A stretch of DNA of 64,000 bases, taken from positions 892 to 64,891 of IMG/VR virus record IMGVR_UViG_2823715266_000003. The stretch is one strand, 5' to 3'. The DNA is from a virus. Taxonomy: Duplodnaviria; Caudoviricetes. Position 1 is the first letter of the stretch. Every line of letters begins with the position of its first letter. The notes beneath the pieces are model-generated. The model was not told where the DNA came from, did not search any database, and saw only the letters and a program-made list of their open reading frames with translations. Positions 1-64,000 of the stretch are shown in pieces. Both the position numbers and the translations under genes were made by a program.

Positions 1-159
1 GGCGTTCGTAGCGCGCAGATCCGCCAGTTCCTTGCGCGCGGTGGCCGCGTCGGCGCGCGCACCTGCCGCGCGGGTGCGCTCGACGCCGGCCGTTGCCAGG
101 GCGGCGACGAAGGCCAAGCCAAGAATCCACAGCAGGGGCGTTTTGAGGTCGGGCAGCAT
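1..159 (-). CDS. Rz-like inner-membrane spanin (partial, runs off window)
   Basis: My translation MLPDLKTPLLWILGLAFVAALATAGVERTRAAGARADAATARKELADLRATNA: N-terminal TM helix then Ala-rich coiled coil, directly downstream of the endolysin. Confidence 0.75.
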   Translation of the reverse strand, partial: MLPDLKTPLLWILGLAFVAALATAGVERTRAAGARADAATARKELADLRATNA

Positions 160-167
160 CGCCTCTC

Positions 168-728
168 CTACTGGGCGGCGATGCAGGCGCTGTGCCGCGC
201 CTGCTGCCGCAACCACACGCCTTTGCAGCCCTTCGGCCCCCAGTTTTGCGGCTGCTTGCAATCCCGGCCGGCCTGGAAGCGCCATCTGAGCAGCGCATCG
301 CACGCCGCGCGCGGCCGCCCGGCGAGGAGCTCGCGCCGCATGCTGGAGCCCGACCAGTTGGGCATGCCGTACTGGCCCACGAAGTCCATGTAGAGGTCGA
401 ACTCGTCCTGCGTCAGGGTGACACCGGGCAAGGACGCGGCGAAGCGTCGCTCTTCGGAGCGGTTCAGGTTGCGCGCGAGCTCTTCAGCGCGTCGGCGGGT
501 AATGGGTGGGTCGGCCAACGTCACGCGAGTGCCGTCTTCGTAGCGGGTCGAGCCGTGCCCGATGGTCGGCACGTCACCTTGCGTCGGAATGTAGGGGTGC
601 AGTACTTCCACTCCGTCTCCGCGCACGGTGACCGGCCCGTCGCCCTCGTGGGCCTTCCAGGCGCCAAAGCCTGCGATAGACAGCGTGAGCGCTGCCACCG
701 CGACGCGCACACGATTCGGGGCGGCCAT
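168..728 (-). CDS. SAR-type endolysin (GH24 phage lysozyme)
   Basis: N-terminal hydrophobic segment VAVAALTLSIAGFGAW, then HEG...PY...DVPTIGHGST lysozyme motif; ATG overlaps the holin stop (TGATG). Confidence 0.92.
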   Translation of the reverse strand: MAAPNRVRVAVAALTLSIAGFGAWKAHEGDGPVTVRGDGVEVLHPYIPTQGDVPTIGHGSTRYEDGTRVTLADPPITRRRAEELARNLNRSEERRFAASLPGVTLTQDEFDLYMDFVGQYGMPNWSGSSMRRELLAGRPRAACDALLRWRFQAGRDCKQPQNWGPKGCKGVWLRQQARHSACIAAQ

Positions 729-1039
729 CAGTCGCTCTCGGTGGGGCGGAGGGCCGCCCATTCACTCGGCGTGAGCACCAGGCGCGGCTTCGGCTTGATC
801 CAGCCCATGCGCTCGAAAAACGGTCGCCAGAATTTCTTCCAGCAGAACTCGGCGAGGAGCGCGAGGGTATAGATGGCGGCTGCGGCGGACGCGATGTTCG
901 GCCAGTTCAGCACGAACAGGTCGGAGAAGATTGAGGTCGCCTTCGAAGCGCTTTCCACTACCTGCGCCCCGGCGGCTGATGCGATTGCGGCCCCGGCCTT
1001 GATGGCCGGGGCACTGATGGTGGTCGGGTCTTCGTTCAT
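728..1039 (-). CDS. Putative holin
   Basis: 103 aa with hydrophobic helices and a basic C-terminus, immediately upstream of the endolysin. Confidence 0.7.
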   Translation of the reverse strand: MNEDPTTISAPAIKAGAAIASAAGAQVVESASKATSIFSDLFVLNWPNIASAAAAIYTLALLAEFCWKKFWRPFFERMGWIKPKPRLVLTPSEWAALRPTESD

Positions 1040-1075
1040 GCCCGCATGATTCCGGGCACGCCCCTCACAGAGAAA

Positions 1076-1086
1076 CCCTACAGGGG
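1076..1086 (-). promoter_or_regulatory. Late-promoter upstream element (holin/lysis operon)
   Basis: Minus strand CCCCTGTAGGG-N24-AATCAT-N6-ATG. Confidence 0.8.
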
Positions 1087-1090
1087 AGCG

Positions 1091-4000
1091 CTACAGATCG
1101 GCGCGCGTCCGCGCCAGGTCTTCCCGCATCTGGGCCCGCATCGCCCGCGGCGCGGTATCGGCGATCCGCTCATCCTTGGATTTGCGCATCTCGCGCACCC
1201 GACGCATCACGTCGGGGATGCGCACCAGCATCGGCTGCTCGAGGTTCTTCCGGTTCCATGCGGCCACCTGGTCGCGAGCATCCTGCACCTTCTGCTGATC
1301 GCCCTCGAAGATGCCTTGCGCCCACGTCGCTCGGATTTCCTGCGCGCGCAGGTTGTAGAAGGCCTTCGCGCCCTGGTTGATGCCGTTCGCTTCCTGGATG
1401 GTGGCAACGCTGTTGGGCTGGAAACCGATGGTCTTCAGCGCCGCCTCCAGCGTGTTCGTGTCCAGCACCTTGTAGCCCTTGGCGTCCCGGTACATCCCGG
1501 TCGCGGCCATATCAGCGCCCTTGGCCGCGTTGCGCACTGCTGCCGGCGACATTTCCAACAGCCCGGCCCCCACATCGCCCGTCAGCACGCTGCGGCCGCC
1601 GGAGAGGATGCGGCTGACGAAGTCACCGGCCGGGCCCGCGATCTCCAGCAGGTCGCGCGCGTGGCTGGTCTTCTCCAGCAAGAGACCGGTGCCCGGGATC
1701 AGGTTCCCCATCCCGAGGCGGCCCGACACATCCAGGGGTGCGCCAGGCAGGCCGCTCACGCCCTTGTCGACGAACTGCGCAATCGGCTTCGGCAGCAGGC
1801 TCTCCAGGAATTCCTGGCGGGCCTTCTTCGTCGAGAAGTTGTAGCCCAGCATCTGCGCCAGCGCGTCGACCGCATCCTCCAGGTCTTCCTCGAATGGCAG
1901 GCCGCCGGCGCCGCCCATCAGCATCAGCATGCCCAGCGCCAGCAGCGCGGCGCGCTTGCCCTCCGGCCCGCCTTGCGTGTACATGCGGTGCAGCAGCTCG
2001 AGGTAGGCGACGCTGTAGGTTTTGAAGGTCATCAGCGTGCCGCCCATGGCTCCGCGCCCCCACTCCATCTTGTTCGCCTTGCTGTAGAGGAACTGCGTTT
2101 CCGTGATCGCCTTCCGCGCGAATCCTGCCGGGTCTTCGATGCCCTGTGCCTTCGCAGTCCGATAGGCCGCGACGAAGGTGATGCGGCGGTTCACCTGTTC
2201 GGCGGCGCCGAAGAGCTTTCCCCATGCCAGCGACAGGCGCGACAGTGCGTTCTGGCCCATCGCGCGCAGCTCGCCGCCGCGCGTTCCATCGCCGGAGCGC
2301 AGCGAGCTCGCGCCGCGCGCCTGCGCCATCAACTGGTGCACCTCCTGCGGGCTCACGGTGCCCTCGTCCTCGGCGCGCTTGAGCGCGGCAGCGAGATCCG
2401 GCTCGTATTCGAAACCGCGCGTAGCGATGTTCTTCGCAGCCCGGCCGATCTGCGCAGCCGCCGCGCGCGCGCCGCCGTACTGGCTCAGCCACGGCATGGT
2501 CACGGCGATAGGCTGGGTCATGTTCACGAACGCCGACGCCACGGAGCCGCCCAGATACTGTGCGAACAGCAGCCCGCGCACTGCCTGCGCCTCCTCCTGC
2601 GGGTTCTTCACATAGTCGGCCAGGCGCACGGCAGCGTCTTTCAGTTCGCCCTGTTCCTTCGGGATGGCCTGCACCGCCTCGCCGAGGTCGCCCATGTGCA
2701 GGCCGGCGGCCGTCTGGCGCGCGTTCGAGTAGATGAAGGAGGCCAGCACGCGGCCCACGTCCTCGCTGAAGCCTGCGATGCCCTTGCGGTGGATCAGCCG
2801 GCGCATCGCGCTGCGGTTGGTCTTCGTCAGCCGCAGATATTCCTGGAAAGCTTGGTCTTGCGCACTGTCGCCGGTCGAGTCGAGACCGAGGGCATTGCCG
2901 AACAGCTCCAGCGTCTCGGGCGTCACGCCAGCGAAGAGCTTGAAGGCCTCCTCCGAGAGCGTGCCCTGGGTGACAGTGGCATCGCCGAACTCCTCCCGCA
3001 TCTTCGTAGCCATGTTGTTGGCCTCGCGCGCCGTCTCGAACAGGCCGAAGTACTGCCGCTCGCCGGCAGCATCCACAACATCGACCGAGTAGCGCCCGAA
3101 GCGCGACAGCGGCGCATACCCGCGGGCCTGCAGGTCGCGCACCTTGTCGGCCCGGTCGATGATGCCGTTGGCGGTGTTCAGGATCTGCGTCGCGCGGTCA
3201 GGCTGCTCGTTGGCCAGTTGCACCAGGTGATCGCGCAGCAGCACGGCGGCCGCCTGCGCGTCTGGCGCATCCATCACCATGCCACGCATAACCTTGGCAT
3301 CGTCGCCCACGAACCGCAGCATGTCGGCGCGCGCCATCGTGTCCAGGCTCCGGTCGGTCGTCTCGCGGAACTCGTGGTAGAGCGCGATCTGGTCGTCCGA
3401 GAGCTTGAACATCGAGCGCAGCTCCGCATCGGTCCAGACGACGCCCGGCTGCAGCATGCGTGACTCGAAGCGCGTGTTGATGGCCTTCTCATAGGACTCC
3501 AGGGGCATGCCCTGCCATGCCTTCAGCATGCGCTCATCGATCTGCCCGTTTCGCAGCAGGCGCTGCGCCTTTTGGTCGGCCGTCAGCTCTGCCGCGGCAT
3601 CGATGAGCGACTGCACCGGTACCGGCTTGCCCTGTTCGTCTCGCGCCCAGGTCAGCGTGCCCTCGAAGACCGGCTTCGCCACCGCCGCGTTGTCAGCTGC
3701 CGCCACCGGTGCCTTCTTGATGTCGCGCCACGTCTCCAGCTTCGGCAGAAGCTTGGGTGCCAGTTCGGCCGCGTCGTTGGCGTAGAAGCTCACGTCGTCC
3801 ACGAAGCCCTGCGCCGAATCGAACACCGCCTTGAAGGCCGGCGAGCGCTCCGCGAGGTTGTACATGGTGCCGACCGTCTTGTGCCACCACGACAGCTTGC
3901 CGGGCGCGTTAAAGGTCTTGTTGAGCTCGGCGGTGGCCTTCTTCGCGAAGTCCTGCACCGTGGATCGGCTGAACCGGATGTCCGGGTTGCCGCCGTCGAA

Positions 4001-7000
4001 GGCCCCGCTGTTGCCGATGGCCGACTTCACCTGGGTGGGCTCGAAGGCCACGATCTCTACCGAGCCATCCTCAGCCGTGAGGGTCACGCCGTCGTGCCCC
4101 ATCGCGCGCAGGTTCGACGTGAACCGGTCCACCTGCGCCTGCGTCGCCCGCTTGAGCCGAGCCTTGATCTCCGGGGTGGCAACGTAGGGGTTCGTGACCG
4201 CGAAGTACAGGGGCATGACGCGCTGTCCGCCCTGGCCGCGCTTCGCGCCGGCGTAGTAGTTGGCGTCCGCCGCGTCGCTCGCACCGTAGACGCCGCGGCC
4301 GAGCCAGCCTACGTCTTTTCGGTTTGGATGCTCGGTATCGAAGGCGGCGAAGTCGTCGCGCGTGCCGTGGAAAAATACGAGCGGGCGGCCTTGCGCATCA
4401 ACGGGTCCGAGTCGCCCAGGTGCGCCGCCATCTCGGCCGGGCCCACCGGCGGCAGCTCCGCCAGCAGTTCCTCCAGATCCTTGCGTGCCGCTTCGGGTGT
4501 CTTTGAGGCTTCCATCTTGCCCACTGTACCAGTGCCAGAAGTTCGCCACACCCTCGTCGTTGGTGGCGATGGGGGCATCCAGGCTGTTGGTCGAGGCGGG
4601 GCCCGCATCGCCACGGCTGAAGCGCAGCCCGTCGCCGGGCCCGCCGTCGGGGCCGCCCTGCTCAACGAAGCGCCGCGCCGGCAGGATGAAGTTGCGCACG
4701 ATCTCGTCGTCCGTCATCCGCAGGTTGCTGAAGCCCGGCACGTGCTGGCGCAGCCAGGTCCGGATCGCAGCGATCGCACGGCGCACGAAGTGCAGCTCGG
4801 GGTGGGTCTGCGCCATTTCGGCCAAAACTTCCTCCGCCGCGGCGCGCCGGTCGAGCTTGTTGACACCTCGCAGCCCGTATTCCTCGATCTTCGCGTCCAC
4901 GTCGGCGCGACGCATGGTGCCGATCTGGTTCAGCACGTCATCCAGCCCCTTGCCGAACTGGCCGCGCAGCCCGTGGTGGCCCAACACCTCGTGAAAGAGC
5001 ACGCGCGCCGCGTCGTTGGCCGTGGGCAGCCGCGAGGCCATCAGATAGGCCTTGCCGCGATAGTAGAAGCCCTCGGGAGCGCCGCGCGCGCCGCCGCTGC
5101 GCTGTTTGAGGTCTGCGCGGCGGGCCGCCTCCGGAACGACCGGATCGCCCATGTCGAAGGCCACGATCACCTCAGGGCCGTTGCCCCAGCCCGCGCGAAT
5201 CGCCTCCACGGTCTTGCTCACCGACGCTACAGCCTGTGCACGCGCCTCGGGCGAGTAGTTCGGCAGCAGCGCACGCATCGCCCTCGCCGCTTCGGGCGAG
5301 AGCATTTCGGTCCCATCCCGCCGGAACTGCGCATCGTCCGTCGGGCCGCCGAACTCCTCGAGCGCATCGCCGAATCCTTGCTCGGTGAGCTGCTGGCGCT
5401 GCTCAGCCATGGCCTTTTGCAGAGCGGGGCGCTGGTTCAGCGGGATGTCCGGTCCCTTGGCCACCAGCCGTCGCTGCACGCGGCGGTGGGCCTCGCGCGC
5501 TGCTTCCAGCTCCGTCGCCTGGGCGAACGGCTTGCCGGCCTGCTCGCGCAGTTGGACCGCCGATTGCTTCGCCCCAGCGATCTTGGCTTCCAGATCGGCG
5601 ATGTGCGCCGGGAGGCGATTGACGTAGTTGCCGAAGCGCGTCAGGATGCCTGCCGCCGACGGCAGCACGTCCCGGGCCGGCCGGTAGGAGTCCAGGCCAC
5701 CCGTGGGCGAGTTGAGCTCCACGTGGTCGGGGGTTCCTTCCAGCATGAAGGTCACGCCGCGGTACTGGAATTCCTCCTGCCCACCGCTCACGAACACACG
5801 GTCGATGCCGCGCTTGACGGCCTTGATCGCCGCTTCGCGGTCGGTGATCGTCTTCCCGGCGACGGTCAGGCCGGCGAACCCATCCTTGGGCACCGGGTTC
5901 GCTTCTGCTGCGGTCTGGAGCGCGCGGAACGTGTCCAGCTCCTTCGGGCCCCAGTCTTCCGCGAAGCGCTGCTGGTCGCGCGCTTGACGGACCATGGCCG
6001 CAGTTTCGTCAGCGTGGGAGGCCTGCAGAGACTCCAGCCGGCGCACGTCGTTGCGCAGCCGGGTTTCCTCCAGGATGAGCGGATCGCCTGATGCAGCGGC
6101 CTTCATGTCGGCCGCGTTGGCGGCCTCGCCCTCGATGTCGTCGATCTCGTTGAGCGTGCCATCGTACTTGCGCAGTTGCTCGATGCCGCGCGCCTTGTGC
6201 TCCAGGATCTGCCAGCGGCGGGTGTCGTAAGTCTGCTCGGTGGCGTAACGGTAGATCTCCACCTCGAAGCCGTCCGGGTCGCGTGCGTAGAGCGCGTTGC
6301 CGCGGCGGATGATGCGGCCCTCGCGCTGCTCCAGGTCGCTCGGCCGCCATGGCGCGTCGATGTGGTGCAGCCCCACGAGACGCTCCTGCACGTTGGTGCC
6401 GGCACCCATCTTCGGGGTGGAGCCGAGCAAGAAACGGATGTCGCCCCGATTCACCGCCTTGAACAGCTTGTCCTTCGCTGCGGGCGTGTTGTAGTCGTGG
6501 ATGAACGCAATCTCGCGCTCCGGCACGCCGCGGGCCACCAGCTTGCCCTTGATGTCGTCGTAGACGGAGAACGCGGTGGCCCCCGACATGCCTGCGATGT
6601 CGGACAGCGAGATCGATTCGGTTTCCTCGGTGTCGATCTCGTTGGCGTTGTTGTAGTCGTCGATCTCGTCCTGCTGGAGGTCGCCGATGCGGTCGCGAGC
6701 GTCGATCCAGCGTTGACGGCGGCTGTCATCGTTCAGCGCCTGAGCCGCCCAGTCCGTCGCAATGCCCTTGGCTGGCAGGCCTGCGTGCACGCGCAGGCCG
6801 GTGGCCGCGTCGTAGATGGTGAAGGCCTTGGCATCCTTGCCCCCCTCCTTCACCACGAAGAACGGCAGGTCTTCGTGACCACGCACAGTGTGCATGGTGC
6901 CCTTCTTGTGCGCCAGCGCGCCATCTTCGCGCACGTAGACGCGCCGCTCCTTGCTTCCGAAGCCGCTGCGCGCCGACAGGGGCACCGAGAGGTCGCAGAA

Positions 7001-10000
7001 GACCAGTTGCGTTCCGCGGTCAGCCGCCCACTTCTGGTACGTGCCCAGCATGCGGTCGACGGCGAGGTTGATCTTCGAGCCCGCGAAGTCTGAAGCGGTC
7101 GGGTCGATCAGGCGGAAGTCCAAGCCCGCCTTGTTGGCCTGGCCGGTCAGCGACAGCGCGTTGACCTTTCCCTTCGTCTCCTTCGTCAGGCGCTTCAGGT
7201 CTGCGAACTGGCCGAGGATCGATTTCGGGTCCACCTTGATCTTGGGCGACAACGCCGCCTCGACCACCAGCAGCCTGGCATCCTCTTCAGTCTTCGCGGA
7301 GCCGATGAGCTGCCGAATTTCCTTCTCGTCCGGCTGCGGCACGCGGGTTTCGGCGCGCCAGCTGTTGCCGTCCTCGGCCTTCTCGACAACCGCGCGCTCG
7401 CCCGCGGCCGGGTTGAACCCGAACTGCACTCGCCCGCCCTGGATGTCCAGTTGGGGCACGCCCATGAAGTTGGCCACCTCCGGCGAGCGCTTCGCCACCA
7501 CGTTGACCGGCCGGCCGCCGGCCACCTGCGGCACCGGGAACGTGCGGCCCCGGGCCTCCTCCTGCGCCTTCAGGTCGTCCAGCGTCACCGTGTCAGCGAA
7601 GGTCTGGTACATGCCCATCAGTGCAGGCAGGTTCTTGAACTTGGCGAACCGCGAGGCCTGTCGGTATCCCGTGCCCGACGGCGAAACCTCGTACAGCGAC
7701 TCCACGCTGCCGAATTGCTTGGCCCAGGCGTCGAAGACGTGCAGGCCCTGCGCCTTGAGCGTCGGGTACTGCAGGAACCGCTGCATGTTGAACATTTCCA
7801 CCAGGCTGTTGGAAACCGGCGTGCCGGTCGCCCCCATCAGCGGGGCCTTGTCGCCCAGCGCGTCGAAGAGGTACTGGGCCTTCACGAACAGGTCGAACGC
7901 CTTGTCCGATCCGCCCGGGTTGCCCATGCCCGGCACGCGCTCCATGGTGGAGTTGTAGAAGAGGTTCTTGAACTCGTGCAGCTCGTCGATGGCGAAGGCA
8001 TCGACGCCGAGCTCATCGAACGTCACCACCTTGTCACGCTCCCCGAGGGCCTGTACGCGCTGCTTCATGCGCGCTTCCAGGCGGGCCTTGATGCTCTCCA
8101 TGTCGCGCACGATGTTGCGGTCGCCGCGGGCGCGCTTCATCTCGCCGATGCTGTCGGCCAGCTCGGTAATCTGCTCTTCGAGCACCGCCTTTTCCGTCTC
8201 GGCCGGCAGAGCAATCCGCTTCAGGCTGGAGTGGCCGATGATGACGGCATCCCAGTCGCCGGTGACGATCTTGGAGAAGAACTTCTCCCGGTTGCCCTTG
8301 GTGAAGTCGTCCGGCGTGGCCGCCAGCACGTTGGCCGCCGGGTACAGGCGGGAGAACTCGCTGCGCCACTGCAGGGTCAGGTGGTTGGGCACCGTAACGA
8401 TGGGCTTCCGAGCGATGCCGAGCCGACGCATTTCCATGATGGCAGCCACCACCTCGAAGGTCTTGCCCGCGCCGACGACGTGATCCAGCAGAATCTGGCG
8501 CTGCTGCAGGGCCCGCCAGACCGCATCCTTCTGGTGAGGCAGCAGCTCCATCGCGGGCGACATGCCCGGGAAGGTCATGTGCGAGCCGTCGAAGCGACGC
8601 ACCACGATGCGGTTCATCTTGTCGTTGTAGATGCCTGCCACGCGGTCGGCGCGCTCGGGATCGCTCCACAGCCAGCGCTGCCACTCGGCCTTCATGGCGG
8701 TCTGCTTCTCGCGCGCCGCCTCTGTCTCTTTCTCGAGCACCACCGTGCGGGTACCGCCATTGGGGTCGCGGATGGTGTCCGTGACCACCACGCCCTGCCC
8801 CGCCATCGTGCGCATGAAGATGTTCTGCGCCGTCATCCGGCTGATGCCCCACTTCGCGGTGTTGAGGGCCGGGTTGGGCTGAGAGGTGTAGTCCACCAGC
8901 CACTGCCCGGTCGCTCGCAGGTAGGTGACGCGCGCATCCGCGCCAGTCACTTCCTTGGCGAACTGCTGGAACAGCTCCTGGGGAATGAAAGCGGCACCCA
9001 TGGCCGCGTGGATTTCGCTCGGCCGCTTGTCGGCCGGGATGACCTTGCGCAAGGCTTCCACGTTGCGGCGCAGTGCCGGGTCATCGCGCGCCGCAGCCTC
9101 TGCTTCGGCCAACTTCGTCTTCACGTCGCCGGACAGGTATTCGTGGGCCATCACGAGCCCGTTCACCGGGTCGGCATATACCACGTCGCCCAGCTCCGAA
9201 ACGATCTGGGCCGGCGGCTTGTCGTACAGCGTCGCCATGTAGTCGGCGTCCAGCCGCCCCTTGTAGTTCAGGCTGGCCAGCAGCGCGTCCTTGGCGTTGC
9301 TCACCTTGATGTTGTCCGCTGGCGGGAACATCACGCGGCGCGCGAAGATGTCGGCCTTGACCGCCTTGGGCGCGCGCGGCTCGATGTCCTCGCGCTCGGC
9401 CACCGCCTTGCTCACACCGCGGTCGTAGTCGAACTCCAGTGCCAGCACAAGGGCAGATTCGGTGTCGTCCAGAAAGATGCGGCGGTTGGTGGGATCGTTC
9501 AGGTAGCCGTACTTGCTCTGGAACCCGTCGTAGAGGCGGTTCAGTTCGCGGCGATGCTGCTCGATCTGCCCGTCGGTCGAGTCGGGGGATCGCTCCAGGC
9601 GCATCTGTGCGCGCAGCGCATCGCGCAACCCGACCATTCCCTTCATGCGCTCTGCCGCTTTCACATTGGGCGGCGTCCACGGCTCGGCCGTCCGGTTGCC
9701 CAGCGAATCAGGGCCGCGCATCAACACGCGGCCACTGTCGTCTACGTAGAACGAACCGACCTTCACGCCGTCGGGCACCACCACGTCGGCGGCCTCCTGC
9801 TCGTGCGTGCGCTCCACGGGCTGATAGAGGTCTTCCGGGAGCGCGTCGGCCCACGTCTTCAGCTGCTGCGCCAGGTCGCCGGAAGGTTCCACCGTGTATT
9901 CGCCCACGCGGTACATCGACCCTGCGGCCGTCGGCCTGCCGAGCACCGCGTCAGGGTTGCTCAGGAAGTAGCTGCTGACGTTGTGCTGCGTGGCTTCGCC

Positions 10001-13000
10001 CGTCTTCGGGTTGGCGAGGGTCTGCTGGCCGACCTTCACCCAGGCAGCGTCGCCCAGGCCGTTCGCACGCTCGGATTCAGTCTTCTTCTGGAACACCACG
10101 ATGTCGGTCACCACGTCGGTGCCGGCGTTCGCCTTGAACGCGGTGTTCGGCAAGCGGACAGCCGCCACCAGGTTCGCGCGGTCCGCGATCCATTGGCGGG
10201 TCGCCTCGTTCTTGGCGTCGAGGAAGTTGTGCGACACCACCATCGCCAGCAAGCCACCGGGGCGCAGCTTGTCGATGCTCTTGGCGAAGAAGTAGTTGTG
10301 GATCGAGAAGCCCGAGTATGGCGAGCGGTCGTCATCCACGATGGGCTCGGACCCGAACGGCGGGTTGCCCACGGCCAGGTCGAAGTACTCGGCCGGCGCC
10401 TGGAAGTCCTGGAAGCCGGTGGCCTGCGCCACCTTCGCGCTGGGATACAGCGCGGCGGCGATCTGGCTGGTGATCGGGTCGAGCTCCACGCCGTGCAACT
10501 GCGAGCGCTTGCGCATGCTCGCGGGCATCAGCCCGAAGAAGTTGCCGGTACCCACAGCCGGTTCGAGCACGCGGCCTGCGGAGAATCCCATGCGCTCGAG
10601 CGCCTGGTAGATGCCATCGACCACCACCGGCGACGTGTAGTGCGCATTCAGCATCGATGCGCGGGCGGCCTTGTATTCAGCATCGGTCAGCAGTTCGCGC
10701 AGCTCGGCGAACTCCTTGGCCCACTGCTTGTTCTGGGGATCGAAGACACCCTTGAGCGCGCCCCAGCCGACATAGCGCGCGATCTGCTTGCGTTCCTCGG
10801 GCGTGGCCTTGCGGCTCTCGCCGGCCAGCGCCTTGAGGATGCGGATGGCCGCAATGTTGTCGCGGTACTTCTTGGTGAGCCCGCCCTTGCCGATGTCCTC
10901 GGCATCCAGGGTGTGGTCGCTGGGCTGATCGAGCTCGGGCTTCGGCGATGCCTGGGCGGTCGCCGGGTCGGCTACAGCGTCGGCGGGCTGTCGCTCAGAC
11001 CGTACATCTCCGCTATCTCGTGGCGCGCTAGGTGCCGGTTCCCCGGATCGCTGTACGCCCTGCGCTCGGCCTCCTCCTGCTCCTTCAGCGCCGGCAGAAA
11101 CTCGTTCGCCTCGATCAGCGCTTTCACCCGCTTCGGCCACCCGAGCATCCACCGGTTGGCGATCTCGGTCGCCAGCGCCGGCATCGCGCGCATCGCCTCC
11201 TTGATCGGCGGCGGGTAGTCGTTCGGTCTGTACAGCTCCTGCATTTCGTCCATTTTCGTCTCCTGGGGTAGAAGCGGCAATCGGGCCGGCCGCCGAGGCG
11301 CGAGCTCGCGATTGGGCCTCCTTCCATGCAGCGGTGTAGTTGAAGGTCAGGTGCTTGAACCCGTTCACCTGCACCTGCCCATCTTTCGTGAACGGTGCCC
11401 CGCCCGCATCCAGCGTGAAGGTGTTGCCCTGGTAGATGCCGCCCATCGGACGGGATGCCCGTGGATTGCGGCCGAGGTACCAATCGAAGTACGACGCCAC
11501 TGCGGTGCGCGCCGTCTCCATGGTGGTCGCACGCGGTGCGGCTGCGGCGCCGCGGGTCAGGGTCGGCGACAGCGGTTTCTTGAACCGCCCCGAGGCCAAG
11601 CCAGCCTTGAAGTCGTCCACAGACATGGCGGTGACCGGCCCGACCTTCCAGTCCGCGTCGTAGCTGCCCTTGTATGCGGCCACGGCCTCCGCTTCGCTGT
11701 TGAAGCCGAAGAGGGCCTTCGCCTCGTCGTAGGTACCGTCCGCGTTGATCTGGTCCACCACATAGACCGTCGGCGCAGACGCCGCGTCCGGGCCGACGAA
11801 CACGTCCACGTGGTCGCCGTCAGCAGCCTCGGAGCCCTTCACATAGCCGTAGTGCGCGGCCATCGTGTTGCTCCATTCGGTGCCGTTCGGCGACGTGCCG
11901 CGGCGCGTGCTGCCCTGCGGGTTCTCCACGCTGATGCGCAGGCCCTGCACCTCGTCGCCAGACAAGTGGCCCATCTTGTAGTTGCCGGCCTCCTTCTGGG
12001 CCTGGCTGGGCTCGGGCAGGTCGTTTTGCGGGCTGGTCGCGGCTTCGTTCGCCGCGGCGTCGACCGGCGCTGCCGCTTCCGGCCGACGGGCGGCGCTGCC
12101 CTGCTCGCGCTCGATCTGCGCGATGTCGTTGTCGATATCGCGCCGCAGAGGCGTGCCAGGCACAGCCTCGGCGCGCCGGCGGCGCAGGTCCGCCAGTTGA
12201 TCGGCCGGCGCAGCGGCTTGCGGCTGCGCAGCTTGTGCCGGCTGGGCGTCCTTGGCCTGCACAATGAAGCGCCGGTTGTCCGCCACCACCTCGTGCGTGT
12301 CCGCGATTCCTGACGTGTCCACGAAGGATTGCGCCTTGTCGCGGGACAGGAACCATGCGCGCCCCTCTTCCACCCGGCGAATCGCCTTCTCGCGCTTCGC
12401 GTTCGGGACTGCCGGTGCTGCCGGCGTGGGTGTCAGCGCTGCTGCGGTTGCGACTGGCGCTGCTGCAGTCGCTTCTGCTCCTGCCGACGCTTGTTGCGCG
12501 ACTGCTTGCTGGGCTTGATCGGCTTGAGTGCCAAGGGTTTCTCCTTTGGGTTGCGGTGCGGATTCGGGCGGGGCGCGGCGGTCGCGTGCTTGCGCGATGC
12601 CCTCCTGCACGCTGTTGGGGGCGGTCGGTGCCGCGGGCGCGAAGGCAGCAAGTTCGGCTCGGGCGCTGTCGCGCTCGGCGATCAGGCGCTGATCCCAGCC
12701 GTTCGACGCGGCCTGTTGGCGCACGAACTCCAACCGTGCGCGCAGTTCGGCCTCCCGGTCCTGCGGCTGCTCGGAGATCTCTCCGGTTTCGGCATTGACC
12801 TTCGCCACAGGCGCAGCGGCGGGTGCCGGCGAAGCAGCAGCCTGCTTCGTGCCCTTGCCATCGGCAGCCTCCGCTTGAGCGGCGAGCTGGGCCGCCGCGT
12901 TCATCACGTCGTGTGCGCCACCATCCACCGCCAGCGCGGCGGCGGTGGACAGCGGACCTGCAGCGGGGTCCAGCCCCATCGCTTCGGAGGGACGCACGGA

Positions 13001-14194
13001 CTTCGCTTCATCAGCGAGCGCGAGGTTGCCCGTGCTGAACTCGCGCGCGCCTGGTGCCGGCGCCTCGAAGTCCACGCCATCGGTAGGAGCCGTGGGCATC
13101 ACATCGAGCGGAGGCCGGCTGGCCGGGTCGCGCGGATCGAACGTGCGCTGCACGCTGGCCAGGCCGCCCGCAACGGCGGGCAGTTCGCTCGCCACAGCAG
13201 TAGACGGGGCCTCGGTCGCCGGCAGCAGCGAGAGCTGTTCGCCTGGCACTCGCTCTGCGCCACCGGGCTCAGCCGGGTTCGGAGCATGCTGGCCGGTGGC
13301 ACCGTGCAGCAGCGCCGCGCCGCCGCCCATGGCGCCGCCCGCGAGCAAGCCCGCGGCGGCGGCCTTGCCGACACCCTCTCCGACGGGCTTGTCCAGCGCG
13401 AGGTTCTGCAGCGCCTGCTCGGACATCGACTGCGGCAGCTCTTCAAGCACGCCCTCGGAGAGCATGCCGGCGCCGACCTGGCGTGCGAGTGAGCGCTGCG
13501 AGGCGGGCCCGGCGCCATGGATTGCGCCCTGCGCCAGCATCGTGTCGGCATCGCCGATGCCGAGGCGCTGCGCGAGGCGGCCGCCGAGCGCTCCGAAGCC
13601 GGCAGTAGCGGCGCCGGTGGCAGCGGACAGGGCCGCCTGCTTCGGGGTGAGCAACCCGTCTTGCGTCTCTTGGCGGATCTGCTCGGCCTGCGAGCCGGCA
13701 CCCAGCACGCCTTCGCCGATGGCACCAGCTATGGCGGGTGCCACCTTGGGCGCCAGCTTCAGCAACCCGCGCGCGACGCCTGCGCCACCGAGCATTTGCG
13801 GAATCGACTCGCCCACGCTGGTCGCGATGGTGCTGGGGTTCTCCAGCATGGTCTTGGCCGTGTCGACGAAGCCGTCGGCCGCCTGCACCTTGCGGTTGGC
13901 GGCCTTCTGGGCATCGGAGTACTGGTCGTCGAGGAACTTCTGCGTCTCCTCGAAGCCAACACCGGCTTGCTCCAGGGCTTTGCCGGCCCGACCGCCGGTC
14001 ACAATGCCGGCCAAGCCGACGACGCTCTGCGGCAAGCCGACCGCGCCCTTAAGCGCCGTGACCCCGACATCCTTTGCGGTGCCGAGCACGGTGCGCTTCG
14101 CATCGGGCGCATCGAGCTCACCCGAAAACGGGGTCAGGTTGTGGGGTGGGGTATCGAGTTGCCCGTCGAAGGGCTTAAGGGTTTCGCCAGCCAT
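1091..14194 (-). CDS. Giant DarB-like polyvalent virion/ejected protein: inorganic-pyrophosphatase-like domain, N6-adenine methyltransferase, SNF2-like helicase, zincin metallopeptidase, ADP-ribosyltransferase-like domain, PLxRFG domain
   Basis: 4367 aa. Motifs HYGYVKG..DGDHVDVFVG; VLEPAVGTG and NPPF; VGAGKT, DELH, TGTP, QREGRIIRRGN; LFHEVLGH; PLVFFHGT..GRGVY; PLSRFG. Confidence 0.92.
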   Translation of the reverse strand: MAGETLKPFDGQLDTPPHNLTPFSGELDAPDAKRTVLGTAKDVGVTALKGAVGLPQSVVGLAGIVTGGRAGKALEQAGVGFEETQKFLDDQYSDAQKAANRKVQAADGFVDTAKTMLENPSTIATSVGESIPQMLGGAGVARGLLKLAPKVAPAIAGAIGEGVLGAGSQAEQIRQETQDGLLTPKQAALSAATGAATAGFGALGGRLAQRLGIGDADTMLAQGAIHGAGPASQRSLARQVGAGMLSEGVLEELPQSMSEQALQNLALDKPVGEGVGKAAAAGLLAGGAMGGGAALLHGATGQHAPNPAEPGGAERVPGEQLSLLPATEAPSTAVASELPAVAGGLASVQRTFDPRDPASRPPLDVMPTAPTDGVDFEAPAPGAREFSTGNLALADEAKSVRPSEAMGLDPAAGPLSTAAALAVDGGAHDVMNAAAQLAAQAEAADGKGTKQAAASPAPAAAPVAKVNAETGEISEQPQDREAELRARLEFVRQQAASNGWDQRLIAERDSARAELAAFAPAAPTAPNSVQEGIAQARDRRAPPESAPQPKGETLGTQADQAQQAVAQQASAGAEATAAAPVATAAALTPTPAAPAVPNAKREKAIRRVEEGRAWFLSRDKAQSFVDTSGIADTHEVVADNRRFIVQAKDAQPAQAAQPQAAAPADQLADLRRRRAEAVPGTPLRRDIDNDIAQIEREQGSAARRPEAAAPVDAAANEAATSPQNDLPEPSQAQKEAGNYKMGHLSGDEVQGLRISVENPQGSTRRGTSPNGTEWSNTMAAHYGYVKGSEAADGDHVDVFVGPDAASAPTVYVVDQINADGTYDEAKALFGFNSEAEAVAAYKGSYDADWKVGPVTAMSVDDFKAGLASGRFKKPLSPTLTRGAAAAPRATTMETARTAVASYFDWYLGRNPRASRPMGGIYQGNTFTLDAGGAPFTKDGQVQVNGFKHLTFNYTAAWKEAQSRARASAAGPIAASTPGDENGRNAGAVQTERLPAADQGGDARDAGAGDRDRQPVDARVAEAGESADRGERVSAGAEGAGGGRAQGVQRSGEPAPSAPRDSGDVRSERQPADAVADPATAQASPKPELDQPSDHTLDAEDIGKGGLTKKYRDNIAAIRILKALAGESRKATPEERKQIARYVGWGALKGVFDPQNKQWAKEFAELRELLTDAEYKAARASMLNAHYTSPVVVDGIYQALERMGFSAGRVLEPAVGTGNFFGLMPASMRKRSQLHGVELDPITSQIAAALYPSAKVAQATGFQDFQAPAEYFDLAVGNPPFGSEPIVDDDRSPYSGFSIHNYFFAKSIDKLRPGGLLAMVVSHNFLDAKNEATRQWIADRANLVAAVRLPNTAFKANAGTDVVTDIVVFQKKTESERANGLGDAAWVKVGQQTLANPKTGEATQHNVSSYFLSNPDAVLGRPTAAGSMYRVGEYTVEPSGDLAQQLKTWADALPEDLYQPVERTHEQEAADVVVPDGVKVGSFYVDDSGRVLMRGPDSLGNRTAEPWTPPNVKAAERMKGMVGLRDALRAQMRLERSPDSTDGQIEQHRRELNRLYDGFQSKYGYLNDPTNRRIFLDDTESALVLALEFDYDRGVSKAVAEREDIEPRAPKAVKADIFARRVMFPPADNIKVSNAKDALLASLNYKGRLDADYMATLYDKPPAQIVSELGDVVYADPVNGLVMAHEYLSGDVKTKLAEAEAAARDDPALRRNVEALRKVIPADKRPSEIHAAMGAAFIPQELFQQFAKEVTGADARVTYLRATGQWLVDYTSQPNPALNTAKWGISRMTAQNIFMRTMAGQGVVVTDTIRDPNGGTRTVVLEKETEAAREKQTAMKAEWQRWLWSDPERADRVAGIYNDKMNRIVVRRFDGSHMTFPGMSPAMELLPHQKDAVWRALQQRQILLDHVVGAGKTFEVVAAIMEMRRLGIARKPIVTVPNHLTLQWRSEFSRLYPAANVLAATPDDFTKGNREKFFSKIVTGDWDAVIIGHSSLKRIALPAETEKAVLEEQITELADSIGEMKRARGDRNIVRDMESIKARLEARMKQRVQALGERDKVVTFDELGVDAFAIDELHEFKNLFYNSTMERVPGMGNPGGSDKAFDLFVKAQYLFDALGDKAPLMGATGTPVSNSLVEMFNMQRFLQYPTLKAQGLHVFDAWAKQFGSVESLYEVSPSGTGYRQASRFAKFKNLPALMGMYQTFADTVTLDDLKAQEEARGRTFPVPQVAGGRPVNVVAKRSPEVANFMGVPQLDIQGGRVQFGFNPAAGERAVVEKAEDGNSWRAETRVPQPDEKEIRQLIGSAKTEEDARLLVVEAALSPKIKVDPKSILGQFADLKRLTKETKGKVNALSLTGQANKAGLDFRLIDPTASDFAGSKINLAVDRMLGTYQKWAADRGTQLVFCDLSVPLSARSGFGSKERRVYVREDGALAHKKGTMHTVRGHEDLPFFVVKEGGKDAKAFTIYDAATGLRVHAGLPAKGIATDWAAQALNDDSRRQRWIDARDRIGDLQQDEIDDYNNANEIDTEETESISLSDIAGMSGATAFSVYDDIKGKLVARGVPEREIAFIHDYNTPAAKDKLFKAVNRGDIRFLLGSTPKMGAGTNVQERLVGLHHIDAPWRPSDLEQREGRIIRRGNALYARDPDGFEVEIYRYATEQTYDTRRWQILEHKARGIEQLRKYDGTLNEIDDIEGEAANAADMKAAASGDPLILEETRLRNDVRRLESLQASHADETAAMVRQARDQQRFAEDWGPKELDTFRALQTAAEANPVPKDGFAGLTVAGKTITDREAAIKAVKRGIDRVFVSGGQEEFQYRGVTFMLEGTPDHVELNSPTGGLDSYRPARDVLPSAAGILTRFGNYVNRLPAHIADLEAKIAGAKQSAVQLREQAGKPFAQATELEAAREAHRRVQRRLVAKGPDIPLNQRPALQKAMAEQRQQLTEQGFGDALEEFGGPTDDAQFRRDGTEMLSPEAARAMRALLPNYSPEARAQAVASVSKTVEAIRAGWGNGPEVIVAFDMGDPVVPEAARRADLKQRSGGARGAPEGFYYRGKAYLMASRLPTANDAARVLFHEVLGHHGLRGQFGKGLDDVLNQIGTMRRADVDAKIEEYGLRGVNKLDRRAAAEEVLAEMAQTHPELHFVRRAIAAIRTWLRQHVPGFSNLRMTDDEIVRNFILPARRFVEQGGPDGGPGDGLRFSRGDAGPASTNSLDAPIATNDEGVANFWHWYSGQDGSLKDTRSGTQGSGGTAGGAAAGGPGRDGGAPGRLGPVDAQGRPLVFFHGTRDDFAAFDTEHPNRKDVGWLGRGVYGASDAADANYYAGAKRGQGGQRVMPLYFAVTNPYVATPEIKARLKRATQAQVDRFTSNLRAMGHDGVTLTAEDGSVEIVAFEPTQVKSAIGNSGAFDGGNPDIRFSRSTVQDFAKKATAELNKTFNAPGKLSWWHKTVGTMYNLAERSPAFKAVFDSAQGFVDDVSFYANDAAELAPKLLPKLETWRDIKKAPVAAADNAAVAKPVFEGTLTWARDEQGKPVPVQSLIDAAAELTADQKAQRLLRNGQIDERMLKAWQGMPLESYEKAINTRFESRMLQPGVVWTDAELRSMFKLSDDQIALYHEFRETTDRSLDTMARADMLRFVGDDAKVMRGMVMDAPDAQAAAVLLRDHLVQLANEQPDRATQILNTANGIIDRADKVRDLQARGYAPLSRFGRYSVDVVDAAGERQYFGLFETAREANNMATKMREEFGDATVTQGTLSEEAFKLFAGVTPETLELFGNALGLDSTGDSAQDQAFQEYLRLTKTNRSAMRRLIHRKGIAGFSEDVGRVLASFIYSNARQTAAGLHMGDLGEAVQAIPKEQGELKDAAVRLADYVKNPQEEAQAVRGLLFAQYLGGSVASAFVNMTQPIAVTMPWLSQYGGARAAAAQIGRAAKNIATRGFEYEPDLAAALKRAEDEGTVSPQEVHQLMAQARGASSLRSGDGTRGGELRAMGQNALSRLSLAWGKLFGAAEQVNRRITFVAAYRTAKAQGIEDPAGFARKAITETQFLYSKANKMEWGRGAMGGTLMTFKTYSVAYLELLHRMYTQGGPEGKRAALLALGMLMLMGGAGGLPFEEDLEDAVDALAQMLGYNFSTKKARQEFLESLLPKPIAQFVDKGVSGLPGAPLDVSGRLGMGNLIPGTGLLLEKTSHARDLLEIAGPAGDFVSRILSGGRSVLTGDVGAGLLEMSPAAVRNAAKGADMAATGMYRDAKGYKVLDTNTLEAALKTIGFQPNSVATIQEANGINQGAKAFYNLRAQEIRATWAQGIFEGDQQKVQDARDQVAAWNRKNLEQPMLVRIPDVMRRVREMRKSKDERIADTAPRAMRAQMREDLARTRADL
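4309..4515 (-). CDS. Candidate nested ORF (68 aa) overprinted in the giant gene at the start of its ART-like domain
   Basis: MEASKTPEAARKDLEELLAELPPVGPAEMAAHLGDSDPLMRKAARSYF is helical and protein-like; the main frame here is a Gly-rich linker; no clear SD, TACAGT about 7 nt upstream. Confidence 0.45.
   Translation of the reverse strand: MEASKTPEAARKDLEELLAELPPVGPAEMAAHLGDSDPLMRKAARSYFSTARATTSPPSIPSIQTEKT
10972..11253 (-). CDS. Nested gene (93 aa) overprinted in the giant gene
   Basis: SD AGGAG-ACGAAA-ATG; globular-looking product MDEMQELYRPNDYPPPIKEAMRAMPALATEIANRWMLGWPKRVKALIEANEFLPALKEQ...; main frame is a low-complexity linker here. Confidence 0.7.
   Translation of the reverse strand: MDEMQELYRPNDYPPPIKEAMRAMPALATEIANRWMLGWPKRVKALIEANEFLPALKEQEEAERRAYSDPGNRHLARHEIAEMYGLSDSPPTL
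12433..12534 (-). CDS. Candidate nested basic peptide (33 aa)
   Basis: SD AAGGAG-AAACCC-TTG; product MALKPIKPSKQSRNKRRQEQKRLQQRQSQPQQR. Confidence 0.4.
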   Translation of the reverse strand: MALKPIKPSKQSRNKRRQEQKRLQQRQSQPQQR

Positions 14195-14230
14195 TGCGCC
14201 AGTCTTCCGACCAGCCTGTGCGGCGTCGAA

Positions 14231-14241
14231 CCCTACGGGGG
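14231..14241 (-). promoter_or_regulatory. Late-promoter upstream element (giant gene)
   Basis: CCCCCGTAGGG-N24-AAGACT-N6-ATG(14194). Confidence 0.8.
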
Positions 14242-14261
14242 GCTACCTACTGCACCAATGA

Positions 14262-14284
14262 AAACGGCCCCAGAGGGGCCGTTT
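14262..14284 (-). terminator. Intrinsic terminator after higA
   Basis: Inverted repeat AAACGGCCC-N5-GGGCCGTTT, ending in a short T-run on the minus strand. Confidence 0.75.
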
Positions 14285-14305
14285 ATCAGTCACAGAGAAG
14301 TGGGC

Positions 14306-14626
14306 TCAAGCAGCAAGTGCAAAGTGCTCGTCTTCCGCAGCCGCTACTTCGACCTTCTTGATCTTGACCTTGTGTGCCTTCTTGGCTTCCCACAAATCGT
14401 AGTCCGCCTGCATACGCACCCAAGTCCCAGCGTCACCGCCAAGCCACGCGGCCAGACGGAGTGCCATCTCAGCACTGATCGCCGCGTGCTCATTCAGCAC
14501 ACGCGACAGAGCCGGACGCGAAATCTTCAGCTGGAGCGCCGCATCGGTCACGCTCAGCCCAAGCGCCGGTAGAACATCCTCTCGAAGAATCGAACCAGGA
14601 TGCGGGGGGTTAAACATGAGAGCCAT
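14306..14626 (-). CDS. higA: HigA family antitoxin
   Basis: PPHPGSILRE...ISAEMALRLA...WVRMQADYDLW signature. Confidence 0.95.
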   Translation of the reverse strand: MALMFNPPHPGSILREDVLPALGLSVTDAALQLKISRPALSRVLNEHAAISAEMALRLAAWLGGDAGTWVRMQADYDLWEAKKAHKVKIKKVEVAAAEDEHFALAA

Positions 14627-14637
14627 CTCAATTCCTT

Positions 14638-14916
14638 TCAGTGGTAGTCCTGGTAATCGACCAGGATTGCGTCTCCACCCTCAAAGCTGTAGGTCAAGCG
14701 CCAGTTTCCATTGACTGATACTGCCCAATGCCCCTCAAGGTCGTCGCTCAGTGGATGCCACCCAAACCCTGGTAGGTTCATGGCCTCTGGATTCGCTGCT
14801 GCATTCAACACAGCCAAAAGACGGCCGAGTTTTTTGGCATGGTGGGGCTGAATGCCCTTCTTGCTGCCCGTAAGGTAGAACTCTTCGAGCCCCTTGTGGC
14901 GCCACGTTCTTATCAT
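14638..14916 (-). CDS. higB: HigB (RelE-like) toxin
   Basis: HKGLEEFY...HPLSDDLEGHWAVSVNGNWRLTYSF...VDYQDYH; toxin-first gene order. Confidence 0.95.
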   Translation of the reverse strand: MIRTWRHKGLEEFYLTGSKKGIQPHHAKKLGRLLAVLNAAANPEAMNLPGFGWHPLSDDLEGHWAVSVNGNWRLTYSFEGGDAILVDYQDYH

Positions 14917-14922
14917 GCGTTA

Positions 14923-14951
14923 ATTGTAGCGTGTAACGCTACGCTTTTCAA
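14923..14951 (-). promoter_or_regulatory. higBA sigma70 promoter with overlapping palindromic operator; leaderless higB
   Basis: TTGAAA-N17-TACAAT-N6-ATG; palindrome GTAGCGT-N3-ACGCTAC at 14926-14942. Confidence 0.8.
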
Positions 14952-15070
14952 CCGATTCAACTTCGAGCGTTCGTCGTACGGATTCGGCGAGCTGAAAGTT
15001 GTAACTTCGATGCGTCTACGGAGACTATTTCGTTCTGCCGTTGCGAAATTCAAGCGGCAAAGCGCTCGTT

Positions 15071-17110
15071 TCAGCTACCGACGAATCTCTTCCCCTGGGC
15101 ATCCTCGTAGACAGGCTTGCCGCCCGACGTGCCAACTTGGCGCGTCATTCCAGGCGGCAGGCCGGGGCGCTGCGCCTGGCCCTGCTCTACGAACTGGCCG
15201 GTCTGGTTGTTGAAGACGCGCGCCGGCCTGGTAACGGACTGCTGGGTCGTCGGATCGATCTCCTGCCCGCCCGGCACCACGGTGAAGCGGCTCGGGTGCT
15301 CCTTGCCCGTCATCGTGCGGATCTGCTCTGCGATGGCCGCACGGTCTTCCGGCTTCGCCTTCTCGTACTGCTCGTACAGCTTCTCCACGCGCAGCGCGCC
15401 ACGGGTTTGGAACCCTTGCGCCTCCTGCCGCAGGGCAAGCTCGCCGCGCTGTACGTCGTTGGTCGCGCCCGCGCGAGCATTGGCGCCCGCCTCCTGCACC
15501 GCTGTCCGGCCGGATGCGCCAGCCTGCTGGATGGCTTCACGCTCCAGGGAAGCGGCGTTGTTTGCGGTGGTGGTTTCGCGGGCCAGTGCATTCCGCCCGT
15601 TGGCCTCGTCCATGCCGGCCAGCACGCGGACCTGGTTGGCGGTGAGCTGACCGTTCGGCGATCCCCTGTACGGAGTGCTCGCCGCGCCGAAGGCGCTTCG
15701 GCGCACGCGATCCGCGTGAGTCTCGTCTCCGATCACCGTCAAGCCATTCCCGGGCGCGAATCCGACGGCCGGCACTGCAGCGGCGACGGCTCTCTCGCCA
15801 GCGCGCTCGGCGATGCCGCGTGCCTCGAGCGCATCGGCTGCCGCCATGTTCTGTGCGCTTGGGGCGGAGCGCGGCGCAAATCCTGCCGCGGCGGCAGCCG
15901 GCGAGTCGCCGTAGCTGTTGCCCTGTCGGAACACGCCCGGCATGACCTGGCTCGCGGCCGGTGCCGCCGAGCTCACGGACGCTTCGTTCGAGACAGGAGC
16001 CACAGTCGGCGCGACGACCGGCGCAGCCGCTGGGCGAACAGCAGGCGTCGCCACAGGAGCGGCGGCCGTTGCCGCCGGCTTTGCGCCACTTCCCCACCCC
16101 TCGCCCACACCGGCGAATCCTCGGCTGGTCGGCGCCGGTGCAGCATTGGCATCGCCCTTGAACAGCATCGAGCGCGGGTCGCTGAACGCATCGAGCCGGC
16201 CTGTGCCCTCCTGCACCTTCGCCGGCTCGAACGATGCAGGTCCGGTCGCAACGTACGGCTGCATCATGCCGCCGCGCGTTCCCGCCGTCTGCTCGCGTCG
16301 GAATACGCCGAATGCAGCCCCTTGCGTCTGGGCCAGCGGGCTCGTCTGTGGTGCGGGCGCTGGCGCAGGCGTGGCAGCGGCCCTCTCGTTCGCAGCCATC
16401 TGCAGGGCCTGCGGGCTTGGCGGCAGCGAGGCCGAGAGCATTGGCAGGGGGGCCGGGATGCTGGGGCTAACGTCCAGCGCCGCCGCAGGCGTCGTCGGGC
16501 GCGGCTTGCGTGCCTCGTCGTCGACCAGCCCACCATCGGCGAAGAAGATCGGCGGCTCGACTGTTTCGGGCGCGAAGCCACGCGCCTCCACGGCCGGCGC
16601 ATGGGTTGCCCCCTTGATTGCGTCGAGCGCCTGTACGCCCACCGCATGCACCTGCTCGGGCGGCAACTGATATTCGCCGTTGCTCAGATTCACCGGCACC
16701 TTCTCCGGGCTGAAACCTAGCGCAGCCACGCCGTCTTCGCCGAGCTGCTCGGTAGAGTCCGCCGGCATGATGTAGCTGCCCGGCCGCACCTCAGTTTCGA
16801 TGCTGTCCGAGGTGCCAGTGCCAGGCCCACGCACCGGCCCGCCGTCTTTCAGGCCCATGGCCTTCATGCGGCGCTCGGTCGCCCCCATACCCGCGTACTG
16901 GGTGATTGCCTTTTCGGGTGCCGGTGCTGGAGCGGGAGGCGGCGCAGTGGGTGCGGCGTCCGGCGGAGCGGCGCCCGTGTCAGCGGGCTCGGGAATGCCC
17001 ATCACTTTGCGCACCAAGCCGCGCACGAGGCCTCCCTCGGCAAGGTGTTGCGCCGGGGCGCGCTTCGTTTGGGGTTGAAAGCCAAGCATGGGCTGCGTCT
17101 GGGAAGTCAT
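15071..17110 (-). CDS. Putative internal virion/ejection protein
   Basis: Start MTSQTQPM; Ala/Pro-rich; repeated (F/L)ADGGLV and GGPVRGPGTGTSDSI/LSNGEY motifs typical of phage ejection/tape proteins. Confidence 0.7.
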   Translation of the reverse strand: MTSQTQPMLGFQPQTKRAPAQHLAEGGLVRGLVRKVMGIPEPADTGAAPPDAAPTAPPPAPAPAPEKAITQYAGMGATERRMKAMGLKDGGPVRGPGTGTSDSIETEVRPGSYIMPADSTEQLGEDGVAALGFSPEKVPVNLSNGEYQLPPEQVHAVGVQALDAIKGATHAPAVEARGFAPETVEPPIFFADGGLVDDEARKPRPTTPAAALDVSPSIPAPLPMLSASLPPSPQALQMAANERAAATPAPAPAPQTSPLAQTQGAAFGVFRREQTAGTRGGMMQPYVATGPASFEPAKVQEGTGRLDAFSDPRSMLFKGDANAAPAPTSRGFAGVGEGWGSGAKPAATAAAPVATPAVRPAAAPVVAPTVAPVSNEASVSSAAPAASQVMPGVFRQGNSYGDSPAAAAAGFAPRSAPSAQNMAAADALEARGIAERAGERAVAAAVPAVGFAPGNGLTVIGDETHADRVRRSAFGAASTPYRGSPNGQLTANQVRVLAGMDEANGRNALARETTTANNAASLEREAIQQAGASGRTAVQEAGANARAGATNDVQRGELALRQEAQGFQTRGALRVEKLYEQYEKAKPEDRAAIAEQIRTMTGKEHPSRFTVVPGGQEIDPTTQQSVTRPARVFNNQTGQFVEQGQAQRPGLPPGMTRQVGTSGGKPVYEDAQGKRFVGS

Positions 17111-17147
17111 GGGTTCGATTCTTCGAAGCGAGCCGCTCGGCGTCCAA

Positions 17148-17158
17148 CCCCACAGAGG
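17148..17158 (-). promoter_or_regulatory. Late-promoter upstream element (variant)
   Basis: CCTCTGTGGGG-N24-AAGAAT-N7-ATG(17110). Confidence 0.7.
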
Positions 17159-17170
17159 TATCCTCGCCAA

Positions 17171-17752
17171 ATGCCTGTGACGCGCGTCCCCAACATCAAA
17201 AAACTGAGAAACGATCGCGAACTGACCCAGAAGCGGTTGGCAGAGGCGATAGGAGTTACTCACCGAACCATCATCCGTTGGGAGCAAGGCGAGGGGGAGC
17301 CTGGCATCGATGATCTGCTGACCTTGGCGCGCTATTTCGGCGTAAGCATCGATCAGCTCGTGGGCGAACTGCTCCCCGACCGGGACCTTGGCGCGTTGCC
17401 CAAGATGTCCGATCTGTCAGGCCGGGAGCTGGACTTCTGGGTCGCCACAGCCCAAGGCGACTCTCCAGAAATGCTGGATGGTGAGCCGGTGATCGTGGTT
17501 CCCGGGCAGAACCCTCGCCCAGTTCTGGCCTACTGCAGCAACTGGAGCCACGCTGGGCCGATCCTGAGCGAGTACGACATGCATTTCACCCCGACGCCAT
17601 CAGGCATCCCCTTTGACGGGGTTCTCCGCATGGAGAAGGGTGTCATCGCGCGTCCGGCGGCTCATCCAACCGCCGCTTGGGGGCGGAATCATCTTGAGGC
17701 GGCTATGCGCGCCTATCTGATCGCTACCCTGGGCGAACGGATCATGACCTAA
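17171..17752 (+). CDS. XRE-family HTH fused to a NinX/DUF2591-like domain
   Basis: IKKLRNDRELTQKRLAEAIGVTHRTIIRWEQG HTH; LSGRELDFWVA...YCSNWSHAGPIL. Confidence 0.75.
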   Translation: MPVTRVPNIKKLRNDRELTQKRLAEAIGVTHRTIIRWEQGEGEPGIDDLLTLARYFGVSIDQLVGELLPDRDLGALPKMSDLSGRELDFWVATAQGDSPEMLDGEPVIVVPGQNPRPVLAYCSNWSHAGPILSEYDMHFTPTPSGIPFDGVLRMEKGVIARPAAHPTAAWGRNHLEAAMRAYLIATLGERIMT

Positions 17753-17766
17753 GTGGCCAGACGTCT

Positions 17767-17911
17767 GACATTTTTGTTACCCAGAAACACAATTTGTCGC
17801 ACAAACGCGGTTCAAACGCCGAAAAGCGCGCGTCCGGGTGGCCAAAAACGCGAACTTTTTCACTCTTTTTCGCCATCCGCGGCTGCACAGGCGGATGGCA
17901 CACCTCCTGCA
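17767..17911 (+). promoter_or_regulatory. Sigma54 promoter with upstream activator-like sites (pilA-type promoter)
   Basis: TGGCAC-ACCTC-CTGCA at 17896-17911 (-24/-12); TGACATTTTTGTTAC and ACAATTTGTCGCA about 100-130 bp upstream. Confidence 0.7.
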
Positions 17912-17970
17912 GTTAGACATGCGCTCCGGGGGAAAGGCCCTCGGTGACTCAACTAACCCCGAGGATTCAA

Positions 17971-18501
17971 ATGAACCGTCGCACCATCGCTCGCCGCGCA
18001 CAAGCTGGCTTCACCCTTATCGAACTGATGATCGTTGTGGCGATCATCGGTATCTTGGCTGCAATCGCAATCCCCCAATACCAAACCTATATCGCCAAGT
18101 CGCAAGTCACGCGCGTTATGGGCGAAGCTGGCAACCTCAAGACGGCTGTCGAAACCTGCATGCTGGAAGGCCGCACGGGTTCGGTTTCCTCCAATATCCC
18201 GACGGGCACCGCGCAAGCTGCTGACGAATGCAATCTGCAAGCCACGGCGTCGTCGATTCAAGATGGCCCGAAGCAAGGTAGCGGTGTAGCTGCGGCGACC
18301 GGTACGGGCTATCCGCAAGTTACGCTTTCGACCACCGCACCCGTGACGATCGTTGCAACGTTCGGCAATGGTGCTGCCGCTGCGCTTAAGACTGCCGGCA
18401 CGAACACGTTGACTTGGACGAGGAGCCTCGAAGGCACTTGGAAGTGCACCGCCACTGTTGATGCGAAGTATCGCGCGGCTGCTTGCGCCGACGCTTCCTA
18501 A
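17971..18501 (+). CDS. pilA: Type IVa major pilin
   Basis: Class III signal [13 protein letters not shown]|[27 protein letters not shown]; C-terminal Cys pair (WKC...AAC); SD GAGGA. Confidence 0.95.
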
Positions 18502-18516
18502 GCGTTCCACCCCCCG

Positions 18517-18551
18517 AAAAAGCTCCGCTGCGGCGGGGCTTTTTTTATTTT
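18517..18551. terminator. Bidirectional intrinsic terminator between pilin and tail gene
   Basis: AAAAAGCTCCGC-TGCG-GCGGGGCTTTTTTT. Confidence 0.85.
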
Positions 18552-20443
18552 CAGTATTGATAGTTGTATGTGGTGGACTTGCTCTCGCTACGGCTGTCCG
18601 ACGAACTGGCGCTGCCCGAACCGCTAATGCCAGCCGAGACGTGCATCGCCGACATCGCACCAGCCGCAAGCTGCGCGGTGTACTGCCCCAGCGCCTTCGC
18701 GGCCTCCAGCGCGATCTGGGCCTGCTGCACCGCGTTCTGCATCCGAGCGGTGTACTCGCTGATCTGCATCTGCGCGTACGCGATGTTCGTCCGGCTGTTC
18801 ATGTCGGCAAAGCGCGACTGCATTTCGGCGTCGGCCACCACCGCATTGGTCTTCGCGCGCCAGCCCTCGACCTGCGCCTGGTAGACCTGCGTGCTGTAGA
18901 GCACCTCGCGCATGCTGGCATCGATGCGCGCCTTGAACCCGTCTACGTCGGCCAGGAACTTCGAGACCTTCGTGCGCGCGGCCTCCATCTTGATCTGCGC
19001 GCCCTTGACCTTGATCTCGGCCTTGTTGGTGACTGCCTGTACCGTGGCCGCATAGGCGCGCGACTGCGATTCCAGCACGCCCGCCTTCGCGGCCTCGCCC
19101 TTCACGCGGGCCTCGTAGGCATCGAACTTCGCCTTCTCCGCGCCCACCTGCTCGGCGAAGGCCTGCACGTCGGCTCGATAGGCGTCGAACTGAGCCTTGA
19201 TCGTGTCGGCGCGCACGGACGCGCCCTGCATGAGGGCCTTGTAGACCTCGACGTTCGACTGCACCGCCTCGATCTTGGCCTTGAACACCTCGACGCGCTG
19301 CTGGTTGATCTGGCCGAGCGCAACCTGCCCCTCCACGGCCGTCTTGTAGGCGGTCAGCTTCGACAGCGCCGCATCCAGCCTGGTCCGATACACCTGCGCC
19401 AGCGTCTCGAAAGCCGCGTTCTGCGAGTTGAACAGCGCGATGCGCGCATTGAACACATTGATCTGGCTCTCCGCCTGGAAGCGCGCCACCTCGAAGAGGC
19501 GCTTCGCCATGTTCTCGTAGAGGTTGGTGGTCAACTGCTCCAGCGCCATGCCCTGCTGCACGGCAAAGCGGATGTTCTCGATCTCCCACTGCGCCGCCTG
19601 GATCAGGATGTCACGATTCAGCTCGGCCGCCTTCAGGCGCCCCTGCTCGCGAACAACTGCTGTCTGCTTCGCCAGCATGCCGGGCGGCATGGAGAAGCCG
19701 CGCGCCGCCCACGTGTCCACGGCCTCCTGCACCGCGCGCTCGGTTTCCGCGCTGTCCCGCTCGCGGGCGCGGGCGAACAGGGCATCCTCGATGGCAGGCG
19801 GCAGTCCGGTTCCGCCGGCCATCATCCCCTTCACCTTGGCCTGCAGCTCGTCCAGCACCTCGGACTCGTAGACCGGCTCGGCCCAGTTGATGAAGACGTT
19901 CGGCACGGTGATGCCGTCTGCATTGGGCGGCGTGGCGTCGAAGGTCGGCAATTGCGGGAACTCGAACACCGGCAGGTTGATTTGCTCGAGCGCCTCCATT
20001 TCCGGCATGACGATGCTCGGCGCCGACGGCAAGTCCACCGTGGTGTCGATCTGCGGGCGTTGCGGCGCGGGAATGTCCGCCATGCCCGGCGCGTCGGGGA
20101 TGTTGATCGGGATCGCGGTCGGTGGGTCCGGCAGGTCGCCGAGGTCGCCCAGGTCCAGGCCGGTCAGCAGTGCATCGATGTCGATGTCCACAGGAGACGA
20201 GGGCATGGCCAGGTTGGGCGGCGAGTAGCCTGGCGCGTCGCCCAGGTTGATCGCGGGCGGATTCGCCACCGGCGCAACCGGCCGCGTGGGCACCGGCACG
20301 TCGGCCACCTGCACCGCGCCAATCTGCGCGAGCGCACTGCTCAGCAGCGCGTTGTAGCGATCGGCCAGCACCTCCAGGTGTGCCATCTTGTCCGTGACGG
20401 TTTCCACCGCCACACCGAGGATGCTGTCTGGTTGAATGCCCAT
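18551..20443 (-). CDS. Phage virion structural/ejection protein (Pro-rich then coiled-coil)
   Basis: 630 aa from MGIQPDSILG, coupled to neighbours in the late operon. Confidence 0.75.
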   Translation of the reverse strand: MGIQPDSILGVAVETVTDKMAHLEVLADRYNALLSSALAQIGAVQVADVPVPTRPVAPVANPPAINLGDAPGYSPPNLAMPSSPVDIDIDALLTGLDLGDLGDLPDPPTAIPINIPDAPGMADIPAPQRPQIDTTVDLPSAPSIVMPEMEALEQINLPVFEFPQLPTFDATPPNADGITVPNVFINWAEPVYESEVLDELQAKVKGMMAGGTGLPPAIEDALFARARERDSAETERAVQEAVDTWAARGFSMPPGMLAKQTAVVREQGRLKAAELNRDILIQAAQWEIENIRFAVQQGMALEQLTTNLYENMAKRLFEVARFQAESQINVFNARIALFNSQNAAFETLAQVYRTRLDAALSKLTAYKTAVEGQVALGQINQQRVEVFKAKIEAVQSNVEVYKALMQGASVRADTIKAQFDAYRADVQAFAEQVGAEKAKFDAYEARVKGEAAKAGVLESQSRAYAATVQAVTNKAEIKVKGAQIKMEAARTKVSKFLADVDGFKARIDASMREVLYSTQVYQAQVEGWRAKTNAVVADAEMQSRFADMNSRTNIAYAQMQISEYTARMQNAVQQAQIALEAAKALGQYTAQLAAGAMSAMHVSAGISGSGSASSSDSRSESKSTTYNYQY

Positions 20444-21591
20444 CACACTTTCCTTTTCGTCGGCGCCGCGTTGACGCTCAAGTCGTTGATCTCGCCACGC
20501 TTCGCATCCAGGCGAAGCGTGAAGCTGAAGTGCCTGCCCCGCAGCCCGCGGCCGAAGATGAATCGCCCGTTCGTGAGCGCGGCGGCAGGCTCTGGCTCCA
20601 GGGGGTAGCTGTAGGTCTCGGCAGCGCCGTCCTGCGTGGTGGTCACGTCCATGGTGGCCGTGCCGTCCAGCTCGTATTCCAGGAAGGCCTGCAGGGGGTG
20701 GACCAGCACTCCCTTTCCAATGTCCACTGGCGCCGTGCGGATGGCAGCCGCCTGCGTGGTCGGCATGTCCAGCGCGTACACCCCCTCTGCGGCCAGGCCG
20801 TAGAGCGCACCGTCGATGACCACCAGAGCGGTGAAAGGCACCGGATCGTGGCGGGACATGGCCCACGACTCGGTGTTCGTGGTCCAAGCCTGCCCCTGCA
20901 CGGGTTCGCCGACCATCTGGTCTTCGGCTATTGCGCCGTCGAGCACCAGGTCCGCGGCGTGCAGCCGGCCGAGCACCTCATCAGCGACTCTCGCCACCTC
21001 GATCACCGGTGCCGCGGCCTGGCGCGCGTCGATCACCTCATCGACCGCCACGCCCGTTTCGATGGTCAGGGCCGCCGCGTGCAGCGTTCCGCCCGTGAAG
21101 TCCTCGGCGTGCGCCAGCTCCACCACCAGGGAGGCGGCGAAACTGGGCGCTGAATCGGAGATCTGGGCTTGCTCCTGCACCACGCTCCTGACTCGGCGCA
21201 GCGCCAGCACCTGATCGCTCGCCGCGGCCGACTCGACCAGCAGCGAGCGCGTGCGGTCGGCCACCTGGTCACTGATCTGCGCGCTGTCGGTATGCAGGAC
21301 ACGCAGGCGCCCCATCGCCATGTCAGCGGCAACTGCGTGCTCCACGATCACCTCGCGGCTGGCCCGCGCATCGATGACTTGATCGCTCAGAGTCGCCCGC
21401 TCGACCACGATGCCGCCAGGCCGGTCGAACACGGCATCGCTGGCCACGGCCGCGTCGGCGTGCAGCACCATGAGCCCGAACAACAGCACGCTCGACGCGC
21501 GCGCGATTTCCTCGGTCACGCTGGTCAGCCCGAGCCATATGGAGCTGCTGGCAACAGCGGTTTCCTGAACGTCGTCGCGGTAGCTACTCAT
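20443..21591 (-). CDS. Phage tail-region structural protein
   Basis: 382 aa from MSSYRDDVQE; repeated E.A...D beta-strand motif; overlapping start/stop with neighbours. Confidence 0.7.
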   Translation of the reverse strand: MSSYRDDVQETAVASSSIWLGLTSVTEEIARASSVLLFGLMVLHADAAVASDAVFDRPGGIVVERATLSDQVIDARASREVIVEHAVAADMAMGRLRVLHTDSAQISDQVADRTRSLLVESAAASDQVLALRRVRSVVQEQAQISDSAPSFAASLVVELAHAEDFTGGTLHAAALTIETGVAVDEVIDARQAAAPVIEVARVADEVLGRLHAADLVLDGAIAEDQMVGEPVQGQAWTTNTESWAMSRHDPVPFTALVVIDGALYGLAAEGVYALDMPTTQAAAIRTAPVDIGKGVLVHPLQAFLEYELDGTATMDVTTTQDGAAETYSYPLEPEPAAALTNGRFIFGRGLRGRHFSFTLRLDAKRGEINDLSVNAAPTKRKV

Positions 21592-24181
21592 TGATGACTC
21601 CGATGAAGTGGTGCGCGCTGCGGTTGTCGGCCAGGGCTGTGTGCCCCCAGCGGCGGCGCAGCCCGTTCTGGTCCTGTTCGTAGATGCTGGCGTAGCTGCT
21701 GTCGCCAATGGCGACGTGCACCGCGTCGCGATAGAAGTAGGTCTGCTCTTCCGGCGAGAAGCCGAAGTACCAGGAATGCGGAATGTCCTTGTGGGCGACG
21801 ACAGAGCCGGCGCCCTTCATCGACACGCTGAGCCGCCCCGACTGCTCGGCCGGGAACAGCTTCTCGCTGGAGAACGGCTCGAAGCCCGGGGCCTCGCCGC
21901 CGATGACCACGCCGTTCGCGTGCTGGGTGCCAGACGAGCGCGAGGTGTACGGCCCGCAGATGGCCGTGATGTCAAGGAAGCCGCCGGGCGGCAGGTTGTA
22001 CCAGTTGCCGCTGTCGGCGTAGTCGCTCACCTCGGTGGGCGAGTAGACCAGCGTGTCGATGTAGACCGGCACGCCGTCTTTCGACGGCGGGTCGCCCTTG
22101 TTGTGGTTGTCGGTCTGCCCCATCCAGTGGAACAGGTTGTCGTAGCACCAAAGCTGATAGGAGGTGGGGTCCGCCATCGCGAACTGCTCGGTCTTCTCCG
22201 ACTCCGACCGGCCCGAGGTGCTGTCCATATAGGGGTACAGGATGCAGTCGCGCTCGAAGACGGGCACGCAGGCGGCCACGTCGATGCCGAAGCCTGAGGT
22301 GCTCTTCACCTTGGTGCGGTGGTAGTAGTAGCGGGCGCGGGACAGCGAGCCTACGCAATACAGGATCGGCGGCGTTGCGAATGCGGGCTGGCCGTAGCCC
22401 ATATCGACACCGGTGACGTGCGTGGTGGTGCTGACCGGCGGCGCCACCTGGCGGTCATCGAACGACGAGGTGTAGAAGTAGCCCATCAGACCAGAAAGCC
22501 CGGTGGTGACCGTCTTCTCCCACTGGCCAACGATCATGTATTTCTCGAAGGTGCTCTGTTCCTTCTCCTGAAGCTTGCGCTCGTCGTAGAAGTACTTGAC
22601 CACCTGCAGCTCGTCATCGACGTAGCAGCCAAAGACGATGGTGTCGCACCGCACGGCCGGCCCGGCGTAGTCTTCGGACACCATCACGAACGACTCGCAG
22701 CCCAGACCACGCAGCTCGGGAAACTTCAACCGCCCCATCGACTTCGGGTTCTTGCCCGGCCAGTACATGGGACCAGTGCCCACGCGGGCCACGTTCCCCT
22801 GATGCACTGCGATGGGTTCGAGTTCGAGCGCGTCCCAATAGTCGTTGTCGGGCCCGTTCGATGCCGATGCGCGCGCGAGGATCTGCGCGGCCGTGGCGCG
22901 GCGAATCTTGTAGGCCGCTGCGCGCGAGCGGTGCGAGCCGTCGCGCAACTTCTCGAAGACCCGATCCAGGTAGACATGTGCACGCGCCGCCTCGTCCTCG
23001 CCGTCGAACTGCCACGAGGCCTTCAGCCGCCCGCCGTTGGCTGTCGCGCCCAGTCGCAGCTTCATCTTGTAGGCGTGGGCGTGCAGCAAGCCGGCCTCAT
23101 CACGGTCCCAGCAGGTATTGAAGCCCTCGCTGCCGCGGCTGTTCAAGGACCAGCCGCCAGCCGCATAGAACGCCTGTCGCGCGTAGAAGTCTGCGCAGTC
23201 ACAGACCTTGATGAACACCCCAGCGCGCCGCCACGCCTCGAAGTCCTGCTCGTTTTCGGGGAAAGTCTCGCCCGAGGGGAGCCCTCCGAAGCGATCCAGC
23301 ACCTTCAGCAGCTCGCCATCGCCAACCTCCTCGACGTAGGCCCGGAATGCGGCAGCAGTCGTGGCTGGCACCAGCGGAAGGGGCATCGCGAAGACGCCCC
23401 GGGCGTTGATGCGCAGCAGCCAAGGCTTGCCGTCGGTGCCGAACGACACCGCATTGCCCTCGCCATGCTGGTAGCGGTACTGGAACTGCCCCTCGCGATC
23501 TGGGAAGCCCGTGTAACCGGGCAGCCGCAGGCCTGCAACCTCGCGCCGGATCTCACGCATGAAGCGTTCTGGCACTCGCATGCGGGCCCGCTCAACAGGA
23601 TCGTCCGGCAGGTCTGCCAGCACCTGCCGGCCGTAGCCACCGACCACCTGCGCCACCTCGGCCATGGCGCCGCTGTACCAGGTCGGACGCTGCTTCACGT
23701 ACTGCGTGAAGGTGTAGATGCCGCTGTACTGGGGACGGAAGTAGGAAAACCGGTCGTGGTAGTCGATGCGGAACCGCTGCAGCGCCACGTCCTTGGGCGG
23801 CAGGTCCGCGTCCTCTCGGTAGCCCGTCAGCCGGCGGCGGGTCTGTTCGGTCAGCTTGATGCCAACGCCCTCGCCTTCCAGCACCTGGGCGCGCGTGATG
23901 ACGCCAGAGAACAGCATGGGCAGGTTCGTCTCGGCCAGGCCGGTGATCTCGTGCTCGGGGTTCTCGTGCCGCTCGAGCACCAGGATGCGGAAGATTCCCC
24001 CCATGTCGATTGCCACAGCCTGCCGGCCGCTGGGCAGCTCCGCGACGCGCTTCAAGCTGTCCAGGGCGGACAGCTGCTTGAAGTTGGTCGCGGTCCTGGC
24101 CAGCCGCTCAACGGCGGCGGCATCTTCCGGGGACAGCTCCGCCTGCTCGGCAAAGCGCCCATAGGGGCGCGGTGCGTGCAT
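21584..24181 (-). CDS. Large phage tail-region protein, unknown function
   Basis: 865 aa, aromatic-rich, coupled in the late operon. Confidence 0.75.
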   Translation of the reverse strand: MHAPRPYGRFAEQAELSPEDAAAVERLARTATNFKQLSALDSLKRVAELPSGRQAVAIDMGGIFRILVLERHENPEHEITGLAETNLPMLFSGVITRAQVLEGEGVGIKLTEQTRRRLTGYREDADLPPKDVALQRFRIDYHDRFSYFRPQYSGIYTFTQYVKQRPTWYSGAMAEVAQVVGGYGRQVLADLPDDPVERARMRVPERFMREIRREVAGLRLPGYTGFPDREGQFQYRYQHGEGNAVSFGTDGKPWLLRINARGVFAMPLPLVPATTAAAFRAYVEEVGDGELLKVLDRFGGLPSGETFPENEQDFEAWRRAGVFIKVCDCADFYARQAFYAAGGWSLNSRGSEGFNTCWDRDEAGLLHAHAYKMKLRLGATANGGRLKASWQFDGEDEAARAHVYLDRVFEKLRDGSHRSRAAAYKIRRATAAQILARASASNGPDNDYWDALELEPIAVHQGNVARVGTGPMYWPGKNPKSMGRLKFPELRGLGCESFVMVSEDYAGPAVRCDTIVFGCYVDDELQVVKYFYDERKLQEKEQSTFEKYMIVGQWEKTVTTGLSGLMGYFYTSSFDDRQVAPPVSTTTHVTGVDMGYGQPAFATPPILYCVGSLSRARYYYHRTKVKSTSGFGIDVAACVPVFERDCILYPYMDSTSGRSESEKTEQFAMADPTSYQLWCYDNLFHWMGQTDNHNKGDPPSKDGVPVYIDTLVYSPTEVSDYADSGNWYNLPPGGFLDITAICGPYTSRSSGTQHANGVVIGGEAPGFEPFSSEKLFPAEQSGRLSVSMKGAGSVVAHKDIPHSWYFGFSPEEQTYFYRDAVHVAIGDSSYASIYEQDQNGLRRRWGHTALADNRSAHHFIGVINE

Positions 24182-24184
24182 GGA

Positions 24185-24763
24185 TCAGACGGTCAGGCTC
24201 AGGCGGTAGCCGATGTCGTAGGTGTCACCGTTCTGGAACACGCGCGCGGCAGCGTACTTCGTCGCCGACACCAGCGCACCGGTGGTGCCGCCGCGCGTGT
24301 TGTTCGTGAGCATGGCCGCGCCGGTCACGTTGAGCTGGCCGGCGGTGGCGATGGTGACCGTGGCGACAGCCGCCATGTTGTCGATGGAGCCGGTACTCGT
24401 GTTTGCCGAGGTCCAGGCCGGCCGGGTGGGGCTGGTGTAGCCCTCGGTGAGGCTGACGATTTCAGATGCCGAGGCCGCGAAGTTGGCGGCCGTCCAGTTG
24501 TCGGCCGGCGCCGCCGCGCCGCTGAACAGGGCCAGGAAGTAGCCCGCCGGCTTGGCCGTGCTGCCCAGCGCCACGTTCAGGATGTGAGCCAGCCCTTCGA
24601 TGACGATCTTGTTCTTGGTACGGCTCCACTCGCCGCCGTTGATGCGGTCGAAGTACTCGCCTTGTGCGAGCACGCCCTGCCGGGGGAAGTAAATGCCCTG
24701 CTCGGTGACATCATAGGTTTCGCGGTTCAGGTCCGCAGCCAGCTCTTTGCGCAGCGTCGTCAT
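24185..24763 (-). CDS. Phage tail structural protein
   Basis: 192 aa; NKIVIEGLAHILNV...GYTSPTRPAW...LVSATKY beta-rich tail-type sequence; SD GGAG. Confidence 0.75.
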   Translation of the reverse strand: MTTLRKELAADLNRETYDVTEQGIYFPRQGVLAQGEYFDRINGGEWSRTKNKIVIEGLAHILNVALGSTAKPAGYFLALFSGAAAPADNWTAANFAASASEIVSLTEGYTSPTRPAWTSANTSTGSIDNMAAVATVTIATAGQLNVTGAAMLTNNTRGGTTGALVSATKYAAARVFQNGDTYDIGYRLSLTV

Positions 24764-24787
24764 AGGAAGCTCCAGTAGTCCTATGCC

Positions 24788-24799
24788 GCACTCCTGCGC
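24788..24799 (-). repeat. GCGCAGGAGTGC GGA-loop hairpin, copy 1 of 3
   Basis: Identical 12-mer at 24788-24799, 30959-30970 and 31413-31424, each in a translation-initiation region. Confidence 0.75.
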
Positions 24800-24835
24800 A
24801 GCGATGATTCCCGGATTCCCCGGGGGTGGAAGCCC

Positions 24836-26023
24836 TCAGACTACAGCGGTCAGCAGGCGTCGGCCAAACACTACAGAGGTGCCGGCGCGCCCCGTGATGC
24901 CCTTCAGCACGCCCGCATGAAGCTCCACAAGCGCTCCCGAGGCGGTGCCGGCGACGTAGCCGTTCTCCGCCAGCCAGACCGCCGCATCGCTGCCGCCTGC
25001 GGTGAGATCGCCGCCCAAGGCGTCGGGCGACGCAAGGACGGCGCTGCCAGGCACCGGCGCGCGGCCGCCCTTGCGCTCCACCGAAAACTCGGCAGGGGCG
25101 CTGCCGCGCAGGAAGACGACGTGATCGACCTGCCCGACCCATACGCCGCCGTCGACGGGCTGCACGAAGGTGATGCGCTGCGGCATCTGCACGAAGCCGT
25201 GCCGCTCGTCGTGAAGGTGATAGGCCAGCGCCTCGGACCAACGCAGCACATTGCCGCGGGCGGTTAGCAGCCGGCCGCGCCAGTACGAGAGAAACCGCCC
25301 AGTGGGCATGGGCGACAGGTGCCGGAACTGGGCTGCGGCGCCAAGCTGGGGCAGCAGCGGCAGGTGGATGGACGCGGTACCAGCCGGCCAGTCCCCGGCG
25401 CGCAGCAGCTCGCCGCCATCGCGCCTTGTCAGGTACAGCCGCACGCCGGTGAGGGTCGGGTCGAGCCAGATGGGCAGGGCCACCCCAAGCGCTCCGCTCG
25501 AGCTCACCTCGATGGTGGAGAGCTCGGAAGGGGCAGATTCCTGCGCGCCGCGAAGCCACGCAACGGCCGCCCCGTAGGTGCCAGGCTCCAGCGAGCCCGC
25601 GCCGGCCGTCAGCAGTGGCGCGGGCGGCGTGTCCAACGTCAGACGCTGCGCCGCGCTGCCGTCGAACGTGAATAGCCCAGCAGGCCCGGCCACGCAGACG
25701 AGGTTATTCAGCACCACGTGCTCTGCCCCCTCACCCACGGTAGCGAGCTCCTCGTGCGACCAGTCCGTCGGCTTGATCTTGACCCACTTCCCCGCGAGGG
25801 TGCCGAAGGTGTCGTGATGCAGCGGGCTCTGCCACACATCGCGAAACCGCGCCGAGCTCACCAGGCGCTCGCCCATGCGCACCGATGCCTTGCCGGCCGG
25901 AGTGATGTCCACGTTCACGGCATCACGCACGTACAGCTGCGCGGCATCGCCGCCCCGCTGCATGGCCGCATCCTCCGAGACGTTGTTGATGCCCGCGAGT
26001 GGCATGAGGGAGGTGTCGGACAT
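24836..26023 (-). CDS. Putative tail nozzle/stabilisation protein
   Basis: 395 aa from MSDTSLMPLAGINN; beta-propeller-like (AVNVDIT..G, GRLL...LRWSE). Confidence 0.65.
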   Translation of the reverse strand: MSDTSLMPLAGINNVSEDAAMQRGGDAAQLYVRDAVNVDITPAGKASVRMGERLVSSARFRDVWQSPLHHDTFGTLAGKWVKIKPTDWSHEELATVGEGAEHVVLNNLVCVAGPAGLFTFDGSAAQRLTLDTPPAPLLTAGAGSLEPGTYGAAVAWLRGAQESAPSELSTIEVSSSGALGVALPIWLDPTLTGVRLYLTRRDGGELLRAGDWPAGTASIHLPLLPQLGAAAQFRHLSPMPTGRFLSYWRGRLLTARGNVLRWSEALAYHLHDERHGFVQMPQRITFVQPVDGGVWVGQVDHVVFLRGSAPAEFSVERKGGRAPVPGSAVLASPDALGGDLTAGGSDAAVWLAENGYVAGTASGALVELHAGVLKGITGRAGTSVVFGRRLLTAVV

Positions 26024-29000
26024 TAGAAGGCTCCTTTTCGGTACTGATCGGCATTGCCGTCGGGCCGGATGAAGTGCACGGCCAGCTTGACATTGGGCAC
26101 CCCGGCCTGCGTCGCGTCGATCCCCACAGGCGCCACCGTGCGCGCGGCCGGGCCGGGCGGAACGTAGACATTGCGCACGTGCATGCGCGCCGCGAAGTTC
26201 TCGGGGTCGTACTCGCTCGCAAACGCCTCGAAGCCTTGAGGCTCCAGGCCCCGGATGCGCAGCGAGATCCACGCGGTGCCGAATGCGACCGCATCTATGC
26301 CGGGCGGCAAGGTCGGCATGGGAGGCCCGACGTGCAGCGACTGCCACTGGTACGGCGGCTCGCCGCGCGACCCGCCCATCGCCAGGGCGTTGAAGCCCGT
26401 GAGCTGGAACGTCCGGTGCAGCAGCGATGCCCACGCCACGCCGAAATCTGGCGGCGCAATGCCCACCGGCCGTACGGTCTGCGGGCCGAGGTACGGGCCG
26501 CGCGCCACCGCTGGCTGCCCGAAAAGCTGCATGTCGGCCCCGCCGAACTGCTTCACGAACTGCGTGCCGTCGCCCAACACCACCCAGCCCATGCGGTAGG
26601 CCTGAATGCCGGCCGGCTCCAGGTAGCGGCGGTGCAGCTGTACCGAGGGCACGCCGAGCATCCCGGTGTTGCCTACCGTGGTGGGGAAAAGGATGCCGCG
26701 ATAGGTGCGCACCGAGTGCTGCCCGAACCGGGCGCCAGGCCCGTATTCAAGCGTCTGGCCCACGTAGTGCAGGTTGCCGACTGGGTGATTGCGGATGGCC
26801 TGCGCCGGTGCCTCGACCACCGCGTAGATGGTGTGCGGCGTGATGCGCGCCGGCGAAGGCTCGAACACCTGTACGTCCGGCCACTCGGCCACCGTCAGAA
26901 AGCGCCTCTTGAGGGCCACCATCGGCTCGCCGTAGCCATCGATCTTGATGCCTGCGTCGACCATGACGCCATTGCTGCGCACCGTTGCATCGCCCAGAGG
27001 CGGCGCAGCGATGCCCGGCACGTAGAGGACGTACTGATTCAGCCCAGGCTTGCCGACCTCACTCTCGGACGCCACTTCCTGGTCCTGAATGATCCACTGC
27101 GTGGCATATGGTGGCGCGCCCGCCCGCGTGACCACCAGCTTGTCGCCCACGCGCATGAAGTTGTTGCCCGGCACCGCGATAGTCTGCCTTCGGTCAGCGA
27201 TCTTGGGCTGGCCGAAGAGCTGTGTGGCCGCGCCGTCGGGTGCCACGGGCCGGTACTGCTGCCGGACGAAGGCATTGCCGAACTCCTCGGCGTTCCAGCC
27301 ATACCCGCGCACCTCGGGGGTGACGTTGTGCACGCGCGGCTCGCCGAAGAAGTCCCGATGCGTCCACCTGGGCAGGAGGAGGTTGAAGTGGATCGAGAGC
27401 GCGGCCAACCCGATGCGCGACATGTCGTCGCCTCTCGGATCGACGTAGCGCGTGTACAGCTTGACCTCGGGAAGCGGCACGTCGGGCGGCTGGATCGCGT
27501 AGCGGGACTCGATGTCCAGCGTCCGAGTCGCGAAGTCGATGAAGGCTGTGCCATAGGCCGCCGAGTCGATGTTCCCAATTCGCGGGTAGTAGCGCCGCGT
27601 GTTCTCCACCGTGGCCACGCCGAAGAGCTGCGCGTCAGCGCCCGCCGGGGCCACCACGCGCGCCGCGTTGTAGACGGCGTTCCAGTTGAGCAGCGGCGGC
27701 GGCTCGATCCCCTCGAGCGGCAGCAGGCGCACGCCGTAGGCCACCAGGCCCGCCGGCGTGGTGCCCGGGTAGCCCGGCGGCGTCATGCCTGCCGGTGCGA
27801 TCACGCGGGCGTTGTTGAACACCAGCGGCTCGCCCACGCGCGGCGGAGCGATGCCAATGGCCCCCACCACGCGGTTGCGGTTCTCGATGGCCGTCCACTG
27901 CGGCCAGGCCGGCGGGTTGAGCCCGTCGGTGGGGTCGTAGTTCTGCACCACGAACTGCCGGAGGTTGAAGACCTGCGCCCTGCCCCAGCGGTACTGTTCC
28001 TGCACGTTCGTCTCGAACCCTGGCGGCCGCACGAACGTCAGCTGGTTCTTGACGCTCGTGCTCCCCCACACCTCCCGGAAGCCCTGCGGTGCGACGGTCT
28101 GCGACTCGGGGATGATCCGCGTGCCGTAGGCAGCCGAGTCCCAGCCGGTGGGCGTGATGTAGCGCGTGCCGCCCACGTTCGGGCGCCCGACCGCATCGAG
28201 GAACGCGCCGGCCGGCGCCAGCAACCGAGTGCCTTGGCTGATCCACGGCGTGCCGAAGCCGGGCGTCGGGATACCCGCGTTGAGCTGCGCGTACTGCCGG
28301 TCGTGGCTGACGCGGTTCGTGCCGGCGAAGCCCGTGGCCACCAGCCCGGTAGGCAGCAGGTAGCGCGTGTAGAGCCACACCGTCGAGCTCGTGCCCAGCA
28401 CCGGCGGCACGATGTTTCCGGCGGCGATGTAGCGGTTGCGGTTGATGATGGTGGGGTTGCCACCAGCCATGGCGTCGAACCCGCCAGGAAAGAGGCGTCG
28501 GTTCTTCAGCACCACCGCGGCGGCGCCGAAGGCAGACTGGTCCAACCCAGCTGGCGCGAGAGCCCGCCGGCCGTAAGCCACAAGCGCCGCACCGAACGCT
28601 AGCTGACTGGGAACACCCGTGGGCCGCAGCGCGCCCGCCGAGTTGCGCACCTGGGGCGCCCCCATGGCGAGGCTGTCGAAGCCGCCGGGCGCCGCGTAGG
28701 TCAGGTAGTTCTGGATCGTGGCGGCGCCGAAGCTGCACGAGTCCCAGCCCGTGAGCGGGATGTACTTGTCCTCGGACGGCAGCGTCCAGAGCCCGTCGCG
28801 CACGCCCACCGCGGGCGTGTACGCCGGCTTGCCCACCCAGCTCGCACTGATCGTCCAGCGTGGGGGCGCGTACTGATAGGGAAAGATCGCGTACGTGTCG
28901 CCGAAGGCCAGCGGCGTGAAGCCCTGCGGGTGTATGAACTGCTGCTGCGTGACGAAGGGCGTGCCCATCGCCTCGGACAGAAAGCCCGGCGGATTGACAT

Positions 29001-29349
29001 AGGCGCGCTGCTGGTCCCAGGTGACCGGCAGGGATGCGCCGATGGTACGGATGTAGACCGGCTTGCCGACCCACGAGGCCGCGATGTTGTACTGCGGCGG
29101 CCGGTAGTAGAGAACCTTCGTCAGAGCGAAGGTCGTGCCCCAGGCGGTCTGTTCGCCAGCGCCCGCGCCGGCAACAAGCTGCTGCCCGATGACCGCTGGC
29201 GTGCCCACGCCGCCCTCGGCGCTGGCCGGCTGATAGATCCACTGGGTGGGCGTGACCCAGGTGCCGAGGATGACGCGCGCGGGCCCTCGGTAGGTCGGTG
29301 CCCCGACCCACGAAGCGTTCAGCGGGCTGGTCGGGGGCGTGTACGGCAT
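26023..29349 (-). CDS. Large repetitive tail fibre/structural protein
   Basis: 1108 aa; three ASWVG(A/K)P.Y repeats and many P.G....FG.P.V repeats. Confidence 0.75.
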   Translation of the reverse strand: MPYTPPTSPLNASWVGAPTYRGPARVILGTWVTPTQWIYQPASAEGGVGTPAVIGQQLVAGAGAGEQTAWGTTFALTKVLYYRPPQYNIAASWVGKPVYIRTIGASLPVTWDQQRAYVNPPGFLSEAMGTPFVTQQQFIHPQGFTPLAFGDTYAIFPYQYAPPRWTISASWVGKPAYTPAVGVRDGLWTLPSEDKYIPLTGWDSCSFGAATIQNYLTYAAPGGFDSLAMGAPQVRNSAGALRPTGVPSQLAFGAALVAYGRRALAPAGLDQSAFGAAAVVLKNRRLFPGGFDAMAGGNPTIINRNRYIAAGNIVPPVLGTSSTVWLYTRYLLPTGLVATGFAGTNRVSHDRQYAQLNAGIPTPGFGTPWISQGTRLLAPAGAFLDAVGRPNVGGTRYITPTGWDSAAYGTRIIPESQTVAPQGFREVWGSTSVKNQLTFVRPPGFETNVQEQYRWGRAQVFNLRQFVVQNYDPTDGLNPPAWPQWTAIENRNRVVGAIGIAPPRVGEPLVFNNARVIAPAGMTPPGYPGTTPAGLVAYGVRLLPLEGIEPPPLLNWNAVYNAARVVAPAGADAQLFGVATVENTRRYYPRIGNIDSAAYGTAFIDFATRTLDIESRYAIQPPDVPLPEVKLYTRYVDPRGDDMSRIGLAALSIHFNLLLPRWTHRDFFGEPRVHNVTPEVRGYGWNAEEFGNAFVRQQYRPVAPDGAATQLFGQPKIADRRQTIAVPGNNFMRVGDKLVVTRAGAPPYATQWIIQDQEVASESEVGKPGLNQYVLYVPGIAAPPLGDATVRSNGVMVDAGIKIDGYGEPMVALKRRFLTVAEWPDVQVFEPSPARITPHTIYAVVEAPAQAIRNHPVGNLHYVGQTLEYGPGARFGQHSVRTYRGILFPTTVGNTGMLGVPSVQLHRRYLEPAGIQAYRMGWVVLGDGTQFVKQFGGADMQLFGQPAVARGPYLGPQTVRPVGIAPPDFGVAWASLLHRTFQLTGFNALAMGGSRGEPPYQWQSLHVGPPMPTLPPGIDAVAFGTAWISLRIRGLEPQGFEAFASEYDPENFAARMHVRNVYVPPGPAARTVAPVGIDATQAGVPNVKLAVHFIRPDGNADQYRKGAF

Positions 29350-29351
29350 CG

Positions 29352-30614
29352 CTAGACCGGCTGCGGCTCCGTCTGCGCGTAGAACAGGTCGTTCAGCAGC
29401 TCGCCGGCGGCCGTCATGAACTGCACGTCGTACGGTCCGATGTCCGGCACGCGCAAGTCGTAGTTGCCGGTGCTCGCGCTCGAGGTGGTCTGTGCGGCGA
29501 GCTCACCGGTGTCTCGCCGGTGCGCGCGCACCACGCGCGCCACGGGGTTGTTGCTGATGTCGCGCACCGTCCCGGTGATCTTGTAGGGCGTGTCGTAGGT
29601 GATGACGAAAGGGGTCAGCCCGCCGACGTTGCCCCACATGGCGTTTCTGTAGATCGCCGCCTGCGAAGCATATGGGGCCCGAGTCGAGAGCTTGAACTTC
29701 GACAAGGTCCGCGAGGGAAATGTTGAACCCACGTTGTGTCGGAGGTACACCGCGTCCTCTGAGGGGTCTGGATCAACGATTAGGCTGTAGCCCGCGCCGA
29801 TGACCCCTCCGGTCGTCAGAGCTGTGAAGTCCGTCAAGACCTGCGTGTCAGCGTTGAACTCAGCGATGTACGGCGAACCACTGATCGCCATCAAGAACGA
29901 GTTCGCCGTGGTCGGATGCCGCACGAGCGGCCGAATATAGTTCGTCGCAGGCGTGTACTTGCTGTTCGCGGTGTAGCCATAGCTCCGCACCATGGTCGTC
30001 GCGTTGTAGATCGACACGTAAGGCGACGAATTGCACATCACGACGAAGCGCGTGCTGTCGGATGTAAATGCCACCCCATAGTTCGAGCCGCCGGCTGGCA
30101 CCGTCACCGCGTCCGTGTACCCCCAGGTCGAAGTGTTGTAGACGCGGATGTAGGGCGAATTCCCGTGCGTCACGACCAGCTTCGTACCGTCCGGCGAGAA
30201 ATCCAATGCATAGATGGAACTGAGTCCGGTGGTGGCAACTGAGGCCAGGGAGTGATCACTACGCTTGAAGACGTACAAGAACGGCGAACCTGTGCCACCG
30301 ATCGCGTAGTAGTCATTCGAGATGGCGCAGACCGTGGTGGCAGCGGCAAAGCCGGCGGCCGGCGCTACAGGGTTCGCCATGGTGTTCATGTCCGGGTAGT
30401 ACCGAAAGTTCTGCCCCGACGTGCTGCTGTTGAAGGTCACCACCCCGGCCTTCAGGTCCGGAGCCAGCGCGGCAAATGCACCGCTACTCCCGATGCTACC
30501 GGGATAGCTGATCAGGTCCGAAGATACCAGCAACGGGTCCAGTCCCTGTCGCAGTTCGAGAATGCGGCCAGCGACGTTCTCACCATAGATGATGCCGGCC
30601 ATTCGATGCCCCAT
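29352..30614 (-). CDS. Beta-propeller (WD40/YncE-like) protein, candidate receptor-binding tail tip
   Basis: Repeated SPY(I/V).(V/I)YN and DFSPDGTKL blades; C-terminal ITGTVRD..PVAR.V prealbumin-like domain. Confidence 0.7.
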   Translation of the reverse strand: MGHRMAGIIYGENVAGRILELRQGLDPLLVSSDLISYPGSIGSSGAFAALAPDLKAGVVTFNSSTSGQNFRYYPDMNTMANPVAPAAGFAAATTVCAISNDYYAIGGTGSPFLYVFKRSDHSLASVATTGLSSIYALDFSPDGTKLVVTHGNSPYIRVYNTSTWGYTDAVTVPAGGSNYGVAFTSDSTRFVVMCNSSPYVSIYNATTMVRSYGYTANSKYTPATNYIRPLVRHPTTANSFLMAISGSPYIAEFNADTQVLTDFTALTTGGVIGAGYSLIVDPDPSEDAVYLRHNVGSTFPSRTLSKFKLSTRAPYASQAAIYRNAMWGNVGGLTPFVITYDTPYKITGTVRDISNNPVARVVRAHRRDTGELAAQTTSSASTGNYDLRVPDIGPYDVQFMTAAGELLNDLFYAQTEPQPV

Positions 30615-30626
30615 CGCCGTCCTCCC

Positions 30627-30953
30627 TCAGTCCTTCAGCACGCCCAGCGGCGTCTCGTTCGACCAGTAGCCCTTTGCCTCGTGCCAGGCGCTGTACTCGC
30701 CCATGAGCACATCGTCGCCGCGCTGGCCAGTGAAGCGCAGCGCGTAGTCGATGGCCCATTCCTGGCTGTCGCAGCCGGGCGGGCACGGCGCCAGCTCGTG
30801 CACGAACATTTGGAATGGCGGCAGCGCGCCCACCATGCGCCAGTTGATGACCGGCACCGCCGCCGGCGTCAGCTCGATGGGCTTCGGAGCGATGCCTTCC
30901 ACGCCGATGATGAGCGGCGGCGGTTTCTGCGGCGCGGCCGCGGGCGATTGCAT
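30627..30953 (-). CDS. Hypothetical phage protein
   Basis: 108 aa from MQSPAAAP; SD AGGAG lies inside the GGA hairpin. Confidence 0.65.
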   Translation of the reverse strand: MQSPAAAPQKPPPLIIGVEGIAPKPIELTPAAVPVINWRMVGALPPFQMFVHELAPCPPGCDSQEWAIDYALRFTGQRGDDVLMGEYSAWHEAKGYWSNETPLGVLKD

Positions 30954-30958
30954 GTCTT

Positions 30959-30970
30959 GCACTCCTGCGC
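30959..30970 (-). repeat. GCGCAGGAGTGC GGA-loop hairpin, copy 2 (overlaps SD)
   Basis: Exact 12-mer repeat. Confidence 0.75.
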
Positions 30971-30979
30971 TCCCCACGG

Positions 30980-31387
30980 TCAGACCTTGAAGATCTTGTT
31001 CGTGCCGTTGTCCCAGGTGACGATGATGTCGCCGCCGTTGGGGGTGATCGGCAGGCCCGTGGCCGTGTCGATGTAGGCGATCAGCGGCGACGTGGCCTCG
31101 GTGCCCGTGTCGCGGTAGATCACGATGGCCTCGATGCTCGCGCCCGAGACGGCCGTGAACGTCACGTCGGCGCCATCGGCCGCTCCGCCGGTGGTGGTCT
31201 TCGCGGTCAGCGTAACCGGTCCCGCGATGCGTGCCGAGATCGGGATGTCCGCGAGGTACTGGTGGATGGCCGTCTGCGGCGTGTATGCGCCGGTGTCGAC
31301 CAACAGAACCTTGATGGTGTCGGTTGCCCAGTTGAGCTGGGCTTCCAGGAAGCGCTGCCGCGCAGCGTCATACAGGGTGTTTGCCAT
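30980..31387 (-). CDS. Small phage tail/virion structural protein
   Basis: MANTLYD...DTIKVLLVD...SPLIAYID...TPNGGDIIVTWDNG, a recurrent phage structural family. Confidence 0.8.
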   Translation of the reverse strand: MANTLYDAARQRFLEAQLNWATDTIKVLLVDTGAYTPQTAIHQYLADIPISARIAGPVTLTAKTTTGGAADGADVTFTAVSGASIEAIVIYRDTGTEATSPLIAYIDTATGLPITPNGGDIIVTWDNGTNKIFKV

Positions 31388-31589
31388 TTGCGGCCTCTTC
31401 AGCGGAAGAAGCGCACTCCTGCGCGCCGGTGGTTGCGCGCCCGGCTGGGCGCTGGATGGAGGTGCTCGCGTCGGCGCAGATGGCGAGACGCGCGCGCTGC
31501 CCCGACTTGTGCGAGAGCGTCACCAGCGTGTTGCCGATGCGCACTGTCTCGCCGACGCGGAGCTCAACGTGGACCAGGGTCGTGCTCAT
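31368..31589 (-). CDS. CsrA/RsmA-like small RNA-binding protein
   Basis: LVHVELRVGETVRIGNTLVTLSHKSGQRARLAICADASTSIQR aligns by eye with CsrA [43 protein letters not shown]; ATGA overlap with upstream gene. Confidence 0.7.
   Translation of the reverse strand: MSTTLVHVELRVGETVRIGNTLVTLSHKSGQRARLAICADASTSIQRPAGRATTGAQECASSAEEAANGKHPV
31413..31424 (-). repeat. GCGCAGGAGTGC GGA-loop hairpin, copy 3
   Basis: Exact 12-mer repeat about 25 nt upstream of ATG 31387. Confidence 0.75.
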
Positions 31590-32281
31590 GGGAGGATCAG
31601 CACGTTGTGGTGTGGAACATCCTCGCGCGTGATGCGGCGCAGGTCGCTGTCCGGCATCGGCCCGAAGTAGGCGGTGAACCCGGCCTCTGCCCTGTCCGAG
31701 CGCGCAGGGTCGAATGCCTCGGTGTCGGGGATGCTGAAAGCCTTGTGCAGCGCCCACAGCAGCAGGTGCTCATGGTGTGTCTTGTGGATCTCGGGGGAGC
31801 CACGGACCACCGGCGGCGGCGAGCCGGCCGGCGGCAGCGCCATCGGCTCCAGCGGCGTCCGATAGCACTCGAGCACGATTACGTCGCCAACCTCGATGGT
31901 GCCGACCACCCGCAAAGAGGTGTCGTCCTGAATCACGAAGCACGTCGGGTCCGCACGTTCGCGCCAGCCAGGCATCTCGGCATCCAGCCATTCCCGCGAA
32001 ACGAGCTTGAGCGGGCGCGGTCGGTCGCCGTTGGCAGGCTGTAGGTGCAGGCTGATGATCTCGAACACCGCCGCATGCAGCGGATACACGGCCTGGCCGC
32101 CCGCGAGGGTGATGCGGCACACAGCAGGGTTCGCATCCTCGCGCAGCAGCCGGCCGCGCACGGCGGCCTGCTGCTCTGCGTCGTTCAGCCAGTCAACGAC
32201 ATCGGCATCCGCCCAGAAATAGGGCTGCAGCTTGTCGTTGGACAGGACGCGGAAGCGTCGGATCAAGTCCTGCAGGGTCAT
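31586..32281 (-). CDS. Putative head-tail adaptor protein
   Basis: MTLQDLIRRFR...WADADVVDWLNDAEQ...HEHLLLWALHKAF, adaptor-like; located after capsid genes. Confidence 0.65.
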   Translation of the reverse strand: MTLQDLIRRFRVLSNDKLQPYFWADADVVDWLNDAEQQAAVRGRLLREDANPAVCRITLAGGQAVYPLHAAVFEIISLHLQPANGDRPRPLKLVSREWLDAEMPGWRERADPTCFVIQDDTSLRVVGTIEVGDVIVLECYRTPLEPMALPPAGSPPPVVRGSPEIHKTHHEHLLLWALHKAFSIPDTEAFDPARSDRAEAGFTAYFGPMPDSDLRRITREDVPHHNVLILP

Positions 32282-32721
32282 GGGGCTCCGAACTGGTCCA
32301 CGAAGCCCTTGACGCGATCACGCATCTTCTCGATGCCGAGGTTGCCGGGCAGCTCCTGCTGGAACTTGGTCTTCGTCCAGTCGCGCAGCGCCTGCTTGTC
32401 CATCTTGTCGATCTGCTGGTGCAGCTCGAAGCGCTGGTTCTCCTTCTGGCGGCGCTCCTCTTCGGCCTTCTGGGCGGCTTCGAGCGTCTCCTGCGTGTCG
32501 TCCTTCGGCGTTTCGACCTTCTTGGACTTCGAGGTGGCATCGGCCGCCTTCACGTCGGCCGCCTTGAACACGTCGGCGTGCAGCAGGAACTTGGTAGCGA
32601 GCTCCGCCGGGACTTCGCGCGTCTGGTCCGGGTCGAACGTCAGGCGCGAGCGGTAGATGCGGTCCTGAAAAGGCGTCTCGGTACCGATGTAAGTGATGGC
32701 GACGAGTTGGCTTGCGGACAT
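32278..32721 (-). CDS. Hypothetical head-associated protein
   Basis: 147 aa from MSASQLVAIT; SD GAGGAG. Confidence 0.7.
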   Translation of the reverse strand: MSASQLVAITYIGTETPFQDRIYRSRLTFDPDQTREVPAELATKFLLHADVFKAADVKAADATSKSKKVETPKDDTQETLEAAQKAEEERRQKENQRFELHQQIDKMDKQALRDWTKTKFQQELPGNLGIEKMRDRVKGFVDQFGAP

Positions 32722-32790
32722 TGGATGCTCCTCTTGAATGTGACGAAGGGGCGGAACCGATGGCCCCGCCCCGCTACGCATCAGCGTCGA

Positions 32791-33270
32791 TTACTTCGGG
32801 CCGGTGCGTTCGCCGTGCACGATCACGTCCAGGCGCGAAGCCTTCGCGTTGGCCGCACCGGCGATGGTCAGCACCAGCAGCGCGGGCTTGGGCAGCTTCA
32901 CCGGGGCCTTGGCGGTGGCGGCGCGCAGGCGGCCCGTCGCGTTGAGCGCCAGGCCCGCGCCGAAGTACGCGGCGTCCTGCGGCACGTCGGCGCTGTCCAC
33001 GCCGTCGGCATAGATGAAGCCGAGCGAGCCGGTCACGGCCGCCGTCATCGCCGTCGACACGATGACCTGGGCGTCTTCGAGCACGAAGCCCTCGGGCAGC
33101 TTGTCGAGCACGACGACATCGCCCACGCCGAGCGGCGCGGCGCTATCGGCGTTGACCGCACCGCCGTCGGCTGCCGTGAGCAGGACGGCGCGCAGCGTGG
33201 TGAGGTTGCCGTAGGGGGTGAAGCCGCCGAACTGCTGCAGGCCCAGCCCCAGTTTCTTGATGGTTGCCAT
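32791..33270 (-). CDS. Putative capsid decoration/cement protein
   Basis: 159 aa, beta-rich, directly after the major capsid gene; SD AGGAGG. Confidence 0.65.
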   Translation of the reverse strand: MATIKKLGLGLQQFGGFTPYGNLTTLRAVLLTAADGGAVNADSAAPLGVGDVVVLDKLPEGFVLEDAQVIVSTAMTAAVTGSLGFIYADGVDSADVPQDAAYFGAGLALNATGRLRAATAKAPVKLPKPALLVLTIAGAANAKASRLDVIVHGERTGPK

Positions 33271-33337
33271 GGATGGCCTCCTGTGGGTGTCGTTGAAAGT
33301 GGAGAGGGAGGCCGGCCGGGGCCAGCCTCCGAGGGCA

Positions 33338-34630
33338 TCAGCCGCGCGGCTTGATGATGCGGACAGCGGTGTCGAGCACCGTCACGCCGTGGTCGGTGAA
33401 CTGGGTGGTGTCGCCGTGGTCCACCGCGAAGCGGATCTTCGACATGCCCAGGATCGCGCCGATCAAGATTTCCATCTTGTCGCCGTGATCGCCGTCCTTC
33501 TCGCTCCAGAAGAACGGGATACCGCTCTTCTCGGAGCTACCGAAGGCCTGCGCCAGCGCCTGGCCGCCAAGCAGCAGCGCGCGGTCCACCGCGAAGGTGG
33601 TACCGAACGCAGCCGGCACCTTCACGGTGGATTCCACCTCGCTGTCGTAGGCTGCGCAGTAAGCCAGGTCGTCGCCCGCGTAGAAGCGGATCGCCTTGGG
33701 CATCTTCACGATGAGGATGCCGTTCCAGAGGCCCACGTCGCCGAGGAACAGCGGGTGGTCCTTCGCCAGCCGGGCGCGCGCGTAGGCGTTGGCCTGGAAG
33801 CTGCGGAAGTCCGGGTTCGTGGCGAAACCGCTGTACTGGGCCGGCGACACCAGCGCGACGCGGATCGGGCTGTCGGTGGCGGCGAGGTCACCCTCGAACT
33901 CCACCGGGGGCGGCGGCAGCGGGATCTGGTCCATCCACGAGCGCAGCGAGTCCACCGCGTCCATGGTGAACTGGTCGGTCGTGGCGATGACCAGCTCGCC
34001 GGCGTTCGCCTTCACCTCGCCCACCGCACCGCCGCCGGCCACCAGGTGCCGGTTGCGCGTTGGCGCCTTCACCCGGTTAACCATGATTTCCTTGAACTTC
34101 GGGTGCGCCGCGACCGGCACGCGCCATTCGATCTTGTTGTCGTGGTAGCCGCGTGCGCCAGCGAGGTGAACGAGGATCGACTGGTCGATGTAGTCGTTCA
34201 TCAGCTGCTGGGCCTTCGGCCGACCCAGGCGGCGCAGGTCGTAGGGGCTGCGGATCTGGGTCATGGTGTTGCCCATGTCCACCGGGAAGCGCGCCTGGTT
34301 GATGCGCAGCCGGTCTTCCGAGAACGACATGCCCACGCCCTTGCCCTCGGCGTACTCGCTACCCATGATCGGGTAGCCGCCGATGGGGTTGTCGAGGTGG
34401 AAGGTGATCTCGTCACCCTTGTTCTTGCCCAGGTCGTCGGCACGCACGATGGGCATCGTGGGCTTCGATTGGCGCTTCGCACCCGCGATGGCGTTCTCGA
34501 TGGTGGGCATCTTGCCCGTCAGGCGGTTCAGCGTCGTATTGCGCTGCATGCAGGTGTGGAAGACCCCTACCGCCTGCTGGATCATGGCGCCGGTGGCGCC
34601 AGATGGGACGTTGGTTTTGCTTTCGGACAC
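33338..34630 (-). CDS. Major capsid protein, N4-gp56/DUF4043-like
   Basis: DLGKNKGDEITFHL...HPLFLGDVGLWNGILI...DRALLLGGQALA...DHGVTVLDT; SD AAGGAGG before GTG. Confidence 0.88.
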   Translation of the reverse strand: MSESKTNVPSGATGAMIQQAVGVFHTCMQRNTTLNRLTGKMPTIENAIAGAKRQSKPTMPIVRADDLGKNKGDEITFHLDNPIGGYPIMGSEYAEGKGVGMSFSEDRLRINQARFPVDMGNTMTQIRSPYDLRRLGRPKAQQLMNDYIDQSILVHLAGARGYHDNKIEWRVPVAAHPKFKEIMVNRVKAPTRNRHLVAGGGAVGEVKANAGELVIATTDQFTMDAVDSLRSWMDQIPLPPPPVEFEGDLAATDSPIRVALVSPAQYSGFATNPDFRSFQANAYARARLAKDHPLFLGDVGLWNGILIVKMPKAIRFYAGDDLAYCAAYDSEVESTVKVPAAFGTTFAVDRALLLGGQALAQAFGSSEKSGIPFFWSEKDGDHGDKMEILIGAILGMSKIRFAVDHGDTTQFTDHGVTVLDTAVRIIKPRG

Positions 34631-34682
34631 GGTGTCCTCCTTCAATGGGATGGGCTTCGCCTCCCGGCGATGCCTGGTGCAA

Positions 34683-35714
34683 TCAGAGTTGCTTGTTCAA
34701 GAAGGCCTCGATCTGCGCGGGGCTCATGTTTTCCATGGCCGCGTACATGTCGACGCCACCCATGCCTGCCATGCGCTCGTGCGGAGAGAGCCCGTCTGCG
34801 CGCCCGCCGGGGATGCCGGACAGGCTTGCAGGGGGTTCCGTCCGCGCGGAAGCAGCGGCGGCCGTGGCCGCAGCCTTGTCAGGGGCTGCGGGCGTAGGAG
34901 CTTCCTTGTTGCCTTTCGTGAAGGCATCGAACACCTCGACGATCTGCTCAGCCGTCCCGCCCGTCTTCGGATCGAACAGCTGCCAGTACGCATTGCGGAC
35001 CGCGCTTGGGTGGGCATCCACCCAGGCCTTGAACTCGGCGCTCTCCACGATGGAGTCAGCGTTGGGGTGCGCCTTGTAGATGGCCTCGTAGTGCGCGGTG
35101 GCAGCGTCCTGCTGTTGCTTGGCCTGCAGCGGTACGACGGCCTTGCCGACGCGCTCCTCTACCTGCTGTTGCACCAGCTTGGCGATGCCGGCCGCCAGCG
35201 CCTCCTCCGAGAAGTCGCCGAACAGGCCCGGGTCCACGCCCTTCTCGATGGCCGCCTCTGCGGTGGCGACCATGTTGTCGGTCTTGGTCGGGGCCTGCCC
35301 TTCGTTCTCGCGGGCCTTCGCCTGCGCCTGCAGGTCCGCCAACTGGCGCTTCGCATCCTCGGCTTCCGCCTTGTACGTGTCGCGCTGCTGGCGTGCCTTG
35401 TCCAGGTGGCTGAAGTCGATGGTGTGCTTGCCATCCTTCGCCAGGATCACGGTGTTGTCCGCGGTCTGCTGGTCTTCCGGGATGGGCTGCGCGCCATCGG
35501 GCTTGCCCTTGGTCTCGTCGGTTTGCTCGTTGCCCTTCGTGGGCTCAGCGGCACCGGGCTTGTCGTCGGTCGCAGTGGTGGTCGTGGGCGCGCCACCGAT
35601 TTCCGGCTTGCCGCCGGTATCGCCCTGCTCTTCCAAGCGCAATGCCTGGAGAGCCTGCTCCGGCGTCAGTGCGCCGTTGATGCTGTCAAAGAAGTTGTCG
35701 GTTGTTGCCGTCAT
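34683..35714 (-). CDS. Scaffolding protein
   Basis: Acidic, helical protein from MTATTDNF, immediately upstream of the capsid gene. Confidence 0.7.
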   Translation of the reverse strand: MTATTDNFFDSINGALTPEQALQALRLEEQGDTGGKPEIGGAPTTTTATDDKPGAAEPTKGNEQTDETKGKPDGAQPIPEDQQTADNTVILAKDGKHTIDFSHLDKARQQRDTYKAEAEDAKRQLADLQAQAKARENEGQAPTKTDNMVATAEAAIEKGVDPGLFGDFSEEALAAGIAKLVQQQVEERVGKAVVPLQAKQQQDAATAHYEAIYKAHPNADSIVESAEFKAWVDAHPSAVRNAYWQLFDPKTGGTAEQIVEVFDAFTKGNKEAPTPAAPDKAAATAAAASARTEPPASLSGIPGGRADGLSPHERMAGMGGVDMYAAMENMSPAQIEAFLNKQL

Positions 35715-35888
35715 GCTCGTCCGCCACATATCGCCGTGGCCGCTAGGGACATCCGCATTCGGAGCACTGGGTGAGGCCGAAGCCCCACCCCGTACACCTC
35801 CAGCTGGGGGAGTTACCTCGCGCTCTTTCGAGGGAGGTGCCGGCTCTCACGAGCGGGCTGCTTCACGATCAGCTTTCGCGTCACGCTT
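35715..35888 (-). ncRNA. Structured 5' leader of the scaffold/capsid operon (putative cis-regulatory RNA)
   Basis: Between predicted TSS and ATG; tetraloop hairpins GC-GAAA-GC, GCTC-GTGA-GAGC, CTC-GAAA-GAG, GGC-TTCG-GCC. Confidence 0.5.
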
Positions 35889-35925
35889 GGGTGCGACTTT
35901 GCCGAGGGCCTGCCCTCTCGTGAAA

Positions 35926-35936
35926 CCCTACAGGGG
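35926..35936 (-). promoter_or_regulatory. Late-promoter upstream element (capsid operon)
   Basis: CCCCTGTAGGG-N24-CAAAGT. Confidence 0.8.
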
Positions 35937-36212
35937 GGCGACGAGCTCCGGCCGCAGAAAGATGAACGGCGCCGCGGTGCTCGGGCTGAAGCGCACGTAG
36001 CGCGGCGGGAACATCAGCTCACCCCGCATGCTCTCCGGCAGGACGAAGATGTAGCCCAGCTCGGGCGGCATGCCCTTCGACCGCATGAACTCGCCGAGCG
36101 GCTCCAGCGGCAGCGGGTCACGCAGCAGAAGCTCCATCGAGGCAAGGATCTGATCCATCGTCGGGGGTGGCTCTCCCTTGGTGGTAGCTGTGGTAGCAGT
36201 GAACATGTCCAT
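35928..36212 (-). CDS. Hypothetical protein
   Basis: 94 aa ORF in an operon. Confidence 0.55.
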   Translation of the reverse strand: MDMFTATTATTKGEPPPTMDQILASMELLLRDPLPLEPLGEFMRSKGMPPELGYIFVLPESMRGELMFPPRYVRFSPSTAAPFIFLRPELVAPL

Positions 36213-36220
36213 GGGCTATC

Positions 36221-36550
36221 TCAGTCGTTGGGCACGGGGAGCACCACCGCGTTGTATTCGCGGACCTGCGCAACCAGGTCGAGCAAGCACGTCCTGCAGA
36301 GGTCGAAGTCCGCCCGTCGGGCCTCGGAGGCAAGCAGGCGCGACGTATCGACATGGTGATCGGCTCGAAACACCATTGCGTACTCCACTCGGTATACGGC
36401 ACGCCCGCGCAGCCCCATGCCGAAATCGTCCTGGGCCAAGACAAACTCCACCAGCCCTGCCACAGGCTCCCGGATGGAGCCGTCCAACAGGCGGAAGCTC
36501 CGCAATGCCGGGCGCGCGGGAGGCAATGCTGAGATGCGAGGTACCGCCAT
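36221..36550 (-). CDS. Hypothetical protein
   Basis: 109 aa from MAVPRIS; SD GAGGAG. Confidence 0.55.
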   Translation of the reverse strand: MAVPRISALPPARPALRSFRLLDGSIREPVAGLVEFVLAQDDFGMGLRGRAVYRVEYAMVFRADHHVDTSRLLASEARRADFDLCRTCLLDLVAQVREYNAVVLPVPND

Positions 36551-36560
36551 CGCGTGCTCC

Positions 36561-36932
36561 TCAGGCACCAGCGCCGGAAAGGCGGCTGCGCAGCTCATAG
36601 CCCAGCAGGGGCCAGATTTGGTCGATGGCCTTCTCGCGCGCATAGCGTTTGCCGATCTCGGGGTCGAAGTTCTCCGGGGAAACCGGTCCTTCGTTCACGC
36701 CGACGATCTTGGTGCCGTTGCGCAGCACCAGCACACAAATCGTGACCATCCGCAGGGCGGCGGGCGACGTGTCGATGATGGTCTTGCGCGGCACCGCATC
36801 CCACTGCACGCCGAGCAGCCCCTGCGCAGCCGTGAAGTAGTGCTCGCTGGCAATGGCTGCCTCGATGTCGGCAGGTGTGATGCGCGGCGCCACCGCCTTG
36901 GTGGCCAGCTCTTGCTCCGTCATGGCGTTCAT
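36561..36932 (-). CDS. N4 Gp49/Sf6 gp66 family protein (Acb4-like nucleotide sponge candidate)
   Basis: APRITPADIEAAI...TICVLVLRNGTKIVG...VSPENFDPEIGKRYAREKAIDQIWPLLGYEL. Confidence 0.85.
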   Translation of the reverse strand: MNAMTEQELATKAVAPRITPADIEAAIASEHYFTAAQGLLGVQWDAVPRKTIIDTSPAALRMVTICVLVLRNGTKIVGVNEGPVSPENFDPEIGKRYAREKAIDQIWPLLGYELRSRLSGAGA

Positions 36933-38023
36933 TCGACCAGCACCCAGTCCACAGCCAGCATGTCGGTCTGCGAGGCCAGCCACGGCACGAGCTTGTTGTC
37001 GGCGGTCTTCATGCCGATCCACGGCAGACAGTGGCTCACCATGTCGCTGACGCCGAGGACCGAATAGGCGGGCAAGCTGGGGACCATGGTGTCGTCGTCG
37101 GGTTTCACTCGCAACAGGAACATGCCCTTGCCGTTCCAGCCCACACGCGCCACGCGGCGGCCGGCCTTGAGATGGCGGATGGCGTCGCCAAAATCGCAGT
37201 GCGGGGGCGCGTAGCCAGCTACAGCGCAATCAGCCGTGGTCGCGCCCGTCATGTGACGCATCAGCCCTTCGTCCAATGCCTCGTGGACGCTCTCGCGAAG
37301 GGCATTGACCGCGCTGGCAGCCGCCGTCTCCTTCCGGTGATCGTCGTGCACAGGCAGGCATGTCAACGTCACCCTCAGGCCGGGCTCGGAAGCTGGTGCC
37401 GGCGACTCGCTGTAGAAGGCGCTGTGCAGGTAGTTCCATGCCCGGTTGACGTGTTCGTTGAAGCCAGGGTGCAACGCCCGCAGCTCCCCCATGGCATTGC
37501 GGATCGCCGGATAGAGCACGCGCGAGGCGTGGTTCCCGCCGGCCGGCTCCACGGGCTTTGCACCGTAGCTCATCAGCGCATCCAGCGCCTGCCGCACCTC
37601 GTGGCCGATCCGGGCCCCGCTGTTGCCCAGCTCTGCGACGCGCGTGGCGATTGCGTGCGCGGCCGACTGCTCGAGCTCGTCGCGATGGGAGCGAAAGCTG
37701 CGCGGCCCGCCGTTCGCCTCCTTGGTCTGGGTGTCCTGTTTGGCCGCCTGCCCCTTCTGGAAGGGCATCCATCCGCAGAACGCGCTGTCGGGCGGTGCCT
37801 CGTCTCCCTGCACCAAGCGCACGCTGGTCCTGCTGTGCACAGTGCCGTTCGCATCGAAGACGCCGAGGTTGACCATGCTGTCGTTCCAGACGCGGGCGAT
37901 GATCGCCGCATAGGGACCACCGCTCTCGTTGCAGGCGAAGCCCGATTCGCCGCTCTTCGGCGCCGGATAGAACCAGACGACGCGGCCGACGGTCGGGATG
38001 ATGATGGGGTTCGGGTTGGACAT
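36929..38023 (-). CDS. Multidomain protein with C-terminal DUF2829 (Tad2-like) domain
   Basis: C-terminal DFGDAIRHLKAGRRVARVGWNGKGMFL...PWLASQTDMLAVDW; separate N-terminal PTVGRVVWFYP domain; SD AGGAG. Confidence 0.85.
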   Translation of the reverse strand: MSNPNPIIIPTVGRVVWFYPAPKSGESGFACNESGGPYAAIIARVWNDSMVNLGVFDANGTVHSRTSVRLVQGDEAPPDSAFCGWMPFQKGQAAKQDTQTKEANGGPRSFRSHRDELEQSAAHAIATRVAELGNSGARIGHEVRQALDALMSYGAKPVEPAGGNHASRVLYPAIRNAMGELRALHPGFNEHVNRAWNYLHSAFYSESPAPASEPGLRVTLTCLPVHDDHRKETAAASAVNALRESVHEALDEGLMRHMTGATTADCAVAGYAPPHCDFGDAIRHLKAGRRVARVGWNGKGMFLLRVKPDDDTMVPSLPAYSVLGVSDMVSHCLPWIGMKTADNKLVPWLASQTDMLAVDWVLVE

Positions 38024-38146
38024 GAGGCTCCTGAGAAGGCAAAAGCCCTGTGGTCTGGCATCCCCGGTAGCGGCCGTTCCCCTTGCGGGGATGGGATGCC
38101 AGAGCACAGGGCTCTGTGGTTTGTCGTCTTGGCCGCTACCCGTTGA
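38024..38146 (-). ncRNA. Structured 5' leader with interleaved stems
   Basis: 38131-38140 pairs with 38066-38075 (10 bp); 38093-38113 pairs with 38044-38064 (21 nt, 1 mismatch); internal CCCC-GCAA-GGGG hairpin. Confidence 0.55.
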
Positions 38147-38183
38147 CGCAGTGATCGTCCCGGACCGTCGGGCATGCACCTAT

Positions 38184-38194
38184 CCCTACAGGGG
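38184..38194 (-). promoter_or_regulatory. Late-promoter upstream element (anti-defence operon)
   Basis: CCCCTGTAGGG-N24-GACGAT. Confidence 0.8.
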
Positions 38195-38219
38195 GTGTCG
38201 ATTTGCTAGTCTCGAATGC

Positions 38220-38879
38220 ATGACCGACAACAATCTCCCTCCTCTCCCGCCCATAGGCCAGGACGTGCTGTACGCGCGAGTTGTTGCGCAGTTCGGAGGT
38301 CCCGACGGGTTGATGCGCCACGTTCAAGCGCGCCATGCCGAATTTCAGTCCGTGTGGGGACAGGACTCTGTTGAGCTGGGGCAAGTCTTGCATGCACATC
38401 TGGTCGTGGAGTTCTTCCTGACCGAATACCTCAAGCATCTGTTCCCCGGCCTGGACATGGACAAGCTTGGCCTGCGATACGGTCAGAAGGTGCGCATGTT
38501 GCCGACCGACCGCAGCATGCTCAGTGCGATGGTTCCCGGGCTGAATGCCCTTGGGACGATTCGCAACCGACTGGCTCACGTGCGGAGGGTCCAAATCTCG
38601 AAGGATGATGTACAGGCCATCGTCAACGTCGATCCATACACCACGCTCGTGGGCTTCTCAGGGAGTATCGATCTCGCGGTTGCAACGCCCCTGGAGATAG
38701 TGCTGAGCTTTGCCCAATGGGCGGCGGGCTCCCTACATTCCGCATCTGATCCGACGCATGAGCGCTGGGCCTTTGCCGCGGACCCCACAAGGGCGGTCCC
38801 GGGCTACGAACACTTTCTGCCAGATGCGCCGTTCGAGGGCGTGCCGGGTGTTGGCCGGCGCCCTGGCTTGACAGGCTGA
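38220..38879 (+). CDS. Moron: HEPN/MtlR-like helical protein, putative defence factor
   Basis: GQVLHAHLVVE...YGQKV...IRNRLAH (Rx4H motif); opposite strand and lower GC than flanks. Confidence 0.6.
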   Translation: MTDNNLPPLPPIGQDVLYARVVAQFGGPDGLMRHVQARHAEFQSVWGQDSVELGQVLHAHLVVEFFLTEYLKHLFPGLDMDKLGLRYGQKVRMLPTDRSMLSAMVPGLNALGTIRNRLAHVRRVQISKDDVQAIVNVDPYTTLVGFSGSIDLAVATPLEIVLSFAQWAAGSLHSASDPTHERWAFAADPTRAVPGYEHFLPDAPFEGVPGVGRRPGLTG

Positions 38880-38886
38880 ACGCGAT

Positions 38887-41208
38887 CTATGCGGGTACGT
38901 TGTCGGTGGTCCGCGCAGTCTCGATCCCGTCCATCCCTGTAGCCCCCTCCGCCGCTCGTGCCGGGAACGTCGGGCTGGTGTTCTCGCGCACGGGATCTGC
39001 AGCAGCAGCTTCCTCCTGGGCGGCCATCCCCGCGGGGCCCTGCCCCTGGATGTAGGGGTCTTTGATGTTCATGGCCGCCGTCTGTGCTGGCGTCGGGAAG
39101 TTCGGATCGTCACCGGCCGGCGTGGGCCGCTGGTAGCCTGCGCCCTGCATGATGGCGTCCGCGATGGGCGCGATCATTGGCATCTGCGCTACCTGCGCGC
39201 CGCCCTGCATCGCAGCGAAGGCAGCCTGCACGCCCACCTGCACCGCGTCGGCCATGAGCTTGCGGATCTCGGCCTCGGTCTTGCGCTCCTTCATATCGAG
39301 CTCGCGCGCCTTCAGGTCGTTGCCAGCCTTGACGAGCGCATCCTGCACCGCCTGCTGGATACGCTTCTCCACCTGCTCGGGCGACTCCTGAGCGGAAGCC
39401 GTCCGCAGCGCCTCCACGAGCTGGCGCTTGAACGGCACGTCCATGAGCGAGGCGAGGAACGGCATGGCCGCGGCCTGGTACTGCGGCGGCAGGCCCTTGA
39501 GCGAATCGGCCATCGACTGCTGCTGCTGGGCGCGGAAGGTCTTCGTGCTCGGCACGTCCTCCAGCCCGACCAGCAGCATGGTGCGCTGCAGGTCGTTCGA
39601 CAGGTAAGGGATGCCGGTGGCCGGGTCCGTCTCGGGCTTGTTGAGCACGATCATCCGTTCCGGCGTCATGGCATCGCCCTCGATCACGACGGCATGCTCA
39701 CTCGACCCGATGTCCTGCACGATCATCGACACAAGCATCTCGCCCACCTGCGTGCGCCCGCGCTTCTGATTGCCCATCATGTGTGCGAGCGACTGGTTGG
39801 CCTGCTCCACCTGGGTCTGTTCCTGGATGCCGCTGTTCGCGGTGCCGCGCCGGCCGGAGAACGCTCCCGCGGCCGCCGGGTTGATGCGCTCGATGGCGTT
39901 GCGCGCGTTCTGGAGCTGCTCGAGCTGCTGCGCGTTGGCCTGGAAGTCGCGCTTCACCTCGAACCGCGCACCCTGCTGCGCCATGTGGGCCGCGTTGAGC
40001 ACGATGTCGGCGTCGGGCCGGTTGATGGTCCGACGGAACACATCGTCGGGCATGTCCACGGCGCCCTTGGTGCGCTCGGTGCGGTAGGAGCTCATACCCC
40101 AGCGCAGCCGCGCGTTGCCGTTGTTCAGCGTGTCCTGCTGGTCCATCAGGTTGCGCACGTAGCCGAACGGCACCCCGGTGCCGTCCTCGCGGAATCCCCA
40201 GAATGGCACGTACGGAAAGTAGCGGTGCGCATAGGGCGAGGGCCCGTCGAAGAGCACGTGCGGGCCGAGCCAGTAGCTGCGCCGGACCTTGGCGACCGTG
40301 GCGCGCATGAACCGCACGCGCCGCTGCGCCAGCGCAACGACGTGCGCCGGGTTGTTCTCGTCGTACTCCACCACGCGCCCGTCCGGGCTCTTGAGCACGA
40401 TGACATCGGACCACCGGCGGTACCAGAGCTCCGAAGCGCACACCTCCCGGTTCATCGGGTTGAACCAGCGGTCTTCCAGCCGGGTCCACTCGCGCGCGAT
40501 GTCCCAAGCCCTGTTCAGGCCGGTGCTTCCGCCGCCGTACTGCGTGTCGTCGTACTCCGACCACCAGTTGATGCCGGCGCGCCCGTAGCGGCGGATCAGC
40601 TCCTTCTGGTCGGGGAAGACTCGCGCCAGGCGCGAGGGGTGCATCCAGCGCTGGCGCCGGAGCCAACGTGCGTCGCTCAGGTCAGCCTTCGTGCTGGTCC
40701 AGTCCCAGTGCATCTCGTTGCGGTGGACCGGGTTGCACTGGTAGGGATAGTCGAATGGATCGGAGTTGCGCGTCACCTCCACCCAGCCGATGCCCACGGC
40801 GATCTGTGGGTAGAAGGCGCCGCTGCATGCGTCATCCGCCTTGCTCTTGCGCTCGGCCTCGTTCAGCTTGAAGTTGATCGCGTCGGCCACGTCCTGCCCG
40901 CCGAGCTGCCCGTTGGGGGTGACGCGCCAATCGGTGCGCGTGGCCTCCTCATAGCCCCGGATGCCTTCGAGCGATGCGCCGATCAGGTTCTCCATCGTGG
41001 TCGGGATGCCCTGCGACTTCATGTGGCGGATGAGCTCGGTGTCGAGCTGGTTGCCGTCGGCATAGTCCATCTCGCGGTCGGCCGTGCGGCGCCAGGTGCG
41101 CGGCTGGTTATCGATCTCGTCGATGATCTGGCGGTACTCGGCGAGCGAGAGCGGCACATCGCCGTCGGGCGTGTCTACAGGGTCGAGGTCGTTGGTCTGG
41201 TTCGTCAT
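38887..41208 (-). CDS. Portal protein (P22-like)
   Basis: 773 aa from MTNQTND; WRRTADREMDYADGNQ...FPYVPFWGF...GYVRNLMDQQDTLN...SGIQEQ; follows the terminase. Confidence 0.88.
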   Translation of the reverse strand: MTNQTNDLDPVDTPDGDVPLSLAEYRQIIDEIDNQPRTWRRTADREMDYADGNQLDTELIRHMKSQGIPTTMENLIGASLEGIRGYEEATRTDWRVTPNGQLGGQDVADAINFKLNEAERKSKADDACSGAFYPQIAVGIGWVEVTRNSDPFDYPYQCNPVHRNEMHWDWTSTKADLSDARWLRRQRWMHPSRLARVFPDQKELIRRYGRAGINWWSEYDDTQYGGGSTGLNRAWDIAREWTRLEDRWFNPMNREVCASELWYRRWSDVIVLKSPDGRVVEYDENNPAHVVALAQRRVRFMRATVAKVRRSYWLGPHVLFDGPSPYAHRYFPYVPFWGFREDGTGVPFGYVRNLMDQQDTLNNGNARLRWGMSSYRTERTKGAVDMPDDVFRRTINRPDADIVLNAAHMAQQGARFEVKRDFQANAQQLEQLQNARNAIERINPAAAGAFSGRRGTANSGIQEQTQVEQANQSLAHMMGNQKRGRTQVGEMLVSMIVQDIGSSEHAVVIEGDAMTPERMIVLNKPETDPATGIPYLSNDLQRTMLLVGLEDVPSTKTFRAQQQQSMADSLKGLPPQYQAAAMPFLASLMDVPFKRQLVEALRTASAQESPEQVEKRIQQAVQDALVKAGNDLKARELDMKERKTEAEIRKLMADAVQVGVQAAFAAMQGGAQVAQMPMIAPIADAIMQGAGYQRPTPAGDDPNFPTPAQTAAMNIKDPYIQGQGPAGMAAQEEAAAADPVRENTSPTFPARAAEGATGMDGIETARTTDNVPA

Positions 41209-41219
41209 GGTGGTGGTCC

Positions 41220-42902
41220 TCACACGCAGGCAGGCTCCGGGGCCTCCACGTAGCTGCTGTTCTCGGTCAGGCTTTCGAGGAGCCCAAGTTCCTTGGCCTG
41301 GGCCCACTGGCGCAGGCCGTCGGCGCCCTCGGTGCAGCCGTTGCTCTTGTCGGGCTGGTCGAGGAAGCGGTTCTCCGACTGGCTGTACTTCTTGCGGTAG
41401 CCCTGGATGCGTTGGATGCCCTCCTTCGTGCCGTCGATGTCGAAGTAGGCGCTCTTCAGGTGCTTGCGCACGGCGTAGATGCCGGTCATCAGCTCGGTGA
41501 CGCGCGGCACGATGAAGAAGCTCTGGCCGGGCAGCAGGAGCTGCAGTTGCTCGCGGGTGCTGCGGTTGTAGTCGCCCAGGCGCTTGTGGTCCGCGTCGTG
41601 GGGCAGGAAGTGGCCGCCGTACAGGAAGCCCCTGTCCTGGAGATGTCGGGCGAAGTGGCGCAGGTCTTCCTCGTGCTCTTCGTAGTAGCCGATGAAGCGG
41701 TCCTCGCCGCGCAGCACCTGCATGAACCAGATGGCCGTGCCGTCGCTGTTGCCGATGTCCCAGAAGGTGTAGACCGGCAGGTCGAGCACGGGCACCTGGG
41801 AGATGGCGCCGCGCTTGCGCAGCAGCACCATGTCCTTGGCGTAGTAGTGGCCGGCGGTGGACTGCTGGAATGCCTCCTCGGGGGTCGAGGGGTACTCCTG
41901 CCACATCCGCTCCTCTTTGCCCGAGAAGTCGTTGCGTAGCTTCTCAACGTACCAGGCCCGCTGGCCCGTGTCGATCTTGCAGTCGCACGCCTGCTCGATC
42001 TCGTTGAAGTAGTCGTGCTGCTCGTTGCTGATGGCCACGCCCGCCGGGTCCATCGTGTACGCGGGGTCTTGCCACCAGGCGTAGAAGTGGAAGCGGTACT
42101 GGCTGGCGGTGAGCTTGGCCTTGCCAGCCACCAGCGCCTGGGCGCGCTGGCACATGTCGTAGAACTCGCCCTCCGTGCCCTCGGCCGTGCTCTCGATCAC
42201 CAGGATGCCGGACAGCGGCACCGCCTGTATCGAGCCGGTGACCACTTCGTTCGCCTTCGCGGGAAACTTGGCGCAGATCTTCCCGAACTCGGAGACGTGC
42301 AGGCGGTGGATCGTGCCGCCGCGCACGCTGGTCGCCACGCGGATGCTGCTGTTGTTGTGGCCGAACAGCAGTTCCTTCGTGCTGGCCCTGGCCAGCGGGA
42401 AGCGCTCGCGCAGCTCCTCCGGCATGTGGTCGTAGGCGAAGACCACCTTGTCGCGGAAGATGGCCTCGGCCGTCTCGCGGTCCTGGGCGATCATGCCGCA
42501 GCGCTGGTTCCCGTTGAACAGGGCGTGGTCCAGCCAGAGAATGGCGATGAGGGTCGTGAAGCCGAGCTGGCGGGCCTTCAGGATGATGTTGCGGTGCCAG
42601 AGCCGGCGTATGAAGCGCTTCTGGGCTCGGTTCGGAATGAAGGGCTGCACCAGGTCGTCATCGCCCTCGTTCTTGCCCTTCACGATGATCTGGTACAGGC
42701 AGCCGCTGAACAGGCGCCACTCGGGGTCTTGCAGGCAGCGCTCGAGCTCCGCTGCGTCCTGCGGCGCCTGGGTGGGCGGAATGACCTTGATGCGGCTCGG
42801 TTCGCGCGGCTTGTCGGGCCAGAGCTGGCCGTCGAGCGCGGAAGCGCCGGCCACCTCGGGCAGCCAGTCCTCGCGCTCGTCGTCCTGCACCTTCTTCGCC
42901 AT
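41220..42902 (-). CDS. terL: Terminase large subunit
   Basis: ILKARQLGFTT (Walker A), LHVSE, IESTAEG, WDIG nuclease motif. Confidence 0.95.
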   Translation of the reverse strand: MAKKVQDDEREDWLPEVAGASALDGQLWPDKPREPSRIKVIPPTQAPQDAAELERCLQDPEWRLFSGCLYQIIVKGKNEGDDDLVQPFIPNRAQKRFIRRLWHRNIILKARQLGFTTLIAILWLDHALFNGNQRCGMIAQDRETAEAIFRDKVVFAYDHMPEELRERFPLARASTKELLFGHNNSSIRVATSVRGGTIHRLHVSEFGKICAKFPAKANEVVTGSIQAVPLSGILVIESTAEGTEGEFYDMCQRAQALVAGKAKLTASQYRFHFYAWWQDPAYTMDPAGVAISNEQHDYFNEIEQACDCKIDTGQRAWYVEKLRNDFSGKEERMWQEYPSTPEEAFQQSTAGHYYAKDMVLLRKRGAISQVPVLDLPVYTFWDIGNSDGTAIWFMQVLRGEDRFIGYYEEHEEDLRHFARHLQDRGFLYGGHFLPHDADHKRLGDYNRSTREQLQLLLPGQSFFIVPRVTELMTGIYAVRKHLKSAYFDIDGTKEGIQRIQGYRKKYSQSENRFLDQPDKSNGCTEGADGLRQWAQAKELGLLESLTENSSYVEAPEPACV

Positions 42903-42904
42903 GC

Positions 42905-43864
42905 TCAGTCCTCGCCGTCCACGTCCTGGCGCGGCTGCAGTGCGCTCGAAGACGACGCACCGGCGTTGGGTGCCTCCGGATCGTCCGCCACGGGCCGGAA
43001 TCCATTGGCATTGCCCGTCGTGATGCGGCTCAGCAGCGAAGCCAGCGGGTCGGTCTTCTGCTGGTTGTCCTTCTCGTAGAGGCCCAGGTGCTTGAACAGC
43101 TTCTCGGCGAAGGCTGCCTTGTCGTGCATGGCGATCTCGATGCCGTACTTCGTCATCTTGGCGCCGGCATACAGGGCGCGCGCCGCGGGAGAGAGGTGCC
43201 GGGTGTCTGCCAGCACCGTGCGGGCATATCCGTCGCCGCCGCAGTCCGGGCAGGAGGGATGCGGCGGCTTGAGCGGGTCGAACCCGATGCCGCCCTTCTC
43301 GTCGAAGTCGGCCAGGTTGCCAGCCTTCAGGGCGTGCTGCTCGCGGTCATGGTTGAACTCGCCCACGGTGCGCTGGAACTTGAAGCCCTCGCCCCAGCAG
43401 TGCCGGCAGCAGCCCACCTTGACCTGCACCAGCTCGCGGGGGTCTGCGAAGACGATGTTCCAGGCCTCCACCACCACGCGGTCGGCTTCGATGTGCGTGC
43501 GCGCCTGCTGGAGCTTTCGGGCGTCAGCGATGGCAATCTGGATGTACGGTTTTGACAGGTTCTCCGATGCCATCTGCCGGGCGGTGTCCGGGCTGTAGCC
43601 GGCTCGGATGGCTGCCTGTGTGCCGTTCAGGTCCACCAGGTACTCATCGACGAAGCGCTGCTGGAGGTCGGTCAGGCCGAGCTGCGCGGGCTCCGCGGCT
43701 GGCGCCGGTGCTGCGCGGGCCGGTCGCGCCGGCTTCTTCGCCTTGACGGGGGGCGGCGCCTTCTTGCGCGCAGGTGCGCCCGCAGCCTTCTTGGGGGCGG
43801 CGGGCTTGGTGGTGGTCTTCTTCGATGCGGGTGCCTGCTTCTTGGCCGGCTTGCGTGTTGCCAT
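42905..43864 (-). CDS. terS: Terminase small subunit
   Basis: QQRFVDEYLVDLNGTQAAIRAGYS...ENLSKP; CxxC pairs; Lys/Ala/Pro-rich N-terminus. Confidence 0.95.
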   Translation of the reverse strand: MATRKPAKKQAPASKKTTTKPAAPKKAAGAPARKKAPPPVKAKKPARPARAAPAPAAEPAQLGLTDLQQRFVDEYLVDLNGTQAAIRAGYSPDTARQMASENLSKPYIQIAIADARKLQQARTHIEADRVVVEAWNIVFADPRELVQVKVGCCRHCWGEGFKFQRTVGEFNHDREQHALKAGNLADFDEKGGIGFDPLKPPHPSCPDCGGDGYARTVLADTRHLSPAARALYAGAKMTKYGIEIAMHDKAAFAEKLFKHLGLYEKDNQQKTDPLASLLSRITTGNANGFRPVADDPEAPNAGASSSSALQPRQDVDGED

Positions 43865-43901
43865 GCGCGCGAGTCTTCACGGCACCGCGGTGACCGTCTA
43901 A

Positions 43902-43912
43902 CCCTAGAGGGG
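43902..43912 (-). promoter_or_regulatory. Late-promoter upstream element (terminase operon)
   Basis: CCCCTCTAGGG-N24-AAGACT-N7-ATG(43864). Confidence 0.8.
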
Positions 43913-43980
43913 GAGATGTACTACGGCAAAATCGCGGCAGCGGGACCGAACGAGTGCCGCGTCACATGAGGAGAAGGTCT

Positions 43981-44559
43981 ATGGTCCGAGACGATTTGAG
44001 CGATCGCTTAATCCACCTGACACGGGGCACCAGCACGGAGGCAGGTCAGAATCGCGAAGAAGCGATCAAAAACCTGGAGTCGATCCTTGATGACAGTACG
44101 CTAAAGGGCGGCGATGGGTTCATTAAAGGCAAGTACGTATGCACCTGCTTCAGCGAGGTGCCTGTTTCGAAGTTGCCGTACATCCTTGCGCACCCGACGA
44201 CACACCACTTCAAGTACGAGCCATATGGAGTGATGGTCGATAAACGCTGGTTGTTCCAGCTAGGCGGAAGGCCTGTAATTTACGGCCCCGAAGACGATTA
44301 CAACGCGCTGCCTGAGGACATGAAGTACCGGCACGTGCGATTTCATCTTGATAAACCGGGTGACGTCGATTTCACGTGGGAGCGTGAGTGGCGACTGAGA
44401 ACCGACGCGCTTACGCTTGACCCAGCGAAAGTAACCGTCATCCTGCCTGACAGATCCGCCCGCGATGCGTTCGCCAACAAGTTCAAAGATAAGTGGCACT
44501 ACCTCGTGCTGAGCGACCTGGGTGTTCCAATTCCCGCCTTACTGGATGGGAAAAAATAG
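43981..44559 (+). CDS. Moron: AbiGi-like (ART-fold) protein, putative defence factor
   Basis: LIHLTR...CFSEVP...YGV...GGRPVIYG...FTWEREWR; SD GAGGAG/AAGG; lower GC. Confidence 0.65.
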   Translation: MVRDDLSDRLIHLTRGTSTEAGQNREEAIKNLESILDDSTLKGGDGFIKGKYVCTCFSEVPVSKLPYILAHPTTHHFKYEPYGVMVDKRWLFQLGGRPVIYGPEDDYNALPEDMKYRHVRFHLDKPGDVDFTWEREWRLRTDALTLDPAKVTVILPDRSARDAFANKFKDKWHYLVLSDLGVPIPALLDGKK

Positions 44560-44583
44560 CCCGCCAGGGTGGTTCTGGCGGGC
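44551..44583 (-). terminator. Intrinsic terminator
   Basis: GCCCGCCAG-N7-CTGGCGGGC-TATTTTTT. Confidence 0.85.
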
Positions 44584-44792
44584 GAACGTGCGGCCGAGGC
44601 CGCGCGAGGAGACAACTGGCCGGCGAAAGCGCCGGGGGTTCGGTCCATCCGACTGCGTGGGGAGGTACACGCTGGACCGTGCGGTTCTCGTCCCGCCCTG
44701 AATCCCCTGGGACGTGCAAGGGGTCTAGCGGAGTGGCTTGCCCCCCACTCCAGCACCAGGGCTGATGCCAAGTTCGGGGTTCCGGTGAACGG
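44551..44792 (-). ncRNA. Putative ~240-nt structured late non-coding RNA
   Basis: Starts at predicted late TSS, ends at an intrinsic terminator; five or more hairpins; no credible ORF. Confidence 0.6.
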
Positions 44793-44829
44793 TGAGGTGA
44801 TGTTCACGCGGAGCTCCGACGCGGCGAAT

Positions 44830-44840
44830 CCCTACAGGGG
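44830..44840 (-). promoter_or_regulatory. Late-promoter upstream element (ncRNA)
   Basis: CCCCTGTAGGG-N24-GAACAT. Confidence 0.8.
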
Positions 44841-44867
44841 GGCGGCGGCTGGTGCCCATAATGGGGC

Positions 44868-46004
44868 ATGACTCTCGTCGGGCATGCTTCCTGGGCCGAG
44901 AAGACACTGATCGACTGCGGCCGCTTCTACCCTCCGGACTGCAAGACGCCGGAGGCGCGCCTGCGCTACTACGCCAGCATCTTCCCGCTTGTCGAGGTGG
45001 ACAGCAGCTACTACGCCATCCCCTCCCAGACCAACACGCACAACTGGGCGGCGCGCACGCCTGAGGGGTTCGTCTTCAACGTGAAGGCCTTCCGGTTCTT
45101 CACCGGGCACCAGACCGACGTGCAGGTGCTGCCGCGCGGCGTGAAGGAGCTGCTGCCCGGCCGGAAGCGGCTGCTCTACCGCGACACCGCCGACGAGGTG
45201 AAGGATGCCCTTTGGGACGCCTTCAGCCAATCGCTGGAGCCGCTGCGCCTGAATGGGAAGCTGGGCCTGATCCACTTCCAGTTCCCCCCCTCGGTGGTGC
45301 CGAGCCCACGGGTGGTTGCGCACCTGGAATCCATCCGCCAGAAGCTGCCGCGCGACACCATCAGCGTGGAGTTTCGGCACAGCAGCTGGTGGGATGGCAC
45401 GAGCCGGACCGTCGAGACGCTCGCGATGCTGCGCGGCCTGAACGCCGTGCACACCGTCGTCGACGGGCCGCGGGGGTTCGACAACAGCGTGCCGCCGATC
45501 TGGGAGGTGACGAACCCCAACTACATGCTGGTGCGCCTGCACGGGCGAAACACCGAGACCTACAACGCCGCAGTGTCGTCGCCAGCGGAGAGGTTCTCCT
45601 ACGAGTACTCCGACTCCGAGCTCAAGGGCATCATCGCCGAGACGGTGCGGCTGGCCTACAAGGCGCGGCACGCCCACATGATCTTCAACAACTGCGATGA
45701 AGACAAAGGCGTGCGCAACGGCATGACGGCGCTGAAGATGCTGGTGCAGTACGGCGATGGGAAGATGCCCGACCTCAAAGACCCGTTCCACCCGAATGGG
45801 GTGCTCGCCGCAGTGTCGGTCGAGGAACTGTCCGCTGCGTCGAATCAGCTGCCGCCTCCCGCGCAAGGAGAGCCGGAGATTCGGGAGGCCGAGGTCGATG
45901 TAGCGCGCATCGGGCGCGTTCGCATCACATTCCAGCTAAGGGAAATGCGGCACCACAAGAGCAGCCACATGCATTGGGCTGCTGTGTTTGCTCAACCGAT
46001 CTGA
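44868..46004 (+). CDS. DUF72 (YecE/YunF-like) protein with C-terminal extension
   Basis: RLRYYASIFPLVEVDSSYYAIP...FNVKA...FQFPP...VEFRHSSW...VRLHGRN...IFNN; CATAAT about 5 nt before ATG. Confidence 0.92.
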   Translation: MTLVGHASWAEKTLIDCGRFYPPDCKTPEARLRYYASIFPLVEVDSSYYAIPSQTNTHNWAARTPEGFVFNVKAFRFFTGHQTDVQVLPRGVKELLPGRKRLLYRDTADEVKDALWDAFSQSLEPLRLNGKLGLIHFQFPPSVVPSPRVVAHLESIRQKLPRDTISVEFRHSSWWDGTSRTVETLAMLRGLNAVHTVVDGPRGFDNSVPPIWEVTNPNYMLVRLHGRNTETYNAAVSSPAERFSYEYSDSELKGIIAETVRLAYKARHAHMIFNNCDEDKGVRNGMTALKMLVQYGDGKMPDLKDPFHPNGVLAAVSVEELSAASNQLPPPAQGEPEIREAEVDVARIGRVRITFQLREMRHHKSSHMHWAAVFAQPI

Positions 46005-46110
46005 AGCTCCCGGCGCCCTCAGAACCACAAAGAACCGAGCGCACTCCAGATTCTTGTGATAGTCTTACAGCACCTTGCAGGTGTGCTAGGGATTTTTACA
46101 GGAGCTTGCC

Positions 46111-46440
46111 GTGAAGGCCGAAGATCTCAAATTTGCAGAATCGACTCTCGATGCGTTCATCGAGTCCAGCATCAACCGAGTGGCGGAAAGTGGTGTCATG
46201 CGTTACACGTACAAGATCACTGCCGCCGAGGTGAAGGATGAAACCGGGCGCTCCCGCCTGCATGACTCTGTCATCAGCGACTATACGCAGTATTTCGAAG
46301 AGCATGGTGTTTCCGCGACCTTCAAGCCCGCGGCGGATGCCTTCACCGTTGACCTTGACCTCGACTCCTGCGTGCTCAGGGCAGGCCAGGCGCGCTTCCT
46401 GTCGTCTGCGATGGAGAAGTACCGGACCGAGAACGACTAA
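46111..46440 (+). CDS. Moron: hypothetical protein
   Basis: 109 aa; SD AGGAG before GTG. Confidence 0.7.
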   Translation: MKAEDLKFAESTLDAFIESSINRVAESGVMRYTYKITAAEVKDETGRSRLHDSVISDYTQYFEEHGVSATFKPAADAFTVDLDLDSCVLRAGQARFLSSAMEKYRTEND

Positions 46441-46626
46441 TCAGCGCTACGCGGATGCCCCCGTCTGGGGGCGATTTCTGATCGGTCTTCAGATGCGTAG
46501 TAGCGGGGCGCCGGGCGCAAGCGGGTGCGACATTTCGCCTCGTCCGGGTTGCCTTGCGCAGCTTCCCGGCACCATGCCTTCCGGCCCGTGCTCGAATCAC
46601 GGTTGAGCCCCTTCGGGGTGGTTATC

Positions 46627-46703
46627 TGGTTGCGGTGGTCGGCTTCGATCCGACGACACACAGGGTATGAACCTGCCGCTCTACCTGGCTGAGCTACACC
46701 GCG
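46627..46703 (-). tRNA. tRNA with CAT anticodon (Met/fMet-like, non-canonical)
   Basis: CGCGGTG-TA-GCTC-AGCCAGGTA-GAGC-G-GCAGG-TTCATAC-CCTGT-GTGTC-GTCGG-ATCGAAG-CCGAC-CACCGCA-A-CCA; full cloverleaf with encoded CCA. Confidence 0.88.
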
Positions 46704-47227
46704 CGTTCGAACTTTGCCCCGTTGGCCGCCGAGGCGCCCGCCCTACAGGGGGTGGCGAACAGCTGGCCCTGGTTCGGATCGACGCGCACCTCCAGCGCCG
46801 TGACCTGGCGGCGGAGGCGCTTGACCTCCTCGCCCAGCTCGGCCGCGAGCAGCGCGGTGTTCCTGCCCGTCTCGATGGCTGCGGCCTGCGCGGCGGCGCC
46901 GGCCATCAGGTTCGCCAGCGCCCGGTCCTCGCGCGGCGTGAGCGTGAGCACCTCGTCGCCGATCTCGATCTTTACGGTGCCGTCGGGCATGACGGTCTTG
47001 GACATGGGCCGCGCGGGCGCGTGTCGCACCGCCGGCACGAAGACGCCGCGCTGCACGCGCACGATGTCGCCCTCGTCCACCAGGACGCCGAGGCGGTCAT
47101 CGATGGTCGTGAGCTTCAGGCCGGTGAGCTCGGCCAGCGTCTCGCGGGTTACCACCTGCTCCTGGGCGTGCAGATCCTGCACAGCCTCCAGCACCACCAG
47201 CAGGGTTGATTTCTGGGCTTCAGCCAT
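46694..47227 (-). CDS. Winged-HTH protein at the Q position; candidate late-gene activator
   Basis: VTRETLAELTGLKLTTIDDRLGVLVDEGDIVRVQRGVF wHTH plus C-terminal coiled coil; last gene of the early rightward operon. Confidence 0.65.
   Translation of the reverse strand: MAEAQKSTLLVVLEAVQDLHAQEQVVTRETLAELTGLKLTTIDDRLGVLVDEGDIVRVQRGVFVPAVRHAPARPMSKTVMPDGTVKIEIGDEVLTLTPREDRALANLMAGAAAQAAAIETGRNTALLAAELGEEVKRLRRQVTALEVRVDPNQGQLFATPCRAGASAANGAKFERAV
46741..46751 (-). promoter_or_regulatory. Late-promoter upstream element (tRNA)
   Basis: CCCCTGTAGGG-N24-CAAAGT-N7-tRNA nucleotide 1. Confidence 0.8.
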
Positions 47228-47241
47228 TCGTTCTCCTCGTT

Positions 47242-47775
47242 TTAAATCCTGGCCAGGGCCCATGCGGCGGCCCGGCGCTCCTTCGGTGTGGCCGGCTGAA
47301 CGCCCGCCACGATGTCTTGCCAGATGGAAACCATCCAACGGTGGGCGGCGCCGAAGCGCTCCACCTTCTCGGCGGCCGGCGCCGGGCCCTGGTCGAGCCA
47401 CCAGTGGCATGCCGCGCACCCGTGCACGTGCCATTGGTCATCAGCCTTGCGCGCGCCGGCCTTGCCGTGCGCGGACTGGTTGCTGTGGCAGGCCACCGTG
47501 GTGGCCGGGTCCGGCTGGCACACGCCGGGCACCAACAGCAGGCAGCGCTGACCGCGCGCCATCGCCAGCAGCGCTGGATTGCGTTGCGGCTCGGTCTTCG
47601 GCACCGCCCCGCGGAAATCCGCGTCGTTGATCGCCGCCATGCGAACGATCCGCCCAGGGACGGGCTCCACGCGCGCGAGCACCGTCACGCTCGGCTCGCG
47701 CGCCAGGTCTACGCCGATCAGCTTCGGCTGCCGGCGCTTGAAGCCGGTGCGCAGCATGGGCGCACTCCGCTTCAC
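47242..47775 (-). CDS. DUF1364/YbcO-like putative nuclease
   Basis: ARGQRCLLLVPGVC...TTVACHSN...KADD...GCAACH. Confidence 0.8.
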   Translation of the reverse strand: MKRSAPMLRTGFKRRQPKLIGVDLAREPSVTVLARVEPVPGRIVRMAAINDADFRGAVPKTEPQRNPALLAMARGQRCLLLVPGVCQPDPATTVACHSNQSAHGKAGARKADDQWHVHGCAACHWWLDQGPAPAAEKVERFGAAHRWMVSIWQDIVAGVQPATPKERRAAAWALARI

Positions 47776-48032
47776 TGCTTACCCCCAAGTCGCTCGATCT
47801 TTCGGCGTAGGCGCTGCACCCGCACCTCCAGCTCCCGCGTGCCCTCCGCAAGGAAGGACATCACATCATCGTCTTGGGCGAGCTCATCCCGCAGCGCTTC
47901 CCGGTGCGCCTTGGCCAGCCAGAAGACCACGCCGTCGGGCGCGTCCCTCAGGACATACCAGCGGCCCAGCAGGTGCTTCACCGCGTAAGGCAGGACGCGC
48001 AGCTGCCAGTAGAAGTCCATGAACCACTTCAT
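47772..48032 (-). CDS. Hypothetical protein
   Basis: 86 aa; 4-nt overlaps on both sides. Confidence 0.65.
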   Translation of the reverse strand: MKWFMDFYWQLRVLPYAVKHLLGRWYVLRDAPDGVVFWLAKAHREALRDELAQDDDVMSFLAEGTRELEVRVQRLRRKIERLGGKQ

Positions 48033-48529
48033 CCCAGAACTCCCCCGATGATTTCGCCGGTGTCCGGGTCAACTTGCATGCGCTCCCACTGCTCGAAGCT
48101 GGCGGGGAACGTCACGCCGAGCTCGGTGGCGGCGAAGGCGCTCACACGGTCGATGAGCTGACTGTAGCCTTTCACGCCCAGACGCTCGGTGCTGACGCGC
48201 TCGCGCCGGCGCACCTTCTTGCCCGTGAGCGGGTTGCGGCTTGTGATGGTCTTCCAGCCCAAATACTCGGCGCGGAAGTGCTCCTTCCACACTGCCAGCG
48301 GGAACTGCGCGCCGTGCGGCCGGGCCTGCGCCGCGATGGTCTTGAGCACCACGCCGTGGTAGTACTTGCGCTGCCGGTCGGTCTTTGCGTCCTCGTGCAA
48401 GCGGATCTCCAGCTCGAGGCGCCGGCCAGCGGCCCACTGTTCCTTGCACCAGGGCGCAACACGCTCCAGCAGGCTGGTGCGTGCGTGTTCCTGGTCGGGC
48501 CAGATGACTTGCAGGGCGATGTCTGCCAT
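48029..48529 (-). CDS. NinB/YbcN-like recombination protein
   Basis: KTDRQRKYYHG...WKEHF...STERLGVKGYSQLIDRVSAFAATELGV. Confidence 0.75.
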   Translation of the reverse strand: MADIALQVIWPDQEHARTSLLERVAPWCKEQWAAGRRLELEIRLHEDAKTDRQRKYYHGVVLKTIAAQARPHGAQFPLAVWKEHFRAEYLGWKTITSRNPLTGKKVRRRERVSTERLGVKGYSQLIDRVSAFAATELGVTFPASFEQWERMQVDPDTGEIIGGVLG

Positions 48530-48541
48530 GTGGTCCTCTCG

Positions 48542-49129
48542 TCAGGCACCGGTGAGCAGCGCCTTGAGCTGGCGCAGCGTCTCACCTTCCTTGCCCGCGG
48601 CCTGTACCCTCGCCTCCACGTCGAGCGCGATGCCGTCGATCTCGTCGGCCGCTCGGCGCAACAGTGCGGCGACGTTCGCCAGCCGAGAGAGCGAGTCCTC
48701 CCTTTCGGGGGCGGGGGGCTGGGGCTGCAACGCTGCAGCAGCGGGTCGGGCGTTGATGGACACTTCGTTGAACTCCTCGGTAGCTTGGGTGATGAGGCGA
48801 GCGATGACCCGGACGAAGGTGCCCCGGGCGGGCTCCTTCACCACGCCGCGCTCGCAGAGGGTGATGAGGCAGCCGTCGACGACGGCGCGGTCTACGGTTG
48901 CGCCGGCGCGGCGTAGCTCGCTGACGATCTGTTCCTTCGACCAAGGCGTCTGGATGGGCACGGCGGCGAGCACCTTCTTGGCCATGCTGTTCAGGCCGCT
49001 CTCGATGCGGGCCAACTTCGCTGCGTTCATCACGTCTCCTGGGTTCTGTACGCCTGCCATGCGCAGGCCTTCCATGACGCCGCGCCCGAAAGACATGCGG
49101 CGGGATTGCTCGGTGGGGGTGACCGTCAT
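48542..49129 (-). CDS. Hypothetical protein with wHTH-like region
   Basis: 195 aa from MTVTPTEQ; coupled to neighbours. Confidence 0.65.
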   Translation of the reverse strand: MTVTPTEQSRRMSFGRGVMEGLRMAGVQNPGDVMNAAKLARIESGLNSMAKKVLAAVPIQTPWSKEQIVSELRRAGATVDRAVVDGCLITLCERGVVKEPARGTFVRVIARLITQATEEFNEVSINARPAAAALQPQPPAPEREDSLSRLANVAALLRRAADEIDGIALDVEARVQAAGKEGETLRQLKALLTGA

Positions 49130-49557
49130 GACTTCACGGCCCTTCGGTACGGCCACGCCACCATTGCGGCGTCGCGCTCGTGCTGATTGCTGCGCGCCGC
49201 CCAGTGCGTCACGAGCGCGAAGGCCTCCGCATCGAGCTTGGCGCCCTTTGCGGTCGGGCTGATGCCGTGGGCCGGGATGCCGAGGTCGGCACAGACCGAC
49301 GTGATGAGGCTGCACCAGGCGTCGATCTGCCCGACGTTGCGGGCGATCTTCAGCGCGGCCGCGCGGCTGCCCGCGGTCGTCCACACCTTGGACTCCAGGC
49401 GGCTGTCCTCGAACACCACGCGCGCGGGCATGTAGCTGCGCAGCATGTGCTCGATGGTGTGCGGCTCCACGGTGCGAAGGAACTGCAGCGCGCCGCCCTC
49501 AAAGGCGGCCAGGCCCGTGCTCGCGCCCGGGTCGATGCCGAGGATGTGAACCGTCAC
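49126..49557 (-). CDS. RuvC-like Holliday junction resolvase
   Basis: ILGIDPG..TG, VVFED, HERDAA. Confidence 0.85.
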   Translation of the reverse strand: MTVHILGIDPGASTGLAAFEGGALQFLRTVEPHTIEHMLRSYMPARVVFEDSRLESKVWTTAGSRAAALKIARNVGQIDAWCSLITSVCADLGIPAHGISPTAKGAKLDAEAFALVTHWAARSNQHERDAAMVAWPYRRAVKS

Positions 49558-49817
49558 AGCAGCGCCCCTTGCGGCGAGGTCCGCAGTTGGTCCAGCCGAG
49601 CCGCGGCGGACTTCACCGCCTCGTGCCCGCCCTTCCAGTCCTCGCCCCAGATGGTCCGGAGCGCGGCCTTGTACTCGTCACGCAGCGTGCCGTCTTGGCG
49701 CGAGCGCCAGTATTCGGGGCCGTTGGCGATGCCACGTGCCAGACATTCCCGGCAGTTGGCGGTGTAGCCCGGCCAGTCGGCGCGGACGGCGGCCTTGTCG
49801 CAGTTCGGGCACTTCAT
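49554..49817 (-). CDS. Small Zn-finger-like protein
   Basis: CPNC...CREC; coupled. Confidence 0.65.
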   Translation of the reverse strand: MKCPNCDKAAVRADWPGYTANCRECLARGIANGPEYWRSRQDGTLRDEYKAALRTIWGEDWKGGHEAVKSAAARLDQLRTSPQGALL

Positions 49818-50248
49818 GCTGCGATGCCCTCCAACAGCGCCTCGAAGGCAGCCCAGTCGAGGTGCGCGTTCTGCAACTTCAGCTCCAGATCGCACGCGGC
49901 ATCGATCAGCGACTTGCGCTGCAGCCCGTCGACCAGGCGGTCACAGGCCTCCAGCCCTGACCGCAGCGAAGCGCGGCGCGTCGGGTCGATGACCGGCACG
50001 CCCGCCTGCTCGTACAGGGCATTGCAGGCACCGCGCACGATGCGCACGTCCGGCAGGTCGTGGTCGATGTCTTCGGTCATGAGAGCGCCCAGCACCACGA
50101 ACAGCACCCGGCCGGCGGCGGCTACGAACTGGTCGCTGTCGTCGCCCAGAATGGCGTGGATCTGCGCGCGCACGGCGGTTGCGTGCCACTGCTTCTCGAT
50201 GAGGGCCCGAGCGATCAGCCCGAGCGCGGCGGTGCGGCGGCGGGCCAT
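49814..50248 (-). CDS. Hypothetical protein
   Basis: 144 aa from MARRRTAAL; coupled. Confidence 0.65.
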   Translation of the reverse strand: MARRRTAALGLIARALIEKQWHATAVRAQIHAILGDDSDQFVAAAGRVLFVVLGALMTEDIDHDLPDVRIVRGACNALYEQAGVPVIDPTRRASLRSGLEACDRLVDGLQRKSLIDAACDLELKLQNAHLDWAAFEALLEGIAA

Positions 50249-50775
50249 CAGCGCATTCCTCCCAGCATGTCGGCGCTGAAGTCGCGGCGGCTGCGCCCGC
50301 GCCGGATGTTGGAAGCGGTCCCGTTGCCGAGGTGCCAGTTGCGGTCGAACCAGATCGCAGGCTTTTCGCTCGAGCGAATCTCGCGCACCATTTCCTCGGT
50401 GAGCTTGGACTTGGCGCGCTTCGTGGCCGCCATCCGCCGAGCGGACAGCAGGGACTTCTTGACGCCCTTCATCGCAGCGGCGCGCGTGCGCAGCACCAGA
50501 CAGTCCGGGTGCACGCAGAGCTCGCAGTCGCACTTCACGCCCACCTGGCGGTTGGATGGCACGAACCCGCGCGTGAGAACCCACAGCACGCGGCGCACGT
50601 TGTAGACCCGGCCCTCCCTCCCGCCGAGCTTCACCTGCGGATGCAGACCGCCCGCGGCATGGCCGGTCCATTCGAGGCAGTTTCCGCACGGCTCGGCGTG
50701 CTTCAGCAGCCGGTCCAGCGTCAACTGCTCGAACACCTCGATTTCGGCGTCCCAAGGATTGATCGAAGGGATCAT
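50248..50775 (-). CDS. Degenerate HNH-endonuclease-like protein with C-terminal HTH
   Basis: CLEWTG...VRRVLW...KCDCELCVHPDCL...KLTEEMVREIR. Confidence 0.7.
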   Translation of the reverse strand: MIPSINPWDAEIEVFEQLTLDRLLKHAEPCGNCLEWTGHAAGGLHPQVKLGGREGRVYNVRRVLWVLTRGFVPSNRQVGVKCDCELCVHPDCLVLRTRAAAMKGVKKSLLSARRMAATKRAKSKLTEEMVREIRSSEKPAIWFDRNWHLGNGTASNIRRGRSRRDFSADMLGGMR

Positions 50776-51008
50776 GCGTGCTCCGGGCTCTGCTCGAACG
50801 CGAGGTCGTTGGCGGGCTGCAGTGCAGCGAAGTGCTCGGCGCACACGTCCAGGCGCGCGTTTTCGACTGCGCTGTAGGCTCGGATTCCACCGATGGCCGT
50901 CGGGGTCAGCTCCCCTCGCTGACGGAGGAAGCGTTCGTGCGTGGCGAGGGCTTGCAGGTTGCGCTGCGCGGACACCGCCACCTGAACGATGGTGAGGGCA
51001 CTGGTCAT
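50772..51008 (-). CDS. Hypothetical protein
   Basis: 78 aa from MTSALTIV; SD AAGGAG. Confidence 0.6.
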   Translation of the reverse strand: MTSALTIVQVAVSAQRNLQALATHERFLRQRGELTPTAIGGIRAYSAVENARLDVCAEHFAALQPANDLAFEQSPEHA

Positions 51009-51898
51009 GCGGGTACTCCTTGTCGTTGCTCCACAGCCCGGCGGACGCGGGCCGTGAATTGCGGGAACGTCTCGCGGTCGACGCTCAGGTCGTGCTCGTT
51101 CCACCGGCCCAATCCGAGCTCCTCGGCCTTGGCTTCGATGGTCGAGCGGTTCTCGTCCCAAGGTTTCTCGGGCATGCCGGCGCCCGACGCGATGGCTGCG
51201 GCCTCGCCGAGCTGGCGCTTCACGATGCCCAGCAGGTAGGCAAAGCCCTTGGGCGGTTTTGACTTCGCGCAGATGTCGGCGGCGGCCTCGAAGGTTTCGA
51301 CGGGCACACCCTTGTCGATGAGAGCCCGCAACTCGGGACTCGACGGGTTCACGTCGGCCACCTTCTTCGCCCTGATCGCCTTGCACACCTCCCCTGCCTT
51401 CGTCGGGCTTTGCTCCCCACCCCCCACCGCTCCGGGTTCGGAACTGGTGTGTGGGGGTTCTACTTGGGTAGGTAGATGTGACTGTTGTTGTTGTTGTCCA
51501 TCGGTTTGCGATTCGTTTGCCATGGCATTTGCCATCGGTTTGCTATCGCCCTGCCAACGCTTTGCCGCGCCGGCTTTGCCTGCGCTGCTACGCGCTGCGC
51601 TAACCTTTTCGGCCTTCGCGATTTCCTTCGACGAGCGCTTCTGGACCATCGTCAGGCCGTCAGCACTCAGATCGAACTTCGCCATCACCTTGACCTTCAT
51701 GGCGCGCCACCTCGCCGCCGGCAGCTTGGTGATGGACACCAGCGATTCGTCGTCGGTCGGCAGCGTGCCCTTGGCCTTCCAGCACGCCATCAACAGCAGC
51801 ATGTAGGCGCCGTGCTGCTCGGTCGTGAAGGTCATGGTGTCGGCCACGTACTCGCCGATGTACAAGGGCATCCAGATGTCGGTTTTCTTTTCGCTCAT
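51005..51898 (-). CDS. Replication initiator, YdaU/DUF1376 family
   Basis: WMPLYIGEYVADT...EQHGAYMLLL...RSSAGKAGAAKRW. Confidence 0.88.
   Translation of the reverse strand: MSEKKTDIWMPLYIGEYVADTMTFTTEQHGAYMLLLMACWKAKGTLPTDDESLVSITKLPAARWRAMKVKVMAKFDLSADGLTMVQKRSSKEIAKAEKVSAARSSAGKAGAAKRWQGDSKPMANAMANESQTDGQQQQQSHLPTQVEPPHTSSEPGAVGGGEQSPTKAGEVCKAIRAKKVADVNPSSPELRALIDKGVPVETFEAAADICAKSKPPKGFAYLLGIVKRQLGEAAAIASGAGMPEKPWDENRSTIEAKAEELGLGRWNEHDLSVDRETFPQFTARVRRAVEQRQGVPA
51470..51600. repeat. Putative replication origin (iterons within initiator gene)
   Basis: Clustered TTTGC(C/T)AT and TTTGCC repeats next to a GTT-repeat, lower-GC stretch, as in lambdoid ori. Confidence 0.55.
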
Positions 51899-51902
51899 CT
51901 GG

Positions 51903-52766
51903 TCAGTCCCCGCAAAAGCACGCGAGGGCTTCCTGGTCGTGGTCGAACATGTCCACCTGGTCGGCGGCGTACTGGGCGATCTCGGCGTAGCTCGGTCCGT
52001 CCTTCGTGAAGCGGGCGCCTCGGCCGGTCGCGCCGGGAATGAGCGAGCCGTCTTCCGCTCGAACCCACCAGGTGATGGAGTAGCGGCCCGCTCGCGCGAT
52101 AGAAAGGCGCTGAGCCGGCGGCTTGTTGAAGCAGTAGACACAGTTACCTTCGAGCGTGCGCCCGTTGTGCGTCACCAGTTCAAGGTCGAACGGTTGCGAC
52201 TTCCAGAAGGCCCCCACCTCCTGAACGCTCACGCCGGCATCGGCCAGCGGCATGCACATGGTTTCGTCTGGCGTCTCCGTGCTGGTCCCGCGGGCGCGGA
52301 TCTTGGCGACTCGGCGCTGCTCGTCAGCACGAATGCCGATGAACTGGTCCCACTCCGGCCACGCTTGGAACGCGCGCAGGTAGCGGTGCATCGTGCGGAT
52401 CTTCAGTTCGCTGGTGCAGAAGCGGCTGACTGGGTTGGGCAAGAACTGTCGGCGCCGGATCAGCGCCGTGAACGGTTCGCCGTCTCGGGCCGCCCACCTT
52501 GGATCGGTAAAGGCGCGGAACATGCGGCCTTCCTCGCCCAGGTACTCCAGCCACACGATGCGCACGTCCCACTCGTACGAGCAGCGCGCAACAAACTGCA
52601 ACGTCTCTTCGGCCTCCAGGCCCGTGTTCGCGAAACAGACAATCAGCCAGCGCGCGATGTTCTCGCGCGTGTTCGCCTGCAGGACGCGCCACAGCATGTA
52701 GGCGCTGGTGCGCCCGCCGCTGAAGCTCAAGCAAGTGGGGCCGGTGAGTTTGAAGGGGTCGCGCAT
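51903..52766 (-). CDS. PAPS-reductase-family (NinC-like) protein
   Basis: SFSGGRTS PP-loop, FANTG.E, RFCTSELK, GIRADE, GNCVYCF. Confidence 0.88.
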   Translation of the reverse strand: MRDPFKLTGPTCLSFSGGRTSAYMLWRVLQANTRENIARWLIVCFANTGLEAEETLQFVARCSYEWDVRIVWLEYLGEEGRMFRAFTDPRWAARDGEPFTALIRRRQFLPNPVSRFCTSELKIRTMHRYLRAFQAWPEWDQFIGIRADEQRRVAKIRARGTSTETPDETMCMPLADAGVSVQEVGAFWKSQPFDLELVTHNGRTLEGNCVYCFNKPPAQRLSIARAGRYSITWWVRAEDGSLIPGATGRGARFTKDGPSYAEIAQYAADQVDMFDHDQEALACFCGD

Positions 52767-53284
52767 CAGACTTCGATCCCCAGGTACTTGCGCCAGGGCA
52801 CGACGCTCCCGTCGACCTTGAACCCCCAGCCCTTCGACTCACCCCAGGTGATGAACAGCGTGTAGGCACCGCCATCGGACACCTCGGTGATTCGATGGAA
52901 GACGCTGGGGTCGATGCGCTGGGTGAAGCCACGCAGGCGCAGCTTGGCGCCGCGGTACTCCTCCCGGCGCTCCTCCATGTAGCCGCTGCGCAGGATGATC
53001 GAGCGCGCCGGCCACGGGTGGTTGTGCTCGTGGTCATCGTCGTCCGGCCGAACGATGTGTTGCACGCGGACGCTGGGCAAGCTGGTCCAGCGCGCGGGCA
53101 GTTGGTTGCCCTCCTCGTCCTTGCCGTAGGCGTTGAACAGCCACCAGCGATCCATGTAGAGGTCGTCGCTGTTGCGGCCGGTGATCGGCGAGTACGGTGT
53201 GCGCTGCGCGCGGCGGATCAGGTAGTCCGCGACCGGGCGCCGCGAAACGACGAAAGCGAGAGCTCGCCACAGAGCTTCCTTCAT
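52766..53284 (-). CDS. Hypothetical phage protein (cupin-like)
   Basis: HIVRPDDDDHEHNHPW...GYMEE...FHRI...TLFIT...WGF. Confidence 0.7.
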   Translation of the reverse strand: MKEALWRALAFVVSRRPVADYLIRRAQRTPYSPITGRNSDDLYMDRWWLFNAYGKDEEGNQLPARWTSLPSVRVQHIVRPDDDDHEHNHPWPARSIILRSGYMEERREEYRGAKLRLRGFTQRIDPSVFHRITEVSDGGAYTLFITWGESKGWGFKVDGSVVPWRKYLGIEV

Positions 53285-53673
53285 GCGGCGCCTCCTTCCA
53301 TCGAGGGATCGTTCGCCGCCGCAGCGCGGCCACGGCCGACAGCCTTGGTGATGCGGAACTCGAACAGGCCCGCGAAGGCCGGGTTCAGCAGCGCGAACAG
53401 GCGCGCCAGGTACGGGGTGTGCCAGTCATTGAGCTTCCACGGCCCGCCGCGCTCGGCCAGCGCCGAGTTGTGGCGCAGCACCTCGATGATGGTGCGGGCG
53501 CTGTAGTGCTCGAAGCCGCGGCGCACGATGCGCATGGCCTCGCGCTCGAAGGCGTCGTAGACGTGCAGGTTCTCGGGCAGGTATGCCAGGAACCGCGGCG
53601 TGAACTGGTCGGCGTGCTGCTGGGCCATCAGCAGTGGTCGGGACACTGCGGGGCCGGTGGATGCTGCGCTCAT
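53281..53673 (-). CDS. Hypothetical phage protein
   Basis: YSARTIIEVLRH...KLNDWHTPYLARLF conserved-looking motif. Confidence 0.7.
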   Translation of the reverse strand: MSAASTGPAVSRPLLMAQQHADQFTPRFLAYLPENLHVYDAFEREAMRIVRRGFEHYSARTIIEVLRHNSALAERGGPWKLNDWHTPYLARLFALLNPAFAGLFEFRITKAVGRGRAAAANDPSMEGGAA

Positions 53674-53987
53674 CAGTGGTGCCCTCCCCGCTGCGCGAAT
53701 TCGGGGCCCTCAAAAGGCCCTGTCAGTTTGCGCATCGCACCGATACGCTCCTCCTCATGCAACAGCTTCTCAGCCGCCATCGCACGCCACGTCTTGCCGT
53801 AGCAGGTCAGGTACACGAAGTCGCGCAGCAGCGTGCTCGCGTCGGTACCGCTCAGGGCGCAGTGCTGCCGGAATACCTTGTCAGTCGCCTCGTCAACCTT
53901 GGTCTTCAGGTCTTCGGTGAGCTTCCCGAGCGGCCCGGCGATGCCGCGGGCGAACGCCGGCTCTTGGTCTTGGTCGATGGTGGACAT
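53673..53987 (-). CDS. Putative small transcriptional regulator (CII position)
   Basis: 104 aa, RHH-like segment, two genes after cro. Confidence 0.55.
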   Translation of the reverse strand: MSTIDQDQEPAFARGIAGPLGKLTEDLKTKVDEATDKVFRQHCALSGTDASTLLRDFVYLTCYGKTWRAMAAEKLLHEEERIGAMRKLTGPFEGPEFAQRGGHH

Positions 53988-54014
53988 CTCGAATTGGTCG
54001 TTGGGGTGAAGTGG

Positions 54015-54206
54015 TCAGCCAACCGGCTGGAGGTCAGCGACGCGCGCCGTGAAGACATCGCGGAAGACGCGGTGCCGCCAGCAGTCGGAGCCGTCAGCCG
54101 GGAATGGGTTGGCCAGGGGGAGCTCTTCACCGCGCTCGGCGGCGTGCGCAGCCAGGTCGGCGACCTCGGCATGGCTCAGTGAAGCGAGAGGCTTGATGTG
54201 CATCAC
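54015..54206 (-). CDS. Hypothetical protein
   Basis: 63 aa coupled to cro; SD AAGGAGG. Confidence 0.6.
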   Translation of the reverse strand: MMHIKPLASLSHAEVADLAAHAAERGEELPLANPFPADGSDCWRHRVFRDVFTARVADLQPVG

Positions 54207-54409
54207 GCGGCCTCCTTCTGCTTACGCTTGGCCGCGCGGATGCTGGCAACCAATCCGCGCTGGCGGGCGAGCGCCGCGAGCACGCGGTCCTCGATCCGCG
54301 CGGGCAAGTCTTCCGGCCACTGGTTCACCGCCTGGTAGGAAACACCAATTGCTGCCGCGGTGGCGGTGATGGACCCACCTAGCAGTTCAATCGCTTCGGT
54401 CTTTTTCAT
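54203..54409 (-). CDS. cro: Cro-like repressor
   Basis: MKKTEAIELLGGSITATAAAIGVSYQAVNQWPE; divergent from cI. Confidence 0.9.
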   Translation of the reverse strand: MKKTEAIELLGGSITATAAAIGVSYQAVNQWPEDLPARIEDRVLAALARQRGLVASIRAAKRKQKEAA

Positions 54410-54417
54410 GCCGGCAT

Positions 54418-54490
54418 TGAATCATAATTCACACCAACAATGCAACCATGATTCAGCGGGTAGCTGGCATTATTTTTGAATCATGGTTGA
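54418..54490. promoter_or_regulatory. OR operators (three 14-bp near-palindromes)
   Basis: TGAATCATAATTCA 54418-54431; GCAACCATGATTCA 54442-54455; TGAATCATGGTTGA 54477-54490 (covers the cI ATG). Confidence 0.85.
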
Positions 54491-55214
54491 ATACCCAGAA
54501 CGACTACAGAGCGCGATGACCGCGCGAGGCGTCGAAATCGCGCAACTGGCAAAGGCGCTCGACATCAGCTACCAAGCCGTGAAGCGCCTGCTTGAGGGCA
54601 AGTCAAAGACCTTCAACGCCCAGAACAACGAGGAAGCCGCGCGCTTCCTCAAAGTCTCATCGCGATGGCTCGCGACCGGGAAGGGTTCGATGAACCTCGA
54701 CGAGTCGGAGGCGGAGGCATCCGCGAAGACCGCCGCGCCTCCCGGCGTGGACAGCGCAACGGGCGACCTCACCATCGTTCAATACGACGTGAGCGGTGGC
54801 ATGGATACGCGCGGGAAGCTATCGCTTGAGGCTGAGCCACCGGGCATCATCAAGAGCTGGCGCGTTGACCGTGAGTGGTTGCAGCTCAACGTGCGCTCCT
54901 ACACCAGCATTCAGAACTTGTGCATCGTCACCGGCTTTGGGCCGTCGATGAAGGGTATGTTCAATCCAGGTGACCCCTTGCTGATGGACCTCGGCGTGAA
55001 TCGCGTTGACCACGAGGGCGTGTACTTCTTCCGCGTGGGAGACGAGGGCTACATCAAAATCCTCCAGCGGGTGCCGGAGTTCAATGGGCCCGGCTTCATC
55101 ATCCGGGTGATCTCCAAGAACGAGGACTTCCCCCCGTACGACATCTCACCCAAGAACCCGCACCTACACATCATTGGCAAGATCCTCACGGTCTGGAAAA
55201 GCGAACAGTTCTAA
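54483..55214 (+). CDS. cI: CI-like repressor (HTH plus S24 peptidase)
   Basis: N-terminal HTH; GPSM catalytic Ser, YIKIL catalytic Lys. Confidence 0.92.
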   Translation: MVEYPERLQSAMTARGVEIAQLAKALDISYQAVKRLLEGKSKTFNAQNNEEAARFLKVSSRWLATGKGSMNLDESEAEASAKTAAPPGVDSATGDLTIVQYDVSGGMDTRGKLSLEAEPPGIIKSWRVDREWLQLNVRSYTSIQNLCIVTGFGPSMKGMFNPGDPLLMDLGVNRVDHEGVYFFRVGDEGYIKILQRVPEFNGPGFIIRVISKNEDFPPYDISPKNPHLHIIGKILTVWKSEQF

Positions 55215-55229
55215 CCTGACCTCCGATTC

Positions 55230-55260
55230 AACAAAACCCGCCGCGAGCGGGTTTTTTGTT
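55230..55260 (+). terminator. Intrinsic terminator after cI
   Basis: AAAACCCGC-CGCGA-GCGGGTTTTTT. Confidence 0.85.
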
Positions 55261-55269
55261 CAACTGAAG

Positions 55270-55307
55270 TGAATCATAGTTGACTTGCCAAACTGAATCA
55301 TGATTCA
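55270..55307. promoter_or_regulatory. OL operators / PL promoter
   Basis: TGAATCATAGTTGA 55270-55283; perfect palindrome TGAATCATGATTCA 55294-55307; TTGACT -35-like hexamer. Confidence 0.85.
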
Positions 55308-55347
55308 ATGCGTCCCGCGGCCAAGGAACGGCCCGCGAGGAGCGCAA

Positions 55348-55542
55348 ATGCAGAACAACCCCGGGCGAACTGCCCAAGCCAAACCGGCGGCGAAGCCGGC
55401 CCCCCGCCCCGAGTTCACGGATGAAGAGCTCCAGGCTTTCGACCGCGCGTATGCGCAGGCCAAGCAGACCGGCGCGCTGATCCGCCTCGAAACCGAGGCC
55501 GCCATGCGCATCGATACCCCCCGCGCCTGGGGGTTGGCATGA
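55348..55542 (+). CDS. Hypothetical early protein
   Basis: SD GAGGAG; MQNNPGR... Confidence 0.65.
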   Translation: MQNNPGRTAQAKPAAKPAPRPEFTDEELQAFDRAYAQAKQTGALIRLETEAAMRIDTPRAWGLA

Positions 55543-55661
55543 AGGCCGCGCTGCACGCACAACTGCTGGAAATCCAGCAGCAGATCGCCGCGCTGCGCCA
55601 GCGCTACGCCGATGCACGCCGCGTGCGCGCCATGGCCTCGTTCGGTTGGTGCGCAGCATGA
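55539..55661 (+). CDS. Small hypothetical protein (40 aa)
   Basis: ATGA-coupled at both ends; MKAALHAQLLEIQQQIAALRQRY... Confidence 0.55.
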   Translation: MKAALHAQLLEIQQQIAALRQRYADARRVRAMASFGWCAA

Positions 55662-55972
55662 CCGCGCAGCAAAAATCGGTAGTGACTGTCGACGGGAAGC
55701 AGTTCACCGTCTGGGGTGGGCCCACCGGTGTGACCGAGGTCACGACGGCTGCAACCCATACCCGCATGGGCTTCCGCAGGGTGCCGCTCACGAGCAAGAG
55801 CGCCAAAGCCGCCCTCGCCAAGGCCCAGGAGGCTGCACAACACACGCCGCTTCGCTGCACCGCGGCGAAGTGTGGCGAGTTCGATCCGCTTCGTTGCGCC
55901 TACGAGGCTGGGCACACCGGCGAGCACTGCTATGTGGTCGATCACCCGCTGAGAACCCGGAGCCCAGCATGA
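55658..55972 (+). CDS. Hypothetical protein with Cys/His C-terminus
   Basis: Coupled ORF; C...C...C.....H...H. Confidence 0.6.
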   Translation: MTAQQKSVVTVDGKQFTVWGGPTGVTEVTTAATHTRMGFRRVPLTSKSAKAALAKAQEAAQHTPLRCTAAKCGEFDPLRCAYEAGHTGEHCYVVDHPLRTRSPA

Positions 55973-56112
55973 GCACCGGACACCAACCCGCCACGCTCCA
56001 GGCGCTCGTCCTGGCGATCACGCTCGCCGCGCGCTTCAACAGCGATGCGCGGGATCTGCACGCCCGGCGCCGCGAGGCCCGCTCTGCTGCTGCACTGGGA
56101 GCCGCGCGATGA
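55969..56112 (+). CDS. Small hypothetical protein
   Basis: SD GGAG; ATGA-coupled. Confidence 0.5.
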   Translation: MSTGHQPATLQALVLAITLAARFNSDARDLHARRREARSAAALGAAR

Positions 56113-56381
56113 AGCGCCTCGGCTACTCCTTCCCCCTGGTGCCCGCACCCGCTGACCAGCCCACGCTGGTGGGCTCGGTCAACGCGGACGACCACCGCCC
56201 CGGCCGCATGCCTCGCTCGCTCGAAGACGCCTTCGGCCCCGGCCAGCGCTCGAGCACCACGCGGCTCTACGTCGCACTCCCGCGCCGCCAACGCATCGGT
56301 GAGGCGGTGGCAACCGCCGTGTCCGCGCTCGCCGGCCTCTTCGTCATCGCCCTCCTCATCTACGAAAGGATCGCATCGTGA
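56109..56381 (+). CDS. Hypothetical membrane protein
   Basis: PRSLEDAFGP motif; C-terminal TM helix. Confidence 0.65.
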   Translation: MKRLGYSFPLVPAPADQPTLVGSVNADDHRPGRMPRSLEDAFGPGQRSSTTRLYVALPRRQRIGEAVATAVSALAGLFVIALLIYERIAS

Positions 56382-56614
56382 GCGTCCGCCTCGTGCATCC
56401 GCCGCGCGCCAGCGCTGGCGACACCTCCGTCGGCATGCCGACTGCTGCCAACGACGACTACATGGGCAACGCGAGCCTCTGGTTCCCGTCTACCGCGCGC
56501 GACTACCTCGTGGTCAGCGCCCTCATCCTGCTGCTCCTCGCGGCCGTGCTGCTCACCCTGTACGGCGCCGAGCCGCGTGACTCTTGGTTCGCTCTGTGGG
56601 GGATCGCGAAGTGA
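56378..56614 (+). CDS. Hypothetical membrane protein
   Basis: One TM helix; coupled. Confidence 0.6.
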   Translation: MSVRLVHPPRASAGDTSVGMPTAANDDYMGNASLWFPSTARDYLVVSALILLLLAAVLLTLYGAEPRDSWFALWGIAK

Positions 56615-57423
56615 GCGCCGCACTCGCCCCCACCGAGCCCGAGGTTCTCACTCCCAAGGCCACGCTGGTGCTGCCGGCGCGCAACGAGATCTCCACCGTG
56701 CTGCACGCCATCACGGCCGCCGCCAACGACCCGAACGTCGACATCGACAAGATGGAGCGGCTGCTTGGCATGCACGAGCGCATGCACGCCCGGGCCAACG
56801 AACAGAAGTTCAACGCGGCGATGACGAAGGCGCAAGCCGCGATGGCCCCGATCTCGGCCGACGCAGTCAACCCGCAGACCCGCAGCACCTACGCCAGTTA
56901 CGCGCAGCTTGATCGCGCGCTGCGCCCCATCTACACGAAGAACGGCTTCGCGCTCAGTTTCGACACCGACGACTGCCCAAAGGAGAACCACATCCGCGTG
57001 CTGTGTTACGTGTCGCATGCCGCCGGCCACGTGCGCACCTACAAGTGCGACATGCCGGCCGATGGCAAGGGCGCAAAGGGCGGCGATGTCATGACGAAGA
57101 CCCACGCCCAGGGCTCGGCGATGACGTACTCCCAGCGCTACCTGCTGAAGCTGATCTTCAACGTGTCCATCGGCGAGAACGACGATGACGGAAACGGCGC
57201 TGGCGCCGATTCGGGCGACATCAGGCAAGCCACCGATGCCGACCGGCTCGCCGACTCGCTGTTTCATCGCCTCCGCGGGATCAAGACCGACGGCGATGCC
57301 GCTGCATTGTGGGCGGAGGGATCGAAGGCGCTGGCAGAGACGAAGCGTCGCGACCTCTACACCGAGTTCAAGGATGCAGTGCTCGCCCACCGCCGCAAGC
57401 TCAAGGCGGGAGGCCGCCCGTGA
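56611..57423 (+). CDS. ERF-family single-strand annealing recombinase
   Basis: YASYAQLD...GSAMTYSQRYLL...DDDG. Confidence 0.9.
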   Translation: MSAALAPTEPEVLTPKATLVLPARNEISTVLHAITAAANDPNVDIDKMERLLGMHERMHARANEQKFNAAMTKAQAAMAPISADAVNPQTRSTYASYAQLDRALRPIYTKNGFALSFDTDDCPKENHIRVLCYVSHAAGHVRTYKCDMPADGKGAKGGDVMTKTHAQGSAMTYSQRYLLKLIFNVSIGENDDDGNGAGADSGDIRQATDADRLADSLFHRLRGIKTDGDAAALWAEGSKALAETKRRDLYTEFKDAVLAHRRKLKAGGRP

Positions 57424-58325
57424 TACTGCTGACCTACCCCCAAGGGAGCGAAGACTGGCTGCGCGCGCGATGCGGTGTGCCCACAGCATCGCGCTTCTCC
57501 GACGCGAGAGAGAAAGTTGGCGGGCTCACTGACCAGCAGCGCATCTACGTCGAGGCCCTGCAGCTGGGCATGGAGGAGCCGGACGCACGCGCGAAGGCGG
57601 GCTACAAGTTGAAGCCGTCCGCCGGAGCCATCACGAAGGCCCTCAACGGCGAGCCGACGACGGAGCCCGGCGCGGCCGCAATCAAGTACGCATGGCTCGT
57701 CGCGTTCGAGACGATCAGTCGCGAGCCGCTCGACGACACCTTCGTCACGTACGCGATGCGCCGCGGCCGCGACCTCGAACCCCGGGCCCGCGTGGCCTAC
57801 GAGACGCGCACTGGCGCGCTGGTGGAAGAGGTCAGCCTGATCCTGACCGATGACGAGCGCTTCGGGTACTCCTCGGACGGCTTGATCGACGACGACGGCA
57901 TGGTCGAAATCAAGTGCCCGATGGCCTGCGACAAGCTGGGCCAGGTCTGGGCAAGCCCGGAGACGGCGCACCTTGAATACATCGACCAGATCAACGGCGG
58001 CCTGTGGATCACCGGCCGGAAGTGGTGCGATCTGGTCGTTTACTGCCCGTGGCTGGAACCCGTCGGCAAAGACCTGTTCGTGAAGCGCATCTACCGCAAC
58101 GAGGACGCCATCGAGGCTCTCGAAGCGGACCTGATCGACTTCAGCCGACTGGTCGACAGCTACCTGGAGATCCTGCGCGCGCCGACCAAGATGTCCGGCG
58201 CGCCCAAGAACGCTCCACCCGCGCCTCGGCGCGCCACCGCCGCGCCGGCCCCCACCGCCCCCCTGTTCCCCGAGCCCGCCACGCCCGCGCGCGGCGGCCA
58301 TGCAGTTGTCGAAAACCCGTTCTGA
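57420..58325 (+). CDS. YqaJ-like (lambda exonuclease family) protein
   Basis: QGSEDWLRARCGVPTASRF...RGRDLEP.AR...SSDGL...EIKCP...Q. Confidence 0.92.
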   Translation: MILLTYPQGSEDWLRARCGVPTASRFSDAREKVGGLTDQQRIYVEALQLGMEEPDARAKAGYKLKPSAGAITKALNGEPTTEPGAAAIKYAWLVAFETISREPLDDTFVTYAMRRGRDLEPRARVAYETRTGALVEEVSLILTDDERFGYSSDGLIDDDGMVEIKCPMACDKLGQVWASPETAHLEYIDQINGGLWITGRKWCDLVVYCPWLEPVGKDLFVKRIYRNEDAIEALEADLIDFSRLVDSYLEILRAPTKMSGAPKNAPPAPRRATAAPAPTAPLFPEPATPARGGHAVVENPF

Positions 58326-58333
58326 GAGGCCCC

Positions 58334-59422
58334 ATGTCCGATCTCGCAACCACCTCCGCTGCTGAAGTCAGCACCCAACCCACCAGCATCGCCCAGGCGG
58401 CGCTCGCCGTGTTCTCTCCGCTGGAGAGCGATATGGAGGCCCTCGCCACGCGGCACCGCAATGTCGTCTTCGACATGAGCACGCCGAAGGGCTTCAAAGC
58501 CGCCAAGGACGCGCGCCTCGAACTCCGCGAGTCCGGCCGCTTCGCCATCCAGCGCCTGCGCGACAAGACGAAAGACCAGCTCAACGACTGCAAGAAGGTC
58601 ATCGACGGCGAGGCCGCCCGCCTGATCGCCATCGTGGAGCCCGTCGAAACGTTCGTGGACGAGCAAATCAAGGTCCACGAGAAGAAGCTCGCCGACGAGA
58701 AGGCCGAGCGCGACCGCATCGAAGCGGAGCGCAAGCAGAAGCACACCGACGCCATCGCCGTGATCGAAAGCTACGTGACGAAGGCCGCAGGCCTGCCTAT
58801 CGAACGCATCGAAGCCGGCCTGGAGTACGTGCGCAACATCAACGTGGGCGCGGATGTCTTCGAGGAGTTCGCCGTGCGCGCCGCGGCGCAGAAGGACGCG
58901 ACCATCCGGGCCCTCGAGAAGATGATCGCCGAAACCCGCGAGCGCGCTGCGGCGGAAGCACAACGGCTCGAAAACGAACGCCTGCGGGCACAGCTGGCCG
59001 AGCTGCAGAGCAAGCAGGCGCCCGCGCCGGCCGCCGCTGTCGCACCACAGGAACAGGTGGCCGAACCAGAGTCCGCCCCCGCGCGCCCCGCCCCCAACAC
59101 CGTCAGCTACTCCACCAGCCGCGTTACACGCGCGACTGACCCCGCTCCCGCACCCGCGCCTGTTCGCCAGTTCGAGGCCGGCGCCCTCGCAGCCAACGAA
59201 TCGACAGCGGCGGGCGCTCCCACCCTGCGCATCGGCGACATCGCCGCGCGCCTGGGCTTCACGCTGACCGCAGAGCAGCTGCGCGGCCTGGGCATTGAGC
59301 CCGCCGCCCGCGAGCGCGGCGCCACGCTGTACCACGAGCACCAGTTCGCTGACATCTGCGACGCGCTCATCCACCGCGCGGCCGAAGCCAAGGCCGAGCA
59401 CGCCCAGCGCCTGGCGGCCTGA
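58334..59422 (+). CDS. Coiled-coil phage protein (recombination module)
   Basis: 362 aa from MSDLATT; SD GAGG. Confidence 0.75.
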   Translation: MSDLATTSAAEVSTQPTSIAQAALAVFSPLESDMEALATRHRNVVFDMSTPKGFKAAKDARLELRESGRFAIQRLRDKTKDQLNDCKKVIDGEAARLIAIVEPVETFVDEQIKVHEKKLADEKAERDRIEAERKQKHTDAIAVIESYVTKAAGLPIERIEAGLEYVRNINVGADVFEEFAVRAAAQKDATIRALEKMIAETRERAAAEAQRLENERLRAQLAELQSKQAPAPAAAVAPQEQVAEPESAPARPAPNTVSYSTSRVTRATDPAPAPAPVRQFEAGALAANESTAAGAPTLRIGDIAARLGFTLTAEQLRGLGIEPAARERGATLYHEHQFADICDALIHRAAEAKAEHAQRLAA

Positions 59423-59536
59423 CCAGTTTCGGGCGACCCGTCGGTTGGACTCCCCTCCTCCATCCCTCCTCCCTTTCCGACCGACCCGCGCGAGCGGCGC
59501 CCTCTTTCATTTCCCTCAACCACCAGAAAGGTGAAC

Positions 59537-59905
59537 ATGCCCGAAGTATTGAAGTCCCCAACGCCGCAGGCCAAGCGGCAGAGCTTCCAGGAGCTCCTGG
59601 AAGCGCTCGACTACGGCGCCTTGGCCGAAGAGGCCACGTACGAGCTCAACGAGCTGGTACACGCCTGCACCGAAACCGGCAAGGTCGGCGAGATCGTGCT
59701 CGCCATCAAGATCAAGCCGGTCGGCGCCGGCCAGGTCGAGCTCGCCAACGAACTCAAGGTGAAGAAGCCGAAGCCCGTCCGCGGCAAGACGCTGATGTTC
59801 GCCACGCCCGACAACAACCTGCAACGCGAGAACCCGCGCCAGCAAACGCTCGACGGCGTACGCACGGTGGCTGAGGAATCGCGCCAAGTGCGCGCGGTGA
59901 CCTGA
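59537..59905 (+). CDS. YfdP-like protein (partner of DUF2303)
   Basis: ETGKVGEIVLAIKIKP...MFATPDNNLQRENPRQ. Confidence 0.8.
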   Translation: MPEVLKSPTPQAKRQSFQELLEALDYGALAEEATYELNELVHACTETGKVGEIVLAIKIKPVGAGQVELANELKVKKPKPVRGKTLMFATPDNNLQRENPRQQTLDGVRTVAEESRQVRAVT

Positions 59906-59960
59906 CCTCGCCTCTCTCCCCAACCCCATTCCTTTTTCAACCTCCTCAACGAGAGAACCC

Positions 59961-60782
59961 ATGAGCGACGACATTCAACTCAACAACATCCAGTCCGCGC
60001 TGGACGCGGGCGCCGGTCTGAGCGCCATGAAGGCGGCCGAGCTGGGCAACCTGAACAACTCCTTCCCCTACGTGCTCCTGCCCGAGGGCTACCGCTACGA
60101 AGGCAAGGAAGACATCCTGCCCGCACCGCTGCGCAAGCGCGGCGGCACCACGCTGAACGATGCGGCCAGCTTCATTGCGGTGGTCAACGACCAGAAGGGC
60201 GAGGCCACGCGCCTGTACTCCACCATCAGCCCGCCGACGTTCACCGCCGTCTTCAACGACGTGGCGGCGCAGCCAGGCTGGCGCGATCACACGGCGAAGT
60301 ACAACGCGCCGCTCTCGCCCGAGTGGAAAACCTGGGTCGCCGCGTCCGGCCGCCAGCAAAGCCAGGCGGACTTCGCGCAGTTCATCGAAACCAATCTGCC
60401 CGACATCGCCGAACCGGTCGGGGCGACGGTACTGGAAGTCGCACGCACCCTCGAAGCGAAGAAGAAGGTCAACTTCGCATCGAGCCTGCGCCTGTCGGAC
60501 GGCTCTACCCAGTTCACCTACGAGGAAGACGTACAGGGCAGCGCGCAGAAGGGCCAGCTCAAGGTGCCCGAGGTGTTCGTACTCGCGATCCCAGTGTTCG
60601 AGAACGGTGACCTGTGGCGGGTGGAAGCGCAGCTGCGCTACCGCATCGCCGACGGCGGCAAGCTGACCATCTGGTACGAGCTGGTGCGCCCGCACAAGGT
60701 CATCGAGGCCGCCGTGAAGGAGCTGCGCACCACGATCGCCACCGAAACCGGCCTGCCCATCCTGGTCGGCTCTCCGAGCTGA
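59961..60782 (+). CDS. DUF2303 (YfdQ-like) protein
   Basis: GWRDHTA...SPEWKTW...QADFAQFIE...VPEVF.LAIPVFE...RYRI. Confidence 0.88.
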   Translation: MSDDIQLNNIQSALDAGAGLSAMKAAELGNLNNSFPYVLLPEGYRYEGKEDILPAPLRKRGGTTLNDAASFIAVVNDQKGEATRLYSTISPPTFTAVFNDVAAQPGWRDHTAKYNAPLSPEWKTWVAASGRQQSQADFAQFIETNLPDIAEPVGATVLEVARTLEAKKKVNFASSLRLSDGSTQFTYEEDVQGSAQKGQLKVPEVFVLAIPVFENGDLWRVEAQLRYRIADGGKLTIWYELVRPHKVIEAAVKELRTTIATETGLPILVGSPS

Positions 60783-60831
60783 TCCCCTGCCCGCGCCCTC
60801 GCGGCGCGGGCATCTGCACCGAGCGAGACAA

Positions 60832-61131
60832 ATGAGCCAGAACGGCCCCCGCACCTTCAGCCTCTGCATGAACGTCGAAGGCTTCATGCGGAACAACCGC
60901 TACCCGCGCGGCTACGACATCTTCCAGAACGACGACGGCACACCGCTGACGCCGGCCGAAGCCCTGACGTTCCTGATGACCGAGAAGGCCAAGGGCCACA
61001 AAGTCATTCCCTGCTCCAGCGAGTGCAGCAACCCCTGCAAGCACGCCGGTGCTGGCTGCACCGGCTTCGACTACTCCGGCGGAGGCTGTCCGGGCCGCTG
61101 CACTACGCCCTCCGGTGAGGTACCTGTATGA
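60832..61131 (+). CDS. Cys-rich hypothetical protein
   Basis: 99 aa; C-terminal C...FDY..GCPG. Confidence 0.65.
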   Translation: MSQNGPRTFSLCMNVEGFMRNNRYPRGYDIFQNDDGTPLTPAEALTFLMTEKAKGHKVIPCSSECSNPCKHAGAGCTGFDYSGGGCPGRCTTPSGEVPV

Positions 61132-61454
61132 ATGAGCGCAGCAACCGCATCGAGGTGCGCAACCCGCTGCTCGCAGAGCCCAACCTGATGAAAGAGTGGC
61201 TCGAACTGCGCTCCAGCCATCCAGAGGCCGCGGCTGCGCTCCAGCGAATGCTGATGCGGCTCAGCAAGTCTTGGCGTATCAAAGCCCAGCAGACCTGGGA
61301 GCGCCACAAGGCTCCGATGGCTCGCTATCAGCGCCGCAACGCGGACATCGCGTTGGATCTGGCCGTCACGTTGAAGGCCGCTGGGGTCTACGCGCGACAT
61401 CTCGCCTCTGCTGCGAATCACTCACCTGTTCCCTCGGAGAATTCTCATGGCTAA
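61128..61454 (+). CDS. Hypothetical protein
   Basis: SD GAGGT; coupled. Confidence 0.65.
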   Translation: MNERSNRIEVRNPLLAEPNLMKEWLELRSSHPEAAAALQRMLMRLSKSWRIKAQQTWERHKAPMARYQRRNADIALDLAVTLKAAGVYARHLASAANHSPVPSENSHG

Positions 61455-62202
61455 CACCACCTGTACCAAGCCGCCGGCCGGCTGGCACTGCACCCTCGCG
61501 GAGGGCCACGAGGGGCCTTGCGCGGCCTCGCCAAAGCCGGAGTGGCCGCAGCTCGAGAAGATCATCGACGCCCACGTCGACGGCTACGAGCTGCACGGCG
61601 AGAACGCGGCGGGCTTCGACGTTCGCTACGACCCTACCGAGCACGAGCGCTTTCTGATCCGCGATGCCATCGCCGGCCTGTTCGCCGACCCCGACTGGGC
61701 GGCGGCGTGGGGCCGGCACGTCAACGAGATCGTCGCGGCCCGAAACGCCGAGCAGCAGCCGCTTTTCTGGTACCGGCCGTGCCGCGGCGGTCTCTACGAG
61801 GGTCCGCATCACACAAACTCGGCCGAAGGCAAATTGCTGCGCGCCGAGAAGTCCAGCGAATGGAAGCCGCTCTACACCGCCCCCTCCGTTCCCTGCGCCC
61901 CAGCCGCTGTTGAGGCGAACGAGCAAAGAGCCAAGTGTCCCGACTGCAATGGCAGCGGCGTCGATGGCGATGTAGACGACTACGGCCGGACCATCGATAT
62001 TGCGTGCGGCGCTTGCGATGGAACTGGCCGCGCTTGCAACGGTCGGCAGGCGGCCATTGAGCGAGTAGCGCGGGTCTTTCAGAAGTCCGTGATTGGGATT
62101 GTGCCCGCGGACTACGCCACTGGCTACACCGAAGCGCTTGAACATGTGCGTCGTGCCCTCGCCTCCTCGCCCTCCAGCGCCCCAGCCAAGAGCGACACGT
62201 GA
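61447..62202 (+). CDS. Mosaic phage protein with DnaJ-like CxxCxGxG Zn-finger
   Basis: CPDCNGSG...CGACDGTG; N-terminal C..PP.GWHC...GHEGPC. Confidence 0.65.
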   Translation: MANTTCTKPPAGWHCTLAEGHEGPCAASPKPEWPQLEKIIDAHVDGYELHGENAAGFDVRYDPTEHERFLIRDAIAGLFADPDWAAAWGRHVNEIVAARNAEQQPLFWYRPCRGGLYEGPHHTNSAEGKLLRAEKSSEWKPLYTAPSVPCAPAAVEANEQRAKCPDCNGSGVDGDVDDYGRTIDIACGACDGTGRACNGRQAAIERVARVFQKSVIGIVPADYATGYTEALEHVRRALASSPSSAPAKSDT

Positions 62203-62207
62203 AGAGA

Positions 62208-62450
62208 TCAGTCCTCTTCGAGGTCGAATTCCATCTGGGCCTGGCGGATCACCCGCGCGACAGCAGGGGTGTGAAGGTCACGGTTTCGCAGAATCGGCAC
62301 CGTCCAGTTGGCGCCGCCCTCTCCCCCGTCCATCCACCGCACGCCGGCCAGGTGCACGTCAGTGACCTGGCCGGCCATGCCGGGAAGCGCTTCAATGCGT
62401 TCGATCAGGATCTGCTGGAGCTGGCGCGCCGTGCGCGTTGCCTTGCTCAC
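62208..62450 (-). CDS. Hypothetical protein (antisense moron)
   Basis: 80 aa, protein-like; GTGA-coupled to upstream gene. Confidence 0.6.
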   Translation of the reverse strand: MSKATRTARQLQQILIERIEALPGMAGQVTDVHLAGVRWMDGGEGGANWTVPILRNRDLHTPAVARVIRQAQMEFDLEED

Positions 62451-62695
62451 GGACGAGGGCTCTCCCCCGCTTCGTCGTCTAGCTCCTCAGGGGCCTCCGC
62501 GATGCGAGCCGCTTCCTCCCGGTCGAAGAGAGCTTCAGCTTTCCGCCGGCGAATAGCCCGAACCGCTGCCACAAGAGCGTCTTTTGACGCGGTAGCGCCC
62601 AGCGTCGCGATAGCTTGTTCCGCTTCAGCGATCTCGCACTCCACGTGCTGCATCAGCTCGCCAGCGGTCCAGGTCTTGACGTTCGATCCTGACAT
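62447..62695 (-). CDS. Hypothetical protein (antisense moron)
   Basis: SD AAGGAG; MSGSNVKTWTAGELMQ..., helical. Confidence 0.6.
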   Translation of the reverse strand: MSGSNVKTWTAGELMQHVECEIAEAEQAIATLGATASKDALVAAVRAIRRRKAEALFDREEAARIAEAPEELDDEAGESPRP

Positions 62696-62723
62696 TTCTT
62701 CTCCTTCGTAGGCCACAACAAGT

Positions 62724-62975
62724 ATGCCCTCCGCAGCCAATGAACCACTCGAGCTCACCGCTGATGAGCTGAAGCGCCTCACAAGGCGCAGTCGGTACGC
62801 CGCCCAGGCGCGCGTGCTTGAGCACCTCGGGATTCCACATCACCGGCACCCCATCGACGGCATGGCCATCGTCAGCCGCGACGCCGCGCGCGCGGCCCTG
62901 GCCAAGGCCACCAACCAGCCCGGCGACGGCCGGGAAGAAGCATCAAACGGACTGAACTGGAGTAAGAGGGCATGA
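62724..62975 (+). CDS. Putative excisionase (DUF4224-like)
   Basis: LTADELKRLT...AQARVLEHLGIP...DG..IVSR; coupled to the integrase. Confidence 0.8.
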   Translation: MPSAANEPLELTADELKRLTRRSRYAAQARVLEHLGIPHHRHPIDGMAIVSRDAARAALAKATNQPGDGREEASNGLNWSKRA

Positions 62976-64000
62976 GGCAGCGTGATCGGCAGTCGCAAAT
63001 GGGGTTGCTGCCCCGAATGGAAGCTCGTCCTCGCAAAGACGGAGGCTTCACATATCGCTTCCATCCGATCGAGGGCAAGCCGATCAATCTCGGCCGAGAC
63101 AAGGGCGCCGCGATTCAAAAAGTGTTGGACATGAGCAACAAGGCGACAGACCAGGGCCAGTTCGCACGCCTATGGCGCCTTTACCAGGAGCGGCCCGACT
63201 TCAAACGTCTGGCCGACAGCACGAAGGATCAATACCGCGACAACTGGAAGGAGCTGGAAAAAGTCTTCGCCAAGGGGGTGGTTGCTTCCACGAAGCCGAA
63301 AGACATTGCCCGCTACCTGCGCGTCGAGCGCGCCAACGCCCCTGTGGTCGCAAACCGTGAGGTGGCCTTGTTGTCGAACCTGTTCAACCTCGCAGTCGAG
63401 CTCGGTGAGATCGACCGCAATCCCTGCAAGGACGTGCGCCGAAATCCCGAGGAATCGCGCGACCGTCTGGTGGAGGCAAAAGAGTTGGATGCCTTCGTTG
63501 CATGGGCGCTACAGCAAGGGCCCAGCAACGTTGTCCTGGTGAGCATGGCGCAATTCGCCGCGCTTACTGGAAATCGGCGAGCAGAGTTTTTAAAGCTTCA
63601 CTGGCCGCAGGTCGACGAGGAAATTATTCGGCTGCAGCGCGCGAAGCAGCGAGGGAAGAAATCGAAGCGCGAACTAATTGGGGTGAGCGCCGCCTTGCAA
63701 GAGGTGCTCGACCGGATGAAGGCGATGGAAGGTTATTCGCCAATGGGCGCGGTGTTCCGCGCGCCGCGCACCAACAATGCCTATTCGGAGCCGGGCTTTA
63801 AGGCCATGTGGCAGCGCCTAATGCAAAAAGCGCTCGACGCAAGGGTAATTGCGGAGCGCTTCACGTTTCATGACCTGCGCGGCCACTACACAACGTATTT
63901 CAAATTGAAGTTTGGCGAACTGCCCGAATTGCACGCTGATCCGAAGACCACGGCTGGGGTATATGAGCGGAGCCGGGAGGTGCGCCGGAAGTCCCTTTGA
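62972..64000 (+). CDS. int: Tyrosine recombinase / phage integrase
   Basis: TGNRRAE (R), FHDLRG (HxxR), LHAD...GVY (H, Y); stop codon at the window end. Confidence 0.95.
   Translation: MRQRDRQSQMGLLPRMEARPRKDGGFTYRFHPIEGKPINLGRDKGAAIQKVLDMSNKATDQGQFARLWRLYQERPDFKRLADSTKDQYRDNWKELEKVFAKGVVASTKPKDIARYLRVERANAPVVANREVALLSNLFNLAVELGEIDRNPCKDVRRNPEESRDRLVEAKELDAFVAWALQQGPSNVVLVSMAQFAALTGNRRAEFLKLHWPQVDEEIIRLQRAKQRGKKSKRELIGVSAALQEVLDRMKAMEGYSPMGAVFRAPRTNNAYSEPGFKAMWQRLMQKALDARVIAERFTFHDLRGHYTTYFKLKFGELPELHADPKTTAGVYERSREVRRKSL

What the first reader, a model, noticed from the sequence alone, without database searches (positions are those of the whole stretch)
31368..31589. Phage CsrA/RsmA-like protein with three identical GGA-loop target hairpins in the tail operon
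Seen: a 73-aa coupled ORF whose first ~48 aa follow the CsrA pattern (RVGET..IG...V....G..AR.AI.A....I.R). The 12-mer GCGCAGGAGTGC (GCA-GGAG-TGC hairpin) occurs exactly at 31413-31424, 30959-30970 (this copy is the SD) and 24788-24799, always just upstream of a small tail gene. Established: CsrA/RsmA proteins bind GGA in hairpin loops near the RBS. Inference: a self-contained translational control circuit that sets tail-protein stoichiometry.
Basis: partly seen in the sequence, partly recalled or inferred. Interest (0 to 1): 0.8.

Follow-up and report, generated by a model that had tools for sequence, protein, structure and literature searches.

The report
Phage CsrA-like gene with conserved leader hairpins
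A small phage protein with the fold of the bacterial RNA-binding regulator CsrA sits beside a 12-base RNA hairpin that is kept letter for letter ahead of three virion genes in many related phages, which suggests a phage-owned switch on protein synthesis that nobody has yet tested.

Summary
ORF 31589..31368 (-) encodes a divergent CsrA-fold protein: PHROG 8397 E=1.2e-17, family profile to PDB CsrA/RsmE E=6e-8, and an AF2 model 0.7-1.6 A from CsrA chains. It is the orthologue of Pseudomonas phage F116 gp47, which RefSeq already calls 'CsrA-like regulator'.

The 12-mer occurs three times exactly. That count alone is weak, since 92 other 12-mers do the same. Conservation is what makes it real. It sits at the same three leaders in F116 (protein 47% identical), in 33 of 33 F116-like records and always on one strand. 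It is read in two different frames inside the gene's tail. It follows the CsrA-like gene within 330 nt in 28 of 45 diverse viral contigs.

The conserved core is GCGCA-N-GAGUGC, not GGA: N is G, U, A or C in relatives and often pairs with the start region. The CsrA Arg44 equivalent is not conserved.

The hairpin always abuts or overlaps a helix that hides the next gene's ribosome site or start codon.

Best reading (about 0.55): the protein binds this hairpin and gates translation of the three genes. Binding, direction and 'stoichiometry' are untested. This is a new variant of a known kind.

The parts
31368..31589 (-). CsrA-like ORF, 73 aa. Residues 1-50 form the CsrA beta core. Residues 51-73 form a low-confidence tail overprinted on the hairpins and on the next gene's start.
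   Evidence: The tail is read in a different frame in F116.
31586..32281 (-). Upstream gene: head-tail adaptor (SU10_adaptor family). Its stop overlaps the CsrA-like ATG (ATGA).
   Evidence: PF24175, E=1.3e-27; phrog_399.
31410..31427 (-). Site 1 hairpin HP1: 7-bp stem with AGGA loop, containing the 12-mer 31413-31424. It lies inside the 3' tail of the CsrA-like ORF.
   Evidence: Conserved.
31396..31409 (-). Site 1 hairpin HP2: CUUCUUC / GAAGAGG stem that pairs the Shine-Dalgarno of the next gene. The loop varies in relatives. F116 and 8P have a different sequence (GCUCCA / UGGAGC) that does the same job.
30980..31387 (-). Gene after site 1: 135 aa, PHROG 644, unknown function (called 'minor tail subunit' in some records). 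90% identical to its F116 counterpart.
30959..30970 (-). Site 2: the 12-mer serves as the Shine-Dalgarno (AGGAG) of the next gene. It also contains an in-frame GTG (30962-30960).
   Evidence: N is always G at this site in relatives.
30627..30953 (-). Gene after site 2: 108 aa from ATG 30953, PHROG 11163, unknown function. In the closest relatives the ATG is ACG or ACC, so they may start at the GTG inside the 12-mer.
24785..24802 (-). Site 3 hairpin HP1: 7-bp stem with AGGA loop, containing the 12-mer 24788-24799. It lies in a non-coding leader.
   Evidence: A 43-nt leader is nearly invariant in relatives; 23 nt are identical in F116.
24761..24785 (-). Site 3 hairpin HP2': CAUAGGA / UCCUAUG stem that pairs the AUG start codon, with the Shine-Dalgarno GGAG in its loop.
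   Evidence: A different sequence gives the same design in L082 and L085.
24810..24824 (-). Hairpin H0 between the upstream stop codon and site 3. Its stem sequence varies with compensatory changes in relatives.
24185..24763 (-). Gene after site 3: 192 aa, PHROG 8123, unknown function.

Best explanation
The 73-aa ORF encodes a divergent member of the CsrA fold family (PHROG 8397, orthologue of F116 gp47). It is made late in infection by translational coupling to the adaptor gene.

The 12-mer is the sequence-conserved core of an RNA stem-loop, GCGC-ANGA-GUGC, extended to 7 bp at sites 1 and 3. The stem-loop stands in the leaders of three virion-module genes. At each site it directly abuts, or in other phages overlaps, a helix that hides the ribosome-binding site or start codon of the next gene.

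The proposed mechanism is that the CsrA-like dimer binds this stem-loop and so changes access of ribosomes to the three start regions.
- At site 2 binding would cover the Shine-Dalgarno itself.
- At sites 1 and 3 binding would stabilise or release the neighbouring start-hiding helix.
- At site 1 translation of the ORF's own tail across the hairpins adds translational coupling.

Shown: homology and fold; conservation, strand specificity and gene linkage of the element; the start-hiding helices.
Inferred: that this protein is the binder; that the effect is on translation; the direction of the effect.

The target differs from canonical CsrA sites. The invariant part is GCGCA-N-GAGUGC, not GGA.
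For: Protein:
- PHROG 8397 E=1.2e-17.
- A profile of 70 family members hits only CsrA/RsmE among its top 9 PDB sequences, best 2jpp at E=6e-8.
- 34 of 70 members match Pfam CsrA at E<=0.01.
- The AF2 model has pLDDT 89-95 over residues 1-40 and 84 over 41-50. The top 14 listed Foldseek PDB rows are all CsrA/RsmA/RsmE, rmsd 0.7-1.6 A over 36-47 alignment columns.

Element:
- Found in 11 of 11 close loci.
- Present at all three orthologous sites in F116, whose protein is 47% identical.
- GCGCANGAGTGY occurs in 33 of 33 F116-like records: 26 with exactly 3 copies, 3 with 4, 3 with 2, 1 with 1. All 98 copies lie on one strand per record, against 2 hits for the reversed control in 37 records.
- The 12-mer is translated as AQEC in the window and as RRSA in F116, so the constraint is on nucleotides. 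42 of 80 family proteins carry one of the two imprints.

Linkage:
- Among 45 diverse IMG/VR loci picked by protein, the motif lies within 330 nt downstream in 28, on the gene's strand in 32 and on the other strand in 0.
- Among 72 loci picked by leader pattern alone, 45 have a CsrA-like ORF within 500 nt upstream (E<=1.2e-8) and 3 more have one about 0.9 kb upstream.
- Homologues of the 135-aa gene in 2 of 2 phages without the CsrA-like gene lack the motif.

Start-hiding helices. In capsid-gene leaders of other phages the 12-mer itself pairs with the spacer or AUG (7-9 bp). N covaries as G:C, A:U, U:A or G:U. 8 of 28 loci beat 95% of shuffles.

Host: no CsrA hit over the cut-off in the Variovorax genome with the closest prophage.

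Literature: knock-down of a csrA homologue in coliphage PTXU04 gives smaller plaques (PMC11879866, passages).
Against:
- The window protein is below Pfam's CsrA cut-off.
- The Arg44 equivalent is R only in the window's clade. It is N in F116, which still has the GGA form of the loop, and P/T/V elsewhere.
- The first G of GGA is replaced by U or A at sites 1 and 3 in 9 of 33 F116-like records (18 of 18 instances are U or A). It is G 13, U 10, A 3, C 2 in the wider set. Canonical CsrA would not tolerate this (recalled knowledge).
- The four stem pairs next to the loop show no compensatory changes, so the local hairpin is not proven by covariation. Folding energies are not better than shuffles (z -0.5, +0.2, -0.8).
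- Part of the variation in N is explained by RNA-RNA pairing alone.
- One lineage (L144, L171, L195, L200) has the leader motif ahead of a capsid-type gene with no CsrA-like ORF in the stored locus, up to 14 kb.
- 13 of 45 protein-picked loci have no strict motif on the gene's strand.
Confidence: 0.55

Rival explanations
1. The hairpin and its start-hiding helices form an autonomous RNA device read by host machinery. Ribosomes would act through translational coupling or standby binding, or an RNase through processing or stabilisation. The CsrA-like protein would do something else: bind host mRNAs for take-over or anti-defence, or travel in the virion. The gene and the leader would merely travel together as a cassette.
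For: - The helices hide the SD or AUG without needing a protein.
- At site 1 the ORF always runs across the hairpins into the next start, whatever the frame, which is what pure translational coupling needs.
- N covaries with an RNA partner.
- The motif is SD-like (AGGAG) and is the SD at site 2.
- The L144 lineage has the motif without a nearby CsrA-like gene.
- Published ideas for phage CsrA homologues are host manipulation and CRISPR-Cas repression (PMC8450108, passages) and possible virion association of the JC1 protein, from one peptide (PMC9144972, passages).
Against: - RNA-RNA pairing alone would let both strands drift, yet 11 of 12 bases are fixed across phages of Variovorax, Pseudomonas and many unknown hosts, and at three sites whose pairing partners differ.
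- In the window the start-hiding strand lies beside the 12-mer, not in it, so the 12-mer needs another reason to be conserved.
- The motif is found next to this one gene family in 45-48 of 72 pattern hits. CsrA homologues were found in only 30 of 2517 phage genomes in one survey (PMC7366521, passages).
Confidence: 0.3
2. The 12-mer is a DNA site, such as an operator or promoter element for a DNA-binding protein of the late module, rather than an RNA element.
For: - Strict sequence conservation without stem covariation is typical of protein-DNA sites.
- At site 1 the motif has partial dyad symmetry, GCGCA-N4-TGCGC.
Against: - Always the coding strand: 98 of 98 copies, and 0 of 45 loci with a copy on the other strand.
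- Always 3-42 nt upstream of a start codon, or inside the preceding ORF's end.
- It doubles as the SD at site 2.
- N covaries with a downstream RNA partner.
- The dyad is short and is broken at sites 2 and 3.
Confidence: 0.05
3. The three copies are a chance repeat of a GC-rich, SD-containing word, and the CsrA likeness is coincidental.
For: - 92 other 12-mers occur three or more times in the window.
- Many SDs in these phages contain GGA.
- The single-sequence Pfam and PDB hits are weak.
Against: - Conservation at orthologous sites across 33 records and in F116.
- The two-frame imprint.
- Profile and fold matches to CsrA.
Confidence: 0.02

Closest known systems
CsrA / RsmA / RsmE (Pfam PF02599), bacterial translational regulators
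   Same: - Homologous beta core by profile and by predicted fold.
- Small size.
- The proposed target is a short stem-loop at or near the ribosome-binding site.
- In this window the loop reads AGGA, which contains GGA.
   Different: - Below Pfam's cut-off.
- No C-terminal helix in the model; the tail is low-confidence and overprinted on RNA elements.
- The Arg44 equivalent is not conserved in the family.
- The conserved target is GCGCA-N-GAGUGC, with N free and the stem sequence fixed. It is not A(N)GGA in a stem of any sequence.
- No CsrB/RsmZ-type decoy RNA was found (Rfam).
- The gene is dedicated to neighbouring phage genes rather than to a global regulon (inference).
F116 gp47 (YP_164311.1), Bcep22 gp54, PEp14 gp9: 'CsrA-like regulator', PHROG 8397
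   Same: - Same family.
- F116 gp47 has the same position (after the adaptor-like structural gene, overlapping the next gene) and the same three 12-mers.
- Bcep22, BcepMigl, Darius and PEp14 carry the gene just before the capsid gene, with a related hairpin and a start-pairing strand in the capsid leader.
   Different: - 47-51% identity only.
- F116 also carries a second, canonical RsmM-type CsrA, YP_164288.1 (PMC7366521), which this provirus lacks.
- None of these proteins has a described target, as far as my searches show.
Phage translational repressors with RNA operators: MS2/Q-beta coat protein with the replicase operator hairpin, T4 RegA, T4 gp32 (recalled; T4 review PMC3014915 seen only in a search listing)
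   Same: A phage-encoded small protein proposed to bind a defined hairpin or RBS region of phage mRNAs and gate their translation. As with RegA, several operators are served by one protein.
   Different: - Unrelated folds.
- Here the operator is coupled to a start-hiding helix, so binding could activate as well as repress.
- No biochemical evidence exists.
Translational coupling through SD-sequestering hairpins, as in MS2 coat-lysis/replicase or ribosomal protein operons (recalled)
   Same: At site 1 the next gene's SD is paired, and the upstream ORF ends 20 nt past the next AUG. Upstream ribosomes must therefore melt the hairpin.
   Different: This does not explain the sequence-invariant 12-mer, nor sites 2 and 3, where no ORF runs across the element.

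Membership tests
CsrA (Pfam PF02599) | Sequence match above Pfam's gathering score | tested here: not met
   15.8 bits, E=0.014, against a cut-off of 27. 34 of 70 family members reach E<=0.01, best 3.2e-9.
CsrA (Pfam PF02599) | Homology to solved CsrA/RsmE proteins | tested here: met
   The family profile has CsrA/RsmE as its top 9 PDB hits, E from 6e-8 to 0.018. The single sequence reaches only E=0.23.
CsrA (Pfam PF02599) | Five-stranded beta core of the protomer | tested here: met
   AF2 pLDDT is 89-95 for residues 1-40 and 84 for 41-50. The Foldseek top 14 listed rows are all CsrA-family chains, rmsd 0.7-1.6 A, target-normalised TM (TMt) 0.56-0.78. DSSP on the monomer model calls only three strands, as expected for a chain whose other strands pair in a dimer (inference).
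CsrA (Pfam PF02599) | C-terminal alpha helix | tested here: not met
   No helix in the model. Residues 51-73 have pLDDT about 50.
CsrA (Pfam PF02599) | Interleaved homodimer | not testable with these tools
CsrA (Pfam PF02599) | Conserved RNA-binding Arg44 (importance recalled from the literature) | tested here: inconclusive
   R47 aligns with R44 of RsmE. The position is N in F116, P/T/V in 8P-like phages and varied in the wider family.
CsrA (Pfam PF02599) | Targets carry GGA in a hairpin loop near the RBS | tested here: inconclusive
   Met in this window: AGGA loops at three leaders. In relatives the first G is U, A or C at the non-SD sites.
PHROG 8397 'CsrA-like regulator' | Profile match over the whole protein | tested here: met
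   E=1.2e-17, residues 7-62 on profile positions 4-59 of 64.
F116-like (Hollowayvirus-like) structural module | Synteny of capsid, adaptor, CsrA-like gene and downstream genes with F116 | tested here: met

The most novel reading that the evidence does not exclude
PHROG 8397 proteins are a new specificity class of the CsrA fold. They recognise a 12-nt hairpin, GCGCA-N-GAGUGC (GAG plus a fixed stem, not GGA), that acts as or abuts an anti-start strand. Binding would flip the leader between a closed and an open state. The protein would then be a phage-autonomous translational timer for capsid genes (Bcep22-like phages) or neck and tail genes (F116-like phages). It would work even in hosts that have no Csr system, such as Variovorax and Burkholderia.
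Probability: 0.35. Interest if true: 0.8.

Novelty: new variant of a known kind. Interest (0 to 1): 0.65.

Why it matters
CsrA homologues in phages have been catalogued (PMC7366521, PMC8450108). They have been discussed as tools for manipulating the host.

A 2025 paper states that their role in the phage life cycle had not been tested before its own knock-down, which gave smaller plaques (PMC11879866, passages).

The present analysis gives one large subfamily a concrete candidate target. The target is a 12-base element, fixed across dozens of diverged phages, located in the start regions of the phage's own virion genes and wired to start-hiding helices.

That turns 'what do phage CsrA proteins do?' into a simple bench question in F116 and PAO1: gel shift, leader fusions and a gp47 knock-down.

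If the protein binds GCGCA-N-GAGUGC, it would also be a natural example of retargeted specificity on the CsrA scaffold.

Tried and rejected
- Folding energy. RNAfold z-scores for the three leaders are -0.50, +0.23 and -0.76. Thermodynamics alone gives no support.
- Count statistics. Three exact copies looked significant but 92 other 12-mers do the same. I dropped the count as an argument.
- Protein-RNA covariation. I asked whether R47 goes with G in the loop. F116 (N47, loop G), L096 (R, loop C) and the spread do not support it. Rejected as evidence.
- Canonical GGA model. Rejected as the family rule because of 8P, Dartukuta and others.
- lambda/P22 boxB-type antiterminator site. Considered from memory and rejected: the loop is not GNRA-like, and site 3 lies downstream of the H0 hairpin.
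- 16S anti-SD pairing as the reason for conservation. It explains AGGAG only, not GCGC...GUGC (reasoned, not computed).
- Expression. The look-up of sequencing runs listed no RNA holder.
- Rfam. Only the tRNA was found.
- The search for related loci with the 70-sequence alignment failed for lack of a conserved stretch. A 16-sequence alignment worked.
- The Bcep22 paper PMC3187461 is not held. The F116 genome paper (Byrne and Kropinski 2005) was not looked up. Either may discuss the gene. Supplementary tables of PMC7366521 were not opened.
- My statement that the operator is undescribed rests on searches only.
- The number of chance hits expected for the pattern was not computed by a tool. Calling 14 of the 72 hits 'chance' is my own reading.

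Full report
**What is there**

The window is almost the whole of a 64,891-base IMG/VR provirus record. Its minus strand from about 35.7 kb down to 1.1 kb carries a virion module syntenic with Pseudomonas phage F116.

ORF 31589..31368 (73 aa) starts with an ATG that overlaps the stop of the adaptor gene (ATGA; PF24175). It ends 20 nt inside the next gene, whose ATG is at 31387.

**Is it more than chance?**

The shuffle test for this word gives 0.08 expected copies. However, 92 different 12-mers occur three or more times in this 66% GC window. The count therefore proves nothing on its own. Conservation does.

- All 11 close loci (one Variovorax paradoxus prophage and ten IMG/VR contigs, protein 75-96% identical) carry the word. 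Seven have three copies. Three have two because the stored locus is short. One (L002) has two because a different gene replaces the site 2 gene.
- Alignments show the word as an island. At site 2 the flanks differ while AGCGCAGGAGTGCA is fixed. At site 3 a 43-nt leader is nearly invariant between diverged coding sequences.
- F116, whose protein is only 47% identical, has the exact word at all three orthologous places.
- Of 37 records searched with GCGCANGAGTGY, all 33 F116-like ones have it: 26 with three copies, 3 with four, 3 with two and 1 with one. All 98 copies lie on one strand per record. The reversed control gives 2 hits. The four Bcep22, PEp14, Darius and BcepMigl records have none. 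The 31 IMG/VR records among these were picked by their site 3 leader, so only the other copies and the strand are independent.
- In the phage collection, 37 Pseudomonas records and one 'Bacillus' record have the protein. The same numbers have the site 3 leader.

**The protein**

- Pfam CsrA is below threshold, but PHROG 8397 'CsrA-like regulator' matches at 1.2e-17.
- A search of 1.84 billion representatives gave 72 relatives.
- A 70-sequence profile finds CsrA/RsmE as its nine best PDB sequences, best at 6e-8. 34 of the 70 match Pfam CsrA.
- The AF2 model is confident for residues 1-50 and poor for the tail. Its 14 best listed PDB neighbours are all CsrA-family chains at 0.7-1.6 A.
- It is therefore a CsrA homologue without the C-terminal helix.
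- R47 aligns with the RNA-binding Arg44. That position is Asn in F116 and Pro/Thr/Val in 8P-like phages.

**The constraint is on nucleotides**

In the window the 12-mer is read as A-Q-E-C. In F116 and its kin it is read as R-R-S-A, in another frame. Among 80 family proteins, 31 carry A[QH]EC and 11 carry R[RMK]S[AV] in the tail. The last residues (GKHPV) are the overprint of the next gene's conserved start, MANTLYD.

**GGA is not the invariant**

At site 2, where AGGAG serves as the Shine-Dalgarno, N is always G. At sites 1 and 3, nine records, including phages 8P and Dartukuta, have U or A in 18 of 18 instances. In 28 further loci N is G 13, U 10, A 3 and C 2. The fixed part is GCGCA-N-GAGUGC.

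**RNA architecture**

RNAfold draws a 7-bp stem with an AGGA loop at sites 1 and 3.

Directly after it at site 1 comes a hairpin that pairs the next gene's SD: CUUCUUC/GAAGAGG. Its loop varies (CGCU, UCCA, UCCU, UACU). In F116 and 8P a quite different pair, GCUCCA/UGGAGC, does the same job.

At site 3 the next hairpin (CAUAGGA/UCCUAUG) pairs the AUG and shows the SD in its loop. L082 and L085 keep the design with other letters.

In phages where the CsrA-like gene precedes the capsid gene, the motif lies 21-104 nt after the stop codon and about 24-42 nt before the capsid ATG. There its 3' part pairs with the spacer or AUG over 7-9 bp in about eleven loci. N pairs as G:C, A:U, U:A (the A of AUG) or G:U. 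8 of 28 loci beat 95% of shuffles. Bcep22, Darius and PEp14 show the same pairing with changed letters on both strands.

The element is thus always wired to a helix that hides the start region.

**Linkage to the gene**

Picked by protein (KSGQRARL core), 45 new diverse loci have the strict motif within 330 nt downstream in 28, anywhere on the gene's strand in 32, and on the other strand in 0.

Picked by leader pattern alone, the 72 loci split as follows:
- 45 have a CsrA-like ORF within 500 nt upstream (E<=1.2e-8).
- 3 have one about 0.9 kb upstream.
- 4 are site-3-type leaders of F116-like phages.
- 14 look to me like chance matches in coding sequence.
- 2 are undetermined.
- 4 (one lineage: L144, L171, L195, L200) are capsid-type leaders with no CsrA-like ORF in the stored locus.

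Homologues of the 135-aa gene in a mycobacterial prophage and in a Pseudanabaena phage, which lack the CsrA-like gene, lack the motif.

The Variovorax genome with the closest prophage has no CsrA hit over Pfam's cut-off. Its best hit is the prophage gene itself.

**How it most likely works**

The simplest account of an 11-of-12 fixed word is a dedicated trans factor. The word is strand-specific, stands in three leaders with different pairing partners, and travels with one small RNA-binding-fold gene. The CsrA-like protein is the obvious candidate for that factor. I put about 0.55 on it binding the hairpin and gating translation.

The direction is open. Where the motif overlaps the anti-start strand (capsid leaders), binding should open the start region, which means activation. 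In this window the motif abuts the start-hiding helices and is the SD at site 2, which fits repression or holding.

'Setting tail stoichiometry' is an inference I cannot test.

The main rival (0.3) is an autonomous RNA device read by ribosomes or RNases, with the protein acting on host RNAs or in the virion (PMC8450108, PMC9144972). A DNA site (0.05) and chance (0.02) fare poorly.

**What is known**

RefSeq already names F116 gp47 and its kin 'CsrA-like regulator'.

The Pseudomonas CsrA survey lists for F116 a different, canonical protein, YP_164288.1 (PMC7366521, passages). This provirus has no second CsrA-like hit.

I found no paper that mentions the 12-mer in this context or any target of these proteins. 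The Bcep22 and F116 genome papers were not available to me.

I class the finding as a new variant of a known kind: a phage-encoded RNA-binding regulator with operators, built on the CsrA fold with a non-GGA target.

Noticed in passing
window 35926, 38184, 44830, 46741 (12-mer CCCTACAGGGGG as read on the + strand): A four-copy box, one of only five 12-mers with four or more copies in the window. Its complement, ACCCCCTGTAGGG, is also shared with the F116 locus in non-coding DNA. A similar CCCCTGTAGGG stands upstream of the CsrA-like gene of phage 8P. It is probably the late promoter or regulator box that other notes on this genome mention.
   Followed up: partly
window 30980-31387 (-): The 135-aa protein after site 1 is about 90% identical to its F116 counterpart. 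It is 55-63% identical to proteins of 396 mycobacteriophage records, where it lies next to minor tail and lysis genes. That is unusually high conservation across phyla for a protein of unknown function.
   Followed up: partly
window 30951-30977 (-) and loci L001, L003, L010, L011: The ATG at 30953 of the site 2 gene is ACG or ACC in the closest relatives. Their only conserved in-frame start is the GTG inside the 12-mer, so the start codon itself may sit in the hairpin.
   Followed up: partly
window 24810-24824 (-): Hairpin H0, between the upstream stop codon and site 3, keeps its pairing with different letters in relatives (CCCGG/CCGGG, CCCGA/UCGGG, ACCC/GGGU). No U-run follows it. It may be an RNA 3'-end or stability element.
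   Followed up: partly
L118 3946 and 3980; L119 1497 and 1531; L158 near 1957: Some viral contigs carry two copies of the 12-mer in tandem, 34 nt apart in L118 and L119, in one leader. That spacing would suit a two-site dimer.
   Followed up: no
records W01 (8P) 46903, G002 547, G027 1597; window 56274-56285: Extra copies of GCGCATGAGTGC lie outside the virion module in three relatives. The window has a one-mismatch copy (GCGCGGGAGTGC). Their contexts were not examined.
   Followed up: no
L144, L171, L195, L200: One lineage has the 12-mer leader ahead of a capsid-type gene (MSQTVI...) with no CsrA-like ORF in up to 14 kb of stored sequence. It is the clearest exception to the gene-motif linkage.
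   Followed up: partly
L051 (phage vB_BspP_Dartukuta) 1172-1200: This record, labelled as a Bacillus phage, has an F116-like module. The annotated start of its site 2 gene (1172) lies upstream of the 12-mer. An ATG 3 nt after the 12-mer looks like the better start.
   Followed up: no
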